Below, one piece after another: positions 1 to 64,000 of a stretch of DNA of 64,000 nucleotides (position 1 is the first letter of the stretch; each line of letters starts with the position of its first letter). The translations under genes and the position numbers were made by a program. The notes beneath the pieces are model-generated. The model searched no databases and was not told the origin of the DNA. It was given only the letters and a program-made list of their open reading frames with translations. This DNA is from the human T2T-CHM13v2.0 reference genome, Homo sapiens. Where the stretch lies: assembly GCF_009914755.1 (NCBI RefSeq), contig NC_060934.1. One strand, 5' to 3'.

Positions 1-1644
1 CTTGGTTTTCTAGAACACAGTGGGGATGGGTGCTCAGTAAATGGGAGTGATTGTTTTCTTTGATGTCAGAGAAGGTGACATTTGAACTGGGCCTTGAAGG
101 ATGAGTAGAAGTTTGCTGGGGTCAGGGGGTGGGGAGGGCCTTCTGGGCAGGGGGAAGAGCTTGAGCAGGCTAGTGATGGTTGGGCAGAGGAAGGAGCACC
201 ATGTCAGGTGGGGCTGGGGAGTGGACCCTAGAAGACACGCGGGGCAGGGGGGCTTGGTCTGACCTTGAAGGAAGGGCAGGATGGAAGAAGGGGTGTGGGG
301 CAGGGATGGGGTAGGTTGCTCTCTTGAAGAGGCTGGGCTGGGAGTTGAGAGATAATGGCTGCGTGACTCTGAGCAAGCTGGCCCCTTCTCTGGGCCTCAG
401 TTGCCTCCTGGGTGCATTAAGGAAGCTGGAATGTGTAAGCTCAGACCCCTTCCAGCTCTGGCATTGGTGCTTTGTGGCATGGGGCTGACCTTGTTGGAGT
501 TTGGAGCCAGGCCCCTGTAAACCTGTAGTTGATGGCTCCCTCCTACATTGTGGTTAATTCATGCCTAACACTGGGGTATGGGATACTTTGTCTTACTTCC
601 CACCCACTGTTATGGAGGGCCTTCTGGGTGTCCTAGCTGTGGGAGGGGAAAGAGAAAGATCCAGGAATGAAAAAGCAGGGCCCTTGCCCTGGAGGGGTTT
701 GTAGGCTAGTGGGGACCCAGACATAAAAGCAAACTTGAGAATCTAGTGAGAGGCAGCAGGAGAAGGACCTGTTTAGTTTGGTTAGGGCATCTAGGAAGGT
801 TCCCTGGAGGAGGTAGCAATTGCTCAAGACTGTTCAGACATTATAAACATGAAAGATAGTGCCAGGCCCCTGACCAGCAGAAAGAATGACTGACCCAGCC
901 AGTCTTGAGGATGTCCAGGGGCAGGAAATAAGGGATGTGGGGGCGGGGCCTGGTCCTGCCTGCAAAGTGCTTCCTCTGGGGTTGTGGGCAGCTAGCCTGG
1001 GATGCTGTTAGACCTGAGAGTCCCAGACTGGGAATGTGTCCAGTGACCTGACGGGCCACTCTTCAGAGCCACTAACACTCTGCACCTGGGAGGAACATGG
1101 GGTGGGGATCAGTTCTTTGCGGATCCTGGAGAAGTTGTGGCGTGCAAGGTTGGGGTCGGCAGAGTGGGGTCCCTGCTTCTCAGTGGGGCTGCATGCTCAC
1201 TGTGCCCATCTAGAATCCAGGCCACCAGCCTCCTGAAGGGTTGCTTCTCCTACGGCCATCTCTGCCTCCCCAGGCCCTGGGGCCTGATGCCCTGCGACGG
1301 GGTGACGGGAGCTTGGCTGCACCGTGTTTCCCCCTTTGCCTTCAGTGCCTCTGTGAGTCAGGGCCTGGCGCGGAAGCAGCCACACGTGTAAGATTTGTCA
1401 CCATCTGGTTCTGTTTTCCACTCTCTGCAGATCTTGCATTTTTGATGGGTTATACTGAGTAGACCCTGGCAGACGGCTTTGGGAGGGGCAGGGGAGGCTG
1501 CATCCCAGCCCAGCTGCTCACCACTGAACAAGTCACAGAAGCTCCTTCGGCACCTCCCTGTTGTCTTTAAAATGGGACTACAGTGTGGGGTGGGGCGGGG
1601 GGAGTTGAGAACTTCAGGGTAAGGGCCTTCTTTATGGGAGGCTG

Positions 1645-1764
1645 AAAATATTTTAAAATTGTGGCAGTGGTTACACAATTCTGAGAATATACTAAAAACA
1701 ATTACAATATGCACTTTAAGTGGGTGAATTATATGGTATGTTATATCTCAATAAACCTGTTACT
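1645..1764 (+). mobile_element. Old L1M 3' end fragment interrupted by an Alu
   Basis: ...cactttaagtgggtgaattatatggtatgttatatctcaataaa resembles the L1MB/ME 3' terminus. Confidence 0.6.
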
Positions 1765-2084
<320 letters not shown>

Positions 2085-2360
2085 TTACTAAAAGCACCTG
2101 GCCTATGGAAGGGCCCCACGAAAGGTGGTGTTCGTAATTCCAAGGAAATAGTCTAGTTTGGGGGAAAGAGCAGGATGTGCTCACTCCAGCACAGATCAGC
2201 TGTGGGACCTTGAGCGAGTGTCTTCATCTCCCTATGCTTAGATTCCTCATCTGTAGGAAGGGCAGAGGAACAGTTGTCTATGGGGTTGTTCAGAGGATTA
2301 AATGAGATAAGGCAAAGTGTAGGGCATGGTTTATGGCAGGGCCTTAAAAATGGATAAAAG

Positions 2361-2586
2361 TCTGCAACCTCCGCCTCCTGGGTTCAAGTGATTCTCCTGT
2401 CTCAGCCTCCTGAGCATCTGGGACTACAGGCGTGCACCACCATGCCCAGCTGATTTTTGTATTTTTAGTAGAGTCAGAGTTTCACCATGTTGGCCACACT
2501 GGTCTCAAAATCCTGACCTCAGCCTCAGCTGATCCACCTGCCTCTGCCTCCCAAAGTGCTGGGATTACAGGCACCGCACCCGGCCA
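2361..2586 (-). mobile_element. AluS, lacking its tail end
   Basis: ctgcaacctccgcctcctgggttcaag...gctgggattacaggcaccgcacccggcc. Confidence 0.88.
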
Positions 2587-5246
2587 ATCGTGATTACTTT
2601 TTAACAGTGATTATTAATAATGATAAATATTACAAATATCATCAGAGTCCCTTTATTGCAATGATATATAGATCATTGGCATTATCTGACTGGCCCTTGG
2701 CCAAGTCCTGGGGATGCAGGGATGAAGCTCAGCCCTCTGCCCCTGTATTCCAGAAGCCCACGGTTTAAAGGGGAGGCTGAACTGCACAGTAGACAGTAAA
2801 AAGCAACACAGACCATACTAAGCTTCAGTGATTTGTGGGAATACAGGGAAGCATAATGCATGCCAGGGGTGGCTTGGAGGTGAGTACTGAGAAGGAGGGG
2901 TGCTCAGGGAAGGCTTCTAGGGTAGGGGACATTTGGGCTGGGTTTTAAAGGATCAGTAGGGGTTTTCAAAGCCACGGAGTGAGAATTGTAGTCATTCTGT
3001 AGGGAAGGAAATCCTGTGTCTCTGCAAGATTCAGGAAATGGCAGGTCATTTCAGCTCTCCGTGGGAGAGGGAGAATGGTGAAAATGTAATTGGAAAATGT
3101 CAACCTCACCATGGAGCTTGGCCTTACCCCTGGCATCATGGGGAGCCATGGAGGTTTGTAAACAGGAGTCACATTAGTGTTTGAGAAAGACACTCATCCT
3201 TCCAGCTCGATGCTGGTGCACAGCAGACTTGTCTGTGGCTTTTTGGTCTCCTGTGCCAAACACCTGTCCTTGCCCCGGGGGCTGCTCTTGACTGGCTGGA
3301 TGAGTGAGTAGGCGTCCTGTGGGCGCCCTGGGAAGCTGCGGGTCGGCTCCACATTCCACCCTGCTTTGGAGGTGTGGAGTGTGGAGGCTTGGAGTCTCAC
3401 TGTGACCTACCCCCTCCCAGACACCCAGCTGGCTTGTCCCCTTACATCTTGACCTGCAGGCCTCCTGCCCTCACACATGTGTGCCTAGAGACCCTGGGAG
3501 GGGCAGGGGGCACCAGAGCCCTGTGTGTGGCCCCACATTGGTGCAGACCTTGCTGCCTTGCTGACCTGCCTCTCTAGCCTTATGGGCTCCAGCTCACAGA
3601 TGGCTGTCCCCGCCCCTGCCCTGTCCAGGCTGGCCTGCTCTCGCCTCACTTTTCAGCCCCTTCCCTTGGCTGTGCTGTTCACACCTTCCCTGTCCCCTCA
3701 CTTGATGTATGTCCCATTTCAACTACCAGTTCCTAGAAATCAGAGACTGTCTTAAATGTGTGCATTTCCTGGAGCATTGAGCATAAGTCTGGGCCCCTGG
3801 GTTGGAGGGGCAGGAGGTGGAAATTTCAGATGCACCAGGAGTAAGCAGGTAACAGAAGAAAGAGAAGAGGACCGGGTAGTCATAGGGGGTGGGATTATGG
3901 CAAAAGGGAGAGGACTTGCCCACTCCAGTGTCACTCTGGTATTATAAGAGGTTTGAGTATTGTAGGAGAAATGGGAAATATGGATTTTTAGGTAATTCTT
4001 AAGCCATTGTATGAACCAAACCCAGCAAGGCTGTTAGCTGGAGGCCTTGGGTTGCTTGTGAGCTCAGCAGCATGTGCTGGGGGGTGAGTGTGACCCTGGA
4101 ACCAGCCCGCCTGGGCTGAAATCCCAGCTCTGCCTGTTACATGCCATGACCCTGAGCAGTTAGCTCACCTCTGTGTGGTTCGGTTTTCTCATCTGGAAAG
4201 TGGGGATCATAATAGTAATCACTTCATACAGTTGTCATGTGTGTAAAGGGTTTAGTGCAGTCCCCAGTACACTCAGCTGTTGCTATTACATGGTGTGGAT
4301 TACTGGTTGGTTGAGTCTACCAGGTCTGAGGGGATGGTGGCAGGAAAGAAGTCAAGAGCACCCCATTTTTCTGGCTGCCACTCCCAGAGGGGTCTCTGGG
4401 TTTTCAGTGGGGCACACAGAGCCCGTGTTGGCCTTGGACCCCCTCAGGCCCGTTAGTTTTCTCGGGGTGCACCTTGCTTCTCCTTCAGTTTGCTGCTGGC
4501 CCTGAACATTCCCACCTGTAGTTCCCAGAGGTGCAGGGCAGAGTGTGGTCACCTATGTGTCCTCATGACCCAGCACTGGGCCTGCCGGACAACCGTCTGG
4601 GTGAGGAGGCATAAACTCCTGTAGTTAGATGAGGGGACAGCATTTGTCGTCCTCTCCGTGGCTATCTGGCCATCTGCTCCTAGGCCAGAGGTGGTGACTG
4701 CTGAGGCACGCACACTGCCATTTGCCCTCCTGCGCCCTGGCAGGCCCTGCAGGCCCGCTGTGGCACGCTGTCCCTGGGCCTCAGACCCCCCTGCATGTGC
4801 TCACGTAGTCACTCTCCGTGGGCCGAGTGGGCGTGTAGGGGAAACCCGTTTACCTCCCCGCCCTCAGCACTCCCTTCGTGAGCAAGTTTCTGTCTTCAGG
4901 GTGCACACCCTCTCTGAGAGTGGGAGCTGGTTTCTCATGTTTGCCACTTAGATAACCCGGTTTCCTGGGAAATACTGGGTACCTCTCGGCAATCTGTGTT
5001 TGCAGCACACGAAACAAGAAAGGGAGTCTTTGGAAAGAAAGGGGGCTTCTCCTGACCCGCCTGCCAGGGTGACTGTGGGTCTTCAGTGTGGAAAGAGGAA
5101 GTCACTGCTTCGTGATTGGGGCAATGTGAGGGCCTGGAGGACACAGAGGGGCTGTGGTCTGCATGGGAGTGTCTTGATCCCAGCCAAATTCCAGGAGGTG
5201 GGCAGCACAGGCTCTCCTGGGGAAATAGGCAGGGTGGGAAACTGAG

Positions 5247-6178
5247 TGACTATCAGTTATCATTCTTGTGTAACAAATCAGTCTAAAACTTGGAACTGAA
5301 AACAACATTGTGTCCTTCCTCACAACTCTGTGGGTGGGCTGGCTGGTTCCTCCCCTGCCTGCTCCAGCCTGCTCACGTGGCTGTGCTCCGCTGAAGGGTG
5401 GGCTGGGCTGGAAGGCCCAAGCTGGCTTCTTTTACATGACCAGCATGGTGCTGGCTGTAGGCCGCGCGGCCTCAGTTCTCTCTGTGGCCAGTTATCCTCC
5501 AGTAGGCCGTCTCAGGGTAGCACTCCAACAGGGGGAAGGTGGAAGCTAGAATACCCCTTGAGGCCTAGCCTTGGGAGTTGCATGTATTAGTTCATTCTTG
5601 CACTGCTATAAAAAAATAACTGAGGCTGGGTAATTTAGAAAGAAAAAAGGTTTAATCAGCTCACAGTTCTGCAGGTTGTACAGGAAGCATAGCGGCTTCC
5701 ACTACTGGGGAGGCCTGAGGAAACTTCCAATCATGGCAGAAGGCAAAGGGGAGTGAGGTATCTCGCATGGCGGGAGCAGGAGCAAGATAGAGAGCAGGGG
5801 AGGGGGGTGCTACACACTTTTAAACAACCAGATCTCATTCACTGTCACGGTAACAGTGCCAAGAAGATAGTGCTAAACCATTCATGGGAAACCGACTCTG
5901 TGATTCAATCACCTCCTAGCAGGCCCCACCTCTAACATTAGGGATTACAATTTGAAATGAGATTTGGTGGGGACACAGATCCAAACCATATCATGGCATA
6001 AGATCACTTCTGCACCTTCTGCTGGTCAACGCAGGCCATAAAGCTGGACAAAATTTTCCAAGAGTGGGGAAATGGACTCTTCCATTTGAGGGAAGGAGTG
6101 GTAAAGTCTCATTGTAAAGAGATGGTGCACAGAAACAAGAGGACAAGTTGCAGCCATCTTTGCAAATATTCTTCCACA
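5247..6178. mobile_element. Old MLT1-type MaLR LTR split by the MST LTR
   Basis: tatcagttatc...gtgtaacaaatca...aaaact upstream and ...gcagccatctttgcaaat...ccaca downstream resemble MLT1 ends. Confidence 0.55.
5583..5993. mobile_element. MSTA/MSTB-like MaLR solo LTR
   Basis: TGTATTAGTTCATTC...GCTATAAA to GATTTGGTGGGGACACAGATCCAAACCATATCA; flanks ttgca/tggca approximate a 5-bp TSD. Confidence 0.85.
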
Positions 6179-6485
6179 TTGCCCCTAGGCAAGTGATTTG
6201 ACGTCTCTGAGCCTCAGTTTATGTATCTGTAAAGTGGGTGTCCCTACCTTGTAGTTTTGTGGGTTAGAAATTATGCACTTAAAGTGCTGCCACAGTGCCT
6301 GGAGAAATAAAAGTTAGCATTTCTTCTTCTTCCTGCTGATGTCTTAGAATAAATAAGGAAACTGAGGCAGGATCCACAGCAGGTTTGTCTCCAGCTCTCT
6401 GGGCGCCCATGCCAGGGCTCTTCCCCCTGCTTTCCAGAGGCCCCCTCCTGTCTGGGCCGCTGTCTGTCTGAGCAGAGGCCCCGGG

Positions 6486-6520
6486 CCTGGGTCCTGGGTC
6501 CTGGGTCCTGGGTCCTGGGT
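6486..6520. repeat. (CCTGGGT)5 heptamer tandem repeat
   Basis: Direct reading of the sequence. Confidence 0.9.
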
Positions 6521-7923
6521 GGTTTTCCAGTCCTCCAGCCAGTCTGATCTTGCAGTTTTACCTCCCTTGTCTCCTCATGACCATGCTTCACTGTCTGCCC
6601 TGGATTAATAACTTATTTATGATATGGAATAAAAGCCAGACATCACCTCACTGCGGCTCCTCCGGAGCAGAGCCGGCCTCCCATTCCAGCAAGGGCTGGT
6701 TTTATTTTTCTTCCTCTGTGTCTTCAGGCACTGGCTGGAGGGAGGGCGGCCTGAGGGCTGCTTAGCAGGCTGGTGAGAGTGATGGGGGCTGTGCTTGTCT
6801 CTCCATGTGCCTTCCAGCCCCAGGGTGGTACAGGCCCAGGGTGGGCTCTCAGTGAGGGCCCAGGAGATTCCACATTCCCAGGCACTGCAGTGGAAAGTTC
6901 CCAAACCATCCACCAGGCCCAGCATTCCATTTTCAGCATGTGGGTCTTGCCCTGCTTTCAAAGCCCTAAAAACAACAACAGTGATAATATTTACATGCTG
7001 CTTCATCCTTAGCAGCACCAAGGAGCTCCCTGTCAACATAAGCTCAGGCACCTGCAGATACCCTTGTGTTATGAAAACCTGCATGGATCCCAGCTCAGCG
7101 TACTTTCCACCATTCGCCCTGACTTTGGCCTGAGTTGGAGACAGCTGTGGCTGGAAAAGGCTTTGGGGCCCTCTAGCTCCCTCTTCATTTTCCAGTAGAG
7201 GAAGCCGAGGCTCAAGTTGGGGAGGAGATCCAGGGTCATGGAATAGCAGGTGAGTGTCAGGTGTCAGGGCACGCAAGGACCAAGGTTCCTGACTCCCAGG
7301 CAATGTTCCTCTCGCAGTTCCAGGCAGCCTCTCCTGTCAGTGGAAAGGCCAAGCGTATGTGAACAGAAACTCAAGGTCGTAAACTGTGTGCTGTCCCGTG
7401 ATATGGTAGCTGTGGCAACAGCTTCAGAATGATTAATGCTAAAAGTGATTGGTCTAATGGTGGTGGGAGGTGAAGGGGCCTGGGGGTACTGAGTAGAGGT
7501 GTTTATGAGGCTCCCACTATGAGGGGGAGGGCTGCTTAACTTCTGCGTGTCATTGTCTTCTCTGAAACTGGGAGGCCAACTAAGAAAAACAGATGTCAAT
7601 GGCCCAGTTAGTGGGATTTGATGCTCAAACGGAACCTTCTGGTGTTTCTCAGACTCAAGTCACCAGTGCTGCTGTTTTATCCATTTTCAAAATATTGGAG
7701 AGGGAGAGGGCTGCTGTTATGTACACATTACTTGTCATGGAACATTGAAAAACCCTGCAGTCTAATTTTCTTCTGCTTTCAGTAGCATGGCTGATGGGGC
7801 AGTAGAACAGGCCCCTTTTTAGAGAAATGTCTGGAGGTGAGATCGTTTGTTAGGACCAAGTTGGTCTGAATGCAAACTCTGTTCCCAACGGGTGGCTGAA
7901 GGCCTTTGTCAGCCTTTGCTTTT

Positions 7924-10685
7924 TTTTTTTTTTTTTAATTTATTTTTTTATTGATAATTCTTGGGTGTTTCTCACAGAGGGGGATTTGGCAGGGTCATGG
8001 GACAATAGTGGAGGGAAGGTCAGCAGATAAACAAGTGAACAAAGGTCTCTGGTTTTCCTAGGCAGAGGACCCTGCGGCCTTCCGCAGTGTTTGTGTCCCT
8101 GATTACTTGAGATTAGGGATTGGTGATGACTCTTAACGAGCATGCTGCCTTCAAGCATCTGTTTAACAAAGCACATCTTGCACCGCCCTTAATCCATTTA
8201 ACCCTGAGTGGACACAGCACATGTTTCAGAGAGCACAGGGTTGGGGGTAAGGTCACAGATCAACAGGATCCCAAGACAGAGGAATTTTTCTTAGTGCAGA
8301 ACAAAATGAAAAGTCTCCCATGTCTACTTCTTTCTACACAGACACGGCAACCATCCGATTTCTCAATCTTTTCCCCGCCTTTCCCGCCTTTCTATTCCAC
8401 AAAGCCGCCATTGTCATCCTGGCCCGTTCTCAATGAGCTGTTGGGCACACCTCCCAGACGGGGTGGTGGCTGGGCAGAGGCGCCCCTCACCTCCCGGACG
8501 GGGCGGCTGGCTGGGCGGGGGGGGCTGACCCCCCCCACCTCCCTCCCGGACGGGGCGGCTGGCCGGGCGGGGGGCTGACACCCCCACCTCCCTCCCGGAC
8601 GGGGCGGCTGGCCGGGCAGAGGGGCTCCTCACTTCCCAGTAGGGGCGGCCGGGCAGAGGCGCCCCTCACCTCCCGGACGGGGCGGCTGGCCGGGCGGGGG
8701 GGCTGACCCCCCCCACCTCCCTCCCGGACGGGGCGGCTGGCCGGGCAGAGGGGCTCCTCACTTCCCAGTAGGGGCGGCCGGGCAGAGGCGCCCCTCACCT
8801 CCCGGACGGGGCGGCTGGCCGGGCGGGGGGGCTGACCCCCCCCACCTCCCTCCCGGACGGGGCGGCTGGCCGGGCAGAGGGGCTCCTCACTTCCCAGTAG
8901 GGGCGGCCGGGCAGAGGCGCCCCTCACCTCCCGGACGGGGCCACTGGCCGGGCAGGGGGGCTGACCCCCCCCACCTCCCTCCCGGACGGGGCGGCTGGCT
9001 GGGCGGGGGGCTGACCCCCCCACCTCCCTCCCGGACGAGGCGGCTGGCCGGGCGTGGGGCTGACACCCCCACCTCCCTCCTGGACAGGGCGGCTGGCCGG
9101 GCGGGGGGCCGACCCCCCCACCTCCCTCCCGGACGGGGCGGCTGGCCGGGCAGAGGGGCTCCTCACTTCCCAGTAGGGGCGGCCGGGCAGAGGCGCCCCT
9201 CAACTCCCAGACGGGGCGGCTGGCCGGGCGGAGGGCTGACCCCCCCACCTCCCTCCCGGACAGGGCGGCTGGCCGGGCGGGGGGCTGACCCCCCCACCTC
9301 CCTCCCGGATGGGGCGGCTGGCCGGGCAGAGGGGCTCCTCACTTCCCAGTAGGGGCGGCCGGGCAGAGGCGCCCCTCACCTCCCAGACGGGGCGGCTGGC
9401 CGGGCGGGGCGCTGACCCCCCCACCTCCCTCCCGGACGGGGCGGCTGGCCAGGCGGGGGGCTGACCCCCCCACCTCCCTCCCAGACGGGGCGGCTGGCCG
9501 GGTGGGGGGGCTGACCCCCCCATCTCCCTCCCGGACGGGGTGGCTGGCCGGGCTGAGGGGCTCCTCACTTCCCAGTAGGGGCGGCCGGGCAGAGGCGCCC
9601 CTCACCTCCCGGACGGGGCGGCTGGCCGGGCGGGGGGCTGACCCCCCCACCTCCCTCCTGGACGGCACGGCTGTCCGGGCGGGGGGGCTGACCCCCCACC
9701 TCCCTCCCGGATGGGGCGGCTGGCCGGGCGGGGGGCTGACCCCCCCCCCGACCTCCCTCCCGGACGGGGTGGCTGCCGGGCGGAGACGCTCCTCACTTCC
9801 CAGATGGGGTGGCTGCCGGGCGGAGAGGCTCCTCACTTCTCAGACGGGGCAGCTGCCGGGCGGAGGGGCTCCTCACTTCTCAGACGGGGTGGTTGCCAGG
9901 CAGAGGGTCTCCTCACTTCTCAGATGGGGCGGCCGGGCAGAGACGCTCCTCACCTCCCAGACGGGGTCTCGGCCGGGCAGAGGCGCTCCTCACATCCCAG
10001 ATGGGGCGGCGGGGCAGAGGCGCTCCCCACATCTCAGATGATGGGCGGCCGGGCAGAGAGGCTCCTCACTTCCTAGATGTGATGGCGGCTGGGAAGAGGC
10101 GCTCCTCACTTCCTAGATGGGATGGCCGCCGGGCAGAGACGCTCCTCACTTTCCAGACTGGGCAGCCAGGCAGAGGGGCTCCTCACATCCCAGACGATGG
10201 GCGGCCAGGCAGAGACACTCCTCACTTCCCAGACGGGGTGGCGGCCGGGCAGAGGCTGCAATCTCGGCACTTTGGGAGGCCAAGGCAGGCGGCTGGGAGG
10301 TGTAGGTTGTAGTGAGCCGAGATCACGCCACTGCACTCCAGCCTGGGCACCATTGAGCACTGAGTGAACGAGACTCCGTCTGCAATCCCGGCACCTCGGG
10401 AGGCCGAGGTTGGCGGATCACTCGCGGTTAGGGGCTGGAGACTGGCCCGGCCAACACAGCGAAACCCCGTCTCCACCAAAACCAGTCAGGCGTGGCGGCG
10501 CGTGCCTGCAATCGCAGGCATTCGGCAGACTGAGGCAGGAGAATCAGGCAGGGAGGTTGCAGTGAGCCGAGATGGCAGCAGTACAGTCCAGCTTCGGCTC
10601 CGCATGAGAGGGAGACCGGAGGGAGAGGGGGAGGGGGAGGGGGAGGGGGAGGGGGAGGGGGAGGGGGAGGGGGAGGGAGAGGGAG
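7924..10685 (-). mobile_element. Full-length SVA retrotransposon, most like SVA_F, antisense to ADAMTS14 in intron 2
   Basis: On +: poly-T ~7920-7936, SINE-R to ~8450, GC-rich VNTR ~8450-10250, Alu-like domain ~10250-10610, hexamer head 10621-10686. TSD AGCCTTTGCTTTT at 7911-7923 and 10686-10698 with a TT/AAAA endonuclease site on the - strand. Motifs I recall as SVA_F-diagnostic (CTCATGCGGAGCC, ACAACCTACACC, CTGGTTTTGGTGGAG on -) are present. Confidence 0.93.
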
Positions 10686-12991
10686 AGCCTTTGCTTTTAA
10701 GCCAGCCACATATTTACACCTTTGGTCTGTCCAGAAACAGCCTGCCACTTTCCCCTCCAAGCCACTCCCGTCCCCCAGGCAGAGGTTCACATCCACCCCT
10801 TGAGGCTGGCAGGGGCCCACACTCTATGAGTTAGCTCCTCCAGCCTGAAGAGGCCTGTGTTCCACAGCCTGGCCGACTGCTGGCCTGGGTGCATCGTGCC
10901 TTTGAGGCTTTGTCACTTCAAAATTCATAGTCCCCGCGTAGGGAGATGCTAGGTAAAATATGCCGTCCCCTAATCCACGGCCACAGTTTTGGGGAAGCGG
11001 ATCTCTCACAAGGGTGGTATACCCAAGGGAGTTTGTTTTAAGGCCTGACCCGAAGGATGCTTGTTTAGCATGGTTTCATTCCAAAGTCAGTTGTGCAGCA
11101 CCAACCAGTTCATCCCCCTGAAGCTCACGTCTAGAAGAAGGACAGAGATACCTGGACAGGGATAGAGCACCTGCCAAGAGCCACCACCACAGAGCACAAA
11201 GGAGGGAGCAGTGATGGGGTGGCCTTCGAGCTGGGTGAAAGGGGCATTCCTAGTGGGGTGCACAGCAGGGGCGAAGGCGCGGAGGCCCATGGGAACTGTG
11301 GCTCTGGTACAGAACGGGTCCTGTGTGGCTCCATTGTGGGGATTTTTGTTGCTGGTAATTCTAAAAGGGAAACCAACACAGCATAATAAGAATAACCAGC
11401 ACTGGGGTGGTGTGAGCCACCTCCTGTCTCTCCCAGATGATGACATTCGCCTTCCTGCGCTCCCTTGCCCCTGCAGTGTATTCGCCAACAGCAGCCTGGG
11501 CAGTCCTGTTACAATCCGAGTCCTCCATGGTTCGCGGCATTCCTCCCAGAGAAGCCAGCCAGGCCCTGGGCCGCCATCGCTCCTCCTCACTGCCCTCCCT
11601 GAAGGGAACATTCCTCCCCAGGGACTGCCAGGGCCTGCCCCTCAGACCCCTCAGGCTTTCACTCAAATGTCACCTTCAGAGCGACGTCCTCCCTGGCAAC
11701 CTTATTCACAATTTCCAGCTCCAGTCCTCTCTTCTCCATGGCTCCTTCCATTTGGTATGTCACATATTTCTAGTTATTTATCGCCTGTCACCACCCTGCT
11801 GTAGAATGTTAGCTCCGTGCAAAGAGTAATTTTTGGCTGTGTCTCCAGCACCTAGATCAGGGGCTTCTCAGTCATCATCTGATGAATGAATGAGTGAATA
11901 TGTGCTATTGCAGGCAAGGGTTTAGGAGAAGCAAGTTACAGAGACATAGGTGAACATGTGAAGGGAGGGGGTCTGGAGAGGGGGTCTGGTGGCTGCAGTG
12001 TGGGCATTTGTGCTGCTAGTGCCTGGCAGGTGAACTGTAAGAGTGTGGCCAAATCTGGAACCTGTGCTAGTGGTGCTGGTCCCTGGGCAGGGTTAAGGAC
12101 AGGACCATGCCACCTGTCTGGGGTCTTCTGGCCAATTGTGTTTCATCTGCTCCTTCCACCCTTTGCAGAGGAGACTGGCCAGTGATACCTGGAGGGTCAT
12201 TGTGTCATCAGGAGCCACTTGTGGGGCTAGAGCTAGCCTGGCATTCTCCCATGCTTACCTGCATTCTGGAGGGAACTTGTCTCTTGGCCACTGCCAAGTC
12301 CCTCATCGGCAGCTCACTACAGACCTGGCTATGCATCAGATGCAGTGATAAACATTTATGTGCGTGATCTCACGTGGGAGGCATGGTTTAAAACTAGTCA
12401 GCGACCCACTGGGCCAGGCTGCTGTAGGGCTCATTCGGAGGGGAGGCCTGGCTGGGACAGTGACCTGTGGGGCCCTCTCTTGGGCCTGTTCTCCACTGCC
12501 AAGGGTGCAGCACCTTGCCCAGTGCTGCTCACTGTCAGCTGGTGTGCGTCTGAGTGGCAGCGTTCAAACTGCAGGGCCTCCACGCAGGGTGCCGCTCCTC
12601 CGCTCAGGGCCTGGCAGCCACACCGCCTGCTGGCACTTGAGGGCTGCTTCCTGTCTCTTCATCCTGGAGCCATGGCTGCTTCCAGGACTCAGGGCCAAGC
12701 AGGGGCCAGGCAGAGCTCCTTCGCCGAGCTTGGTGGGCTATGATGGTGACAGAGGGGGAAGCCTCAGAGCCGCTTGGCTCCTGGGCACTCGGGAATGGAA
12801 TCTGAGGGTGGCTGCTGGCCTGGCAAGATCTGCCCTGAGTCTGGCTGGGCTCCAGAGTGAGGGGTTTGCAGCAGAAGGCAGTCTCTGAGCACCTACAGGT
12901 CCTGCCTCTGGGCCAGGACATCTGCCTGTTGGCGGGGAAGGGGAGTAGAAATAAAAAGTGACCACCCCTCCTTTAAGAACTTCAAGCTTTT

Positions 12992-13402
<411 letters not shown>

Positions 13403-13802
13403 CTAATAATTGTCCTCACTCTCTGCACTATGGACCCCCAGCTTGGATGGCTGTGAGGGCATTGACTGGTCCTTGGCCACTCAGCAGATCACAGCTGCTC
13501 CCTCTACCTCCCAGGCTTCCCCCACGCTGGATCACTTGTGGTCTAGATGGCCCTTGGTCATGAAGTAAGAGGCGTGCGGTAACCCAGCCAGCTGGACTCC
13601 CTCTGTCCCCTCTCAGGGAACGTACTTATTGTATGCTCGTTTCCTCTCTTACTTGCCCATTTCTGGTGTTATGATGAACACACCTGTGCTGCTATTGCTC
13701 TCTTTATGAAACATGGATGACCACTTAAATGTCCCTTTTCGTGCCATTCTAAATGTCCCTCTTCTTGCCATTCCACTGTTTGAAAGCCTCCAGGGTTTGG
13801 AT

Positions 13803-13975
13803 GAGTGGTTCTGAGCCCTGGATGCACGTCTGAATCACCCAGCAGCTTCCAGAATGCACTGACTCCTGAGCCCCACCCATCAGGTTTTGATTTCATCGGT
13901 CTGGGAGGTCGCCGTAGTTTTGTAAATTCCTCCAGGTGATTTTAATGACTATCTAGGGGTAAGAATGGCTGCTGT
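13803..13975. mobile_element. MER5A-like hAT DNA transposon
   Basis: agtggttct...gaatcaccc...ccaggtgatt...aagaatggctg pattern. Confidence 0.6.
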
Positions 13976-14668
13976 TGCCTCCTGGAAAGCCTACTGTGTG
14001 TCAGGTCAGTAGCTGGGGTCAGGTCTTTCAGACCAGAAGAGCCAGGCGGAGGAGGGAAGTAAAGGAAAAGACCACCACCTGCTGTGAACCCGGCTCCAGG
14101 AGGGCCATTTCCCATGCCTTATTTCATCTTCCCATCCACTCTTTGGTTTCAGATATGGAATCTGAGGCTGAGAGAGGGCTGGTGCCGCACAGCTGGGAAG
14201 GACCCTGCTGGGATGGAACCCCAGGTGTTTCCCTCCCCAGCGAAGCCTCTACACTACTTTGCAGGGAAGTTGAATGACAGAAAAGGAGAGATACATTATG
14301 TTTGCTTCCCTTTTTGTAAACTTTGTTTAGGGAATGGGAGTTGATTCTGTGTTCATTGTGGTAGGCACACACTCTGTGCCGAAAAGGTGTGCCTTTTGAG
14401 ATAAGGACATCATAGAAAAGTTAGAAAATACCTAAAAGTTTAAAGAGAAAGAAATTGCCTACAGTCTTATTGCCTAAAGACAAGTCCCTAACAGCTGCGT
14501 ATGTTTCTGCCCAGCTGTTTGTCTGCAGGTCTTTTTCACCTTTAAAATCATCCTCTATCAGTCCCCTTTTGGGGGGTAAGGACTTTTCCCCTTAGGATGT
14601 TCAACTACTGGTATTCTTTTTTTTTCTTGAGGACTTCTTTCCACTTACAGGCAGGACATCTGGGCATG

Positions 14669-15076
14669 TGTGGTAGTCCATTTTTATGTTGCTATAAGGA
14701 AATATCTGGGGCTGGGCAATTTATAAAGAAGAATTTTAGTTGGCTCATGATTCTGCAGGCTGTACCAGCATGGCTCCAGCACCTGCTTCTGGTGAGAGCC
14801 TCAGGAAGTTTGCAATCATGGTGGGAAGGAAGAGGAGCTGGCATGCCACATGGTGACATTGGGAGCAAAAGAGATGGGGGAGGTGCCACACACTTTAAGC
14901 AACTAGATTTTGTGTGAACTGAGTGAGAACTCACTTACCACCAAGGAGATCGTGCTAAACCATTCATGAGGGATCTGCCCCCATGATCCAATCACCTCCC
15001 ACCATTCCCCGCCTCTAACACTGGACATCACATTTCAACATGAGATTTGGAGGGGATAAACATCCAAACTCTATCA
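14669..15076. mobile_element. MSTB-like MaLR solo LTR
   Basis: TG...CA termini (tgtggtagtcc...catccaaactctatca) with a perfect 5-bp TSD GCATG at 14664-14668 and 15077-15081. Confidence 0.88.
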
Positions 15077-16124
15077 GCATGTCAAAGACAGGCCATAGCA
15101 GAGCCAGGGGCTACAAGCAAACCCTCCTGTGGTTCCAGAATGTCACCCCCAGCACTGATCCTGCGGGCTCCCCTCCTGAGCCACTGGGGCTTCCATGCAT
15201 GCTTCAAAGTGACAATGGTGATCATGAGAATCACGGCCGCAGATGCAAACACTAATATGGCCCTTGTGGCATGCTCGGGACCATCCTAGGTGCCTTATGT
15301 ATATTGCTTTCTCAGAGCAGCCCTACAAGATGGTTGTGGTTATAATCCTGAAGCACAATGATGTTAAGTAAGTGTCCCAAGATTACATGATCTGAGAGTG
15401 GTGGAGCCAGCATTTGAACTCAGGAACTCTCTGGCTCTAGGGTCTCTGCATTTACCCACCACATTGCTTCTCCACTGAGAAAGACTTTTGCTGTAAATGC
15501 ACTGGGCTCAGCAAGACCTCAGTAGCCTTTCACCCAGCATCTTCCAGGGTGTGGGGCCTGCAGAGGTCATGACCTTGGGAACTGTGGCCGAGTGGTCATC
15601 CCAGATAACTCTCTCCAGCTGGCAGAGGCTCTCTGCTTCCTGGTGTTTCTTTGAACCTTTGGCTTGTTGTGGCAGCGCTGATGGTGCTGGTATGGGGTGC
15701 CGTGCAGATGTACGTGGCAGAGCGTGCCAGTTGTGGACAAGTCTGGCAGCTTTCAGCCCCATCCTCCAAGAGCTCCTTCTTCCTGCCTGTCCCCAAGGCT
15801 GCAGCTCGGTCTGAATCAGCTTTCAGACTTTTTTTGGCTTGGGCCGAAGACTTGGCAGCCCCAGCCTCCAGCAGAGCTCCTGTGGCTTGGGGCTTCCACA
15901 TCAGGTTTGAATTAGATGAAATCTCAGCGTCGGCAGGCTTTCATCCCAGCCTCGCTGACTCCCGCTTCCGTGGTAGCAGGCAGTCTGTGTGCCACATGCG
16001 TGTCGTCTCTGCATGAGTGTTTGCTGGAGCGTTTGTCGTCTGTGTGAGTCGTCCCTTTGTGTGTCCTCTCCGTGCTTGTGTATTATCTCTTTGCATGTTT
16101 CTCGTCTCCATGCATGCATATTAT

Positions 16125-17045
16125 CTTTTTAATTAATAGCTTTATTGAGATATAATTCACATACCACGCAATTCGCCCATTTAAAATATGCAATTCAGTG
16201 GTTTTAAAAATTATATTCACAGAGATCTGCAATCACCACTGCTGTCAACTGTAGACCATTTTCATCACCTAAAAAAGAGACTATGTGGCCTTTAGCTATT
16301 CACCCCCGATCCAACATTACCCCAGCCCTTGGCAGTGACGAATCTACTTTCTATCTCTGTGGATTTGCCTATTCTATTTGTTTGAAGACACTTCATACAA
16401 ACAGAATCATGTAATATGTGACCTTTTGCATCTGGCTTCTTTCACTTGGCATATTTTCAAGATTCATCCATCATGTAGCATTTACCAGTACTTCATTCCT
16501 TTCTACGGCAAAATAATATTTCATTGTATGGCTATATATATATAGTTTGTTTGTCCATTTATCCATTGATGGGCATTTGGCTTGTTTCCATCTTTTGAGT
16601 ACTAGGAATAATGCTATGAACAACTTTTCTTTGCGTGGACATATGTTTTCTTTCTCTTGGGTGCTTACACTTTGGAAGGGGAATTGCTGGATCATGTGGT
16701 AATGCTGTTAATCATTGGAGGAGTATTGCCAGACCGTTTTCAAAGTGGCTGCGCTGTTTTACATTCCCACCAATGTATGAGGGTTCCAGTTTCTCCACAT
16801 CCTTGCCAACCAACACTGGTTATCTGACTTTCTGATTCAAGCCATCCTATTTCTTTGTGGTTTGGATTTGCATTTCCCTGATGACTGATGATATTGAACA
16901 TCTTTTCATGTGCTTACTGCTATTTGTAGATCTTTCTTGGAGAAACGTCTGTTCAGATCCCTTTCCCACTTTAAAACTGGGTTGTCTTTTAATGATTGTG
17001 TTGTAAGAGTTCTTTATATATTCCAGATACAAGTCCCTTATCAGG
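16125..17045 (-). mobile_element. L1M (L1MB-like) 3' fragment
   Basis: tttattgagatataattcacatacca...; the - strand translation KHMKRCSISSVIREMQIQTT matches the L1 ORF2 C-terminus. Confidence 0.85.
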
Positions 17046-17379
17046 AGAGGAGAGGCCGGTCTCTCATGTCTTTTTGCACCCCCACCTTACCCCCATCAAG
17101 CTTAGCAAGCTGTATGTGATTCATAAAGACTTAAGGACATGTTAAGGGAGGAAGAGATCTGGGTCACTTTGAAGAGTCCCTGCAGGAGCCATGGTTCCAG
17201 GGTGTGGGGGTGTGAGGGGTGGGGCTGCCTCTCTTACCTGCCGTGAATCAGAGACAACAGCCCCGGATGGCCCATTAGAGGTTCTGGCCCCTGCAGGTTA
17301 TGTAGGGTGTTGCTTTCAGCTGAACTGACTGATGGAACCACCAGGGTTGGGGGACTTGAAAAGACCTAGATCACTGAGC

Positions 17380-18480
17380 CTGTCCCTCCTCCTTGATTTT
17401 GGGGTAGAGCAACTGGGAAAAAGGCAGTGTCATTTACTGAGATGGGGAAGACAAGGGGAGGAGTGGGTCTGGAAGTCAAACCCAGAGTTCTGTTCCAAAG
17501 TTTGAGATGACCAGTGGAGATCCAGTCTCTATCAAGGAGGCTGTTGGATAATCACAAAGGAATTTCAGGAGGAGCCAGGGCTGGGGATATAAACTGGAAG
17601 TCATTTGCAGTCATGCAGTACCTAAAGCCATGGTCCTGGGGACATGCCAGGGAGAGCTGATGATGGGAGGAGCTGTGTGAGACCAGGACAAAGAAGTGAT
17701 TGCTGGCTATGGCCATGTTGTGGTCACAGGTAAGCAGTTTCCAGGAAGTGGTGGCTCTAGAAGGCCACTTGAGGTGGGTAGAGGAGAAGCCAGGGGGTAT
17801 GGAGGTGGTGAGTGTAGACAACGCTTTCTGCTGTGGAGGGAAGCAGTGACATGGGCAGTAGCTGGGCAGGGATGGGAGGTAGAGAGTTTCAAAGATGCGG
17901 GACACTCGAGTGTGCTTGGATGCAGATAGGAATGGTCTTGTAGAAAGGAGAGTGTGATGAAGCTGGAAAGGGGGTGCTAGCTGCAGGAGCTGAGTCCTTG
18001 AGGAGGTAACAGAGAGGTGATCCTGAGCACGGAGTAGGGGGACCACATCCAGCCACAGAAGAGGAGAAGGGGCCCAGCTGTGGGAGGACAGTGCGCAGCA
18101 GGGTGGTGGGAGCCTTGGAGTATGAGACTGGGCAGGGGGGCAGTGTTGGGGGTCTGAGCCATTTGGGAGAGCTGGGACACAGACCGTTAAGCTGTTAGTC
18201 TTAACAGGGAAGTGCAACAGAACCTCAGCTTCATGCTCATGTGAGGTGAGCTGCTGATTTCAAGTGAGAACAGTAGGCACCTGTGTGCACGCGTGGAGTA
18301 AGTGGATGGTTGGGCTGAACCAGGGTGGAGAAGCTTCCCTGGGACAGCAGGATAGAGGGAAAGTGGGTGAGAGAGTATGGGTGTTTGCAAGAGAATTATT
18401 GTGCAACTAGACCTAGATGTCCAGGGTGGTGAGAAGGGAAGCGAGGATGTAAGGATCACACCTTGGAGGTCCCGATGAAG
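17380..18480 (-). mobile_element. Degenerate L2 LINE fragment
   Basis: catttactgagatggggaagac, ctggggatataaactggaagtcat and similar L2 hallmarks; boundaries approximate. Confidence 0.6.
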
Positions 18481-20959
18481 TTTAATAATAACTGGAGCCA
18501 AGTGCTAGGGTTAGGTGAGCAGGGCAGTGGGGGAAGAGAAGGAGCCACCTGCGGTCGAGGTTTCTGGGTTGTAGCAGCCCATGTGGTCTAGCCAAGGAGC
18601 GTGGCTGGCAGTGGCTGGGAACAGTGCATGCAGATGCAGGTGGCCCTGTTGAGGGGAAGCAGCCACCCATTGAGGAATCTGGTGGAAGCCATTTCTGATC
18701 CTTGTGTGTATCACCCCAGCATCCAGTTGCTGGGTTTTCTTTTGTTTCCTACAGTGGAACAGTTTCAAGCTGGGTTTGATGGAAGCCTAGAACCTGAGAC
18801 AGCACAGCTGACCAAGGGGTGTCGGTGGAAATAAAGCCCTTGTGATAGAAATTCCAGAACAAGTTCAGACCCAAGAATGCACTCTCCTTGGGAGGTGATG
18901 GGGTGATTGGCTGAGAGGTGGCCTGCTCTGCTACTTTCTCCTCTGGGGAAGCCCCAGATAGGCCAGCCTTGGAAGGAGAAAGGAGAGGCAGTCTGGCCCA
19001 CTCCTCAGCTGGCTTCACTGAAGCTACTATCTTGAAATAGCCCTTCTGGGCATTTGGCAAACGTAGGCTGGTCCAAGCGGCAGCAGGCGAGGGGACTTAG
19101 GATCCCCCTTTCCCAGGGCCTGCAGCTGTCTCCTGAGAGCCAAGCCACTTGCAACTGTCTGGACCCCAGGCCAGGTCCTTGCTCATTGTCTCTGTACCTG
19201 CCCATGTCTGACATGTCTCCCAGTCCTTGGGGATCTCTTCTGTGCTCCTCTTGGAGAACTCTTTGTTGGCTCCAGGTACCCTTGCCTCCCAGTTTACATG
19301 CACATACATGCAATTTGAGAATAGATGTACTTTAATGTACACATGCACACATACGTACTCATTTCAAAACAATTTGGCCTCAATTACCTGCTATAATATC
19401 TGGGACCTCATCCTGATAGTAGACAGCTGTGGGTGACCCGCTGCACTTGCTCAGTTGTGGTTCACAGCGGGACACAAGGTGATTTCTAAGCCAGCACTCG
19501 CCTCCCTAGTTGCCACGTGACCATGTCTTCTTTGGGTGTCCTGGGCTTACACCCTGAGGGGCTTTCCCTGAGGGGAACCCATACTGGAAAACCTGTCAAC
19601 ATGGCCTGGAGACCTCTGGATGAAGAGGCAGCCGAATGTGTTACCTTTGCAACCAAAACGATGTCATGTTGGAGAATCCACAGTCCTTCCCATCTTCCAC
19701 CCTCACCATCATTCAGCCACACACCTCCCAGGGAAGGCACCTCAGAAGCAGCCACATTAAAGGGAGTTTAGCCCAGCTGAGAGTGGCCAGATTTGTGCAC
19801 TGGAGAATTTCCATTTGGGGAAATTGGACAAGGGCCTATGGGTATGTGGCTCAATTGGATGTAATCAATGATTCTTTGTTTTAGTTTTACTGTGTGAAGA
19901 ACCTATCTAGTACATATTTCCTATTTGTTTACTGTTTGTAAAAGAATAAGATATAGTTGGAAATTCAATATGGCTGATATTTATTTTCCATCCTACCAGA
20001 ATTTATTTCTCCTTTTTTCTTGATTTTTTTATACAGAAATTTGATTTGATTTTAGCACTTTAAAATTAGCCACCACTTTTCAGAAATATAAACATTCAAT
20101 AAATTGAGAGACGGGAGTACTTTAATGAGGAGGCAGAGAGCCAGAAAGTGCTCACTGCCAGCCAGTCTATGCTGTGTGGTGCCTGGTTTCCTGGCCACGG
20201 CAGAGATTCAAGGGAACTTGGGCCAAACCTCTCATTGTGCAGACAGGGAAACCAAGGTCTGAGGGGGAAGGAACTGGGCCCATCTTGCCTCCCGGTCTGG
20301 TGGCCAAGCCTGCCTTCCTGTCTTCTCTGTCTAGGAGGAGAGTCTCTGCGGCCCAGGCAGAGCCCAGACCTGGATGAGAGCTGCCTGTTGAGGCCTGGGT
20401 AGGATGCACGCAATGGGACAAGGACCATCTCTGGGGAGGTTCCGCCCTGATCCCTTGGGGGCTGATGGGATCCACAGTCGCATAGAAATTTAGAAACTTA
20501 TTCCTCAGATTACGTAGGACAGGGCTTGGGTCTGGCTTCTTTGTCCTAAACAGTTTACTGGGATGGGGAAAGACAGATCTTTTAACCCTTTCCTGGGGAG
20601 AGGCCTAAGAGTGTGGAGGCTGGACCCCGGACCCAGGGTCCTGCGGGTTCCCATTCTGCTGAGAACAGTGAGGGTGTGATGAGGATGGTCTCCGTAGGGG
20701 TAAGAATCCTGGGGAGTGGGAGGGACCATTTCTTTTATGGGCTGTGCCCTGCCCTCCCTTCTCATATCCTTGGTGAGAGGTGTGCTGGCCTCCATGGGAG
20801 GGTTTTGCCCAGAGGTGGAGAGTTGGAGAATGAGTGTCCTTGCTCAGCAAGGTCAGACCAGAGGCCCAGGGATTTGCAGGTGGTACTAGGAAAGCCATGT
20901 TTTCTTGCTCCAAGTGGCTCCTGACAGCAGAAGCAGGCCTGGGGGCTGAACCCAGGTAA

Positions 20960-21140
20960 TACAGTATTGTAGTTAAGAATGCTGGCACTTACTTGCTGGG
21001 TGACTTTGGGCCAGTTACTTAACCCTTCTGAACCTCTATTTCCTCATCTGTGCAATGGGTCTAACATTACTGCCTACCTTATAGGGCTATAAAGATGAAA
21101 TAAGATAATATATAAAAATATGAGCGGCAGGTACTGTTGT
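20960..21140. mobile_element. MIR SINE
   Basis: Core gtgactttgggccagttacttaacccttctgaacctctatttcctcatctgtgcaatggg. Similar MIR cores occur near 2200, 4150, 24720, 45720 and 50860. Confidence 0.75.
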
Positions 21141-24091
21141 TAATAACAATGATAAGAAAACTATTTATAAAGGATGGAAAGTAGGGAAGTGTGTTCATGC
21201 TGAATACAATGTTAGGAGTGTCCCTACACAGAATCTGTTACATCTTGAGGGAGGGAGCTCTCTGTCACTGGAGGCATCCAAGTAAAAGCTAGAGGTCTCC
21301 TAACTGGGGAGGTTGTCAAAGTATAATGCCTCAGACTGGGACGAGCACGATGATCTTGAAAGGTCTGTAGCCCATGATTGTGGGCCAGAAGGAGGGGGTG
21401 GGCTGGAAGGCAGTGGCTTCATTCTGGAAACTGTATCCCTCATATGAGACACTGAGCCCTGGAGGCCACGTGGAGTCACTAGGCTGTGGGGCAGGGAATG
21501 CTAGGTTTGAAGGATCCTCTTTGTGGAGCCATTTAACCAAGCCCCAGAATGGGGGAGGGCCTTGACCAGGTGCCTGGTGTGTGGGAGGGGCTGAACAGAG
21601 CCTTCCACTTCCTGGTCTGGAGAGTTCGCCCTCTGCTAGGCAGCTTGAGAGGCGTGATGGACCGAGACGGTGCAGGCCACTGCCCTGGACCAGCCAGGTT
21701 TGTGTGCCTGTAGCCTGGGTGGAGCAGTGGCCTCTGACTCATGCTGTCTCCTGCTTGCTTGTTCCAGGGGCAGGAACAGCCCCTCTGGGTATCAGACACG
21801 GGTGCAGAAAGCGGGATGGGATAAATCATGCAGGGCTTGGCTGAGAGTTCATCACAGGCCCTCACGGCAACAAAGCTGCGGTAGGCCTTGGAGGTGTGTC
21901 CCGGGCCTGGAGCCACCAGCTGGAAGACAGGCCTCCTGTGGGGAGTTCTGCAGGCGTACAGTGGCAGAGGCTCTTGGATTTGGCCACCACTTTTTGTCCA
22001 GGTTTGGGCTCAACCTCTGTCCCTGAGCCTGAATGTCCTGGTCCCCTCCCCACACTGTCCTTCCTGCATTTCCACCCTCACCTGGGGGTCCTTCCCCTCT
22101 ACCTGGTATGCTCTTTCCTTCCCGGGTTGGTTTCTTTTGCACCCTAACAATTTCTCCCTTCTGCCTGCTGTGGAAACCTGGGCTGACAGTCCCTGGGTGA
22201 CCTTGTGACTCTGCCTGGATGGGACTGTGAAGGGAGAATCTCCTTGTCTCTGGTGGCAGAGAGGAGATGTGTCTGCAAGGACAGGGGACATATAGCCTGT
22301 CTGGGAGGAGGGAGGATGAAGCTGGTGTAGGAGGAGCTGAGGGGAGTGGTGGCAAGAGTGTTGGGCCTCTCACTTCCAGTCTTAGCCCCTGCCTAGGTGT
22401 GTCCTGGGGCTAGTACCTTCCCCTTCAGGCCAGGGGGTTTGAGTTGAATTTCTAATCCTTGCAACCAGGAACCTGATGGATAGTCATCCTTCAGGACCCA
22501 CAGATGGCACCTCCTTTGGGACACGTGTCCACACTTCGTCATAGCACCGGGCAGGACGTTGGCAGCCCTCGGCTCTTGGGCCTATTTTTTCCATTTGTCC
22601 CTGCCCATAGGAGGCACACAGTAGGTATAAAGTCAAAGTGCTCTGCATGGATGCATGGATGCTCAGTATAAGGTTTGACGTTGACATTTTAACAAGCACA
22701 CCAGAACTTTTGCAGACAGTTGAGTGTTACCTGACAAAATGGTGACAGGGAAGCCTCAAATTTGTTCCAATAATGCCATTTGTCCCTGGGAACATTTCTT
22801 GGCCTCCTGATTGGGCCTGTTTATGAAGCACAGAAGGCAACCATCTTGGTTTGGCTCCAAAATGATGTTTTCTGTTTGATCCACAGAAACAGCTAGAAGG
22901 GGCAAAGAAAAGGTTGGCTGCTGCTGGAGGCTTAGTGATGGGTGTTCAGTCGGACTTGGAGGGGGCTCCTAAGATGCAGCCTCAGAACAGAAGGAGGTGG
23001 GAAAATGGGTGGAATGGAGTTGTGTTGTCACTGGAGTTCCAATTCAAATGGAGAAGGTCTAGTGAATTTATAAAAACACTTCCTTCATTCACTGCTTCGT
23101 GTTCACAGCTGCGCTCCCAGTCCTTGGTATGTAGTAGGCACTCAATAGATATTTGTCGAACGAGTGAAGGAATTCAACAAATATTTATTTGCTAAATAAT
23201 GCCTACTATTTTCCATCCACCACGGTAGGTGGGCTGCTCTTGGTACTTTGTAGGATGACATGGTGTGTGTGTGCGTGTGTGTGTATGTGCACGTGTGCAT
23301 ATGCAGACACACATACACGAACCCACATCTAGTTGTATGTTTCATTGGCCCCTGTGATGACCGCCTTCACTGGGGGATAATAACACATTTTCTGGACTTT
23401 GCCAACATATTTTTTTGTTTTTATTTCCAAGGCCAACACCTGATTTTTTTAAAGGGAATATTTGATGTAGGGAATCATTAGATTAAAAACATGCATTCCT
23501 GGCTCATTTATCGTGAATGAGCATTAGCTGCCCTCCTCCCCGGCCTCCAACCCCCATCCTGCCATGTGCACACCCACGTGCTTTCAACCTGAAATAACAG
23601 CGCTTCATATTGGAGTGGGGGACAAACACGCACCTTAGGGATAATGAGCCTTTGCCCCTAGGATCTTCCTGTCTGCCTCTAGGTAAAGCAAACCCCTGTG
23701 ATGTGCTTCGGGCTGGAGTGCAGTGCCTTGGTGTATGTGCATGTGCCTTATGGCAGTGGCTTTTGTGCCTCTGCTTTTTATAAGCAATGGAAGCTCTGAT
23801 GTAATGAAATTTTATGTAGAGCCCCATGGATAGACAACACTGTAAAAGTGGATCTACTTTGCTGAAAGGAGGGTGGGCCCCTTTGCTCAGCTTTCCTACC
23901 ACCTCCTCCCACTCCCCTGCCAGGGCCTCATAGAACATCCTGGAATCCCAGGGCTCCTCAAGGTCCTGGAGGAAGAGCCTGCAAGCATGTAGGGTCACAT
24001 ATGTGCATTCACAGATGCTCGCCTGTCGGCTGTACTGTGTGTTCATGCCTCTTATTTCTCTCTTTCCCGCTGCTTGCCGTCCCTGGTTCAG

Positions 24092-24248
24092 GCGGGCCTC
24101 ATCCGCACAGACAGCACCGACTTCTTCATTGAGCCTCTGGAGCGGGGCCAGCAGGAGAAGGAGGCCAGCGGGAGGACACATGTGGTGTACCGCCGGGAGG
24201 CCGTCCAGCAGGAGTGGGCAGAACCTGACGGGGACCTGCACAATGAAG
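24092..24248 (+). CDS. ADAMTS14: ADAMTS14 exon 3 (157 nt, phase 0-1), prodomain
   Basis: Acceptor ccctggttcag|GCG after a pyrimidine tract; donor GAAG|gtaggc; encodes AGLIRTDSTDFFIEPLERGQQEKEASGRTHVVYRREAVQQEWAEPDGDLHNE. Confidence 0.96.
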
Positions 24249-26106
24249 GTAGGCTGTAGGTAGGGGCCTGTGTGCTGCTTCTCTCCCTACCTCTGGAGTG
24301 TTTCCCGGTCACTTCTGTCCTTAAGCTGTCCATGTCTGGCCTCAGTCTTCTTATCTGTAAAATGGGACTGGGCCACATAGACCTGCTGTACTGGCAGAGA
24401 AACCCCATTGCGTTCTAGAAGCTGCTGTAATTGGCTGGAGCTAGGGGCCAGAGGAGTCACTTGTGTCCTGAACTGTGGTCCCTGGGACTCCAGAGGTCTC
24501 TGAGGAGCTCACCATTGCTTCTCAAGGCTATTTCTGAGGCAAGGCAGAAGGTAGAATGCCTGCAGTGAGTTCTTCCCCCCTAAAATTGACTCAACCCTTG
24601 GGAGCCACAGGAAGGGAGTTATTAGGGCACCTGCAGGGAGGCTGCCTGGTGTCTGGGCGTCATGGTCAGCTTTGTGTCCCGTAGACCATTTTACAACCCT
24701 ACCTTCAAGTCTGTCTACTGTGTGACCCTAGCAAGTTACCTAAGATTTCTGAGCCCTCATTTTCCTCATCAGTAAAGCAGAGATGATCCATGTCTACCTG
24801 TAAATGTTATATGTAATGGTGATGGTATCTGTGAAAATCCCAGTATAGGGCTTGGCATGTAGTAGGTGCTGGATAAATGGCAGCTCTCCTTACAGTATTA
24901 TTAAGGGTAACTGCTGACATGTTAGGGTGGGAACCCCCTGAGGGAAGGGGTGTCCCTGCGCCCAGGCGACCAGTGCAGGAGGCTACACACCAGAGGCACT
25001 CAAGACTTATGGTTGGGCGAATGAAACTGGATGTGACAAGTGCTGGTCCTAGGCCCGCTGGTCAACTTCACAGTGTCACAAAGCTCCTTTGGCCAAGAGG
25101 AGATGAGGAGGCCATGGGTGAAATCTGGTTATGACTGGACCGCATCCTTGTGCCAGCTCCCTATGGGACTGGGCCTGGTGTGAGAAATGCCTGGAAGCTA
25201 GTTGTCCTCACAGACAGTGCATCCGTTGAAGCTCCAGTTGCTCTCCAAGTATCACTCATAAGAGAAGCTGTGGCACCAGAGCCAGAGGGTTCTGCAGGCC
25301 TAAGGTGGGGAGGGCAGGGCTGGCGGGGCCTCTGAGCACTGGCGTGGATTTCAGGGCACCCTTCTCTCCACCAGGGTTGAGAAGAGGGCTGAGTCTCCCC
25401 TGGGCTCCATTTTTTAAAGGACGATTCTGAATCCAAAGACCATAAGGTCCCCTCTTTTAGGAAGAGACGTTGGGGAAGTCCAGCTCCAGAGCTGTGAGCC
25501 TGGAACCAGCTGCATCACCAGCCACCATGGTGGGCAGCTGGGAAGCTGAGACCACTGAGCACACGGAGCTGGAGTTCAGACCCAAAGAAATGTGGCTGCG
25601 ACTCTTGCCCCACACCAGGCTCCGGGGCTGGAACTCCAGTGAGGCCAGGCCCTGGTCCATCTACGGGCCTTCCTTAGAAAGACCAGGGGCAGGAGAAGAC
25701 TTTCTTGGAAACCTGTGACTTGTACTTTTAGTTGAAGGCCAGTCGTGGGGCTGAGCCCAGTGTGGGGAGAAGCATTTCTAGGCGTGCCTGTCTCCATTTC
25801 ACAGCTTGATTAAAGCCAGAGGCTTCAGCTCAGCTCTTTGGGTCTAGTTTTCAGCACACAGAGAGGTGCCTCAGAGGCCTGGCCAGGTGCTCAGAGCCTG
25901 CCTAGCAGCCGGCTAAAGGCTTTTGGGGAATCTTCCTCAGGCTGGGGACCTTCACATCTCCAGCTGTGGCTGAGGCTGTGGAGGGGATTCCAGCCCCCTG
26001 CTCCACTGTCAGGGAGTCTGAGGTGCACCAGTGAACCTGGAGTGGAGGGGACAATTCCTCTCGGCACTCAGTAAGGCCTCAGCTGCTGCTTCCTGAAAAG
26101 GGCATG

Positions 26107-26875
26107 TGTGGGCCCACACACTCACATCTACCCATGCACTCTCCCACACACTGACACCCACACTCACAAACACAGACCCATATACCCGCACTCACCCTTA
26201 CTGGCACACACCCATGCACCCACACTCACACGTGGACACATACCACCCATACACTCATGCTCACACACTGACACAAACACACGCTCACAAACACACACCC
26301 ATACACCCACACTCACACATAGACACACACCATCTATACCCTCATGCTCACACACTGATGCAAACACACGCTCACAAACACACACCCATACACCCACGAT
26401 CACACATAGACACACACCACCCATAGATTCATGCTTACACACTGACACAAACACACGCTCACAAACACACACCCCCTACACCCACACTCACACATAGACA
26501 CACACCACCCATACAGTCATGCTCACATACTGATGCAAACACATGCTTACACACATCCATACACCCACACTCACACATAGACACACACCATCTATACCCT
26601 CATGCTCACACACTGACGCAAACACACGCTTACAAGCACACACCCGTACACCCACACTCAAACACTGACAAACACATGCTTATACCCACCCGCACTCACA
26701 CACCTGCATACACACATACAGACCCCTCTATACACTCATACACTCTCACAACCCCACATCCACACACTGACACCCCCTACATACTCACACACCCCTTCAC
26801 ACACTCGCACACTCTCAAACACACTCATACACACACATGCTCATATACACATACTCTCATATATACACACATCCA
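26107..26875. repeat. CA-rich complex minisatellite with ~87-bp period
   Basis: cccatRcacccac recurs at 26211, 26298 and 26385; about 5 diverging units plus CA-rich flanks. Confidence 0.85.
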
Positions 26876-27224
26876 TGAATGAGCCCCAGAGAAGAGTTAG
26901 GTGATCCTTTCCCAAGGCTTTGGTGAGAAATTGAACCGTTCAGAGTCCAGGGGCAGGAATTCCCGGTGCTGGGCCACCAGGCTCAAGCTGGCCCTCACCC
27001 CGCGGCCCTGCCTTGGCCCCTGAGGCTGCGTCCTGGATGCTCTCCTGCTCCTAACGCTTCCCTCTCCTATTTAATCCATGGTCCTACTCTCTGGAGCCCC
27101 GTTCCCACCCCCAGTTCCCTCCTGAGGACACTAATGGGGTATGTGCTCCTGCAGCCCGAGCTCGGGCTCTCCGTGGGGCTGCCCATGCCAGGGCCGCCAG
27201 CCGGGCTGGGGCTCAGGGCGGCTG

Positions 27225-27805
27225 CTTTACAAGCAATTGAGATAAAATTCACCATTTTAACCATTTTGAGGCATATGATTTGGTGGGTTTTTAAAACTAT
27301 ATTCACAATGCTGTGCAACCATCACCTCCATCTAATTCCAGAAGATTCCCATCCGTTAGTTGTAGTCACTCCTGTTTCCCTGCCGTCCAACGCCCCCTGG
27401 CAACCACTAATCTACTTTCTATCTTTCTAAATAGGATTTGCCTATTCAGAACGTTTCATGGAATGAAATCATGTGGTATGTGCCTTTGGTGCCTGGCTTC
27501 TTTCACTCAGCATGTTTTCAAGGCTCATCCATGGGATCGCCTGTCTTGATGCTTCTCTTTATGATGGAGCACTAGTCCAGTGTATGGGCATGCCACATTT
27601 ATTCATTCATCTGGTGGACACTGGAGTTGTTTCTATCTTTTGGCTACTATGAAATGCTGCTGTGAACATTCATGTGCAAGATTTTATGTGAACATACGTT
27701 TTCAATTCTCTTGAGTACATACTTAGCAGTGGAATTACTGGGTCACATGGCACCTCTAGGTTTAACTTTCAACTGTATTTTCAAAGCAGCTGCACCATTT
27801 TACAT
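27225..27805 (-). mobile_element. L1M 3' fragment
   Basis: aattgagataaaattcacc...ggcaaccactaatctactttct...gcagctgcaccattttacatt. Confidence 0.75.
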
Positions 27806-29559
27806 TGGCTTGGGGCTTCTTGGATGGCTCATGGCAGCTTCCCAGTGGCTGGTGGGCCCTGCTCTGCCCTGAGGGTTGTCTGCTCCTGTCATCCTGAAGG
27901 ATGAGGGACCCACAGAAGAGGGTGTGGCTGGAGCCCCCCCACAGCATCCAAGGCTGATGCTGGCTGGTCCTCCCCAATTCCCCAGAAAGTCTGCAGAGAG
28001 AGAATTATGGCTGTGCCCCGATAGACAGTGGTCATGGCTGGGGGAGGCCTGAGTTTACATTCCGGGCTGTTGTCATGAAGCTGCTGCGTGACCTAGGGCG
28101 AGTGGGGTAACCTCTCCAGCCTTCCTGTGACAGGCCTGGCAGGGAGGGCTCTGAGGGGTCAAGTGTGGCATTCCACTCGCAGGGCTTACACTTCTGAGCA
28201 CAGCCCATGCGTTGGGAGTGACTGTTATTTTTCTCCCTGCTCCATGGAGAGAGCCTTGCGCCTTCCCCTCCCCTGCTGGGGGCTGCCCTCCTCTCTCCCA
28301 GGAGTTTGGCTGTGGGCTGCTGCGCTTGCCATTGGCTCAGACACCAGGGCCACCAGAAGCTGCCTGCAGTGTGAGCTTAGAGCGGTGCCAGCCTCAAGGG
28401 TAAGTGAGGGAGAAACCCACCTGAGCCCTGCTCACCAGGCTGTGTGTCCACCCAGAGGGCTTTCCCTGCCAGGCCAGTGGCCACACGTTTTTCCAGCTCT
28501 TAAGTCTAGGGCTTTGTTCCTTTGCACTATAGCACCACTCAGCAAAGAGGAGATAAAAACAAATGGTGACACCAAGCCCTGTGTGTTCCCTGTTACCTGT
28601 CCTCAGATCCCCATTACCTGAGCACCCGTGTGGGTAGCAGCGTAGAGGCGGCTCGGGTCTCTGCAGAGGTTCCCATGGATGCATCCATGTGCATCACCCA
28701 CGTGTGGACGGGGTCTGCACTCACTCGCTCCCATGTGTAAAATAAACAATCACAATGGATTGTGCAGGGGCAGGGCCCTCTGCCCCCTGTGCTGAAGCAG
28801 GTTATCTCCTGCTCTCTGTTCAGCCCCAGCTTCAGTGACCCCTCCTCTGGATGCCTTCCCCAACAGGTCTGGATCTCCAGTGGGGTGCCTTCTCTGATCA
28901 GTCCTGCTGTAGTCTTTGATATTCCTGTATTGTTACAATCCAATTTCTTATTTGTCCCCTCTACTAGGCAGTGGGCTTAAGGGCAGAGGCCCGGCCTTTA
29001 TCACCTACCCACCGTCCATCCATTGACTAGTATGGGGCCCCTCCTGCTGCCACACCCCTAATACATGCTGGGGATATTGTGGTGGCCTCTTCACATCCTC
29101 AGTCCCAGCCTCCTATCTGGGGAGTTCTCAAATAACTGGGGATAAATGAAGGTTCTTAGAAATTAATGGTATGAGTATCAAAGCTTCAGAGTGAGATGGA
29201 GGGAAAGTCATTAAGAGTTAAGGCTCTGGAGCCTTCTTGACAGACCCCAGCCTCCTGTCCTGCCTTCTTAGCTTTCCCCGTGAGTCTCCATGCACCCTCA
29301 CTCCACCGCCCCAGCAGAGTGTATTCTATCTTCATTCAGGCTATAGCATAGATGACTGACAGCGCTCAAGTTGTTACCCTTCTACGTGGCGGCATAGATG
29401 GTAATGTTTCAAAGCATGGGCTTTTGATTCAGACAGACCCACATGAGAAGCTACTTAACATCTTTGAACTTCAATGTGTTCACCTGTGTAATGGGGACAA
29501 CAATCTGATAGAGTTGTTGTAAAGATTAGACTAGATTGGGTTGCATTAGATTAGATTAG

Positions 29560-29775
29560 AGGTCAGTAAAGGTAAGGCCCAGGGCCAGATATAGCCTGGC
29601 AGCTGTCTTGTAAAGGAAGTTGGATTGGAACACAGACACACTCACTCACAGTCTCATCTGCGACTGATTTTGTGCTTCGGTGGCAGAATCGAATGGTTGT
29701 GACCGAGAATGAATGACCCCCAGAGCCTAAAATATTTATCTGGTCCTTTACAGAAAAAGTTTAGTAACTCTTGGA
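29560..29775. mobile_element. MER58A-like hAT DNA transposon
   Basis: ggtcagtaaa...ttggaacacag...cctaaaatatttatctggtcctttacagaaaaagttt. Confidence 0.75.
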
Positions 29776-30367
29776 TTATATAATACAAGTTAATAAATGC
29801 TATTTTGCTTTTAGCCAAAAGGGCAGAGCAGCGATGGTGAAATCTGGGGTCACTGACAGTTCTTGGGTGGGATTTGAGAGGCTCAGTGCTCACAGGAGTA
29901 TCCCGGAGTTCCTCAGATGCCCTATGGAGGCCACAGTAGCCCCATGACTTTTCTCCTTTATGGAGATATTGCCAACTTTGATTTTTACAGCAACCTTGTG
30001 GGTTAGAGATAAAGGGTGGTTCATCTTCATGTTATAAGAGAGACAATGGAGGCCAGAGAAGCGAGGGATTGGGCCTGGGACGCCCACAGAGATAGGATGA
30101 GTGGCTCCCGGAACCCAGGCTTTCTGCTCTGGGCCAGTTCTCACCCCTTTGCTACTCATTGCTTCAAAGATTTAGCAGTGCCCTCATGGCAGGAAAATGG
30201 CTCTTGCCCATGAGTTGACCTAGTATGGAGCAATCCCTCATACTACTTTACTTACAGAGGCAGGGAAAGGGGCACCAGTGATGGGGACAGAGGTGGGTGG
30301 TGGGCAATGTCACAGTGACAGCCCCTCCTGTGGGTTGGACCTCACTCTCTTCCTGTCTTGGTTCCAG

Positions 30368-30558
30368 CCTTTGGCCTGGGAGACCTTCCCAACCTGCTGG
30401 GCCTGGTGGGGGACCAGCTGGGCGACACAGAGCGGAAGCGGCGGCATGCCAAGCCAGGCAGCTACAGCATCGAGGTGCTGCTGGTGGTGGACGACTCGGT
30501 GGTTCGCTTCCATGGCAAGGAGCATGTGCAGAACTATGTCCTCACCCTCATGAATATC
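30368..30558 (+). CDS. ADAMTS14: ADAMTS14 exon 4 (191 nt, phase 1-0), prodomain end, furin site and start of catalytic domain
   Basis: Acceptor gttccag|CC; donor ATC|gtgagt; encodes FGLGDLPNLLGLVGDQLGDTERKRRHAKPGSYSIEVLLVVDDSVVRFHGKEHVQNYVLTLMNI; RKRR at 30433-30444. Confidence 0.97.
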
Positions 30559-31248
30559 GTGAGTGTCCATGTGTCCTAGGACTTGGGGGGAGTGGGGTGG
30601 GGTGGGCCCCACCCCACCCCACTGGGCCCCAGTGCTGATCCAAGTGGAAGTTTCTGGGGCCTGGTATTTTTTAGGTGGATTTGGGGAAGTCATTGCTTGC
30701 TCCTTAGCCCAGAAGGCACACCCTTGGCAGCCAGGTTCGATGGTGTAATGAGCCTGAATTGGCCTGACTTGCGTCCCAGGCTGTGGCCTGATCCCAGCTG
30801 TACATACCTGGGCTGAGGTGACCCACCAGGCCTCCTGCGCTGGAGCCTGTGGACAGTGGGTTCTGGGCTTGGACACATTCAGAGTCAGGGTCAGGCGTGG
30901 CCTGGAGCCTTGCTTGTGTTGGAGTTGAAGGGACTCTTCTGGGACTCATCATCTGGAAAAAATGCCCACCCCCAGGCTGGGGAGACTGGCCGAGGAGCTG
31001 TCAATATGTGAAGTGGGTCCTGAGACCCTGACGTTGGCCCTGGGTGTGCACAGACAGGCAAGGAAAATCAGGGATGTGGGCAAATTCTAAGACTGCATTG
31101 AAGCAGAGAGCCCGTGCCCTTAGCTGCTGCCTGTGGCTGTCCTGCAGAGATACAGGACTCTCGTCACAGAAAAGCTAGTTTTTCAAGAAAAGTCAGAAAT
31201 GTAGTTTTTTTTTAAGTGTTTAAAAAATTTCATTATGGAAAATTTTAA

Positions 31249-31581
<333 letters not shown>

Positions 31582-32749
31582 ACATTTCCAGTTTTTAAAT
31601 GTTAAAAGAGAAACCCACTGTGGATGCCAAACAAAATACACTATAGGCCACAGGTGGCCCCAAGTGAGCATCCCTGGGCTAAAGGGGCAGAGACAAGGAA
31701 GAGCAGGAGGGAAAGGAGGGTGAGAGCATATGGCCTTTGTCAGGGTGCCTGTGGCTGTGTGGTTCTGGGAAAGGATGGGGACCTGTCTGGGTGAGGTGAG
31801 ACCCAAGGTAGAAATAGTGCAGGCAGGGGCCAGATGCTGGGGATGGGGGCCGGACCCTCAGCCCTCCCCTATGAAGTGTAGTACCGGAGGCAGGTGACCC
31901 ATTGGGATAGACCCCAGCTCAGCATGGGACACTGTGCAGTCCAGGCCTGGGGGAGGTGGGCAGTGGTGCACAAGGGAAAATGCCACGTCAACAGGAGGCA
32001 ACAGGGCAGGTGCCCTTCACCTCTGAGCCTCTGCAAGGTGACCAGGTTAATGGCTCATCATAAACATTCATCTGGAACACCAGAGCTGAGAAAGAAGATA
32101 TGTACGTGGTGGGTCCTGAAGAATTTGAGTGAGGCCTCTTTTGAAGGCCAAAGCTTCCAGCCCCTGCATGGGCCCTCACTGGCCTTGATGTTAGGGCCCT
32201 TTGCCCCTAGGCCTGTCTGGAGAGGATAAAGAGGCTGGCTAGCTGTATGATCATACAGACCGAAAGATGACTGCAGTATGCCAAGGCCGGGATAGAATCA
32301 CCTTATCCTCAGTCTAACATGGGCAGTGCTGGGAGGCTGTAAGAGATGTGCAATTGATTGTGCTACGGCACTAAGAGGAATATTAGTGAATCGGCCAAGA
32401 GCACACAGTCTGACTCGGCCCCTTCCTGTCTTTGTGACTTTGGGGGCGAGTTACGAACCCTCTGGTGTGTCTCTTCTGCACTTTGAAAGCAGCATTAACA
32501 GTACTTACTACCAGAGGTTTTGGGGAGGATGAAATGAGCGCATGGTGCACAGCATGGCCATGCAGAGCATGCGCTGTCAGTGGGTGGTGGTTGGTGATAA
32601 TAATGTGACCTTCGTGAAGTGACTGGTCATGCATTTCTGGGAACGGGACAGTTGATGGGGAGAAATGTCAACCCCACGTCATGTCAGTCCCCTTGGAAAC
32701 ATTGGTAGGGCGCTGCCTGGGTCCATAATCTGGCTGCACCTTTGACGAG

Positions 32750-32769
32750 GTGGTCACTAGGGGGACAGC
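32750..32769 (+). promoter_or_regulatory. Possible CTCF motif
   Basis: gtggtcactagggggacag resembles the TGGCCACCAGGGGGCGC core; motif match only. Confidence 0.3.
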
Positions 32770-35691
32770 CCCTTAATGTCTCTGGGACCTTGGGCAGGGG
32801 ACCTGTGTTGCTCAGGGATCCATAGGATGCAAATGATGAAAACCCAACTCAATCTAGATGAAGACAAAAGCGGTAATTTCTTTCGTGGGTCAAATTGGGG
32901 GAGGGACAGGTTGGAGCCAGTTATAAGAGTAATTGGAACTAGAGGAAGTTTTCAGGTTCGCTTCTCTGTCTGTGACATGCTGATTCTCTCTGACCGACTT
33001 CTCTACCAGACATTCTGGCCACTGACAACACAACGCTGACTCCTATCCCCATCCATGGCTGGAGACAAAAGGAGTTTCCCCTCTGGTTCCCAGGCAAAAT
33101 CTCCCGAAGCAGGACTCTGATTGGCCTAACCTGGGTCACGTGCCACTCTTTGGGATGATCACTACACGTTAGAGAGGGAGAGCATCAGTGCTCCAAGGCT
33201 GGAGAGCAGTTAGACACAGCCATGGCCGCTGGAGAAATTGTTCTGAGCTGGCCAGTCACCCCAGTTTGTGTCTGCTACAGTTTAGCCCCTTAGAGCCTCT
33301 GCTTTTTCATGATAGTGTCTGCTCTTGGGTTTGTGAAGATTTAGTATCCAGGGTATCTAGCACATGCCTGGCACATAGTGGGTACTCAAGTAATGTTTTC
33401 TGTCATTAGTATTGTTACATTGTTTGTTTTTGCGTGTATAAGTTGTTCCTCGCCTGAGTTTGGGAAAGTGAGTTCCCTGAGGGGAGGGGCTTTTTCTTTT
33501 TAGGAACCCCAACAGCACACACAGCACAGGGTCTGAGACCTGAGAGGTGATTGGTAAACGTGGAGGCGAATGGTATCCACGAGAGAAGCGGGTGGCCGGC
33601 ACCCATTGAGATGGCAGCAGGAGAGAGCAGCAGAGTTCTGTCTGCAGTGTCAATATCAATAAAAGAGCAGGAGCAGAGATCAGCTCCAATGACAGGAGCC
33701 CAGGGAGCGGGTGGGGGGCTAGAAAGTCTGTCCCTGGCCGCCCCTGTGTGTGGACACTTCTTCCATCCCAGGAGCCTAGCATGTGGTTTTGGACACGAAG
33801 GGCAAAGGCTACCACATGGAGTTGTTTGAGAAAGAGAGAGGGAGGGGAGGGAGAGGACGCCTATGAATCTGAACACACCCACCATGCTGGAACACTTGAC
33901 CGCCCACCCAGACTCCGCAAATCACAGGCCCAGCCTGAGGCCGTAGCTGGGGACCGATCCCATTAGTAGGAGGCCACGCTGAGAGCCAGGTTTGGCCCCT
34001 GGAGCCAGCAGGTGGGGGACAAGAGGAAGGGCAGGAAAGGGGAAAGGGGTAGGGGAGACCTCAGGATGCCCAAGAGTGGTAGGAACCTGGGTCCCACGGC
34101 CCAAAACTGGGGCTGAAGACCCCAGGACTGTAAGCCAAGCCCTATTGCAGCCCCAGAATCCTTCACTTTGTTAAAAGATAATTTTCAGGAAAAGGTAAAC
34201 TCATGACTCTCATAGAGAAATAAAAATGAACATATGTTAAAGATTTGACTCCACATTAATGAGGGAACCAGGCAGATGTTATAACTCGTTCAAAAGAGAA
34301 CCCAAGGACAGAAACATTATAGATTAGGAATTTTATAATGAATGTGCAAAAGGAGACAAAATTGATGTTGTGTAGGGTGGGAGGGAAGGCTGTTTAGCCT
34401 CTGCCAGAGAAGATGGAACCTGCCTGCGTGCAGACAGGAATTTTGCGTTGCTCTTAGTGACCCATGGTGCTCTCTGCTGTAAGGGCACTTTCTCTGCATC
34501 CGATTCCGATAAGGGGGAAAGACACGCGGTGGCAGTGCCTGTCTTCCATTGAAGCACAAGTTTTTATTCTCTGGTTTGAGGCCTGACCAGGTGTGAGGAG
34601 TCTGATGACTTGTCCTCCTTAAAAATCTCTGCCCTCATTCCCGGAACTAGCGGAGTGGCAGCATCTCCCAGGCTACAGCCCTGGATTGGACTGGGTTACA
34701 GCCCTACACAGCAGTGTGGTGGGATTCTGTCTCTTCTGCAACTCTGTTCTGCCACCTGCTCCTCACTTCCAGGATTCTGGCTGGGGTTAGGAGAGTGAGA
34801 GTGCCCAGGGCAGTGGCGGGGGTGAGTTTTCTGAGGGGGACCACAAAGTTGTCTTGGGTGATCTGCTCCATTCTTTCTCTCATCTTTCAGAGAAACTCTT
34901 TCAGAGGTACCCTGGGGGACCTCCATGAATTCTGTTGCTTGGCTTCTTAACTCTTGGTTGGACTGAGGTGTCGGCAGGTTCTGGAGGGTGGATCAGGCTT
35001 GCTGGAGCCCTGCTCCCCAGCTGGCTTCACTGCCAGCCTTGGCTAACATCCATTCATTTGTTCAGAGCTGGGTGCTGTGCTACCTCTGTGGGCCCTCTGT
35101 GGGATGAGGTATTGGGTGGGGTGGGGTGGGGGTCAGGGTTCTTGTGGTTGCAGGTGACAGATCCAGCTCACACTAGCTGAAGCCAAAGAGGGGTGTATTG
35201 GCAGGGAGCTGCTGACATGCCCACAGAGCCAGTGGGGCAGGAGCCCCAGGGGCCACAGGATGAGGGCTTCAGGCCCATTAGGGCACCGTCCCCTACTCTG
35301 CTGGCCTGTGCTTGTCAGTGGAACCCAGCAGCAGATGGGCTTTCTCCCATGATGGGAAACAGGAACAACCCAGGTCCTCACACTTAGGACCCAAATGCCA
35401 AAGGTCTCTTTCTTGCCCTCCTAGGGAAGACTGGCTAGGGTGGGACATGAGGCTATCCCTGTATTAATTGCTGTGACTAGAAGGTTGGTTTGGGTCTGCT
35501 GGGTCACAGCTTGCCGCTGTGTATGGGGGTGAGTTGGAGCAGGACCTGTGCCCAGAAGGCAAGCAGCAAAGCATGCGGACAGGAAGAATGGCTTCCACAG
35601 TGGGGGACACAAAAGGAAGAGAAAACACAGTCCCTGCCCTCTGAGCTTATACTGCTGTGTGTCTGCAGACCACTGCACAAGATATAATTGC

Positions 35692-35990
35692 AAGCTGGGT
35701 GCCGTGACTCACACCTATAATCCTAGCACTTTGGGAGTCCAAGACAGGAGGATTGCTTGAGGCCAGGAGTTCAAGACAAGCCTGGGCATAGCAAGTCCCC
35801 ATTTCTACAAAAAAATTTAAAAAATTAGCCAAGCAAGGTGGTGCACACCTGTAGTCCCAGCTACTCAGGAGGTTGAGGTGGGAGGATCGCTGGAGCCCAG
35901 GAGTTCAAGGCTGCAGTGAGCTATGATTGTGCCGCTGCACTCCACCCTGGCCAACAGAATAAGACCCTGTCTCTAGAATTAAAAAAAAAG
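35692..35990 (+). mobile_element. AluJ
   Basis: ggaggattgcttgaggccaggagttcaag and gcagtgagctatgattg are J-type features. Confidence 0.88.
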
Positions 35991-36289
35991 AATATCATTG
36001 TAGAAATTATTAGTATTGTTTTTGAGCAACCACTGGGAGCCAGACTCTTTGTAGACTCGACCTCATTTATTTAAGTCTCCCCATAACCCTGTGAGAGGTC
36101 TGAGTAGCCTCAATGTCCTTACATAGAAACTGGCGTGCAGAGACAGGCTGTAACTTGCTAGTCTGCCCTCTGGTAGGCCGTGGGGCTGGGATCTGAGCAC
36201 CACTGTGTCCACTCCAGAGCTCACCCTCTTCCCCAGGCCTGGTGCCAGCTGGTGCTGTCCGTGGCTGGTGACCCAGCTGTTATGGTAGA

Positions 36290-37080
<791 letters not shown>

Positions 37081-37790
37081 ACAGGCTGGGAACAGGACCC
37101 CAGGAGAGGGAGTGCTTGTATGCATGTATGTCCTGGAGGGGCCATGACCTGTGCCAGCTCCTACAGTCTCTGCTTGGTGAGGGGCTCCACATGCATGGTT
37201 TCTGGGCACTGTGTGCCCTCAGCGAGGCCCCTTCCAGACCCACTGAGTGGCCTGGTCTGAGCCCCTGATAAGGGCTCTAAGAGGGTCAGCTCAAATGATG
37301 GGGGTGAGGGTGGAGGGGATACTCTTTGGGGCTATGGGAAAAACAATGAAACCCACTGCTGAGGTGGAGAGCTGAAGGCAGCGAAGTTTGGAAGGTAGTG
37401 GGGAGAGTAGATGGGAGCTTGTTCCCCAAGCAGAATTTGGGAGCTTCCCTTGGAAACCAGAAGAGGTCTTTTGATGGGCTATAAGTGAGATGTTTCTTTC
37501 TATTGGGCAAAGTGTACTTTTGAAACTTGGCATTCCAGGGCTGGCCTGGCCTGAAACGTGATGCATTCAGAAGGGGGTAGGAAGCCCTCCAATCTGGAGT
37601 TATAAGAGACCACGTGGATGGTGGCAGGAGTGGGTGGGAAGTTCTCTCTGAGCCCTTGATGTTCATGATGTGGAGGCCAGCTGCCCACTTATCCTTCTCT
37701 GGTGTTCCCCTGACGTCCCTAGGACTTTACTGTTGGAGGAAGGCAGGCTCAGTAACCCATTCTAACCTTCTTGGCCAAATTAACACATTC

Positions 37791-37829
37791 TGACTTTTGA
37801 CCCTTGACCTCTGACTCATGCATGACTCA
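37791..37829. promoter_or_regulatory. Candidate enhancer motif cluster: four DR1-spaced nuclear-receptor half-sites overlapping two AP-1 sites
   Basis: TGACTT t TGACCC t TGACCT c TGACTCA tgca TGACTCA. Confidence 0.4.
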
Positions 37830-40134
37830 AAGCTGTGGCCGGGGAACATTGTCAGTTTCCACTGAAGACTGGGCCCCGAGGGCCTGCCTTGGTGACTGCT
37901 GTTTGGATAGTCTTGGTCCTACCTTCCTTCTCCCCACAATCTGCCAGAAAGTGGGTGAGGAGAGAGGAGAGTAATGATCTTCCCAGAGGTTCTGGAAGGC
38001 CGCTAGAGGCTAGGTCTTCTGCTCACTGCTGGGTTGCCCTGTGAATGTGGGAACAGAAAGGGCCTGCGATGGGTGAGGGGCACAGCTGAGGCAGAGCTTC
38101 CCCTGAGGGAAGCCCAGTTCCTCTTGGGGAGAGAGGCTCACAGCATTGAGATGGACTGCGGCTTAAAGGAGCCATGACCTTGCAGACCTGCTGCTGCCAT
38201 CGCGGGTACATGGGCGGTGTGGGGTTCTGGCTTCCCCCGAACAGGTGCAGAGGACGGACAGTCAAACTTCCCAGCAAGGGAAGGAGAGCAGATGGGGACC
38301 GACAGTCTGCCTCCCTGGGGACCAGCAGCTCATCCTGTCCATTGTGTGGAAGCTTTTATTTGGCTGGGATGCTTGACGCTCGAATTGCCTTAGGGGATTT
38401 CCATGGGGCCAGTAATAACAGCTTGCCTTTGCATTCCCCTTGGAACACCTGTCTGCTGTGACCATTTCTGATCCTGATTTCCGGGGCCAGGTCTGGGCTG
38501 GCGGGACCAGAGGGAGGAGATCTGGTTCCTGGGATGGATGGTCCCATTGTGCTCTCAACCCAGGGAGGAGGGGGCAGAAGCCATTAGTGAAGCACCCAAA
38601 GTTATCTGACAAGGCCCTGGGCACTGCTGTCAGGGGCAGCTGGAGGGACAGTCTGGGTGGCCCTGCCTCCTATATGTCTTTTGCATTGACCTGGGGAGGT
38701 GCTATGGATATTCCTGCAGCTTCAGATGATGCGACCGGGCTCCCCGCTCAGCCTTGTCGCACACGCTGCTGGGCGCTGTCTTTTTCTGTGCCTGTTTGCA
38801 CATCTATACTGGGTCATCTTCCTTAAGACTTCTTCAAATCTCAGGACTAGAGAACCATTTGAGCACTTTGAAGCATAAAGGGGTAGTTGTTTTCAGCATT
38901 TAGTGAGTACGTGTTGTGTGCCTTGTATCACAGACAGACTCCCATCGTGGAAGTTTTGGTCTGGCTGCAAAAACAAGCCTTAGTCCTATGGAATAATCAG
39001 GGAACCACTGAGAATGGTACCAGTACCAAGGAGCTTAGAGGGGGTGCTGTCCCTGTGGGGTTGTGGAGAGAGGAGGGCTGTCTACAGGGGCTCATTGCTG
39101 AGCCTGCCCTGGGGGAGAGGGCAATTTGGAGAGGGGAGGGCATGTGGGCCAGGGCGGCAGACAGCACAGCAAGGTTGTGGGGGTAGGGTTGAGGAAGGAG
39201 ACCCAAGTGTGTGGCAACAGGTGACAGAAGCCTGCAGAGACCTCCCTGGCATCTAGGTGTGGCGGGATGGCTGGCAAGGCAGCAGTATGGACTGTGGCGT
39301 AAAGAAGAGGCATGAGAACAGCTCCCCGTGGTGGCATCCAAGGTGGATCTGCAGGTTCCCAGGGTCCTCTCCTGGCCCAGGGGTGATGGACCAGTTCTCT
39401 GGGGCGAGGACCTCTTTGGACATGGGGATATTGGGGAACCTCCTAGGGCCTGGAACTGGAGCACAGGGAGGGTGAGAAGAGAGACAGAGAGGCCCTTTCA
39501 TCATTTCCTTCCAGCCAGGTTGCAGCCAGAAGCTTCCAGTCTGTTTCCTCTAGAAACCCTCTTGGCAGCCAGCCTGTCTGGATGATAGGTGCCTGGTCCA
39601 CCTCCACTCCCCACCCTGCCCCACCTGGCTGACAATACATAGATGTTGGGGTGGTTGCCGGGACAACACTGGCTAGCACCTCTGCCAATTGTAGGGTCCT
39701 ACCAGCTCTGACCTGCCTCAGAGCCCCTTTCTGAGCCTGGGGCCTGCTCAGATGGCCTGTATAGAAGAGCTTGGTGCCTGTTTTAGACCTGGGAGGTTTT
39801 GGCGCAGTTGGCTGTCAGATCAGGGCCTTGGTGGCCTCAGCCTGGAAGGGTGGCATTTTGTTTGTTTGCCCTTGACATGCATTACACATCCATCATAAAG
39901 CCTGGTTTGGAACACCACAAAAACTGCTTTCCTGCTGACGGAGAGTGTGGCTTTGCCAGACATTCTCCTTTTGGGTAGATGAAACTCTAAGGAGCTCATC
40001 CTCCTTGACACGAAGCAGACAATCCTCTTCTTTCCTCTCTTTTTGGTCTTTTTCTCTTCTTTTATGTCTCTTCCCCAAAACTGCTTTTGTGAAAAGTAAA
40101 AAAACTCATTCACTGTAAAGCAGTAGTTCTTTTT

Positions 40135-40466
<332 letters not shown>

Positions 40467-40776
40467 TTTTTTTTTTTTTAAAGACAGTGTCTTGCTTTGT
40501 CACCCAGGCAGGAGCGCAGTGGTGCAATCATGGCTCACTGCAGCCTCAACCTTCTGGGCTCAAGGGATCCTCCTGACTCAGTCTCCTAAGCACCACAGGT
40601 GAGTACCACCATGCTTGCCTAATTTTCTTCTTCTTCTTCTTTTTTTTTTAATTTTTAGTAGAGACAGGGTCTTACTATATTACCCAAGCTGGTCTTGAAC
40701 TCCTGGCCTCAAGCAATCCTCCTGCCTTGGCCCCCCAGAGTGCTGGGATTACAGGTATGAGCCATGGCACCCACCC
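40467..40776 (-). mobile_element. AluJ
   Basis: gcagcctcaaccttctgggctcaag and ggcctcaagcaatcctcc; outer TSD AAGCAGTAGTTCTT at 40118-40131 and 40777-40790. Confidence 0.88.
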
Positions 40777-40779
40777 AAG

Positions 40780-40960
40780 CAGTAGTTCTTAACCAGGGAC
40801 ATTTGGTAATGTCTGGAGATATTTTTGGTTATCACAGCTAGAGGGGATGGGGTGCTACCGGCATCTAGTTGGTAGAGGCCAGGGATTCCACTAAACATCT
40901 TAGAATGCACAGAACAGCTCCCCCAACTGAGATCATCCACATCAAATTGTCCACTGAGAC
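40780..40960. mobile_element. MER20 DNA transposon
   Basis: cagtagttcttaacc...gacatttggtaatgtctggagatatttttggttatcac...ggcatctagttggtagaggccaggga. Confidence 0.8.
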
Positions 40961-41146
40961 CCCCTGACCTATGGTATTAGTTCCAATTGCCACACACAGG
41001 AATTTTCAAAGCAAACCCACTGGGCAGAGAATGATGTGCTGGGAATCTTGGTGTGAGAGATATGTGGTAGTGAGCACCCTCCTGCAAAGAGAGTTTTATG
41101 GTTCACACAACACTTTTGCTTTCGTGGACAGCATCTCACTCCACAA

Positions 41147-41147
<1 letters not shown>

Positions 41148-41188
<41 letters not shown>
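41148..41188. repeat. (CA)n microsatellite at an Alu tail
   Basis: About 19-20 CA units directly abutting the antisense AluJ. Confidence 0.95.
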
Positions 41189-41486
<298 letters not shown>

Positions 41487-42200
41487 TAAGTTTTAAACTA
41501 ACAGATGCCATTGATCAAGCACATGCTATGGGCCAGGCCTGGTTTCAAAGCCTTGACATCTGTTTTTCCCCTCCACTCTCCTGCCTCTGCAAGCTATGTT
41601 TCCTCCACACCCACAGATGAGCAGGGTCGAGCTCCAAGAGGTAAGACCATGCAGTGGTGAGACGTGGCAGAGCTCGACCTTCACAGGCCTCCACACTGCC
41701 TCTGTTTACACACAAGCTGCCAGCCTGGGACATCGAGGCTGCTGCGTTTCACAAATAGGTTGTGGGGGATAAATGCTGAGCATTGTGGGCTTGTGAGAGG
41801 GACTCTTTTGGGCTGGGTGGGTCCATCCCTGTGCACCCTGGTGCCACTCTGCACATGCAGCCTGGGCATGAAGTGGGCTGAGCAGCTGGATCCCTGGAGC
41901 ACCACCCAGACCAGCCTGTAGGCTCCAGGAGCTCCAGAGACAGTCACCCTTTAAGAGGTGTGCTGATTAAAAGGCAGCTAAAAGTGCTCACTTGGAACCC
42001 ACACCAGCCCTTTAAAATATAGGGCATGATCATGAGCTTGGCAGAGAGGGAAGATGGAGCAGCTGAGCCTGCAGCAGCTGAGAAAGAAGTCGGGAGACTC
42101 AGCACTTTCCTTCCACTCCCCTGAGAGCAGCCTCATCCTCCAAGACCTTAAACACCTCACTAGTGACCTCGGAGGCAGGGCCTACCAATGTGGTATGTGG

Positions 42201-43097
<897 letters not shown>

Positions 43098-43113
43098 AGA
43101 AGACAGCTTTTAA

Positions 43114-43564
<451 letters not shown>

Positions 43565-44379
43565 TCAGCACAGTCAGCATAGTCCTCAGTGTGTGACCTT
43601 TCCATGCAGCATTGCCCTGCCTGCCATCGAGAGCAGGGATGGTGCCACCTGAGGGCTCCACTGGCATCCTTGGATTTTCATACAAGCTACGGACAGCATC
43701 CTGTGGATTTGATGCTGGAGCCAGATTGATTTTACTGGGAGGTGTCAATGGGAGGTTTTCAGACAACACCCAGGATTCACATTCCTGCCTCTGATAGTTT
43801 GTTACCTGAAATGACGAAGGCTGTGGTTGTGAAGCCACCAGGAATGACAGAGGCTCTTGCTTGCACTGGCAGTGACACTCACCCCTGGGCTGCCCCCTGG
43901 CTAACAGTGATTGTAAACATGAAAAAGAGGAGCCTATTGGACTCAATAGGATGCAGCATGTGTCTTGGGGGTGCTGGGGGCTAGAGCACATGGTCTGCAG
44001 AGTCACCTTGTGCCTTGTGAGAAGGGCCAGGGTTGCACACCAAGGGGCTGGTCCAGGGCCTGAGACTCCATGTTGCTGTCGTCTCCCTAGGACTGAGAAA
44101 GGACAGGAGGGGTCATTGTGGCCATTCCTCTGTCTTCAAGCAATGTTGCCCACATCTGTCCAGGTTCAGAGGCAGTAAGTGATCAGGGAAGGTGTATGAG
44201 CAGGTCAGGTTTTCCAAGGCCTGGGCTTGTCCTCTGACAATGACTGCTGTCCTCAGGCAAGCTTCCGTATACCTTTGGGCCTGCCTGTATCCCTGAAAAC
44301 AGGGATAGCATACCATCCTCCTTGGAGGTCCTTGGAGAAATGGCTGACTCTGGGACTAGGGCAGGGAATATGCAAGATG

Positions 44380-45330
44380 ACCCCGGAGCATCTCCTAGAG
44401 CCAGAAAGTAATGAAGTGTTAAAAAACATACCCCAAATCCCCAAACCATGGGGGTGTGTTTACAGGACACAGGACCCAACTCAAAGAGCTCTCAACCACC
44501 AAAGCTGTGACAATTTGAGCAACAAAACAAATCACAGAGAATTATAGCCCAAGGTATAAAATAGATAAAAGTCCATACTGATAACATAAATGATAGAATA
44601 AATAAACGAAGAAGGGACAAATCTCCCATGCAGAGTAATTCCAGTTTATTCATGTAGAGACTCCGTCTTCAAGGAGGTGGATTTTAACTCCCCACTCCCT
44701 AGATGTGGCCACACATAGTGACTTTCTTCTCAAGAATTCAGTATGGAAATCAGGGAGCAGAGGGTAACTTTCAGTGAAGAAACCTGACAAACACTCCCTC
44801 AGCTGGGTGATGAAGGCCAACAGCAACAGTGATGAGTCAGGCTGGTATCATGCACCCTTGACATGGCCTGATGAGGAAGCACCTTACCCCTGTGGGCTTC
44901 CTCCCCAATAGCCCCCATCTAACCATGAGAAAACCATCAGACGTACCCTAATTGAAGGACACAAAATACCTGCTCAGTGCTGCTCAAGACTTTTGATGAC
45001 TCAGTGCTGGTCATCAAAAACCAGAAGGTGGGAGAACCTGTCACAGAGAAGAAACAGAGCAGAGGGGCTAAGGAGACAGGAAGTTTAAATGGAATGTGGC
45101 ACCCTGGATGGGACCAGGACATTTGGGGGAAATTAGAGAAATCTGAATAAAATGTAGACTTTAGTTAATAACAGCATGTCAGTATTGGTTCGTTAACTGT
45201 GACAACCATACCATAGTAATGGAAGATGTTAACATTTGGAATAAACTGGGTATGGGGAGTTTCTGTAATATCCTTGCAACTTTTAGCTGAACCTAAAGTT
45301 ATTTTAAAATAAAGTTTATTTTTAGAATAA
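44380..45330 (+). mobile_element. L1MC/MD-like 3' fragment, sense to the gene
   Basis: gaagaaacctgacaaacact, aatctgaataaaatgtagactttagttaata, ending ctaaagttattttaaaataaagttt. Confidence 0.7.
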
Positions 45331-47161
45331 TAGGAATTCCAGGCCATTCGCCGCGAGGATTCAGTGAAGCAATGCAAGGAGGCGCTTGTGGGCTGTGCCA
45401 GCCATTAGTGGCAATGAGTGTTCTGCTTCTGTTTGAGCGCGGGTGGGCTTAATACCCCCAGGGTCTTGCTTTTTCAGCACTGGCCTCCACCTCTCCCTGT
45501 TTAAGACCTGCCCGAGCCTGGCTACCAAGCAGTGAGTGGACCTTTTACAACCTTCTTGAGTTGTAAACGCTCCTCATTCTCTCTCCTGGGCCAGAGAAAG
45601 CCCACCCCAGCCACCCTGCCACAGAAACTGGTTCTGGACAGCAGCTGAGTGTAGTGGCTAAGGAAGTGGGCCTGAGAGTCACAGAAATCTGAGTTCAACT
45701 CCTGGCCTTCTCACTTCTAGCTGCGTGGCCTTGGGCAAGTTACTTACCCTCTCTGAACCTTGGATGTCTTGCCTATGAGACGGAAATAATTCCTCTCCCC
45801 ATAGGGTTGTTGTGAGGCTGTATGCCAAGCCCTTGGCACAGTGCCTGGCACACAGTAGGTGCTTGGGGAGTAGCAGTGCCTCCCTCTAATCCCAGTACCC
45901 TCTACCATCTTCTCTTGTGCTGCCTTTTCTTCCCTTGGTCAGAGAGTGTCCTGACTTTTGCTTGTTTTTCTGGTACATACCCAGTGGTTATCTCAGGTCA
46001 ATATGTGGTGCTGAATCCTAATGTAGGGGTCCTGGCAGAGGTACTTTGAACATGGCGCAGAGGTGACTTTGAACTTGGCTCAGAGGTGAGGAGCAGGGAA
46101 GCTGGACACACTGCTCTGTTCTGCCCTGTGGGTGTGCCTCGTAGCCATCCTGTCTCGTGCCCAACCATGGGAAGCGATCCGTGATCTCCCCTGAGCTAGC
46201 TCCCTGGCCTCACCTCTGGTGTTTGGGAGGCAGCCATGGAGGGCCAAGGCAGACAGGGCCAGGTCCTGGGTGCACAGCCAGGCTGGAGTCTGTCAGCGAG
46301 CTACCTGTGCATGTTCCAGAGCAGCTGAGGTCCTGGCCATGGTGCCATGTGTCACACGGCCTCTGCAGTTCTACCAGACATGGCAGCCCTGTCCAGCCAC
46401 CTTCTTGGCCTGTGCAAAGTCTCAGGCAGCTTGAGCCAAATCAAAGACGCTGAGGTCCCTACTCAAGGGCTGGGGATGGCAGGGGTGTGTGCAGATGAGC
46501 GTACCAGGGCGCCAGAGGACTGCAACAGGGGACTTGGAATGGAAGGGCTAACTCCACCTTTTTTTTTAATGGGGTAGAAAGGGAATAAAATAAAAGCAGT
46601 TTATTTTTATCATCCTTATTTAGTATAAGAAAAGACCCAACTGTTTCTCATTGCCAAGCTCCTTTTCTATCACAGCCTCAAAACTCTTCACTTCTCCTTG
46701 TGCTTTAGGCTTCCTTTTTGGGATCATTTTCCATCTTCCCTGCCATTCCTTTAGTGGGGTCTGTGTAACAGTTTTTGTTTATCTGATAATGTCTTCATTT
46801 CATCATGGTCCTTAAAAGATGGTTTTGTGAGTTCAGGATTCTAGGTTGATGGTTTCTTTATCTCGGTGCTTAGATGGTGCTAATACAGTGTTTTCCGTTT
46901 GGTGAGTGATCTGTATTCTCTTTGACGGAGGTGTGCTTACAGGGAAGTCCATAAGAGACTGCGGTCACTGTCCGTCCCCAGAAAGGGAGCAGACATGCTC
47001 AGTGAAACTGCCAGCAGGAGACTTAAGGCCAGCAGAGGACGTGGAAGGGAAGGCTGAACAGGTCTCATGCCCCAGGGAACTTTCCAATGATGAAAAACTC
47101 CCCACTATTCAGTGCATGTGAGTACTGGCTGGGAAGAAATTCCCTGTCAGATGGAGGGGGA

Positions 47162-47527
47162 TGGCTTAGCCTGTTTGGGCTGCTGTAACAAAATATCCTG
47201 TGAGTAGCATAGAAACAACAGAAATTTATTTCTCACAGTTCTGGAGGCTGGGAAGTCCAAGATCAGGGCACCAGCAGATTTGGTGACTGGTGAGAGCCCG
47301 CCCACTTTCTGGTTCATAGATGGTGACTTCTCACTGTGTCCTCACATGGTAGAAGGAGTGAGGGGGTCTTTCAGGGGCTCCTTTTATAAGGACACTAATC
47401 CCATTCAGGAGGGCTCTGCCTTTATGACTTAATTACCCCCTAATGCCCTATCTCCTAATACCATTCCCTTGGGAGTTGGATTTCAACATATGAATTTTGG
47501 GGCAACACCAACATTCAGACCAAAGCA
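47162..47527. mobile_element. MLT1A-like MaLR LTR
   Basis: tggcttagcctgtttgggctgctgtaacaaaata...tctggaggctgggaagtccaagatcaggg...cattcagaccaaagca. Confidence 0.82.
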
Positions 47528-49290
47528 GTTGACTTTAGCTACCTTGGTTGCCAGTGACCTTGGGGTTCTCTTGGTGGCCCCACGTGGCTCATGCCTTCCT
47601 CTCCCCTGCTGCAAGCCTCTGCCCCTCTCCTTTTAAGGGCCCACAACCTTCTTGGTCCAGGGATCGTTCCAGCTCCTCCACTGAGACTTCCCTGAGCCCT
47701 CCTGCCCAGACGCTGTTTCCCTTTTCTCCAGATCCTGGAGCTGGGTGGTGGGGGTGGGGGCCTGAGCTGCAGAACTCAGAACACCAGGCACCTGAAGCCC
47801 TTGGTCTCGGGTTGCTTCTCAGTGGTATCTCCAGATGGGCTGTCCCTTTCTGTTTACATAGCATTTGCATCTAGGCCAGTTACCAGGGAGTGGGAAGTGG
47901 CATCAGGGGGCCTCACCCCACCTCCTGCCAATGTTGGACAGATGAGCTGTGATTCTATCTCCTGCTCAGACAGGCAGCAGCCCCCTGCCCAGTCCCACTG
48001 TAAGGACCTCTCAATGTCCTGAGCTGGAGATGGCAGCTGTTGGAGCAAGGGTCATTGGAGGCTTTGATGAGTGGGTTTGGCCTGTTGAGTGAGGTACAGA
48101 AATGAGAAATATGGCAGGAGTCTGGCAGCAATTCACATGGTCTGCCTTACAAGAAAGACACGTGGAGGAAGGCAGCAGCCCTGGGCATTTCCAGATGCCC
48201 AGAGGCCCAGCAGATGCCCCCGCTGAATGTCCCAGTGACTCCTTTCTTCTCCTGCCCCCGGGATAACTGATGGGTTTACATGAGTATGCGTGGGACACAG
48301 ATGTGGCTGTGCAGAGCGTGCATTGCCTGTGATCCTGTCCTTAGTCTGCTTATAGTGCACTCAGGGAGGTCTGCAACACTTACCCACCCCAGTACAGAAG
48401 GAAGGCCGTGATCCAGTGTTGGAGGGGCTGGGAAGTAAGGGTTACTTAAGGGTCACCCTACTGCAGATCCATGATCATCTCAGTGATCAGCAAAGACTCC
48501 TTAGTTTAGAATTCCACCAGGGAGCCTATGTGTGTGTGTGACTGATTGGGTGCCCCCTACTCCACCCTGAAGTCCCTCCTAGGATAAGTCTAGGGTGTGT
48601 GGATTGAGGAGGACATTGTCTCTACGCATTGGAGCACTTTACTCCCACTGGGGAGGGGAGGAGTTTGGGAAGGAAGCCCTGCTGCTCGTTGGACTATGGT
48701 CATTTCTTGTGGTGGGCATTGGCATTGTTCCTTGTGGTGGGGTGTTGGCAGGGAGCTGCTTCCCCTCAGTGGGTGCTGGTCTTTGGTCTTGCTACTCAAT
48801 TGGATCCAGATATGGGTGCCAGGAAGGCCCATGGCTGAAGCCTGACACCGGCTGCTCTGAAGTCTGCCCATTCATGAACTGGGGCAGCTGCCAGTTCTGG
48901 GCACTGCGGAAAGTGGCTTGGGACTGGGGCTTGGTGATGCACGCGGCTTCTGCTGCCCACAGTTTCGTGCTTACAGCCTGGCTGCCTCCTTGGCTGGCCC
49001 AGAAGGGGTATGCCAGCAAAGCGTACATCTCCTGTTCCCCTCCTGGCTCACCCCTTGCCATGGGACTGTCACGCCTGTGTGGTTGGAAGTGCTATTACTC
49101 TTCTCCGTGTGGTGGACAATGGTTGCTTTGTGGGTTGTAGGTTGATCACTTTGCTTTTGAGTGGAAAAGAATTGATGGCTGAAGGGCATGGGGAGATGGA
49201 AGTAGTGAGAGCAAGACTATGCATGGAGCTCCGGCCCAGCTCCTAGGAAGCCATGTGGGCAGGAGGCAGAGGCTGGGTTCCACTTCTGAT

Positions 49291-49503
49291 GGCATCACCT
49301 CCCTAACCGCACTGCTGGCATCACATCCCTGACTGCGCTGGTGGCATCACATCCCTGACCACACTGCTGGCATCACATCCCTGACCATGCTGGTGGCATC
49401 ACATCCCTGACCACACTGCTGGCATCACATCCCTGACCATGCTGGTGGCATCACATCCCTGACCACACTGCTGGCATCACATCCCTGATGGCGGCAGTGG
49501 CAT
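49291..49503. repeat. 26-bp minisatellite, 8 units, alternating A/B (52-bp dimer)
   Basis: GGCATCACATCCCTGACCACACTGCT / GGCATCACATCCCTGACCATGCTGGT; units start at 49291, 49317, 49343, 49369, 49395, 49421, 49447 and 49473. Confidence 0.95.
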
Positions 49504-49940
49504 TTTTTTGTAGAGACAGGGTCTCACTATGTTGCCCAGGCTGGTTTCAAAATCTTGGCCTCGGCCGGGCGCGGTGGCTCACGCCTGTAATCCCAGCACT
49601 TTGGGAGGCTGAGGCGGGTGGATCATGAGGTCAGGAGATCGAGACCATCCTGGCTAACACGGTGAAACCCCGTCTCTACTAAAAATACAAAATAATTAGA
49701 AGGGTGTGGTGGCGGGTGCCTGTAGTCCCAGCTACTCAGGAGGCTGAGGCAGAAGAATGGCATGAACCCAGGAGGTGGAGTTTGCAGTGAGCCGAGATCG
49801 CACCACTGCGCTCCAGCCTGGGCAATAGAGCGAGACTCCACCTCAAAAAAAAAAAAAAAAATCTTGGCCTCAAGTGAGCCTCCTACCTTGGCCTCCCAAA
49901 GCACTAGGATTACAGGCATAAGCCACCGTGCCTATGCCCG
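49502..49940 (-). mobile_element. FLAM/AluJ left monomer split by an AluY
   Basis: tttgtagagacagggtctcactatgttgcccagg...[AluY]...caagtgagcctcctaccttggcctcccaaagc. Confidence 0.82.
49563..49857 (+). mobile_element. AluY nested in the opposite orientation
   Basis: GGCCGGGCGCGGTGG start, gagatcgagaccatcctggctaacacgg; TSD AAAATCTTGGCCTC at 49549-49562 and 49858-49871. Confidence 0.94.
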
Positions 49941-51042
49941 GTCAAGATTAGGCTTTTAAATGTATTGAATGATGTTCCATGAAACAAGCAACATAGAAAC
50001 AGTATATTCAGTATGATTCCAATTTTGTAAAATAAGATGCATGCATGTACACACGTGGCATGATGCAGGTTAACTGTAGTTATTATTAAGTCTGACTAAT
50101 AGTAGTGTCGGTGATTTCATTTTCTTTTTTTGTAGTTTTCAGTTTTTATTTCTAGTGAGGTGTTTTGTATTCATAAACAAGGTTATTTAAAACAAAAAAG
50201 CTGGAGTATCCAATGGGACCACTCAGGAAATGGGTGTCCCCAGGAGAGGGTGAACTCCCTTTCCTTTAGGGTGGACAAGCAGAGGCTGAGTGTCCGCCTC
50301 ATGAACACTGTTCAGGAGCTTCCTGGCAGAGGAGTGCAAAGGGCTGCATTCTTTGATGAGCTGTGCAGGGCACTGGCCCACAGTCCTGGGCCTGTGAGAA
50401 AAAGGAATTATCTAGAGCAGTGCTCTTCAAACTTGCCCATGCCTGCCAGTCAGCTGGGGATCTTGTTCAATTGCAGATCCTTATTCAGGAGGCCTGGGGT
50501 GGGGCCCAAGACTCTGCATTTCTCACAAGCTCCCAGGTGCTGCTGCTGCTCCAAGGTCCTGGAGTATGTCTCCTGGAGGAGTGCCCACTGCTGCCTCCCC
50601 AGGGCCGGGGTACTGTAGGGCAGACATTATGCCAGTGGCAACTGGAACGGTACACAGGGATGTTAGGGCGAGTGGCCTGTGGTTCCCTGAGCCAGGTGAC
50701 CTGTCTGGAAGAGGCTCTCCAGACGTGGAAAGATGAGTCTTGGTCAGAGTTGCTGAGTTTGAGACCAGGCCCTCTACAATGTGGCTTTGTGGAAAGAGCT
50801 CATGGTTGGGATTACATGGTCTAAGATGTGAATCCCAGTTCTGCAGCTTGCTAGCAGTGTGTCCTCGGGCAGGTCATTTTGCCCCCTCAGTCTCAGTTTC
50901 TTTATCTGTAAAGTAGGATAAGTATCTTGCCTGATAAGGTCACGGTGGGGATACCATATGTTAGGTACCTACCCCAGTACCTGGCATGCAGTAGGCTTGT
51001 AATGAATGTTTCCTTCCCTTAAACTGTATTTTCTTCTTGCAG

Positions 51043-51126
51043 GTAGATGAGATTTACCACGATGAGTCCCTGGGGGTTCATATAAATATTGCCCTCGTCC
51101 GCTTGATCATGGTTGGCTACCGACAG
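51043..51126 (+). CDS. ADAMTS14: ADAMTS14 exon 5 (84 nt, phase 0-0)
   Basis: Acceptor ttcttcttgcag|GTA; donor CAG|gtaaac; encodes VDEIYHDESLGVHINIALVRLIMVGYRQ. Confidence 0.96.
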
Positions 51127-51850
51127 GTAAACCACCTTGTCAGCAGGCAGGGTTTGCGGGGAGAAGGGTTGTGGGGCCAGAGTGTTGGACCAGCAATGGT
51201 GTGGGCTGCAGGGGTAAGCATCCAGGAATCTGTTTCCAGAATCAGAACTTGAGGCTATTAGAATTGTGGCTTCAGTGATGGAGCCTTTGGAGGTGGTAAG
51301 CAGCAATTTATGGTTTCCTACAATCTGAGAAACTGACGATTCCACACCTTTATCACTGGGAGATCCCTCTTCTTGGGGAAACTGGGGCTTACAGTGGGGT
51401 GGCCACTGAGACAAGTCATGTTATGGTTGAGCCCTGGTGCCCTGCGCTCTGCAATCTTAGACTACCAGTCACCTATTATTAAATGGGGGTAGCCACCAAA
51501 CTTTCCTGTAAGGGCTATTGTGAAGATTAAATAAAGCAATGAATGCAAAGTATAGAGGAAATGCTCAGAACAGCACCTGCCTTGCAGGTTAGTTGAAGGG
51601 ATTGGAAATTGTGTGTGTGAAGTTCCCGGCAGAAACGCATCTCAGCATGGTGCTTGGCACGTGATCATCCCTGAAAGCAGGCAGGGCTGTGTGCCAGCAG
51701 CAGTTGAGTGGGGACAGCTGGTGATCTTGGGGTGGGTCCTGCAGTCCTCTGGGCCTTAGCGTTCCCATCTGTAAGTGGGAGGAGAGAGGCCTGCTGTTTC
51801 TAGGGCTCTGACCCTCCACGTGGCTGTTGGTGCTCTCCCGGCCCCTGCAG

Positions 51851-52007
51851 TCCCTGAGCCTGATCGAGCGCGGGAACCCCTCACGCAGCCTGGAGCAGGT
51901 GTGTCGCTGGGCACACTCCCAGCAGCGCCAGGACCCCAGCCACGCTGAGCACCATGACCACGTTGTGTTCCTCACCCGGCAGGACTTTGGGCCCTCAGGT
52001 ATGCAAG
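51851..52007 (+). CDS. ADAMTS14: ADAMTS14 exon 6 (148 nt ending 51998 or 157 nt ending 52007; tandem donors)
   Basis: Acceptor cccctgcag|TCC; donors TCAG|gtatgc and CAAG|gtactg, 9 nt apart; encodes [50 protein letters not shown](MQG). Confidence 0.95.
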
Positions 52008-52809
52008 GTACTGTATTTGCCATGGCCAGGTGTGTGCAGCATGCACGGCAGACAGAGGCTGGGCCTGGAGGCAGATGGGCTCTCTTCTGGGGCCCACCAC
52101 ATGGAGGTTTGAAGGGATGGGACCTGGACAGCCGAGGATGAGCTTTGCAATGGTTTATTGGGACCGTGGGAAGTAGAGGGGTCCCTACTCTTGTCCCCGA
52201 TATTTTGGTGGAGGCTGCAGGCAGCTGTGAGTGGTCAGGCCCTGGGTCCTGTGCTTAATGTCCCAGAGCCTGGCTGCTGGAAGACCCTCCATGGGCTTCA
52301 AGATGCTTCTCTCCACACTGTGTCCTTCTGTCCTCATTGCAGACTGTGGGACACCTAAGATGGGGCTTGTGTGGGCTGCAGAACAGGAAGTCTGTGCTCT
52401 GCCTCCAGCTCCACACCTTGCCAACCCAGTGGTCCAAGATCTCTTCATCTCCCTGGGTCCTCCCAATTGTGGAATGGGGAACATCATAATACTTGCCTTC
52501 CCCCATTCCAGGGCTGCTAAAGGCCCCGGGGGTGCATGACATGTTTGTGACAGAGTATTGACAATTGTAAATACTCTGCAAACATGCAGCTTTGATACCC
52601 ATATGGGGAAACTGAGCCATGGGGTGGTGAAGAGACTTGCCCATGTGGTTTAGCAGACAGGAGGCAGATGTGAGACTCAAACTGGATCTCCAGGTTCCAT
52701 GTTGAAGGCTTTCTATTTTTTTCTGCTTTAATGCTGGAAATCAGTTGGTCAGCCCTGCCTACCCAAAAATTTCTTGTCTGAATGACTGAAGCCCCAAATG
52801 TGGTTTTAC

Positions 52810-52812
52810 ACA

Positions 52813-52850
<38 letters not shown>

Positions 52851-53070
52851 ACAGACATCCACACACATGTACAGGCCCATGTGCACACAGACACATGCAC
52901 ACATGCAAATAGACATAAGCCAGTGTGTACATGTACAGATATACAAACACACACGTATACACAGACACACAGAGACACTGCATACATGTAGAGACACAAA
53001 GACACATGTACATGCATGCACAGGCACTCACATAGACACAGACATGCACACACATGTATATCACATGTAG
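52810..53070. repeat. (CA)n microsatellite followed by CA-rich low-complexity sequence
   Basis: Pure CA run at ~52814-52848, then degenerate. Confidence 0.9.
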
Positions 53071-54010
53071 AGCAAATCTCAGCCTTCCAGGACAACAGAG
53101 GCCCCAGAAACCTCCTTCCCACTCAGCCTCTTGCTATACTCCCCAAACCATGTCAAATAAAAGAACATTTCAGCTCCTCTAACATGAAGGAATAGCTCTG
53201 TCTGGGGGGACTGCAGGCCTAGGCAGGGACATGCCCTTTGTCATTACCCCCACCTTGGAGGCCCCTAGGACACAGGCCTCATGCATGGTAGTGCTTAGCT
53301 GGTGCCGGCCCCCCTGCACTGCCATGATTCCTGTGTGGCCTGCCTGCACCTTGGCCTGTGTCCTCCCCACCTCTGAAGAGTTGTCTCAGCTGTCCTTCAC
53401 TGCCCTCCATCAGCCATTCCTGGTCCCCCTCAACTCCTTCCAAACCATTCCCTTTCCCCTTCCTCCAGCTCCCCCGCTGCACCCTGGCTTGCTTCTTGAA
53501 TTCTAGCCTTTCTGGCCCATGCCTCATCACGTGATCTCCCTGCCAAACCACAGTTCTTTAGCTGTGGTGGTGGGTGGGTAGCGGGGTGTTGCAGGGTCGG
53601 GGTAGGCTCGGATCTGAGTCTCCTGTTTTCCCCCTGGTACCTAACATAATGCTGCCCCCAACTCCTGCATAGAAAGTGTTCGGAGCTTGTTTGCTGATTG
53701 ACTGTGGGACTGGAGGGAGGCATTGTGGAAGTAGTGTGTTTGCAGGCCCGGGTGTTCTCTGGTTTAGAGGGGCGCTGATAAACCCTGGGAAACTGCAGGC
53801 CAAGAGGGAAGCCATCAAGCCCTAGGATGTGAGGGTGGCTTGGCCCAGGTTTGTTTGGCTGCAGGTGGGACTTTGTGAGCATCTGTCTTCCTCCAGGAAC
53901 GTCCCCACTCCAAGCACTGACCAGAGGGCTGGGCTGGGCACAGACCTCAGTGTGTCCTGCCTCACCTGCCCTCCACCTCGCTCTCCACCTTTTCTTTCTC
54001 TCTTCGGCAG

Positions 54011-54116
54011 GGTATGCACCCGTCACTGGCATGTGTCACCCCCTGAGGAGCTGTGCCCTCAACCATGAGGATGGCTTCTCCTCAGCCTTCGTGATAGCTC
54101 ATGAGACCGGCCACGT
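54011..54116 (+). CDS. ADAMTS14: ADAMTS14 exon 7 (106 nt, phase 1-2), first half of zinc-binding motif (HETGH)
   Basis: Long pyrimidine tract then ggcag|GG; donor CACGT|gtaagt; encodes [34 protein letters not shown]. Confidence 0.97.
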
Positions 54117-55641
54117 GTAAGTGGCAGCAGCACGGTGGGTGGGACTGGCAGCTGTGCCGTGAGCTCCAGGGAATTCTGTGGCTGTGGGAGGATTTGCCCA
54201 GCTTGGCCTGGTCCCAGTGTCCTGGGAGGTGTCAGAGGAGCTGGCCTGCCACTGCGGCATGGCCTCCTGCAGTTACCAGTAGAGGGAGGCCCTAACCTGA
54301 GTTAGGAGGAGCCAAGGGGCATGAGTAGTAATTTGGGCCTGCCTTGGGCCCAGCCTCCAAATCCCAGGGCCATAGGGGACCAGATGTGGCCCTGCCTTTG
54401 GGTGGGTCAGTGGCAGTGTCCCCATCACACGCAGAGGCCTGCTCTCTCTGGGTGGTCTTGATCTCTGGCTTCCCTCCATCACGTCCACATTTGAGGCCTT
54501 TCTAAGACTTGATCCAGCCCACCCTGATACTCAGCACTCATTGGAGTGCTGGCCTGAGCCCACTGTAAACAGGTGCACTTAGAGCTTAGGCGGTGGGCCA
54601 GGCAGAGGCTGGCTTGCCTGATCTTAGGGCTTTGGGTTTTGTTTAGAGTGTGTTCATTCATTCAATATTTCTTGAGCACCTACCATGCACCGGGCCCCAT
54701 TCTAGGAATGAGGCTACAGTGGAGACCAGGACAGAGAAGCCCTCAAGAGGCTACATGCTGGGTGGACACAAATGAGCTACTGTTCAGTAGGTCATGCCAT
54801 GTCACAGGGGCAGAACCAAGAGACACCATCAGCCCTGTTAGATTTTATCCCAGCTCTGCTCCTCCAGGCAGGTGGGACCTCCTCTCCACACCTGCAACAT
54901 GGGGCTGACACCAGGGGAACCTCTGAGGCCCCTCCCTGTGGAGACACAAGGTCAAGCTTATAGGCCTGTGTATCTGCCTAGCAATCAAAGCCAGATGCAG
55001 CCATCTGGGAATGTTTAAGAACTTAGAATTCTTGGGATTTGGCATTAATGACTAATTGTGAAGAGCAAACTTTTAAATGTAAACTCTTATTATGGTAGGT
55101 GCCTACCATGTGCAAAGCTCTGTGCCCAGCCTTGCAGAGTCTTGGAGAGGCTCAAGAGGCAGGCGCTGACAGGGGCTCAAGAAATGAGGTTGAGTTGAGT
55201 TGAATGAAACCTGGTCTTTGCACTCAAAGGCCCTCTGTGGGAAGCCAGCGAATGGCTATGAGTTTTTAATGGTGGGATAGATGGCTCCTGCTGTGGAGGT
55301 GAGCCCACAGGTGAGACAGCTAGGACCAGTGGCCGAGTGGGGCTTGATCTGGCCTTGGAAGCTGTAAGAACATGGGTGGAGCTCACAGAAGGGGTGGGTG
55401 TCTGGGAGTGGTGAACAGCAGGAGCGAAGGCTTGGAGGGCAGGATGAGCCCCGTCCCAGTGGGAGCAGCCTTGGAGAGAAGATTGGTCCTCCCCACTACG
55501 TGGTTGGAATACTGAGGCCAGGAAGAGCGATCTGAGCTCCGGGTCAGGTCAGGGTCTCCTGCTGCTGGCCTGCCTGCCTGCCTGCCTTCCCGGGGCAGGC
55601 TCCTGGGATGTATCAGGACTCCTCTGTCTTCCCCATTCCAG

Positions 55642-55785
55642 GCTCGGCATGGAGCATGACGGTCAGGGGAATGGCTGTGCAGATGAGACCAGCCTGGGCA
55701 GCGTCATGGCGCCCCTGGTGCAGGCTGCCTTCCACCGCTTCCATTGGTCCCGCTGCAGCAAGCTGGAGCTCAGCCGCTACCTCCC
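55642..55785 (+). CDS. ADAMTS14: ADAMTS14 exon 8 (144 nt, phase 2-2), third zinc His and Met-turn
   Basis: Not present in the ORF track in this frame; read by hand. Acceptor ccattccag|G; encodes [47 protein letters not shown]; donor CC|gtaggt. Completes HExxHxxGxxHD. Confidence 0.96.
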
Positions 55786-55966
55786 GTAGGTCATTCCTGC
55801 CCTCAGAGCTGGGATAGGGGAGCATGCGACCTGCCACTCTGAGCAGACATCACACAGCTGGCTGGCTTCCCCACGTCGCCCCTGGCTTGACTCTTCCGTG
55901 ACTCATCTCGCCTCCCCGCCAAACCTGGCCTAAAACATACCCCATTAGCATAGCAGGTGGGTTAGT

Positions 55967-56143
55967 CTAGTGTTTCAGAACGTGTTCAGGTGACCATTTA
56001 CATAGAATTCTTATTAAAAATGCAGACCCCCTGGCTCATGGAAGATGGTAAGTTAGATTCTGCTGGGGTTGGGTCTAGGAAGCTGGATTTATCAAGCATT
56101 GCAGGTGATACTTATGCCTGCTGAAGGTTATGAGCCACTGGGC
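55967..56143. mobile_element. MER5-like hAT element just upstream of the exon 9 duplicate
   Basis: ttaaaaatgcagacccc...caggtgatacttatgc...tgagccactgggct pattern. Confidence 0.6.
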
Positions 56144-56167
56144 TGAGGCTTGGGGCTCTAAACCCAG

Positions 56168-56262
56168 TGGCTCCTAACGACCCCTTTGAGCCCACCTGGC
56201 CCCAGCCCCCAGAGCTGCCCGGGATCGACTTCTCAATGGATGAACAGTGCCACTGTGGCTTT
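56168..56262 (+). pseudogene. Degenerate partial duplicate of ADAMTS14 exon 9 (pseudo-exon) in intron 8
   Basis: 56179-56262 aligns without gaps to 56948-57031 with 10 mismatches in 84 nt by hand count; [28 protein letters not shown] vs [28 protein letters not shown]. Confidence 0.9.
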
Positions 56263-56925
56263 CCCCCAGGCCCCAAGGAAATGGGCATGCTGAGGAGGGA
56301 GCTCCTCCTCTCCCCACTCCCATCCTTGGCCCCAGCAGCACACTCCCAATTCCGGCCTGGCTGGTCAGCTCCTGGGTCTTCAAGGATGTTCAGGTACAGA
56401 GCAAGTGTTAGACTCAGGACCTTGAGGCCTGAGAATGGGAGGCCAAGTGGATTTGGATGGGGGCAGGTGGAGGCAGAGATATAGTCACTAGCCCCGTACA
56501 GGAGCTGGCCAGGGCGGCTCGCCCAGGGTCCATCTTGCATGGTAGGCTTTTCTCCTTCTTTCAGTACAGAGTGAGTCCTCAAACTGTCTATGAATCAACC
56601 ATTAGTCTTGGCCATATCGTGTCCCTCTAAGGTGGGCAAAATGACCTCCTAATCCAGCTGCAAGCTGAGTATCTAATCCCAGTCTGGGTACCCTCGCCTT
56701 TGGCTGCAAATGGAGCCCTTCCAGATATAGTCACTGGTGGGAGTGAGGTCCTGAGTGAGGGGCTGCTCAAGGCAGCCCATCCTCCCTGGAAGAGACAGCG
56801 CTGGGAACAGAATAGCGGGTGCAAATTCTTGCAGGCCTTGCTCATGAAAACCCCAGCCCCTGGGAAGGGAAAGCCTGGGACTTCCTGCTGTCAGCCTGGC
56901 TCACCTTCCTTGTCTCTACTGGCAG

Positions 56926-57058
56926 CTCCTACGACTGCCTCCTCGATGACCCCTTTGATCCTGCCTGGCCCCAGCCCCCAGAGCTGCCTGGGATCAACTA
57001 CTCAATGGATGAGCAGTGCCGCTTTGACTTTGGCAGTGGCTACCAGACCTGCTTGGCA
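56926..57058 (+). CDS. ADAMTS14: ADAMTS14 exon 9 (133 nt, phase 2-0), catalytic domain end and disintegrin-like start
   Basis: Acceptor ctactggcag|C; donor GCA|gtaagt; encodes [44 protein letters not shown]. Confidence 0.96.
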
Positions 57059-58435
57059 GTAAGTAGCCATCTGGCCTCTGCCAGGTGGTTGGGGGCCAGG
57101 GCAGTGTCCTTCTGTGGCCCATGCTGACCATTCATGAGGTGCCTTCTGCCCAGCTGGCCAGTGGGCCTGGTGATGGGCCCACAGACACAGTGCCAGCCAC
57201 CATGCAGGGATGCAGAGTGAACACCTGTGGGGGCAGGTGGACACAGTGGCTTGGGAATGCATTAGCCCTGGGAAAGATGGGAACAGCAGAGCAGAGAGGG
57301 TGGGCACCTGATGGGATACTGTCTGGATACTGCAAGGGAGCCCAGGTTCCAGATAAGTTGTTGGGCTCTGGCCTGGTGGAGCAGCAGGTCCCACACCCTC
57401 CGGGGATGTGCCAAGTCTTTCAGTCTAACTCCCCACCTTCTGCACCTGCACATCACCTCTCTCCAGAGCGTCAGTTCCATGTCCCTGCTGCCTGTGCCTG
57501 AGGACATAGATACAAGGGAGCATAACCTTGTCCCTACCCTGCAGGATGGCACAGGGGAAGACTGCTGAGCCTGAGATCAGCTAGAGTCCCCTAGGAGAGA
57601 ACTCAACAGCTGCCACCCAGGGCCCAGGCTGAGCTGTCAGAGAATGGGCCATCTCAGGGGTAGGGGGCTTTCTGAAGGGGGCAGGCCTTGGGGACCTGAG
57701 TGCTTCATACTACCCATCAGGGAATGCAGCTCTCTTCACCTCCGTGGAATGGGGAGCGCCCCCAACCATGTGTGGACACCTTCCCCACTGTCTGGGACAT
57801 GTGGTCTGACAAAGTGCCTGAGTTGTGGGCAGAGGACAAGGACATGGGATTTCAGGGTCCAAATGCTGTACTTGTAGGATGCTTGTCTGGCTGGCAGGGG
57901 ATAAGAGGGAATATTAAGGAAGCTATGGCTTCTCTGGACAATCTGAAACGTAAGGTCATCAACCTCTGGCATGGCTGGGTGTCCAAGTTACAGGGAGGTG
58001 GAGTCCCAGCCTCGTTGGAGTGCTGGGGTGGGGGGGTCTGGGCTGGAAAGCAGCAGTCCCCTTAATTCTCCCCATGTGCACAGGGCTCAGGGCAGGGGCA
58101 CTGTGAACCCAGACCTCCCCAGAGCCTCACACCCTAGTCCCAGCTCAGTGACAAATGGCCTCTGTAAAGCGGGGGAGGGAGGCCTTGGAGAGAGAACGAC
58201 AAGAGCATGGGCCATGGCTAGGCTCTTTCTCAGTGCCATGGAGAAAGGAGGGGTCCCTGGAGGCTGCCGGTACTTGGAGTTGAGTAAACTTGAAGCAGGT
58301 GAGGGGCTCTGGCTGCTTTCCCTGCAGTGCCCTGGGTGCCTGCACTCATCACACCCTCTTTTCTCTCCATCACTGCCCTTTGTTCTTGGACAAAGAGCCA
58401 GTCCAGTCTGGTGACCCCATTCCCTTGCCATGCAG

Positions 58436-58549
58436 TTCAGGACCTTTGAGCCCTGCAAGCAGCTGTGGTGCAGCCATCCTGACAACCCGTACTTCTGCAA
58501 GACCAAGAAGGGGCCCCCGCTGGATGGGACTGAGTGTGCACCCGGCAAG
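58436..58549 (+). CDS. ADAMTS14: ADAMTS14 exon 10 (114 nt, phase 0-0), disintegrin-like domain
   Basis: Acceptor ccatgcag|TTC; donor AAG|gtacct; encodes [38 protein letters not shown]. Confidence 0.96.
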
Positions 58550-59534
58550 GTACCTGTGGGGTGTGCAGCAGGAGTGGCCTTCCTGGGGTGCAGGGCATCC
58601 ATCACTGGCATGGGGGTGGATCCCAGAGTGAACCCTGACCCCTCCCTCCAAGTGCTTATATGAGTTGAGGGTGGTGCTAAAAGACAGTGGTGAGTCCAGT
58701 GTGTGGGTAAATACACGTGGAGTCTTCCCATAAACTCACCCTGTCTTCTCTCCCAGCCCACAGCCCTTTGTCTCTGTAATTGGCTGAGGGTAGCATGATC
58801 TCCTAGCCCATCTGACAGGAAGGCTTACTTCCATTTTACCAATGAGAAGAATGGGGCCCAGGCAGGTTGATTAAGGAACTTTATGGGGTCCCTCAGGGAG
58901 TGATTAGCAGAGAAGGGATGCAGAGAAATCTCTGTGTGTCCTGCCTACTCCCCCACCCCTATGCTGTCTCTGAGCATGAGACACACGTGTTCTCCCCACA
59001 CCAACCTCCTTCATGAATGTCCTGTGTTTGCTCCCTCATGCATGTGTGGGTGCCAGGGCTTCATTTGCCCGGGGGACCCCGTGGCTGGGTCTGAAACCCA
59101 GCTCTGCTCTGCTGCCGGCCCTGCCCTTGATCACTGTGGTGACCTTGGGCCGTTCATTGAACTTTTCTGACTCGCCAACACCTGACCAACCTCAGGGTTG
59201 TTCTGAGGTAACTGACTCATGTCAAGGCACGTGAGGGAGCAGGGAAGAAGCCAGGTGCTAGGAGAGGTGGTTCCTCAGCATCAGCAGGAGCCCAGCCCCA
59301 GGGCCACCCCACCAGCCTGCCCCCTGCCTCCTGCCCTAGCCAGGCTCCTCCTATTCACACCTGTCCTGCTGAGCAGCTCTGGGGCTTGTCCTGTCACAGG
59401 TGGATGGAGCTTCCCCTGGCCTGGCAGGTCCTTGATGGGTTATAGCTGTTCCAGGTCTTTCCACTTCTTAAGTTTTCCCAGGTGTTTTCAAAGTTCCAGA
59501 CCCTCCCCAGCCACAGTTTCACGAGACAGTTCAT

Positions 59535-59882
59535 CAGTGGTTCTCTATCTGGGCTGCATATTGGAATCATCCTGGTAGTTTTAAAACCCCTCCTATAGAA
59601 CAAGAAGTGACTGCAGATGAGCACGGAGAATATTTTTGAGGTGATAAAAATATTCTCAAATTGGATTGTGGTGACGATTGGACAACTTTGCGAATTTATG
59701 AAAAGTCATCGCATTGCATACTTGAAATGAGTGAATTCTATAGTACGTAAATTACACCTCATTATAGTGCCTCCAAAAGTTCCTACCCCTAGTGATTCTG
59801 ACTCAGTTGGTCTGGGGTGAAGATCAGGCATCTGAAGTTGTAAAATCTCCCCCAGGTGATTCCAAGGTTGAGAACCACTGAG
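59535..59882. mobile_element. MER5A-like element split by an old L1 3' fragment (~59620-59765)
   Basis: cagtggttctc...ggaatcatcctgg then L1-like ggtgataaaaatattctcaaattggattgtggtgac, then tgattctgactcagttggtctgggg...gttgagaaccactg. Confidence 0.65.
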
Positions 59883-60598
59883 TTCATCTCTTGGGAGATG
59901 AACTTTGCCCAGAGAGCTTTGTGCATTTTTTTCATGCTACCCTGTAGGAAAAGGGAAGGGAGTTGCCTCTAGTTGAGCCCTCCCTTATTGCCTGGCCCTG
60001 TGCTAAGGCCTGTATAGATATGAGAGCAGTCCCACCTAACAGGTGGGTAAACTGAGGCTCAGCAAGCTAAAGTAGCCACACGTAGCTAGTATTGCTGAGC
60101 TGGGATTCAAACCCAGGAATCCTTCATGCATACACTCCTTCCACTGCATGCACAGACCTCCCTGCATGGCTGGTCTGCCTCCCAGAAGCACATCTCATGA
60201 TCCCTGGAAGGTGATTTTGAGATACAGAGCCAAGATCAACTCTAGCTAGTGTGGGAAGATTGTGTCTTCTCTCCCCTATCAGCCTTTTATTACTCCCGGG
60301 TGTGCCGATAATTGCACATTTATTATCACTGTTCATCATAAGATCTGCCATTTCTGGAGGGCCTTGTATACTGGGTATGATCTCATCAGAAGCTATGAGC
60401 AGGTGCAGTTACCCACATTGTCCAGTTGAGGAACAGGCCCAGAAAGGCAAGCCTTTTGTTTAAGGCTGCTCAGCTCATGCTAGGGGTGGGATTCTGCCTA
60501 AACCCAGGCTCATGCTCTTGCTATCCCTTTTTCTGGCTCCCCGGGTGGGCTCAGCAGCAGCAGCCCAGGGTGACCTCATGCCCTCTGCTCTGCCCCAG

Positions 60599-60747
60599 TG
60601 GTGCTTCAAAGGTCACTGCATCTGGAAGTCGCCGGAGCAGACATATGGCCAGGATGGAGGCTGGAGCTCCTGGACCAAGTTTGGGTCATGTTCGCGGTCA
60701 TGTGGGGGCGGGGTGCGATCCCGCAGCCGGAGCTGCAACAACCCCTC
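60599..60747 (+). CDS. ADAMTS14: ADAMTS14 exon 11 (149 nt, phase 0-2), TSR1 N-terminal part
   Basis: Acceptor ctgccccag|TGG; donor TC|gtgagt; encodes WCFKGHCIWKSPEQTYGQDGGWSSWTKFGSCSRSCGGGVRSRSRSCNNP (WxxW and CSRSCG TSR motifs). Confidence 0.97.
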
Positions 60748-62743
60748 GTGAGTGTGCTTGGCTAGGGTGGGGAGGGCAGGGAGTCCCTCCCCAGGGCGGA
60801 GGGGCTTGGAGGGGAAGGCACTGGGGAGACAGTGCAGGAGAGAAGGGCCCCTGTGGGTGGTTGTGTATGCTAACGCATGAGGACACAAACTTGTTGGTGG
60901 AGGCAGATCACTCCTACCTGCATCCACTAAGAACTCTCAGGTCTGCCTTCTGTGCGTTTGTCTGAACCAGTGGTTCTCAAGCTCATGCGCAGAAGATTCC
61001 CCAGAGTCTGGGTGGCCCTACTTCTTCATGCGTGTAACAAGTCCTCTCATGACCCCGACCCTCTGGCTAAACTTTGAGAAACACTGATCTAAGCTCTTTG
61101 TTGGAAGAATCAATTTCCTAACTTTGTTTTCTACCACATGGAGAAAATCTCCCTTTAATTTTTCTTAACTCTTTCTAACATCAAAGCTCCTTCCCCTCTT
61201 CCCCACCCCCGAGTTTTAGCATTCTGGGGGAGATGTCCATTCTCCCTTCTCATCCCCTCTATAGGGACCTTCTCCCCAACTCCATGGTTTTGGGATATCT
61301 GAGCCCTAGTTCTCCATCTCCATCTCCAAGCAGAAGCAGCCTGTTTAGAACAGCACCACGGGAGATGGGGACTGGCCAAGGCCAGCTGCATGGCTTGGTT
61401 GGCTCTAGGAATGCAGGAGTTCTGAACCCCCACAACAACAGGGCCTGGCCTGACCCCTCACAGCACTGAGGGGTATGATGAAGACTGCGGAATCGCAAAG
61501 TTGTAGGGTCACAGTGGCTCTGGTGTCCTCAGGAGTGGTCATTCATACTGTTATTTATCGCTAGGGATGGGAAACTCACTGCCTATTGAAGCAGCTGTTC
61601 CTTTGTTTTAGAGAATATAGCCGTATAGTTAATATGGACAGCTATATTGACCTTCTACACACATGAACCAAAATGGACTGCCTTGTAACTTTCATCTGTC
61701 GGGAATACAAAGTCTGTGGTTATAGAAAAGCCCAGGGGTCCCTGTTCTGAGTAAATCACCTTGCAGGCATGACCGACAATTATCCCTTGGTATAATTGGT
61801 ATCAAAGCTACCATTTATTGAGCTCCTGTGTAATAACAACTATTTTTATTTTATGAGGCTTAAATGAAATAATATGTGTGCTCTCAGCACCATGCTCACA
61901 CAAATTAAATACTTAATGAAAGCTGCTGTTATAGTAATCATTATTATAGTATGTCAAGCACTTTGTGCTAGGTGGGATGCTAAGCACTTAGGTACAAAAA
62001 TCTGTGCAATTCTCCCACATGTCTATGAGTAGGGTACTGTTAACCCCAGCACTTGGACACTTTGTATCAAGTCTTACCCAATCCTCTTGACTTAATGAAG
62101 AAGAGAGCATAGATGACTATAAAATACCTTTTCTTACTATTCTTCACAGACACACCAGGAGGTGAGTAAAATAAGAGGGATTATAGTCCCTGTTTTCAAG
62201 GGGAAATTAAGCCACAGCAAGGCTAAGTGGCCTGGCCAAGGTTGCACTGTCAGGACTTGGAAGCCAGCTCTTCTGATTCCAAATCCAAGTTTCTTTTACC
62301 ACTCCTTAGTTTATGATGATATTAAGTGGAAGTTGATGCAAATGGGAGTGGCTGAGTCGTTTATGGGGGCCTGCTCTATGCCAGGGCCTGCAAAACAGTT
62401 GAAGGCACCCACAAAGATGAGTAAGATGGATTTCTCTTCCAGTCCAGCTGGAGAGGGTTAGTCAGTCCCTGTGTCAGTCTGTACATCTGTCCGTCACACT
62501 CACCGTGGTATAGGTGGTGTATGTCTGAAGGGTAAAGCAGTCAGGGAGGAAGAAGGATCTGGATAGCTCTTCAGCTGAGCTCCACAGCCCCCACCCTGGG
62601 AGCCATTCTCTGGTTTATGTCAGTGGAGGCCCTTGTCATGCTATTATGAATGGCTGAGCTGCTCCTGGTGGCTGTGTGGGAAACCTGGCCCTCCCCAGCC
62701 TTCCCAGCCAGCAAGGTCATCCATTTCTCTGTGTCTGTCCCAG

Positions 62744-62919
62744 CCCAGCCTATGGAGGCCGCCCGTGCTTAGGGCCCATGTTCGAGTACCAGGTCTGCAA
62801 CAGCGAGGAGTGCCCTGGGACCTACGAGGACTTCCGGGCCCAGCAGTGTGCCAAGCGCAACTCGTACTATGTGCACCAGAATGCCAAGCACAGCTGGGTG
62901 CCCTACGAGCCTGACGATG
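62744..62919 (+). CDS. ADAMTS14: ADAMTS14 exon 12 (176 nt, phase 2-1), TSR1 end and Cys-rich domain start
   Basis: Acceptor ctgtcccag|C; donor GATG|gtgagt; encodes PAYGGRPCLGPMFEYQVCNSEECPGTYEDFRAQQCAKRNSYYVHQNAKHSWVPYEPDD. Confidence 0.96.
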
Positions 62920-64000
62920 GTGAGTGGGCCCCACCCCCCTCCCACTCCATGTCCTTAGGCATCTGCGGGGGCTGTGTGTGCCCAGGCAGGGCCTCCTACC
63001 CCTACATACACCAGTGAAGGTGGAGGGACAGTGGGGGTGCCAAAAGGGACACTGAAGTCAGCGGGCTCACCATATACCCTTTTGTAGGCCTGTTCTTGGT
63101 ATACTTCTGGGGTCATCATCCCCATCAAGGCCATCCCTGATTTGTGTACTTATGATGACAGTTTTCTGGCAGATGCAAGGAAAGTGTCTTGAGGAAGGGA
63201 CACTTCACACACAGGTGTTGCCAAGGCCGGCAGCAGTGTTGGCTGTTAGGGTTGCCTGCCTTTCGTCTTCTGTCCCTACCTGCAGGGAGAAGAATTATAT
63301 AGGTGCAGGCACCCTTCCCGTTGCATGACCAGTGTCCTGAGGAGCTCAGTCCTATTACATGCTGTGTTTTTAGGTTTTACTGATTGGGTTGTGGTTTCAG
63401 CAGAGTCGATGAGATGATTTTGGAAGGCACGCAGATAGGATCTGGTGGGATCTTCATAACGACTCTCTAGGCTGCCCTGGGACATACACAGGACTTCTAG
63501 ACTCCTGTAAAGAGTCTGAATTTGGGGACCATAGTGGTGCCAGTTCCCATCTATTTTTGAGTGTTTCCAGTGATGGCTCCATAGCGGCAGAGCATCCAGT
63601 GAAGGGTTGGGATTCGTGGCAAGTCAGAGCCTCGGCTGGAAGAGCCCTCAATGATCCTCTGATTCCAGCTTTCCCCTGCCAGCCTCTCCATGGGTCCTCC
63701 ATGGACAGATGCTCATTCTCCATCACACAACTCTTGGCCCAGACAGCTCCCATCAGGACGGGCTTTCCTCCCTGGAGCCTGGGCTCCACCCCAGAACTGT
63801 CAGCTCTTCAGCTCTGGTCTAGAATGACAGACTCTTCAGGTTGGAAGGGACCTCAGAGGCCTGTCATTGCCAGATTCTTCCAGAGCATCCTTGCAGGGGG
63901 TGTCTTCTCTCTGCTTGGATTCCTCCTACTCTGGGGAGCTCACCACTCCCTTCGCACTGTTGCTGCCCAGAGAGCTTCCGTTGCTGCCCAGAGAGCTGCC

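What the first reader, a model, noticed from the sequence alone, without database searches (positions are those of the whole stretch)
56168..56262. Hidden tandem duplicate of ADAMTS14 exon 9 in intron 8: fossil or poison pseudo-exon
Seen: 84 nt (56179-56262) match exon 9 (56948-57031) without indels, at 74/84 identity and 769 bp upstream. The differences are 3 synonymous and 7 non-synonymous (D>E, A>T, N>D, Y>F, R>H, F>C, D>G), and the NYS glycosylation sequon is lost. Homology extends 5' (tggctcct-aac vs tgcctcctcgat, a 1-nt deletion) and then stops. A MER5-like element lies where the pyrimidine tract should be, and the exon 9 donor is absent. The nearest AG (aacccag|, 56167), spliced to phase-2 exon 8, would read CCT GGC TCC TAA, an immediate stop. 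Inference: this is a partial exon duplication, the usual raw material of mutually exclusive exons. It has either decayed neutrally, consistent with the substitution pattern, or acts as an NMD/truncating exon. Such a truncation would end the protein almost exactly after the catalytic domain. It could also cause read mis-mapping or gene conversion with exon 9.
Basis: partly seen in the sequence, partly recalled or inferred. Interest (0 to 1): 0.8.

Follow-up and report, generated by a model that had tools for sequence, protein, structure and literature searches.

The report
Decayed exon 9 fragment in intron 8
A short internal piece of ADAMTS14 exon 9 was copied into the preceding intron in an early primate ancestor and has drifted as junk since; it is an ordinary molecular fossil, though it preserves the older spelling of the exon.

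Summary
Window 56179-56262 matches exon 9 (56948-57031) at 74/84 nt without indels, 769 nt upstream on the same strand (gapped blastn E=1.4e-23). These are the only two copies in the T2T genome.

It is a fragment, not a duplicated exon. It lacks the first 10-22 nt and last 27 nt of exon 9 and both splice sites. The flanks show no homology.

- Three of the seven amino-acid differences (E/D462, T/A464, D/N475) are changes in the real exon 9.
- The copy keeps the E, T and D states still seen in lemur, loris, colugo, tree shrew and squirrels, so it predates crown anthropoids.
- The NYS sequon was gained by exon 9 (Homo, Pan, Gorilla), not lost by the copy.
- The four copy-specific changes (Y>F, R>H, F>C, D>G) hit residues invariant in 55-56 of 56 proteins.

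An orthologous copy in an unnamed relative (P0001) is no better conserved in the core than in the flanks. No credible acceptor exists.

Verdict: a neutral fossil, probably a repair-mediated capture of proximal DNA. The poison-exon reading is unsupported. Interest is low.

The parts
56179..56262 (+). Core of the copy: 84 nt homologous to the inside of exon 9 (protein residues 459-486)
   Evidence: 74/84 identity, no indel. One of only two places in the genome. Translation is [28 protein letters not shown].
56168..56178 (+). Ambiguous 5' edge: either an 11-nt extension of the homology (with a 1-nt gap) or the 3' arm of the hairpin
   Evidence: Included in the gapped blastn alignment. Also paired in the stem of the 56127-56178 hairpin.
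56948..57031 (+). Donor segment inside exon 9
56926..57058 (+). ADAMTS14 exon 9 (annotated); the copy lacks its first 10-22 nt, last 27 nt and both splice sites
   Evidence: Hub annotation. Frame checked. Splice-site measures.
56127..56178 (+). Stable hairpin ending exactly where the 84-nt core begins
   Evidence: Arms of 21 nt, 86% complementary. RNA fold -30.7 kcal/mol, z=-3.8, 0 of 200 shuffles as stable. The Rfam match to mir-587 is only 19 bits against a gathering score of 80, so it is not significant.
55960..56145 (+).
   Evidence: No second copy found by genome DNA search, blastn or nhmmer. The family name rests on recall only.
56166..56167 (+).
   Evidence: 9 of 17 pyrimidines at -20..-4 and a longest Y run of 4; the ten real exons have 12-15 of 17. 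Reading from exon 8 gives PGS-stop.
56437..56476 (+). 40-nt patch, 70% identical to intron 9 (57207-57246) on diagonal 770; status unexplained
   Evidence: Best of 1300 diagonals outside the core. The exact 13-mer occurs only at 56459 and 57229 in the window, with 0.01 expected. The intervening 174 nt are at random identity.

Best explanation
An internal piece of ADAMTS14 exon 9 (84 nt, at most 96) was copied once, in direct orientation, into intron 8, 769 nt upstream.

Timing: the event happened in a eutherian, most likely early primate, ancestor. It came before the last common ancestor of monkeys and apes, because the copy still carries the E462, T464 and D475 spelling that exon 9 had then.

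Content: the copy never included either splice site or the ends of the exon.

Mechanism (inferred, not shown): its short length, sharp edges, nearness to its source and non-homologous flanks fit repair-mediated capture of proximal DNA at a chromosome break, by synthesis-dependent strand annealing or template switching. They fit unequal crossing-over of an exon-plus-intron block less well.

Fate: since then it has drifted as neutral intron DNA. It is not spliced and has no function.
For: 1. Real and unique.
2. Fragment only: homology ends 27 nt before the exon 9 donor and 10-22 nt after its acceptor. Banded alignments of the flanks against empirical nulls give z=0.98, 0.59 and -0.85. The 174 nt after the core are 24% identical.
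3. Age: 56 named proteins were hand-picked from the 120 listed of 850 hits. Exon 9 reads E..T..D in Nycticebus, colugo, Tupaia, two squirrels, Tenrec and Dasypus (Prolemur also carries E, T and D). It reads D..A..D in 3 Old World monkeys, 2 of 3 New World monkeys and Pongo. It reads D..A..N in Homo, Pan, Gorilla and Saimiri. The copy has E, T and D.
4. Loss of coding constraint: Y476F, R483H, F484C and D485G fall at residues that are Y in 56/56, R in 56/56, F in 56/56 and D in 55/56. Among 148 stored relatives with a full match, none has F476, C484 or G485 and one has H483.
5. An orthologous copy exists in an unnamed relative (P0001). It shares E, D, F, H, C and G. Against human it is 118/137 identical in this frame, with core 25/28 and flanks 93/109 (Fisher p=0.76).
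6. No credible acceptor and no RefSeq exon there (hub table).
7. Size and distance match the proximal repair-mediated duplications of PMC2671141: median 147 bp, at most 619 bp, donor within 5 kb, two whole and two partial exons among them (abstract and passages).
Against: - The 40-nt patch and exact 13-mer on the neighbouring diagonal hint that more than 84-96 nt was involved.
- No empty orthologous site could be inspected. Breakpoint signatures (microhomology, filler, deletion) and the true age bracket are therefore untested.
- Neutrality rests on one orthologous copy seen only as a translated ORF, and on 4-7 substitutions.
- Splice-site measures were crude (pyrimidine count, consensus matches). 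Cryptic donors scoring as well as real ones (6-7 of 9) exist downstream at 56394, 56467, 56571 and 56632.
- No RNA-seq data could be examined.
- ADAMTS14 is not in the supplementary list of PMC2671141 (0 occurrences in 4 files).
Confidence: 0.8

Rival explanations
1. It is a classical tandem duplication of a roughly 769-nt block (exon 9 plus the start of intron 9) by unequal crossing-over. Either most of the block has since decayed or been replaced, or it is an older duplicate whose core was re-homogenised with exon 9 by a short gene-conversion tract within Eutheria.
For: - Same strand.
- The 40-nt, 70% patch with an exact 13-mer lies on diagonal 770, one off the core's 769. It is the best of 1300 diagonals, and the 13-mer occurs only at these two sites in 64 kb, with 0.01 expected.
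- Sharp edges of high identity are what a conversion tract would leave.
Against: - The 174 nt between core and patch are at 24% identity with no indel drift (offset changes by 1).
- Banded alignments of all flanks are not above the null.
- At the age implied by the core, neutral flanks should still be clearly alignable (my estimate from recalled primate rates is over 80% identity).
- A tandem junction would fall inside exon 9.
- The paralog exons in ADAMTS2 and ADAMTS3 show no second copy.
Confidence: 0.1
2. The copy is used as RNA. It acts as a poison (NMD) pseudo-exon, or as a decoy exon that keeps exon 9's enhancer motifs and tunes removal of intron 8.
For: - Inclusion from AG 56166-67 gives an immediate stop.
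- Downstream GT sites match the donor consensus as well as real donors do (6-7 of 9).
- The AG lies in a strong hairpin, which could regulate its use.
- Such a truncation would fall 9 residues before the end of the catalytic-domain match.
Against: - The acceptor tract is weaker than all ten real acceptors in the window (9 vs 12-15 of 17 pyrimidines). The only in-frame AG (56146-47) has G at -3.
- No RefSeq transcript uses it (hub table).
- The core is not more conserved than the flanks in the one orthologous copy.
- Literature searches returned no paper pairing ADAMTS14 with pseudoexon, poison exon, cryptic exon or exon duplication among the 15 top-ranked papers shown of 352. ADAMTS14 is absent from the main text and 10 supplement files of PMC5740500.
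Confidence: 0.05
3. It is a chance similarity or an assembly artefact.
For: None found.
Against: - E=1.4e-23 locally and 3.3e-21 against the whole genome.
- 12% divergence between the copies.
- An independent unnamed contig ORF (P0001) carries the same copy with the same flanks.
Confidence: 0.01

Closest known systems
[quoted passage not shown]
   Same: - Short insert: 84-96 bp here; 50-619 bp with median 147 bp there.
- The donor is on the same chromosome within 5 kb (769 bp here).
- The events date to primate evolution.
- Whole and partial exons are among the donors, inserted into introns of the same gene.
   Different: - Their events were recognised inside transposable elements and confirmed by empty orthologous sites and breakpoint signatures. 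Neither could be checked here.
- ADAMTS14 is not in their tables.
- This copy may be older than most of theirs.
Tandem exon duplications and unannotated intronic exon copies (PMC9013439, passages; PMC5740500, passages; the 2002 survey of exon duplication, seen only as described in PMC9013439)
   Same: A sequence in an intron is homologous to the neighbouring exon, on the same strand and at over 80% identity.
   Different: Those candidates are whole exons of similar length, in the same frame, with splice sites, and some have junction reads. This one is an internal fragment without splice sites and with replacements at invariant residues.
Poison exons and pathogenic pseudoexons (e.g. the review PMC8819188, seen only in the search listing)
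   Same: It is intronic and would introduce a premature stop if included.
   Different: There is no evidence of inclusion, the acceptor is weak, and conservation does not exceed that of the flanks.

Membership tests
Repair-mediated proximal duplication (RD) | [quoted passage not shown] | tested here: met
   84-96 nt; only two places in the assembly.
Repair-mediated proximal duplication (RD) | Donor on the same chromosome within 5 kb | tested here: met
   Offset 769 nt.
Repair-mediated proximal duplication (RD) | Flanks of the insert are not homologous to the flanks of the donor | tested here: inconclusive
   Banded alignments are not above the null and identity is 24%. However, a 40-nt patch with an exact 13-mer lies on the next diagonal.
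Repair-mediated proximal duplication (RD) | Empty orthologous site in an outgroup, with microhomology, filler or deletion at the breakpoints | not testable with these tools
   No other vertebrate genome DNA is held. Only a translated ORF of one relative (P0001) was available.
Tandem exon duplication / mutually exclusive exon pair | Copy spans the whole exon, with similar length and the same frame | tested here: not met
   84-96 of 133 nt. The first 10-22 nt and last 27 nt are missing.
Tandem exon duplication / mutually exclusive exon pair | Own acceptor and donor sites | tested here: not met
   No donor at the homologous place. The nearest AG has a poor tract and is out of frame.
Tandem exon duplication / mutually exclusive exon pair | Splice-junction reads to both neighbouring exons | not testable with these tools
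   No RNA-seq is available here. The hub's RefSeq table lists no exon at 56168-56262.
Poison (NMD) exon | Inclusion introduces a premature stop | tested here: met
   PGS-stop from AG 56166-67. 9 of the 10 AGs between 56100 and 56262 give a stop within 34 codons.
Poison (NMD) exon | Evidence of inclusion, and conservation above the surrounding intron | tested here: inconclusive
   Inclusion is not testable. Conservation in P0001 is 3/28 differences in the core vs 16/109 in the flanks, no excess. This rests on a single relative seen at protein level.

The most novel reading that the evidence does not exclude
The fragment still carries exon 9's splicing-enhancer content beside a strong hairpin that sequesters the nearest AG. 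In anthropoids it might act as a decoy or conditional poison exon that lowers ADAMTS14 output when the hairpin is opened. Alternatively, the hairpin's transposon-like inverted ends may mark a break at a hAT-type element that was healed by copying exon 9. That would make this a dated example of transposon-linked exon capture.
Probability: 0.05. Interest if true: 0.5.

Novelty: new member of a known kind. Interest (0 to 1): 0.15.

Why it matters
It matters mainly as a clean negative. The 'hidden exon' is a non-functional fragment, so it needs no annotation as an exon and poses little risk to read mapping or gene conversion (the longest identical run is 25 nt).

Two small positives remain.
- The fossil freezes the pre-anthropoid spelling of exon 9. 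Together with the orthologs, it shows that the N475-Y-S glycosylation sequon of human ADAMTS14 is a recent gain, by a CpG transition, shared with chimpanzee and gorilla. Among the sampled primates, orangutan, Old World monkeys and two of three New World monkeys lack it.
- It is a plausible addition to the catalogue of repair-mediated proximal duplications that copied exon sequence.

Tried and rejected
- The 28-aa query was below the tool's minimum. I re-sent it as the 50-aa frame 56149-56298.
- I searched for further orthologous copies and found only P0001. The second hit (P0122, 3325 aa, 25 stretches) is an unrelated repeat protein with no DEQC motif.
- I tried to verify the 'MER5-like' element. 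The genome DNA search found only self, blastn against the window found only self, and the best non-self nhmmer hit had E=0.47. The element is neither confirmed nor refuted.
- Polarising the differences with the human ADAMTS3 and ADAMTS2 exons suggested that all seven replacements were in the copy. The ortholog survey overturned this for three of them.
- An inversion inside a larger duplicate is unlikely: there are no minus-strand hits in the relevant interval.
- The Rfam scan of intron 8 found nothing near a gathering score.
- Literature: no ADAMTS14 hit appeared. The exon-copy tables of PMC9013439 sit in an external repository and were not seen.

Full report
**1. The observation**

Reading 55600-57200 and a repeat scan of 55000-58600 show an 84-nt direct repeat. 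It pairs 56179-56262 with 56948-57031 at 88% identity and a spacing of 769.
- A recount gives 10 differences.
- blastn of intron 8 against 56700-58435 extends the match to 56168-56262 vs 56936-57031 (96 columns, 1 gap, E=1.4e-23).
- A DNA search of the window's own assembly (3.1 Gb) returns only the copy itself and exon 9.
Exon 8 ends in phase 2, and AG 56166-67 leads to P-G-S-stop.

**2. Extent of the copy**

Homology stops 27 nt before the end of exon 9 and 10-22 nt after its start, so neither splice site was copied.
- After the core, identity on diagonals 769 and 770 is 24% and 20% over 174 nt.
- Banded semi-global alignments of the three flanks were compared with 587-675 other offsets in the window. 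They give z=0.98, 0.59 and -0.85.
- One anomaly remains. A 40-nt, 70% patch (56437-56476 vs 57207-57246) lies on diagonal 770 and is the best of 1300 diagonals.
- Its exact 13-mer occurs only at these two sites in the 64-kb window, with 0.01 expected. I could not explain it.
- That hairpin folds at -30.7 kcal/mol, z=-3.8, with 0 of 200 shuffles as stable. The 5' edge therefore lies somewhere between 56168 and 56179.

**3. Polarity and age**

A six-frame search of the genome with the exon 9 peptide finds the homologous exons of two paralogs, on chromosomes 4 and 5. These are ADAMTS3 and ADAMTS2 by their position and similarity (my naming). It also finds the intronic copy. Judged against those outgroups, all seven replacements looked copy-derived.

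The ortholog survey corrected this. From the 120 listed of 850 hits I took the 56 that I could label from their names and tabulated the exon 9 segment.
- Exon 9 reads DPFEPTWP...DYS in Nycticebus, colugo, Tupaia, two squirrels, Tenrec and Dasypus. Prolemur reads DPFESTWP...DYS, also with E, T and D.
- It reads DPFDPAWP...DYS in Macaca, Chlorocebus, Colobus, Callithrix and Pongo. Cebus reads DPVDPAWP...DYS, with the same D, A and D.
- It reads DPFDPAWP...NYS in Homo, Pan, Gorilla and Saimiri.
- The intronic copy reads DPFEPTWP...DFS.

Three conclusions follow.
- The copy was taken from an exon 9 that still had E462 and T464, before the crown anthropoids.
- E>D and T>A are changes of the real exon in the anthropoid stem.
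- D475>N, a transition at a CpG (context), created the NYS sequon in African apes. The sequon was gained by the exon, not lost by the copy.

The E-P-T spelling is seen only in eutherians in this sample. The marsupial and the birds read E-H-Q or E-H-R. This bounds the event to Eutheria.

The copy lineage carries 4 assigned substitutions plus up to 3 unpolarised synonymous ones in 84 nt (4.8-8.3%). By primate neutral rates as I recall them (no call), this suits an early-primate or anthropoid-stem date.

**4. Constraint**

The four copy-specific replacements are Y476F, R483H, F484C and D485G.
- They fall at residues that are Y, R and F in 56 of 56 proteins and D in 55 of 56.
- Among 148 of 149 stored relatives giving a full ungapped match, none has F476, C484 or G485, and one unnamed ORF has H483.
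- Pairwise pN/pS is 0.58 on 16.7 synonymous and 67.3 non-synonymous sites. That is uninformative with ten changes.

A protein-database search with the 50-aa frame across the copy found P0001, an ORF of an unnamed contig. It matches the core and both flanks. It was the only such hit again.
- P0001 shares E, D, F, H, C and G with the human copy.
- Against the human frame it is 118/137 identical, with core 25/28 and flanks 93/109 (Fisher p=0.76).
- So the copy exists in an independent relative, which argues against an artefact, and its core is no better kept than the surrounding intron.

**5. Splicing potential**

The ten exons of the selected transcript in the window served as an internal yardstick.
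- Real acceptors have 12-15 of 17 pyrimidines at -20..-4 and C at -3.
- AG 56166-67 has 9 of 17 and a longest pyrimidine run of 4.
- The only AG that would keep the copy's frame (56146-47) has 9 of 17 and G at -3.
- Downstream GTs with 6-7 of 9 consensus matches exist, as expected by chance, and real donors score 6-8.
- These measures are crude. No RNA-seq, SpliceAI or MaxEnt was available.
- The hub's RefSeq table lists no exon at this place.

**6. Protein context**

Pfam places the Reprolysin domain at 261-460 and ADAMTS_CR_2 at 472-541 of the human protein. Exon 9 starts at residue 452. The copy corresponds to residues 459-486.

**7. Mechanism and comparison**

The copy is a short, sharply bounded, same-strand insert 769 nt from its source, with non-homologous flanks. 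This matches the proximal repair-mediated duplications described in PMC2671141 (abstract and passages).
- That study reports 824 events with the donor within 5 kb, a median length of 147 bp and a maximum of 619 bp.
- Two whole and two partial exons were among the donors.
- Chimeric two-donor inserts were also described.
- ADAMTS14 is not in its four supplement files.

The copy does not meet the definition of a tandem exon duplicate or a mutually exclusive exon candidate, which requires a whole exon, similar length, the same frame and splice sites (PMC5740500 and PMC9013439, passages). ADAMTS14 is absent from the text and the 10 held supplement files of PMC5740500.

By recall, the hairpin arms look like a 3' and a 5' terminal inverted repeat of a hAT-type element. 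That would place the insert inside a transposon, as in that study's catalogue. No tool here could test this.

**8. Verdict**

It is a new member of a known kind and of low interest.

Noticed in passing
window 56996-57004 (exon 9, residues 475-477): The N475-Y-S sequon of human ADAMTS14 is seen in Homo, Pan, Gorilla and Saimiri among the 12 primates sampled. Pongo, three Old World monkeys, Callithrix, Cebus, loris and lemur have D-Y-S. The change is a transition at a CpG, and it recurs in scattered non-primates.
   Followed up: partly
window 56127-56178: A strong hairpin (-30.7 kcal/mol, 0 of 200 shuffles as stable) ends exactly at the start of the exon copy and encloses the AG at 56166-67. There is a weak, non-significant Rfam resemblance to a miRNA precursor (19 bits vs 80).
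   Followed up: partly
window 56437-56476 and 57207-57246: A 40-nt, 70% match with an exact 13-mer found nowhere else in the window lies one diagonal off the exon copy, although the sequence in between is unrelated.
   Followed up: partly
window 55805-55956: The hub lists this exon for other transcripts. It starts 19 nt after exon 8 and is not preceded by AG (the preceding bases are ...CCCTC), while its donor CAG|GTGGGT matches 8 of 9. It may be a first exon or a retained-intron boundary rather than a cassette exon.
   Followed up: no
P0152 (unnamed ORF): This is the only stored relative with H at the position of R483. It is a divergent ADAMTS-like exon ORF reading QQCHFDF, so the copy's R>H is not unique in nature.
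   Followed up: no
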